From Candidatus Hodarchaeota archaeon (lineage in GTDB: Archaea; Asgardarchaeota; Heimdallarchaeia; Hodarchaeales; Hodarchaeaceae), in contig JAHQWW010000048.1 of the NCBI GenBank assembly GCA_029856365.1, forward strand, positions 1 through 25,407: a DNA stretch of 25,407 nt. Direction: 5' to 3'. Shown one piece after another: positions 1 to 25,407 of this stretch. How positions within the stretch are numbered: position 1 is the stretch's first letter; each line of letters starts with the position of its first letter. Below the pieces are notes generated by a model. That model searched no databases, was not told where the DNA came from, and was given only the letters and a program-made list of their open reading frames with translations. The translations under genes and the position numbers were made by a program.

Positions 1-108
1 GGTTTCGCTATAATATGTCCTGCCTGTGGAAAACGAAACTTTCCTCACAAGAGCGACTTTTGTATTTTTTGTGGAAAAAAACTTCCCAATCAAGCAATAG
101 AGAAATAA
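1..108 (+). CDS. 3' end of a zinc-ribbon domain protein (partial, runs off the window start)
   Basis: Frame +1 reads GFAIICPACGKRNFPHKSDFCIFCGKKLPNQAIEK*, with two CxxCG knuckles. It is not in the ORF track. Confidence 0.75.
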   Translation, partial: GFAIICPACGKRNFPHKSDFCIFCGKKLPNQAIEK

Positions 109-167
109 CACAAAATTGAAGGCACCTGTGTTGCTCATTTTATCACCCCAAACTGGCCACTAAGATC

Positions 168-203
168 GCTGTTCATCCTTGGTTGATTCTAACAGATGAA
201 AGC
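168..203. terminator. Hairpin between convergent genes (possible terminator or 3'-UTR structure)
   Basis: GCTGTTCATC (168-177) pairs with GATGAA-AGC (195-203) with one bulge, and there is an inner GTT/AAC pairing. It lies between the zinc-ribbon stop and the alba stop. Confidence 0.3.
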
Positions 204-319
204 AATATTTAATAGGAAAAAAAAGAAAGCAGTAACCTCCCCAATATTTCTTATAGAGTATCTTCTCTTTTTTGTAGTGCTTAAAACTCAAATACTCTAG
301 TAAATCGAAAATAGAACTA

Positions 320-598
320 CTAGAGCTTGGTGATAGTAATTTCAATTGCACTAACGTTTGATAGATTTCCTTCACGTGTTTCAATTTGTTCAGTATCTAT
401 CTGAATATCTGTAACATCGACACGATCTTTCATAAACCTACGTCTTAGTACTTCAGCAACATCAACAGCTCGGCTGATCGCGCGACCTCGAGCTTTTAGG
501 ACAATTGAGTCGGCGTCACGATTAAACTGTGTCACACATGCCATTACATAAGCAGTTACTGGTTTATTTCCGATGAAAACGGTATTTTCCTCTGCCAT
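320..598 (-). CDS. albA: DNA/RNA-binding chromatin protein Alba
   Basis: [23 protein letters not shown] and NVSAIEITI are diagnostic Alba motifs; 92 aa. Confidence 0.97.
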
Positions 599-796
599 AA
601 TTGTTACTCTCCTTGCAATTCTCCTTGTGGTTCAGTGTTTTCCAGTTATGCCTTTGCATCACTTAGATATGATAATTCAATTTTACCTCTCATGTTGAGT
701 TGAAAAATGTTTCTAGGTTTGTGTTTTTACTTGATTACATTTTATTTCTTGAGTACAATCTTATTTTGTCAATAAATTCTAGATAAATAGATTAGA

Positions 797-1444
797 TTAG
801 AGGGGTTCATCTTGAAGACCCGTGAAATATCCCAAAAGATTGGCAGCGATATGCACAATGAATGTTATGGGAACCTGAACCAATAGCCATTCTATATGCC
901 AAGGAATGAGTGGATAAACAAAAATCATGCCAAAGACTAAGAATCCAAGTTGATCTAGAAAAATGAATGGGTGACCTCGCTCTATTCCACTACGTCGTTT
1001 AATGAATGATCCAATTAAATCCCCAATCAGTCCACCAAAGGCCATCAAAAAGCCAGTAAAAAAGCCGAGGAGTAATGAGTTGGAAAAGAATCCTCGAAGA
1101 TTAATCACGGAAAAGAATTGGATTAAAATCCCTGACTCTATAAAATCTTGATAAAATAGTCTTAAAATAAGATCATCGTCTAAATATATCGGAACTGGAA
1201 AAACAGTGTTTAACCAAGTAATAAGACCAGCAATAAGCCCTCCCACAATACCACCACATATGGTTCCACTCCAAAATCCCCGAATAGTCTTTCCATCACC
1301 CAAGATTCTTTTTCCATCGCTCCAATATTTGCCACCATCAATTGGTGGACCTCCACCAAGTATAGTAGGGATAGCATTACCAAACCATAATGGTAAAACA
1401 AATATAGTGCTATCGAGGATCACTTGGATTAATGATTCAGCCAA
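797..1444 (-). CDS. carS: CDP-archaeol synthase (CDP-2,3-bis-O-geranylgeranyl-sn-glycerol synthase)
   Basis: Motifs NAIP..LGGGPPIDGG..W.DGKRILGDGKT.RG, GDLIGSFIKRR.G..RG and LDQL; multiple TM helices; TTG start. Confidence 0.93.
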   Translation of the reverse strand: MAESLIQVILDSTIFVLPLWFGNAIPTILGGGPPIDGGKYWSDGKRILGDGKTIRGFWSGTICGGIVGGLIAGLITWLNTVFPVPIYLDDDLILRLFYQDFIESGILIQFFSVINLRGFFSNSLLLGFFTGFLMAFGGLIGDLIGSFIKRRSGIERGHPFIFLDQLGFLVFGMIFVYPLIPWHIEWLLVQVPITFIVHIAANLLGYFTGLQDEPL

Positions 1445-1674
1445 AGTAACACATCTCTGCTATGTAAGCTGAAACAAGAGTGAATATCCTGAATGTAGAA
1501 AGTAAAATCTTTTTCTGCGTATTTTTCTATTATTCTTTATACCTATTTCAATCTAACGGATTTTCTTAAACATTCTTTTTACTTATTCTAGAATAATATC
1601 AGCAAACATTATCGGTTATTTTTACAAATCTCAAAAAAGTAAGTATTTCTTCCTTTAATATTTCTATAAAATTC

Positions 1675-2211
1675 CTACCCAGCTTTTTTCCTTGGATTAA
1701 TGAATATTAACTCATCCCCACCAATTATTTCCCCCTTGGCTAAATAAAATGTTAAATAAATTTTATCATGGCTAATAATGCTGAATGAATTGGATTCCAC
1801 TGAAATTATTTTCCCTATTAACGTCTTCCAGCAAGAGATAGCTGGATAAGGAATTTTTTCAGGTTTTGCATACAAATGAATTTCATTTACTTGTTCTTCA
1901 TAAAATTCGAAAGGTTGAGATAGGATAGTAAATACTAAATACGGGAATAATGGGTTATTTTCTTGAAATTCCAAGCTTGTACTTTGAATAATCATACGGA
2001 TGTTCCGTTTGTTAATAAAAAGATCGTCTTGATCAATCCAATATTGTAGATTTTCCTGAATTGCTTCTAACTCTCCTTTACTTGCTCCTGTCTTCTGTAA
2101 ATGGAAATAATTCTTTGATGGGTCATAATAATAAAAATATAGGGTTTCTAGAATATGAGTTGGAGATATTTTAAAATATGCCTCCCCAAGAATCGGTTTT
2201 TCTTTACTCAT
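1675..2211 (-). CDS. Hypothetical protein
   Basis: 178-aa ORF with ATG start, divergent from the next gene. No family recognised with confidence. Confidence 0.7.
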   Translation of the reverse strand: MSKEKPILGEAYFKISPTHILETLYFYYYDPSKNYFHLQKTGASKGELEAIQENLQYWIDQDDLFINKRNIRMIIQSTSLEFQENNPLFPYLVFTILSQPFEFYEEQVNEIHLYAKPEKIPYPAISCWKTLIGKIISVESNSFSIISHDKIYLTFYLAKGEIIGGDELIFINPRKKAG

Positions 2212-2309
2212 TACTCATTCGCCTTAATTTCCAGAGAAATATATACTCCAATCTTGAGGCAAATTGAAAATTTATATATTAAATTATTTTCCTCTAGAGT
2301 TGAAATATA

Positions 2310-3371
2310 ATGAAAGTTATGCCATTAGGAAAAGCTCCCTGGTCTTTGCTTGTCGAATTAGTTAAGAAACAGGGATTTAGACATAAAGGGGTATTACAAA
2401 CCGCCGAGGAGGGAGTTGATGTCGCCATCTTGAATCTCCAAACAGTAATTACGGAAGTAAATGATTTCTATAATACCCAAAGTATTCCGTACCTAGTTTA
2501 TAAAGCGGATCCAATCACATTTCCAACTCCAAATCCAGCAAAATACCTAATTACAGTCAATAAAAATGATCTGGCCACAGCTGGAGCTCTTCCTTATGGA
2601 ATTACAATCACAATTTTGCTACCTCCCGATTCTACAGAATCTTCACTCCTAGAACTCCAATCTAATCTTTCTGATATTTGCAATAAACATAAAATCTCCA
2701 TCTTAGGAGGACATACTGAAATCACTCAAGCAACTCAAAACCCGATACTTTCTGCCAGCATGATCGGATTTGTACCTCCAGAATTCTACATTCCTCGTGA
2801 TCCCCAGGTGGGTGATTCGATAATATGCTCAGGCTGGGTTGGAGCAGAAGGCACAGGAATACTATTGGTAGAAGCTGAAGATATCCTTTCGAAACATTTA
2901 GATCCTATCGAATACCAGCACGGCGTAAACATTGGTAGTGACTTAGATATTTCGAATCAAGTCGTTGATTGTAATCGAAAATGGCATGATGAACTTCATC
3001 TAGTTCATGATGCAACAGAAGGAGGAATTTTTGGTGCAATTTATGAATGCTTGGCTCCAAAAGGTTTTGGGAGTGAAATAGTGTCACAAAAAATCCCTCT
3101 TGCAGCTGTAACGAAAAAATTGGCTAAAATTCTAAAAATAAATCCCTATAAATTGTTGGCTTCAGGAGCAGTCCTATTGATTTGCGATCATGAAAAAGCT
3201 CCAGAAATTACTGAATTTTTAAACAAAAAAAATCGGCCTGTTGAGATCATTGGAAGAGTAACAGAAAAAGGGAGTCCAATACGAGTTGATGGTAAGTCTA
3301 TCCATCCACCTGAAGCTGATCATATCATCCGAGGATTAGAACAACTTTCTAGATTGAGAAAAGGCACTTAA
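2310..3371 (+). CDS. AIR synthase-related protein (PurM/HypE/ThiL superfamily)
   Basis: Motifs G.D.A, DPIT, N.NDLATAGA, ILGGHTE, HDATEGG and NPY.LLASG. Substrate unknown. Confidence 0.88.
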   Translation: MKVMPLGKAPWSLLVELVKKQGFRHKGVLQTAEEGVDVAILNLQTVITEVNDFYNTQSIPYLVYKADPITFPTPNPAKYLITVNKNDLATAGALPYGITITILLPPDSTESSLLELQSNLSDICNKHKISILGGHTEITQATQNPILSASMIGFVPPEFYIPRDPQVGDSIICSGWVGAEGTGILLVEAEDILSKHLDPIEYQHGVNIGSDLDISNQVVDCNRKWHDELHLVHDATEGGIFGAIYECLAPKGFGSEIVSQKIPLAAVTKKLAKILKINPYKLLASGAVLLICDHEKAPEITEFLNKKNRPVEIIGRVTEKGSPIRVDGKSIHPPEADHIIRGLEQLSRLRKGT

Positions 3372-4429
3372 TGTTTTGAAACACCCGTATCTATTTGTGT
3401 TATGAATGACTCGCCATAGGTTTGTAATGCATCTCTTATTTTAATTGCACTTTCCTTCTCAGCCGCAAGTGCGAACATACATCCTCCAAAACCAGCACCA
3501 GTGAGTTTAGTTCCTAATGCTCCATTCTCTGTCGCACTTTTACACATAACATCAAGTTTTGGATGGGAAACTTGATAATTTTCTCTTAAATAATATTGTT
3601 GCTTTGTAAGAAGTCTACCGATATAGTACAAATCAATATTCGTTCTCTTCAGTTCTTTGAACGCAGCATCAGTATTTTCACGAATTCCAATAATTCCTTG
3701 TAAGCGTTTTTTATGTAATTGCGGTAGCTTTGCCGATTTAATATCTTCCTCGGTTAACTCATTCAACTTAAGATAGTTAAAATTCTTTAATGCATTAAAT
3801 ATATCCTGTTGAACTTTTTTCAAAGAAATATCTGCATTTCTTTCAACACCTGAGTTACCAATGATGAAATATGGCTTTCTTAAAGCTTGAAGAGATGTAA
3901 TATCAGGTTTTCCCTGTGAAGTCATGTGAAAAATTCCCCCTAAAGAACATGCATATTGATCCATCCTTCCACAAGAGATTCCTAATATGTCATGTTCGCA
4001 AAAATATGCTATTTCCGCAATTGTTTCTGCGTCAGGATTGTGCTTTAATACAATATCTGATATTAGAAGGACCATACTGGTTAGTAGAGCAGCTGAAGAC
4101 GATAATCCAGCCCGAATTGGGATTTTACTGTCGATTATTATTCTAGAAGGGAGAATAAGATTCAATTCCTCCCAGAAATAAAGAAATGCTGCCTTTAGAT
4201 AATCATAAGGAGAGTCAGTGATTTGAGGCTTATGAGAAAAAATGAGCTCTTCAGATTGTCTCATTTGATTACTCTGGAGTTTCACATAAGTTGGTCTCCT
4301 ATGGAGTTGATAATGTAATTTTAACCGCTTATTAATGGCCATTGGAATTACAGGCAGACCTAGATAATCTTGATGTTCACCAAAGAGGCAAATTCTACCA
4401 GGAGAACTAATAAATCCCTTTTTTTGCAT
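3368..4429 (-). CDS. GHMP-family sugar kinase (galactokinase-like)
   Basis: Motifs SPGRICLFGEHQDY, IP.RAGLSSSAA, CG.MDQYA and KLTGAGFGGC. The ATG at 4429 (MQKKG...) is preferred over the track start at 4495. Its stop overlaps the convergent gene's stop in a shared TTAA (3368-3371). Confidence 0.9.
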   Translation of the reverse strand: MQKKGFISSPGRICLFGEHQDYLGLPVIPMAINKRLKLHYQLHRRPTYVKLQSNQMRQSEELIFSHKPQITDSPYDYLKAAFLYFWEELNLILPSRIIIDSKIPIRAGLSSSAALLTSMVLLISDIVLKHNPDAETIAEIAYFCEHDILGISCGRMDQYACSLGGIFHMTSQGKPDITSLQALRKPYFIIGNSGVERNADISLKKVQQDIFNALKNFNYLKLNELTEEDIKSAKLPQLHKKRLQGIIGIRENTDAAFKELKRTNIDLYYIGRLLTKQQYYLRENYQVSHPKLDVMCKSATENGALGTKLTGAGFGGCMFALAAEKESAIKIRDALQTYGESFITQIDTGVSKH

Positions 4430-4595
4430 ATTAAGAAGTAGAATTATCGCACTTAAAATCTCTTTGTCGTCGAAATTAGGATGAGAGGAATGCAAGATAA
4501 TTTTGTTCTAAATTGTCAAACATCTTCTATATTATTTGGAAATTAGTGCCTTCTGAAAATTTAAAAGAAGAATTATATTTTTAATTATTAGGGAA

Positions 4596-4931
4596 ATGTT
4601 ACAAGTCAAAGATCTCTACAACCATCAGATTATAGGTAGAAAACGCTCTGATGACGGTGAAATTGAGTTTAAATTATTAATATTGGCAATGCTGACTGTT
4701 TTTGATCTTGAACTAACAGAAAATCAGATTTACAAAAATATAAGAAGTCTATTCTTTCAACTCAAGCTCCCTGTGAATAAAGGCTTAACATCAAAAATTC
4801 GACTTAGTCTCTCCTCTTTGATTCAAGACAACTTAATTTCACGTCAAAAAGGTAATTATACTATTTCAAAGAAAGGTGAACCTTTAGGTATACGTGTTTT
4901 AAAACATTTCCGTCAAAATTTCGAGAATTAA
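4596..4931 (+). CDS. Small standalone winged helix-turn-helix protein
   Basis: Pattern LLILAML...LTENQIY...IRLSLSSLIQDNLISRQKGNYTISKKG fits three helices plus a wing, ending in a Y.[IL][ST].KG motif. Confidence 0.7.
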   Translation: MLQVKDLYNHQIIGRKRSDDGEIEFKLLILAMLTVFDLELTENQIYKNIRSLFFQLKLPVNKGLTSKIRLSLSSLIQDNLISRQKGNYTISKKGEPLGIRVLKHFRQNFEN

Positions 4932-4996
4932 CCAACCTTGGCTACTCTTCTCCCCCTTTGTTTTAATGAACCATATTTCGTACTCTAAAGAGATGT

Positions 4997-5022
4997 TAAC
5001 GGTTACATAAAACTCACCGTTA
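4997..5022. promoter_or_regulatory. Inverted repeat TAACGGT-N12-ACCGTTA upstream of pcn (candidate operator or terminator)
   Basis: Perfect 7-bp arms at 4997-5003 and 5016-5022 in the wHTH-pcn intergenic region. Confidence 0.35.
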
Positions 5023-5112
5023 TGCTCATATAATCAAACATAAGCCAGATAATTATAGTTATACTGGATATCTATGACTATTATGTCTAATACATAAAAA
5101 GGAGTTAAATCA

Positions 5113-5982
5113 ATGACTCTTAAAATAAAAGTGGAGAATTTAGATTTATTTACGAAAGTACTAAATGCAGCAGCGGCTGTTTTAGAGGATGATGGAACAT
5201 TCCTAATTACTCCCCAAGATGGTATGACTCTTAGAAACATGGATAAGTCACGATTTGCAATGGTTGATCTAAAAATTCAACCTAACTATTTTGGTGAGGA
5301 CTTTGAGTGTGATAAAGAATATCTTATTACTATTCAAATGCAAGACCTTAAGAAAATCCTACAACGTGCCAGAAGAGACGATGTCTTAACTTTGGAATTA
5401 GATGAAGCCAATGGTACTCTCAATTTTCTTTATGAAAGTCATATAAAGAGACGCTTCGTGTTACCTCTCAGTATGGCGGAGGAAAATGTCTTACCTGATC
5501 CCACCTCGCTCAAACTTGATGCCCAAGCCAGACTTAAAGGTGGAGCTTTAACAGAATTCATTAAAGACGCTGCAATTATTGGTGGTAGTATTAAAATTAC
5601 TGCTGATAAGGGAAAATTAAGTTTCAGCAGTTCCCAAGATAAGAAAGAGGTCAAGATAGAACTTGATGTTAGTTCAGACGAGTCTGAAGCGCTTGAAATT
5701 TCAGCTGATACGCTTTCTGAGGCATTATACTCAATAGATACTTTTAAAAATTTGATTTTGGTTGATCAAGCCTTTGCGGTTGTTAATCTTGCTTTTAGTA
5801 CTGACCATCCGTTAAAATTAGTTTATACAAATGATACTGGGATCATATTGGGCTATCTTCTCGCGCCTATGCAACCTGAGGCAGGAGTAGAGGAAGAAGA
5901 AGATGTTGAAGGAGTTTATGCGGATGAAGATTGGGATGAAGATGAAGATGAAGACGAAGATTGGGATGAAGATGAAGAATAG
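5113..5982 (+). CDS. pcn: DNA polymerase sliding clamp PCNA with a long acidic C-terminal extension
   Basis: Motifs G..LRNMDKSRFAMVDL, DLKKIL.RA...D.L.L, ALYS...F, FSTDHPL.L and YLLAP. AAGGAG SD-like site at 5099-5104. Lies next to the RFC genes. Confidence 0.95.
   Translation: MTLKIKVENLDLFTKVLNAAAAVLEDDGTFLITPQDGMTLRNMDKSRFAMVDLKIQPNYFGEDFECDKEYLITIQMQDLKKILQRARRDDVLTLELDEANGTLNFLYESHIKRRFVLPLSMAEENVLPDPTSLKLDAQARLKGGALTEFIKDAAIIGGSIKITADKGKLSFSSSQDKKEVKIELDVSSDESEALEISADTLSEALYSIDTFKNLILVDQAFAVVNLAFSTDHPLKLVYTNDTGIILGYLLAPMQPEAGVEEEEDVEGVYADEDWDEDEDEDEDWDEDEE
5923..5979 (+). repeat. Coding tandem repeat (30-nt period, GATGAA sub-units) encoding DEDWDEDEDE-DEDWDEDEE
   Basis: GATGAAGATTGGGATGAAGATGAAGATGAA followed by GACGAAGATTGGGATGAAGATGAAGAA. 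Confidence 0.85.
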
Positions 5983-6043
5983 AAAAGTACAATGAAAATG
6001 TAAAAGACAATAAATCTACATAGGTGTAAATAAGGGGAATAAA

Positions 6044-7030
6044 TTGGTCAAAATTGAACGGATGTGGACAGAGGCATTTCGACCAAAGACTTTGGATGAA
6101 GTTGTTGGCCAAACAGAAATCGTTGAGCGTTTAAAACAATTTTCAAAACGGGTCGATTTTCCCCATATGCTCTTCTCAGGCCCCGCAGGAGTGGGTAAAA
6201 CAACCTGTGCTGAGGCAATTGTGAACGAAATTTATCCTCCTAATGAACGTAGTAGTAACGTAAAACGCCTAAATGCATCTGATGATCGTGGAATTAATGT
6301 AGTTCGTCAAGACATAAAAAATTTTGCTAGAATTATTCCATCAGGATCCTCTAGTTACAAAATAATCATTCTAGATGAAGCTGATCAAATGACTAGCGAT
6401 GCTCAACATGCGATGCGTCAAACAATGGAACGGTATAATGAAATCACCCGTTTTATTCTTATCTGCAATTATAGTTCTAGAATAATTAGTCCAATTCAAT
6501 CACGATGTGCCATTTTTCGATTCAGTGGGCTTAATATTGATGAAATAAAGTTACGACTTCAGTATATTGCTGAAAGAAAGCAATTACAAATAGATGAAGA
6601 AGCATTAGATGCGTTATATGAAAGCTCCGAGGGTGATCTCCGCCAAGCAATTAATGCTCTGCAAGCTTCTGCTTCTCTTACTTCTGATATCACTGTTGAT
6701 GTAGTTTACCAAGTTCAGGGTTATGTAAAACCAACAGAAGTAAGGGCTGCTCTAATGGAGTGTTTAGAACCTCGCCCAGATTTTTCAGCTGCTAGAAAGC
6801 GTATTCAAGTTTTAATGGAATCTTATGGACTTTCTGGACAGGATCTTGTAAAACATCTTAATAGAGAGCTAAATCGGATATCTGATGGTGATATACCCGA
6901 ATCTGTCAGGTTTGCAGCTCTTTCTATGCTTTCTGAAGTGGATTACCGAATTGCTACTGGTTCTAATCCCCAAATTCAATTGGATGCATTCCTAGCAAAA
7001 ATGATCTCAATTGCACAAAAACAGAGGTAG
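6044..7030 (+). CDS. rfcS: Replication factor C small subunit
   Basis: W.E..RPKTLDEVVGQ, Walker A GPAGVGKTT, LNASDDRGI, Walker B ILDEAD and the SRC motif IQSRC. No intein. TTG start. Confidence 0.97.
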   Translation: MVKIERMWTEAFRPKTLDEVVGQTEIVERLKQFSKRVDFPHMLFSGPAGVGKTTCAEAIVNEIYPPNERSSNVKRLNASDDRGINVVRQDIKNFARIIPSGSSSYKIIILDEADQMTSDAQHAMRQTMERYNEITRFILICNYSSRIISPIQSRCAIFRFSGLNIDEIKLRLQYIAERKQLQIDEEALDALYESSEGDLRQAINALQASASLTSDITVDVVYQVQGYVKPTEVRAALMECLEPRPDFSAARKRIQVLMESYGLSGQDLVKHLNRELNRISDGDIPESVRFAALSMLSEVDYRIATGSNPQIQLDAFLAKMISIAQKQR

Positions 7031-7035
7031 AATTC

Positions 7036-8670
7036 TTGGGCTCAGCTTGGGTTCAGAAATATGCACCAAGACGTCGTTCGGAAGTGGTTGGCAATAAAGA
7101 AAGCGTTAACTCTATTATTGCTTATTTAAACCGATTTCGCAATCCAAAATTGAGATCTAAACTTGTTAAAAAAGCAATTTTATTATATGGTCCTCCTGGA
7201 ATTGGGAAAACGAGCTCTGTTTTAGCGATAGCAAAAGGATTGAATTTTGATGTTGTAATAGTCAACGCTAGTGACAATAGGAATAAAAATTCCCTTCAAA
7301 GTGTTCGTAATGCATCAATTTTCAGTTCTCTTAAGGAAAACTTGGATTCAAAAGTTGTTGGTCAAATTCTTTTAATTGATGAAGTAGATGGACTGAGTGG
7401 ATCTGCAGATAGAGGAGGATTGAGAGAAATCGTGTATATAATAAATTCGACTAGGGTTCCTCTGATTTTAACGGCCAATGATGTTTCCCCACAGAAATTT
7501 AAAACCCTCAGGAAACACTGTGAGCTATATGAATTCAAACCTCCCCGAGTTGAAGAAATCCTTGAAATTTTATACCGAATTATTGAAGCAGAATCAGTTT
7601 CTGTATCTGAAACAATTCTGCGTAAATTAATTGAAATGAGCCAAAATGATATCCGTGGTTCGATTAATTCACTTCAAATATTAGCCAGTGGGAAAAAGAA
7701 AATTGTTAGCGATGACCTTAATATAATCTCTTATAGAGATACGACTATTGATATTCGTGAATTTTTCAAGACATTATTTATTGAAGCTGATGGAGAGAAG
7801 GCTTACCAACAAACTCGTTTGCTAAGTGATGTCGATTATAGTAAACTCCTCCTTCTTCTTCGTGATTTCTCAATTTATTTTCTACCCAAAGACGATTATG
7901 ATAAAATAACTCAAGTTTATGATGTGTTAGCGAGAGCTGATGTAGCGTTAACTCGTTCTCAAAGCAAAATGATTTGGTCACAGCTGGCATATTTTTACAG
8001 TTTTTGTACCAAAGAACTAGCTAGCATTATTACCCCAGTTAGTAAATTTCCTTCCTTTCCAGATTGGCAGTTACAGGTGCCGTCATATTGGATAACACTT
8101 TCTAGACAAAAAAAAGGGAGGAGAATTGCTACTAAGGTTGGTCGTGTTTGCCAAGTCTCATCTCAGAGTGCAATCAACTTCTTCCTTCCCTATCTGCGTT
8201 TTATTTTTCAATATAATCCAGAATTGGCAGCAGAATTAGCAATCGAGTTTCAATTCTTCGATATTGAACCTGGAAAACGAAAAACTAAGATCATCTGGAA
8301 TGGTGAAATCGATTACTTTGTAAAACGTAAAGATGTGAACCGGTTAATCAAAAAAAGGATTCGAGAACTTTATCCTCAACTAGAGCGTATTCGAGAACGA
8401 GAGATTAATACACAAACATTAGAACAGATTAGGGAACAACAAAGGTTGATGAGGTTAGAAGCTCAAAAAAGAAAAAGGGACGTCTCAAAAGATATATTGA
8501 AAACTACAAACAAGATCGAATCTACCCCAAAGATTGTGAAATCAAAGAATAAGAAAACAAGAGAAATAAAAAAGAAAAAGAAAACTAAAAAACCTCAAGT
8601 TAAGACGGATTCACCCCAAGAAAAAAGAAAAAAACCTTCTTCTGAAAAAACTTTAACTGATTTTTTATAA
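7036..8670 (+). CDS. rfcL: Replication factor C large subunit
   Basis: WVQKYAP, GPPGIGKTS, NASD.R and IDEVDG; no SRC arginine finger; C-terminal PIP-box-like EKTLTDFL. Starts 5 nt after rfcS. Confidence 0.94.
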   Translation: MGSAWVQKYAPRRRSEVVGNKESVNSIIAYLNRFRNPKLRSKLVKKAILLYGPPGIGKTSSVLAIAKGLNFDVVIVNASDNRNKNSLQSVRNASIFSSLKENLDSKVVGQILLIDEVDGLSGSADRGGLREIVYIINSTRVPLILTANDVSPQKFKTLRKHCELYEFKPPRVEEILEILYRIIEAESVSVSETILRKLIEMSQNDIRGSINSLQILASGKKKIVSDDLNIISYRDTTIDIREFFKTLFIEADGEKAYQQTRLLSDVDYSKLLLLLRDFSIYFLPKDDYDKITQVYDVLARADVALTRSQSKMIWSQLAYFYSFCTKELASIITPVSKFPSFPDWQLQVPSYWITLSRQKKGRRIATKVGRVCQVSSQSAINFFLPYLRFIFQYNPELAAELAIEFQFFDIEPGKRKTKIIWNGEIDYFVKRKDVNRLIKKRIRELYPQLERIREREINTQTLEQIREQQRLMRLEAQKRKRDVSKDILKTTNKIESTPKIVKSKNKKTREIKKKKKTKKPQVKTDSPQEKRKKPSSEKTLTDFL

Positions 8671-8693
8671 CTTAATTTTGTCCAGTTGGAGGG

Positions 8694-10625
8694 TTACTTA
8701 TATTCGTTCAACCGAAAATTAGCCTTTTGTTGGATAAACCAGATGTCTAATTCTTCGGCTTCTTTTGAAATTCGTTTAAGGGCGTTTATCCCATTAGTCT
8801 CATTACCCGAATTTATCCACAGATTTGCTTTTAAAAGGTTAGAATCGAGGATGAAAGCTTTTGATCCTGACATCATAGCGCATTCCTCAGCAAGAGCACA
8901 ATGGTTCTTTGCTATCTTTAAATTTCCTTTTTCCATCTCAATATAAGCTAGATTTAGATTTGCATCAATAGATACTTTTAGATCGGTTAAATCCGTTTTA
9001 GTGATTTCCAATGAGTTTTGATACAATTTCTGAGACTTGGAGAAATCTTGCATTAAGAGATAGACGTATCCCATGCTAAGATAGATACGTGAGAGACCAT
9101 GAATGGAATTCCATTTGAGAAAAACTTTTTCGGCACGGTTTAACAGTTTTAATGCTTGAGATTCGTGAGAATGCAATGCTAGGAGTTCTGCTAATAAGAC
9201 AACATTAAGTGGATTTAATGAGTCCTTACTTTGGAATAATGGTTGTATGGTTTTAATGGCCAGAGGAAAATTTCCCAAATTACGATATAGAGTTGCTTCT
9301 GCTCGTAAGAATCTGCTGAAGATTGGAGAGTTGAGAGCAAGCTGCTGTTGAAATTCACCTCTCTTGGCAAAATAGGTTAATGCTTGATCGAATTGCCCTC
9401 GATAAACCGAAATATAACCTTTCATATGGTTTATTTCTAGGATTAATCGTTGTTTATATTCCTCTGAAACATCGAGATGATTAATCGTTCGTTCTGCAAA
9501 GTTAATGTGTTTCTCTGCTTTCATCCAAAAATTGAGACCGATTAATGTTTGTGCATAATTTATATTTGCATCAAGGAAATATATTCCTTTCATTCTATCA
9601 TCCGCTGCACGGATAGCTGAATTCAGATGACGGAGGGCCCATTCTTGGGATTCATTGAAGCGGCTTAAATTACGGAAAAAATGACTTAACTTTTCCTCAG
9701 TAATCATTACTGCAAGATTATTATTCTGTTTTGTAAGAAGGTCAATTTCTGACGCAAGATTATCTAATGTTTTTTTGTACATTCCTTGTCTCCAATAAGC
9801 ATCAGATAATTTCGTATAGCATTCAGCAAGATGAAAATTATCTCCGAGAGCTTCATAAAGTGATTTAGCTTGATTGAGGAAACGAAGTCCCTCTGTTGTT
9901 GTAGATTTAATCTGTATCAAGAGAGCTCCCACAATAGATGCGAACTTTGCTCCAGCTTTATTACCCTCAAATTCTTGGATTTTTTCAAGAGCACTATTTA
10001 AAGAAACTATCATGTCATTATAATTTTTATCTTGAAATAATTCGATTGCTTCAGAAATATTGGTTGAAGCTAATTCATAAGCTGATTGCCCATAAGATCT
10101 CCCTAGAGATATTGTATTTCTTTGAACTATCTTAACCAGATTATCAGGAATATCAAATTTGATTAAGAGTCCTTCATCGATACTGGGAGATAGAGATGGG
10201 TCACGATTTTTTAATACTATCTGGAAAATATCATCAAGTCGTTGATTTTCTATATAATTCCATAAAATCTTTGCAGTTCGTTGTTCAGCCTCTAGTTGAT
10301 TTTGGACTTCCTCCAAAACCTTGTCATAGAATGTATTATAGACCTTTAAGAAATCCTGTTGAAAATGATAACTTTTTACTAGATTATCGTCATATTGAGC
10401 CATTTCCTTTGTGATTATTTGTGAGAAGAGTTTACTAGCCAATAGAAAGTGAGTATCACGATCAGAGAATTTTCTCAGTTGGTCGATTAATATTTCAATC
10501 GTTTTGTTTTTCATTTGAGGTTTAAGGTATTCTAGGTCACCAAAATGTCTGGAAGGTTCATTCTGAAGATAATTATGAATAAGACTCGAATAATCATTTT
10601 GTAGTGAATCATTCATAAGCAACAA
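8694..10625 (-). CDS. Large TPR/helical-repeat protein
   Basis: Repeated TPR-like units such as LAECYTKLSDAYWRQGMYKKTL, LSRIYLSMGYVYLLMQDFSKSQKLY and ANLNLAYIEMEKGNLKIA. The N-terminal ~190 aa are unassigned. Confidence 0.8.
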   Translation of the reverse strand: MLLMNDSLQNDYSSLIHNYLQNEPSRHFGDLEYLKPQMKNKTIEILIDQLRKFSDRDTHFLLASKLFSQIITKEMAQYDDNLVKSYHFQQDFLKVYNTFYDKVLEEVQNQLEAEQRTAKILWNYIENQRLDDIFQIVLKNRDPSLSPSIDEGLLIKFDIPDNLVKIVQRNTISLGRSYGQSAYELASTNISEAIELFQDKNYNDMIVSLNSALEKIQEFEGNKAGAKFASIVGALLIQIKSTTTEGLRFLNQAKSLYEALGDNFHLAECYTKLSDAYWRQGMYKKTLDNLASEIDLLTKQNNNLAVMITEEKLSHFFRNLSRFNESQEWALRHLNSAIRAADDRMKGIYFLDANINYAQTLIGLNFWMKAEKHINFAERTINHLDVSEEYKQRLILEINHMKGYISVYRGQFDQALTYFAKRGEFQQQLALNSPIFSRFLRAEATLYRNLGNFPLAIKTIQPLFQSKDSLNPLNVVLLAELLALHSHESQALKLLNRAEKVFLKWNSIHGLSRIYLSMGYVYLLMQDFSKSQKLYQNSLEITKTDLTDLKVSIDANLNLAYIEMEKGNLKIAKNHCALAEECAMMSGSKAFILDSNLLKANLWINSGNETNGINALKRISKEAEELDIWFIQQKANFRLNEYK

Positions 10626-10697
10626 TAATAAATGTAAAAGAGGATTAAAAGACTGACGAATAAATGCATTGAAAGAAGAGTAGTTTAATAAGGTGAC

Positions 10698-11801
10698 GTG
10701 ATGACCAAAAACAGTATTTACGCAGATAGATTGATGAGACTCAAATCTGATATGAGAAGGTTCCAGATTGAATGTTTAATTGTGTCACCTGGCGTCAATT
10801 TTAGATACATCTTTGGCTTATTAGAAGAACCAAGTGAAAGACTTCTTGTAGGAATAATTGAAGCTGAAAATTCCCCCAAGATGCTAGTCCCTAGTTTTGA
10901 AGTAGATCGGATAAAAAAATTAACGGGAGTAAGGGATTGTTTTGGATGGGAAGAGACTCAAGATCCTTACAGCCTGTTACCAGAACTTATCCCATCAGAT
11001 ATTGGAAAAACAATAGCTATTGAGCCAAAAATGTGGTTCTCAGTATATCAAAAGATTGCTAAAAAATTTTCTGAAAGGAAATTCATATCAGCTTCCGAAT
11101 GCCTCTTTGATCCACTACGCGCAGTTAAAGATGAACATGAACAGGAATTTCTATTGAAAGCATCTCAAAAATCCGGAGATGTTATTGTTGAAACATTAAA
11201 CGAACTAGAAGTTGGTATTTCAGAGATTGAAGTTAAAACGATTCTCAAAGAAAAATTGTTATGGAGTTCAAATGAAAAGTCAGGTGCCTTAGTTCAGTTT
11301 GGTGATAATTCTTCCCTGCCCCACTACTCTGGTGGTAACAGAATATTACAAAAAAATGATGTTGTGCTTATTGATGCCGGAGGAACTATAGATAATTATT
11401 GGGGAGATATCACTATTACCACAGTCTTTGGAAAGGCATCCAGACGTTTCAAAAACATTTATGACATTGTATATTCAGCTAATGAACGAGGAAAAGAAGC
11501 AGTGATTGAAAATAAACTTCCATCTGATGTTGATTCAGCAACAAGAGGATTCATCACAAACGAAGGATATGGGGAGTTTTTCACTCACCGTACAGGTCAT
11601 GGTATCGGTTTGGAGGTGCATGAACATCCTTATATCGTGGGAAATAATCAAACACCTTTGGTTCCCGGTAATGTATTTACAATTGAGCCTGGAATCTATT
11701 TACCAGGTGAATTTGGTGTTCGTATTGAAGATGATGTTATCAAAACCGAAACAGGAATCAAAACAAGCCAAATTCCTCGTTATGAGCTTCTAGAAATTTA
11801 G
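10698..11801 (+). CDS. pepQ: Xaa-Pro peptidase, M24B family (prolidase/aminopeptidase P)
   Basis: Creatinase-like N-domain. Metal ligands lie in IDAG, GDIT, HRTGHGIGLEVHE, IEPGIY and RIEDD. Start is GTG 10698 or ATG 10701. Confidence 0.92.
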   Translation: MMTKNSIYADRLMRLKSDMRRFQIECLIVSPGVNFRYIFGLLEEPSERLLVGIIEAENSPKMLVPSFEVDRIKKLTGVRDCFGWEETQDPYSLLPELIPSDIGKTIAIEPKMWFSVYQKIAKKFSERKFISASECLFDPLRAVKDEHEQEFLLKASQKSGDVIVETLNELEVGISEIEVKTILKEKLLWSSNEKSGALVQFGDNSSLPHYSGGNRILQKNDVVLIDAGGTIDNYWGDITITTVFGKASRRFKNIYDIVYSANERGKEAVIENKLPSDVDSATRGFITNEGYGEFFTHRTGHGIGLEVHEHPYIVGNNQTPLVPGNVFTIEPGIYLPGEFGVRIEDDVIKTETGIKTSQIPRYELLEI

Positions 11802-12041
11802 CCTTGTTAAAAAACACCTAAAAATGCGTCTATAAACTGTAAAGGAAACAATGAAAGGCAAGTCTCCTATCATAAGCCCCCCCCCAAAAAATGAAAAAAA
11901 GGAAAAACTCACAAAGTAATTCGCACGAGAAGCACTCTAAGATTGTTACCTTTTAATTCACGGGCAGAAAAAGTGCACCTGATTTAAGGAGTAAATATAT
12001 TCTTGACCAGAGTCGCAGAATAAGGAGGCCTTTGGGAACTT

Positions 12042-13043
12042 ATGGAAATCAGAAAAATTCAGGTTACTGGAGCTGGTGATACTCGTATCATATCTCTTCC
12101 TAAGGATTGGGCAGAGCGTTACCAACTTGATAAGGGAGACAACATTATCATCAAAGAACTATCAACTGGTGACTTAATTGTCTATCCTCAGAAGTCACTT
12201 GAACCTCAAAAACGAGTAGCAAGAATTATTGAATCTGATCATGTGAATAGAGACATTCTTGCTGCATACCTGTTAGGGAGTGATATAATAGTTGTTGTTT
12301 CAAAGAAGGGAGAAGCATTAGCTCAAAAAAGCAACATTAAAGATCTAAGTCGTCAGTTAATTGGTTTAGAAATCCTTGGTGAGACTCAGGAGAGAATTGA
12401 ACTACACTTCTTAATTGGAGAAGAAAAAGAAAACCCGCGGAAGTACGTCAAAAGATGTTTTTCAATTGCCAACCAAATGCAGAGTGATGCCATCACTGCA
12501 TTCCTGAAAGGAGATGCAGAGCTAGCCAGGGAAGTAATAGACAGGGATGTGGAAGTTAATAGGCTTTATTTCCTTATTGTAAGAATGTTAAAAATAATGG
12601 CTGATGATAAACGTGAGGTATCATATTTGAAAGGACCTGCGTGCTTGGATTGGCGAATGATTGCAACATATAGCGAAGATTTGGGAGATGCTTCAGTTGA
12701 ATTTGCTCGCATTCTAAAAGAAAATCCCCATATGAATACAAGTCTTTCTTCAGAGACTTTGGGGAAGATTAGATTACTAAGTGATTTAACCACTGAGTCG
12801 TTAAATCAAAGTTTAGACTATTTTTTTGAACAGAACGTTATTGGTGCTGAGATTATGAAGAGGAAAATTGCTACTCAACTCCGTAATGCTCATAGGGGGA
12901 TTCAAGATGACATTTCTAAGCTTGAAAAAGAAATTGTTTGGCAATTATCCTCCCTTCTGAACTTATTCAAGGAGCTTCATGAAACAGCTATTGACATCGG
13001 AGATTTGGTTATTGCTAAAGTGAATGATGAATCTGAGAAATAA
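12042..13043 (+). CDS. phoU: Archaeal phosphate uptake regulator (AbrB N-domain plus PhoU domains)
   Basis: RKIQVTG...ISLPKDW...L.KGD (AbrB), ILAAYLLG, IGLEI and A.EVIDRD.EVNRLYFLIVR (PhoU). AAGGAGG at 12022-12028. Confidence 0.9.
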   Translation: MEIRKIQVTGAGDTRIISLPKDWAERYQLDKGDNIIIKELSTGDLIVYPQKSLEPQKRVARIIESDHVNRDILAAYLLGSDIIVVVSKKGEALAQKSNIKDLSRQLIGLEILGETQERIELHFLIGEEKENPRKYVKRCFSIANQMQSDAITAFLKGDAELAREVIDRDVEVNRLYFLIVRMLKIMADDKREVSYLKGPACLDWRMIATYSEDLGDASVEFARILKENPHMNTSLSSETLGKIRLLSDLTTESLNQSLDYFFEQNVIGAEIMKRKIATQLRNAHRGIQDDISKLEKEIVWQLSSLLNLFKELHETAIDIGDLVIAKVNDESEK

Positions 13044-13280
13044 CTCATTTTAACTTTATAATATTATTAGTAAATTATCACGAATCACTTAAATCTTCTT
13101 AAAATTTGTATCAATTAAAGATCACACATCAGAAACTGAAGTTATCACTTTCTATGTAATTTAGTTATTTGATTTTCCAAGTTTAATAAGGAGATAGCGG
13201 AAACCAGATAGAAAGTCTAATAAAGATATCACAAATTGAGTGAATTAGAAACAAATCTATCAATTGGAGAGTACAGAGAA

Positions 13281-13505
13281 ATGGCTATAAAAGAAGAAAT
13301 TGCTCAGTCACTAGAAGAATTGAGAGTATACTTGCAACGCGATGGTGGCGATGTGGAGTTTGTAGATTATGAAGATGGGGTTCTTAAAGTACGATTAATG
13401 GGAGCATGCCGAGGATGCCCTTATTCTCAGATGACCCTCGCAAATGGTATCAAACGAACATTGCAACAAAAGTTTCCTCAGTTACAGGAAGTAGAGAATG
13501 TTTAG
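13281..13505 (+). CDS. NifU/NfuA C-terminal domain Fe-S carrier protein
   Basis: LR.YLQRDGGDVEFV and VRLMGACRGCP.SQMTL..GI. ATG 13281, with GGAGA upstream, is preferred over TTG 13236. Confidence 0.93.
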   Translation: MAIKEEIAQSLEELRVYLQRDGGDVEFVDYEDGVLKVRLMGACRGCPYSQMTLANGIKRTLQQKFPQLQEVENV

Positions 13506-13869
13506 CTTCTATATCCAAGAATAACATTCTATTTATTTTTATTCGAAAATTATACAATGTTTCATGTCAATCAGGAGTAGTAATCGCTACCTGATTGATC
13601 TTTTTTTGAATGTACAATCTAAATGCTTTAAATCGATGATATTATGATTCTTGTTATTCTTATATCAAATGTATTGATTGATTCAAACTATATTCTTAGT
13701 TTTTGCAGAAAAGAACATCCTCGTACCATATTCTTCCAATTCTCCCTTATAGGAATTTTACAAGGTTATGTTAATAAACTCTGACATTAAATATTTAAAT
13801 AATTCATCTGATATTGTTCTTCTGATTTAAATAGTTTAATAAGATTATTTCTGATGAATTTCCTGATAG

Positions 13870-14007
13870 TTTGAAAAAAACGAGGGAAGTGGAATTGGTT
13901 TAGCACATTGTACAAAGAATGTAGAGACCCACGGAGGAAATATTTGGGTTGAAAGTGAAGAGAGAAAAGGCAGAACGATGTTTGTTAAGTTCCTTTTGGT
14001 AAAATAA
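13870..14007 (+). pseudogene. Remnant of a histidine kinase HATPase_c domain (C-terminal fragment)
   Basis: Reads [45 protein letters not shown], matching the G2 box (GxGxGLA) and HGG.IWVES...G.T. It is immediately preceded by in-frame TGA TAG (13864-13869), with no start codon ahead of the G2 box. Confidence 0.85.
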
Positions 14008-14032
14008 TTAATGAAACAAACTGGTTTTTTAA

Positions 14033-14806
14033 TCAAATTCGTAGAAAATCTTCGATTTTTTTGAATAGCTCTTCCGAATCAGGTTCTACGGTCAGTATAT
14101 GACCTGACTTAGGTAATTCAAGTATTTCAACTTCAATATTCGTAGTAAATTTCTGTTCTTTTGCATCTAAAATTGCTGAAATGGAAATCATGTCATCAAG
14201 GGCCCCATATGCAATCAAAGTGGGTATAGTAATACAAATTGGTTGTTGATGCATATACTTGAGAAAGCGTGTAAACTGGATGATTGAAGTAGTTGGACGA
14301 TACATATAACTATAGAGGTTGTGGTCCTTGAAATATTGGAGAGATTCTTCTCCCTTATACAAATATTTCTTAAAAATTTTCAAAAATGGGATTAATCTTA
14401 CTAATCGTGATTTCAGAGCAAATGGTGGTGCTAAAAGGATTAAATTTGGAATTTTTGCTTCAGGATGTTGATGAACGAAATAGAGGCATAATATCGCTCC
14501 TAAGGAGATTCCAATAGGGATAACAGTCTGACAGTGATCTTTGAGATTTGAAAACCCAGTTTCTACAGACTTATACCAATCATGCCAGGTGAATTGAGAT
14601 AATTCTTTATAATTTGTACCATGACCCGCTAATCGTATCCCATGAACTGTATAGCCTTTCTCATGGAGAAATTCACCTAAGGGTAGTGTTTCTGTAGGTG
14701 AGGCAGTAAATCCATGAACCAACAACACCCCTACTTCTGATCCTTCAAAATAAAATGATTTAGCAAGATGTTTTAACGATTCTAATTCATTAAAATCATT
14801 TTTCAT
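14033..14806 (-). CDS. Alpha/beta-hydrolase, carboxylesterase/monoacylglycerol lipase type
   Basis: GVLLVHGFT..P, L.GHGT, nucleophile elbow GISLG, acid G..DDMI and base SGH. Confidence 0.92.
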   Translation of the reverse strand: MKNDFNELESLKHLAKSFYFEGSEVGVLLVHGFTASPTETLPLGEFLHEKGYTVHGIRLAGHGTNYKELSQFTWHDWYKSVETGFSNLKDHCQTVIPIGISLGAILCLYFVHQHPEAKIPNLILLAPPFALKSRLVRLIPFLKIFKKYLYKGEESLQYFKDHNLYSYMYRPTTSIIQFTRFLKYMHQQPICITIPTLIAYGALDDMISISAILDAKEQKFTTNIEVEILELPKSGHILTVEPDSEELFKKIEDFLRI

Positions 14807-14879
14807 CTAATTTACACCAATAAACATAGTATTTTGGTTTTTATAAGTCATGGAGATAAAAACTAAAAGAAATATAAAA

Positions 14880-14920
14880 GTTCAAGAACATTCAAGAATC
14901 GTTTAACAAATGCAATTTAA
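14880..14920 (+). promoter_or_regulatory. Shared upstream element, copy 1: GTTCAAGAACAT-N19-TGCAATTTAA
   Basis: The 12-mer (14880-14891) is identical to 17470-17481 and contains the palindrome GTTC-AA-GAAC. The second box (14911-14920) matches 17500-17509 at 9/10 positions. Confidence 0.65.
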
Positions 14921-14955
14921 GTTTGCGTGAGAAATTTCAATCGAGAGGTTCTAGT

Positions 14956-16332
14956 GTGAACTGCAAAGTTATTATCACTAACAAGAAGATATCAAATGTT
15001 CTCTTGACAGTTATGCTTTGTTTAAGCAATCTAATTATATTGGGAGCTAAAGCCGACATTCAAGCACTTGTTGATCAACAATATCCGATTAAAATTGAAC
15101 AGAGTGAAATTCCCCTTTTTGGTGGGATTAATTCTATTCGTGTAATTATTGGAGAAAGCACAATTGGTGTACTCTATGGTACGATTGATAATCCTCAACC
15201 ACTCTACTTATTCACTGAATTCTCACAAAAAATAGCCACAGTTCAGATTTTCAATCGTCGAGGAACTCTAGAAAAAGAGATAGAATTGAATGTCCAAAAT
15301 ATATTTGCAGTTCGTTTGGATACTATAATTGAATTCTCTGATAGGAATAATGATGGTTTGTACAATGCCGTACAAGACCATATACCTCTAAAGATGGTAA
15401 ACCTTTCAGCGGTTTCATTCTATGTTACAAAAAATAATGATAGCTCGAGTTCTTCCGGAGATTACATCAGATATAATGTGAATTTTACCGCGAGGAACAT
15501 CTCTTATCAAAGGATTGATAATTCCCCTATCAGATCAACTTTAGATAGTCTTTGTTTTGCTTTTGAACTGACAATCGAACAAGACCAAGTAATAGTGTCT
15601 GAAGTTCCAATTATTTCTATTCATCCACAAGGTCTAGGTTTTGAAGTTTCTAAAACTGTTAATAGCGAAGGTTTACGAGCAAATCGCTTAACTCCTCGAT
15701 TGAAGTTTTCATGTAGTATTGTAGGATGGGATTATTCTTCATCCAAATCGAAGCTTTTGCTAAAAAGTGCAATGATAACGCGTGAGGAAATCTTGACGAC
15801 GTTAGGAGCAATATCTGGCAAAGATATAACTCGGGAAACCCTAAAATCAACTAATATCTTCAGTAGATTGACATTTAACGTTGAGCAAGACGGAGGAGCA
15901 AGACAGTCATATTTAGATCACAAAGAAAATCGTACCAAAGAATATTCTACTCGTAAGTTTTCAAATTTCCAGATATCTTTAGGAAATTCAATAAGGAATT
16001 TTCTGAATTTAACCTGGCAGCCTTATCTTGATGCAGATGGCAAGGATTATCCAGTGGTTTTTCAGTTATTAAAATCTGGCGAAGCAACCTTTCGTTTTCA
16101 TCACGCTAATCCGTTAACAAGTCTTTATCTAATTGGTGGATTTGTTTTTCCTCAAGGAGAGGAAATCTTTTATGACCCTGAAGTCCAACTAGAAGAATTA
16201 AATCCCATTTTCTCTATACCTAAGATACCAAATCGTTCAATACTAGAAGATAATAGCCTGATAATACTGATTTCAGGATTCTTCATAGGTATTTTGATCT
16301 TGTTCCATCAACTTACCAATAGACGGAGATAA
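14956..16332 (+). CDS. Secreted, C-terminally membrane-anchored surface protein (paralog A)
   Basis: Signal-peptide-like N-terminus ending A-K-A, a DxNxDG loop (IIEFSDRNNDGLY), beta-rich body, IFYDP motif, then a TM helix and RRR. GTG 14956 with GAGGT at 14945-14949 is preferred over TTG 14923. Confidence 0.8.
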   Translation: MNCKVIITNKKISNVLLTVMLCLSNLIILGAKADIQALVDQQYPIKIEQSEIPLFGGINSIRVIIGESTIGVLYGTIDNPQPLYLFTEFSQKIATVQIFNRRGTLEKEIELNVQNIFAVRLDTIIEFSDRNNDGLYNAVQDHIPLKMVNLSAVSFYVTKNNDSSSSSGDYIRYNVNFTARNISYQRIDNSPIRSTLDSLCFAFELTIEQDQVIVSEVPIISIHPQGLGFEVSKTVNSEGLRANRLTPRLKFSCSIVGWDYSSSKSKLLLKSAMITREEILTTLGAISGKDITRETLKSTNIFSRLTFNVEQDGGARQSYLDHKENRTKEYSTRKFSNFQISLGNSIRNFLNLTWQPYLDADGKDYPVVFQLLKSGEATFRFHHANPLTSLYLIGGFVFPQGEEIFYDPEVQLEELNPIFSIPKIPNRSILEDNSLIILISGFFIGILILFHQLTNRRR

Positions 16333-16383
16333 AGATACAGGATATTCACCTAAGGTATGTGAATTAATCAAGGATTAGTCGCT

Positions 16384-17271
16384 ATGACAGAGAATGAGGA
16401 GTATTCAGAAGCTGAATCAAAATCACTCCATAATATTTATGCTGCCTTAGGTCATGCCATTCGCTATGACATTGTTAATTATCTAGGAGCATTTCATAGA
16501 CCTGTAAATTATTCAGAATTAGTAGAATGGCTACAGATAAAACCTGGTTCCTTCTACTTCCATATGAGAAAGTTAAAGGATTTAGTTAACCAGAATTCAG
16601 AAAAGCTTTTTTACTTAACATCCACAGGACAACTAGCTTTAGAAGTAATAAGATCAGGAGAAAATTTACAATCTAGATCTCAAGTTTCTGTTGAAGAATC
16701 GAAAAGAGAAGAAATAATTCCCCCAAAGCGATTTTCAATTATTTTCTTTGGTGAATTTGTCCGTAGATCAGCATTCAATACCCAATTCAAGCTATTTATT
16801 TTATTGATAGTTATAACACAAATATTTCTCCTTGATTTTTCGAGGTTAGGAACGGTTCCCTTTTATCTTGATGGAAATCTATACTATGGGATTCTAGGTT
16901 GTATTATTGAATTATTTGGATCTTTCTTAATTGTCTGGGCTCTCCTAGAATTTGTGATACGTTTTTATAGCCCCATAAAGCACTTCTCAAGTGAACTCTT
17001 AACAGGGATTCCATTAGCAATGATACCACTATTTGTGTATCCGCTATTAGTAATTTTAGCAGATAGAATTCAATTTTTAGAGCAGATTGTATCACATTCA
17101 GCATTATCTATTACTATTATCTTCTTTCTACAAATAATAACCGCAATTTTTTTGGTTCAATTATTACAGGTAATTAAATCTGTTAATTTTGAAAGAGCTT
17201 TAGTACCTGTGTTCATTATCCTTTATGGTTTCAGTATCTTGAGTTTTATAATTTCTAATCTTTCATTCTAA
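16384..17271 (+). CDS. Membrane-tethered transcription regulator: ArsR-like wHTH plus ~5-TM domain (Yip1-like)
   Basis: The N-terminus IYAALGHAIRYDIV.YL....V.YSEL...L.IKPGSFYFHMRKL.DLV...FYLTSTGQ.A is an ArsR/HTH_20-type wHTH. The C-terminal ~160 aa are hydrophobic helices. Confidence 0.82.
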   Translation: MTENEEYSEAESKSLHNIYAALGHAIRYDIVNYLGAFHRPVNYSELVEWLQIKPGSFYFHMRKLKDLVNQNSEKLFYLTSTGQLALEVIRSGENLQSRSQVSVEESKREEIIPPKRFSIIFFGEFVRRSAFNTQFKLFILLIVITQIFLLDFSRLGTVPFYLDGNLYYGILGCIIELFGSFLIVWALLEFVIRFYSPIKHFSSELLTGIPLAMIPLFVYPLLVILADRIQFLEQIVSHSALSITIIFFLQIITAIFLVQLLQVIKSVNFERALVPVFIILYGFSILSFIISNLSF

Positions 17272-17469
17272 AGTCCAACAAGTGTTGAACAGATTTTTTT
17301 TATATATTTATTGATTTCTTCCGGTCTTATTTATACAAATATCGCTTCGAAGATTTTTTCTTTTTTTTTCATAGCTTGTGAGGCTATAGATGGGCTTTTA
17401 AAGAAATTTAATAACAATTTTCAGTTCAAAATGGTGAATTTAGGGATTTCAACATTTGTATAACATATT

Positions 17470-17509
17470 GTTCAAGAACATAGATTCTGTAAATTTAATT
17501 GCAATCTAA
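17470..17509 (+). promoter_or_regulatory. Shared upstream element, copy 2: GTTCAAGAACAT-N18-TGCAATCTAA
   Basis: TGTTC-AA-GAACA perfect palindrome at 17469-17480. It matches the element at 14880-14920 in sequence, orientation and spacing (one nt shorter). Confidence 0.65.
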
Positions 17510-17565
17510 AATTCAGATTGACACTATAAAGAAAAAAAATCAAATAAAAATGGTGAAGAATTTAG

Positions 17566-25407: not shown

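Follow-up and report, generated by a model that had tools for sequence, protein, structure and literature searches.

Membrane-tethered transcription factors have, to our knowledge, barely been studied in archaea, where ArnR is the main case. According to the excerpted text of PMC6396743, ArnR and ArnR1 of Sulfolobus acidocaldarius are membrane-bound one-component helix-turn-helix (HTH) regulators of surface-structure genes. In that account ArnR carries HAMP and sensor domains and two transmembrane (TM) helices, and its binding requires both of a pair of neighbouring boxes that precede the core promoter. These boxes are inverted repeats of the form TCGAC-N5-GTCGA and lie between -43 and -84 (PMC6396743). 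A different kind of archaeal control is provided by Phr of Pyrococcus furiosus, a soluble winged-helix heat-shock regulator with a palindromic promoter site, which is described in the excerpted part of PMC10746257 as a repressor of hsp20, of a thermosome-related regulon and of other heat-inducible genes. The heat-shock element (HSE) recognized by heat shock factor (HSF) is built in yet another way, from contiguous inverted nGAAn pentamers (PMC12366260, in the part of the article available).

The window analysed here is the whole of a stretch of 25,407 nucleotides, contig C46 of an archaeal genome of 4.24 Mb (35% G+C, 204 contigs, 84% complete). The organism belongs to the Hodarchaeales, the Asgard group nearest to eukaryotes. 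A first-pass annotation of the window had drawn attention to an HSE-like array upstream of a gene for a membrane protein (gene A), close to a gene for a winged-helix-turn-helix (wHTH) protein of 295 residues (R295) and a second membrane-protein gene (gene B). Sequence comparisons indicate that the feature kept by evolution at this place is a conserved, locus-specific cis-regulatory module and not the nGAAn pattern. The features of the locus are the following.

14033 to 14806, minus strand: divergent alpha/beta-hydrolase gene, which shares a 149-nt intergenic region with gene A
14880 to 14889, plus strand: first decamer, GTTCAAGAAC, which holds HSE units 1-2 and is an additional, accessory TTCAAGAA copy on the upstream side
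14890 to 14907, plus strand: module A, ATTCAAGAATCGTTTAAC (TTCAA-N6-TTTAAC), which opens with the 10 bases of the second decamer (HSE units 3-4)
14914 to 14921, plus strand: third element, AATTTAAG, TATA-box-like, with TTTAA/TATAA conserved in the upstream-A alignment
14936 to 14948, plus strand: TTCAATCGAGAGG block just 5' of the start codon, near-invariant in 12 genomes
14956 to 16332, plus strand: gene A, 458 aa, GTG start; signal peptide, all-beta ectodomain, C-terminal TM helix, basic tail
16384 to 17271, plus strand: R295, 295 aa; N-terminal ArsR-like wHTH (~12-97), disordered linker, multi-pass membrane domain (~121-293)
17447 to 17464, plus strand: module B, TTTCAACATTTGTATAAC (TTCAA-N6-TATAAC), before gene B
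17470 to 17479, plus strand: GTTCAAGAAC, by its alignment position the third element (TATA-like/TTNAAG) of the B promoter
17566 to 19449, plus strand: gene B, 627 aa; signal peptide, followed by a large ectodomain, one TM helix at the C-terminus and a basic tail

The first-pass annotation had described positions 14880-14899 as four contiguous HSE-like units, and the letters are exactly as claimed: read directly in the window they are GTTCAAGAAC ATTCAAGAAT, that is, GTTCA-AGAAC-ATTCA-AGAAT. GTTCAAGAAC is found again at 17470-17479. Both the array and this second decamer are intergenic. Each precedes, on the sense strand, one of two genes that run in the same direction, the distances to the start codons being 76 nt and 96 nt, and the wHTH gene is situated between array and decamer. 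As a pattern, the array is at chance level genome-wide. When expectations are taken as the means of 10 genomes simulated with a third-order Markov model, the genome holds three four-unit arrays (one TTC-first, which is the array in the window, and two GAA-first) versus 3.3 expected, 126 arrays of at least three units versus 132.4, and nine plus-strand copies of GTTCAAGAAC versus 7.9. Three-unit arrays fall inside crude open reading frames in 105 of the 126 cases (83%), and the coding fraction is 82%. Within the window only, with up to one mismatch allowed, the four-unit pattern has two matches versus 0.24 expected, a number reached in 1 of 100 shuffles, and GTTCAAGAAC has three versus 2.28 (40 of 100 shuffles).

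Orthologues of R295 with E < 1e-100 are present in 11 other genomes of the genus, from which 11 loci were compared, and the comparison was widened by two more MAG loci and five metagenome loci. Four units are retained in 4 of the 14 orthologous gene A promoters (the window, L022, L023 and L024), three in one (L021), two non-adjacent units in four and a single unit in five; like all the footprint counts given here, these overstate the evidence, as the relatives are not independent. The first decamer lies one helical turn upstream of the second and is retained as sTTCAAkAAy in about 9 of the 14 genomes. It is missing in L029, in L030/L031 and in L034, a close relative that has a single decamer and a regulator 85% identical to R295. 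Single decamers are also seen in the promoters of L059-L061, judged by eye. In a middle-distance group the GAA of unit 2 has become TAA and the TTC of unit 3 has become CTC, and the flanking TCAAGAATCGTTTAA is unchanged. The 20-base array is a tandem TTCAAGAA decamer, and its HSE resemblance is coincidental. The first-pass annotation had offered just such a fallback, a tandem 10-bp TTCAAGAA operator with an HSE look arising by coincidence, and this was essentially right; the repeat is the 5' part of the conserved module.

A variant arrangement occurs at L030 and L031 (genomes G016 and G001), where the perfect palindrome TGAACA-TA-TGTTCA replaces the first decamer about 10 nt before the A module. 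Its left half occupies the first-decamer position and its right half is the module's first (TTCA) element. This core is shared with one of the SmtB/ArsR-type 12-2-12 repeats given in the excerpted text of PMC8790569, a likeness that hints at the docking of an ArsR-type dimer on the palindrome.

All 14 genomes can be aligned over module A, in which TCAA and T-TAA hardly vary, and the first conserved block upstream of gene A reads yTCAAGAATCGTTTAAy (14890-14907). The module stands 66 nt from the gene A start codon in 12 of the 14 genomes and 65 nt in the other two, and the DNA from 14890 to that codon aligns without indels, although the identity of the A protein falls to 34%. The third element, AATTTAAG, may act as the TATA box, and the TTCAATCGAGAGG block probably belongs to a 5' leader, its GAGAGG, 7 nt upstream of GTG 14956, resembling a Shine-Dalgarno sequence. 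If the third element is indeed the TATA box, the decamers lie upstream of BRE/TATA, the typical position of an activator site. If that role belongs to the TATA-like AAATATAAAAG just 5' of the array, which is confined to close relatives, the array would lie between TATA box and start, the position of a repressor site.

The start of gene A is GTG 14956 and not TTG 14923 of the mechanical ORF call, its column being aligned with ATG in relatives. The possibility that the coding sequence of gene A extends N-terminally across the array was considered and rejected: the signal peptide begins at the aligned GTG/ATG, and in-frame stops are found upstream of the start in 9 of the 14 genomes, because of which the region upstream of gene A is taken as non-coding. 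The frame through the array is open in the five closest genomes. One of the relatives, L024, has an in-frame ATG from which translation would read through the whole array, and this is a likely annotation trap.

Module B is conserved in all 12 genomes that have the region and in three metagenome loci. The place of the GAA triplet is held in the B-promoter modules by CAT, CAA, CGA or TAA, and the distance from module to start codon is variable, from ~70 to 105 nt. The decamer at 17470, called copy 2 in the first-pass annotation, is indeed a two-unit GTTCAAGAAC, but it is not a homologous copy of that at 14880 because it stands in a different register, as the third element of its promoter and not the first (14890-14899). 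TTCnnGAA is retained there in 1 of 12 genomes, and relatives have CTATAAGG, CTTAAG or TTTAAAG. Oligo-T tracts occur at 17283-17370, directly after the R295 stop codon; by their sequence they look like archaeal terminators separating an A-R295 unit from gene B, and they fit a separate promoter for B. At the metagenome locus L061 (~3555-3582), the B-promoter module is preceded by a CTCAAGAA decamer, so that in some lineages a tandem decamer is found at the B promoter as well.

Both promoters fit the 18-bp form nTTCAA-N6-TWTAAC, followed 6-7 bp later by a TATA-like TTNAAG element; in the B promoter a TTNAAG/TATAAG-like element follows after 5-6 nt. A position weight matrix (PWM) built from all module instances was scanned over the 8.48 million positions of the genome and placed module A first (25.7 bits) and module B second (22.3 bits), the next match having 19.9 bits. 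Fifty matches reach at least 14 bits, of which 10 (20%) are intergenic versus a non-coding fraction of 18%, and the best other intergenic match has 15.3 bits. The module is accordingly not a general promoter form, since only the two sites of the locus score high and the others are no more often intergenic. Circularity was avoided by a cross-promoter test, in which a PWM from 11 distinct B-promoter modules put the A site in 28th place among 8.48 million positions and a PWM from 10 distinct A-promoter modules ranked the B site 194th; with fewer sequences the ranks had been 50th (A) and 455th (B), and they improved when three more metagenome loci were added. Corrected for the ~150-300 nt searched, the similarity has p ~5e-4 to 7e-3 by our own arithmetic, and we regard it as moderately strong. 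The A module of the metagenome loci L059/L060 and the B module of L026 are identical at 16 of 18 positions. R295 homologues in other families (L013-L020) have different neighbouring genes, and no module of at least 12 bits was found near them, except for one of 15.2 bits in L017.

Gene A lies directly upstream of R295 in all 11 loci and gene B downstream in all 10 whose contig reaches that far, while protein identities fall to 34% (A), 55% (R295) and 50% (B); the alpha/beta-hydrolase gene is syntenic in 9 of 11 same-genus loci, and a convergent S-Me-THD-like gene is present at the same locus. Pfam has no family for A or B. The hydrophobic or TM segments of A are residues 11-35 and 429-455. BLASTP detects no similarity between A and B (best E 0.98), but the ESM Atlas yields only unnamed archaeal clusters for each of them, and the same two (431 and 437 aa) come up with both; the two proteins may be distant paralogues.

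The modelled ectodomain of gene A (pLDDT 74.2, pTM 0.73) forms a beta supersandwich like that of galactose mutarotases. Among its matches the luminal domain of GLMP, an animal lysosomal type I membrane glycoprotein, ranks first, with Foldseek E values of 3e-6 to 6e-6 and a VIA-align Z of 17.0 (rmsd 4.2 Å over 239 residues, 13% identity). The next matches are galactose mutarotases (Z 12-14) and the YidC P1 domain (Z 12). The membrane topology of A is the same as that of GLMP (type I). Since it comes from a predicted structure, the GLMP likeness is to be taken as a lead only; a literature search combining GLMP and Asgard found no paper.

R295 is assigned by Pfam to DUF7347 (31.7 bits versus a cut-off of 27.6), with HTH_20 below threshold (18 versus 27). 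When its N-terminus was searched at E values up to 10, HTH_20 and HTH_HVO_0163_N were weak matches and PF00447 was absent; beyond DUF7347 there is no other Pfam family and no HAMP or sensor domain, and residues 98-120 form a short, low-confidence linker. The structural model (pLDDT 72.6 overall, about 80 in the wHTH) has one 18-residue helix (80-97), a low-confidence linker (93-120) and then membrane helices. The hydrophobic segments (130-158, 166-195, 204-232, 231-269 and 269-295) and the predicted helices at 121-293 correspond to ~5-6 TM helices. Among its best 50 Foldseek matches, which are mostly ArsR/SmtB/MarR proteins with TMt 0.6-0.8, there is no HSF; they include 3f6o, 8qkf (SmtB), 5hs9 (YodB, TMt 0.80, rmsd 1.8), 1u2w (CadC), CzrA, HlyU and BigR, all with probability 1.00 and with E values of only 0.015-0.18 since the query was the full 295 aa. 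A PDB profile search gave ArsR only at E = 2 and ScaR only at E = 0.5. The model indicates that R295 folds like ArsR/SmtB and not like HSF, and the suggestion of an HSF-like wHTH next to the array did not survive this comparison, in which the domain groups with ArsR/SmtB and MarR.

Within the helix-turn-helix, residues P54, G55, S56, F57, Y58 and H60 are invariant in 12 orthologues, which fits the invariant TCAA and T-TAA positions of the module. A predicted homodimer of the wHTH (residues 1-120, two copies) scored 0.28 versus a mark of 0.42. The 69 homologues found carry Asgard-type labels throughout where they are named. With SmtB/ArsR systems R295 has in common its DNA-binding fold, a gene that adjoins the likely targets, and GTTCA/TGAAC-type half-sites. 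Unlike them, it includes a fused membrane domain of the multi-pass kind and falls below the HTH_20 cut-off, the host promoter is archaeal, and the site in the window consists of direct decamers and a pseudo-symmetric TTCAA-N6-TTTAA in place of the canonical 12-2-12 palindrome.

The enrichment of arrays before chaperone genes that an HSE would lead one to expect did not appear: the genome-wide counts equal chance, and among the seven stress genes of the genome (two thermosome and five HSP20 genes) none has an array of at least three units within 400 nt upstream. A two-unit site is found upstream of two of the seven, where the background mean is 0.56 per window over 3328 genes. Among these two is a lone GTTCAAGAAC on contig C183 (position 6604), ~370 nt upstream of a minus-strand HSP20 gene, which is treated as chance because the decamer is found in none of the eight orthologous regions of relatives. 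A PF00447 profile search of the 84%-complete genome gave no match, and control genomes were equally silent. A literature search on Asgard together with heat shock factor or element gave nothing relevant among the matches listed. Phr and R295 are alike as archaeal winged-helix regulators acting at promoters, the latter presumptively; unlike the Phr regulon as the excerpted text of PMC10746257 presents it, the motif here stands before no chaperone gene and the likely targets are membrane proteins.

The reading we favour, with a probability of about 0.55, is that the array is the 5' edge of a locus-specific promoter/operator of the A-R295 unit with TTCAA-N6-TWTAAC as its core, and that R295, as its most likely binder, would answer a membrane signal by regulating gene B and the operon to which R295 itself belongs. 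On this reading tandem duplication of a TTCAAGAAy decamer would have produced the 20-bp array at the 5' edge of the promoter/operator. The functional core would be the 18-bp module, with its second copy before gene B, and membrane-anchored R295 would bind both. A signal sensed at the membrane would then allow R295 to regulate the A-R295 operon and gene B, while in some lineages the added 5' decamer would, at a spacing of one helical turn, create a second, cooperative site. R295 is probably the binder of modules A and B because it is encoded between the only two strong modules, its position is conserved and its helix-turn-helix is invariant. A and R295, with a 51-nt gap, are probably on one transcript; we infer this co-transcription, along with the sign of regulation and the position of the transcription start.

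By architecture and description, the functionally nearest described case would be ArnR/ArnR1, as far as the excerpted text of PMC6396743 goes. R295 resembles these proteins in combining an N-terminal HTH with a C-terminal membrane anchor, in having probable cell-surface targets and in the presence of two adjacent cis boxes. Unlike ArnR in that account, it has no HAMP or sensor domain in Pfam and ~5-6 TM helices.

Part of the conservation of the module may reflect a basal promoter rather than an operator, since TWTAAC and the third element resemble TATA boxes. Taken to its end, this idea would make the whole block a basal promoter (BRE/TATA, initiator) and short leader of two strongly expressed membrane-protein genes, with no dedicated regulator and with the TTCAAGAA repeat as upstream context. 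We consider this unlikely, though it is the alternative to be taken most seriously. Across 1608 regions lying upstream of crude genes, hexamers of TATA type, TTTAAG and CTTAAA among them, show a 2.4-2.8-fold enrichment, and a core promoter with its leader would show the fixed 65-66-nt distance to the start codon that is seen at gene A. The general promoter consensus drawn from the same 1608 regions consists of diffuse AT-rich or TATA-like words only and does not place the TATA box or the start. Against a basal promoter speaks the specificity of the module, as only the two sites at the locus score high and the matches of at least 14 bits are intergenic at about the non-coding fraction; moreover, both promoters have the invariant TTCAA at a distance of 11 bp on the 5' side of the TATA-like element, a position outside the usual BRE. 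It is rather improbable that the module serves as operator for a regulator whose gene lies in another part of the genome, with R295 a passenger or a protein with other targets. The genome does have further wHTH paralogues of the DUF7347 type (contig C64 is one place where they occur), and the link between R295 and this DNA is one of position. This reading has to contend with the location of R295 between the only two strong modules of the genome and its persistence there in 11 of 11 same-genus loci, and also with the general rule that ArsR-type regulators usually autoregulate locally (general knowledge, and PMC8790569 in its excerpted text).

The fixed distance in A, and the sense-strand position of the two copies ahead of start codons, would equally suit a structured 5'-UTR element common to the A and B mRNAs. 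Such an RNA function is very improbable: RNAalifold predicted 0 base pairs for seven diverse A-upstream sequences, the TTCAA repeats are direct and not complementary arms, and the distance from module to start in B varies. It is for the first two of these reasons that the region is read as a site of DNA-level control. Least credible of all is a true HSE-like system, in which an oligomeric winged helix would read nTTCn/nGAAn units, with graded occupancy of four- versus two-unit sites and possibly a link to stress. The locus does offer four perfect contiguous inverted pentamers, retained in 4 of 14 genomes, a winged-helix gene nearby, an Asgard host and the further GTTCAAGAAC before an HSP20 gene on C183. 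Set against these are array counts equal to chance, the want of any chaperone gene with at least three units, and the absence of the C183 decamer from all eight orthologous regions. The pentamers themselves are not conserved: the unit-2 GAA and unit-3 TTC are lost in 5 of 14 relatives that retain the flanking TCAAGAATCGTTTAA, L034 has one decamer, the 17470 pair survives in 1 of 12 genomes, and the GAA triplets are dispensable in TTCAA-N6-TWTAAC. R295, in turn, is ArsR-like and membrane-anchored, and where HSF has its trimerisation repeats the model shows only the 18-residue helix, unlike the long heptad-repeat oligomerisation domain of HSF; PF00447 is unmatched in the 84%-complete genome, in a search that had no positive control. 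The HSE-like system, and with it the link to HSF or stress that the first-pass annotation had raised, is therefore largely refuted already. Just as hard to credit is a restricted version for the four-unit sub-lineage, in which R295 would form a higher oligomer with one subunit per TTC/GAA pentamer, a convergent or ancestral HSF/HSE-like geometry that gates GLMP-like membrane proteins and not chaperones.

With the failure of the HSE candidate, a tempting interpretation of this Asgard genome as eukaryote-like falls away. Under the preferred reading of a module bound by R295, what is left is a promoter-proximal operator beside a probable local wHTH regulator, its candidate binder on sequence grounds. 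This is a testable pair of cis-element and regulator, with two fixed-geometry modules and two co-conserved type I membrane proteins; a literature search on Asgard promoters found no Asgard cis-regulatory element. R295 also represents a family of ArsR-like regulators with a membrane anchor (DUF7347 and ~6 TM helices) that is as yet uncharacterised. The GLMP-like fold of gene A, if confirmed, adds a possible eukaryote-type membrane-protein fold to the locus.

At L015 and L016, in other families of the class, a more distant R295 homologue is followed by a different protein (~370 aa) with a signal peptide and a C-terminal anchor. The intergenic DNA of these two loci contains repeated TGTAAC/TGTAAG words, including GTTAC-N8-GTAAC in L015, and GTGTAAGTGAA is common to the L016 region and the A promoter of L034.
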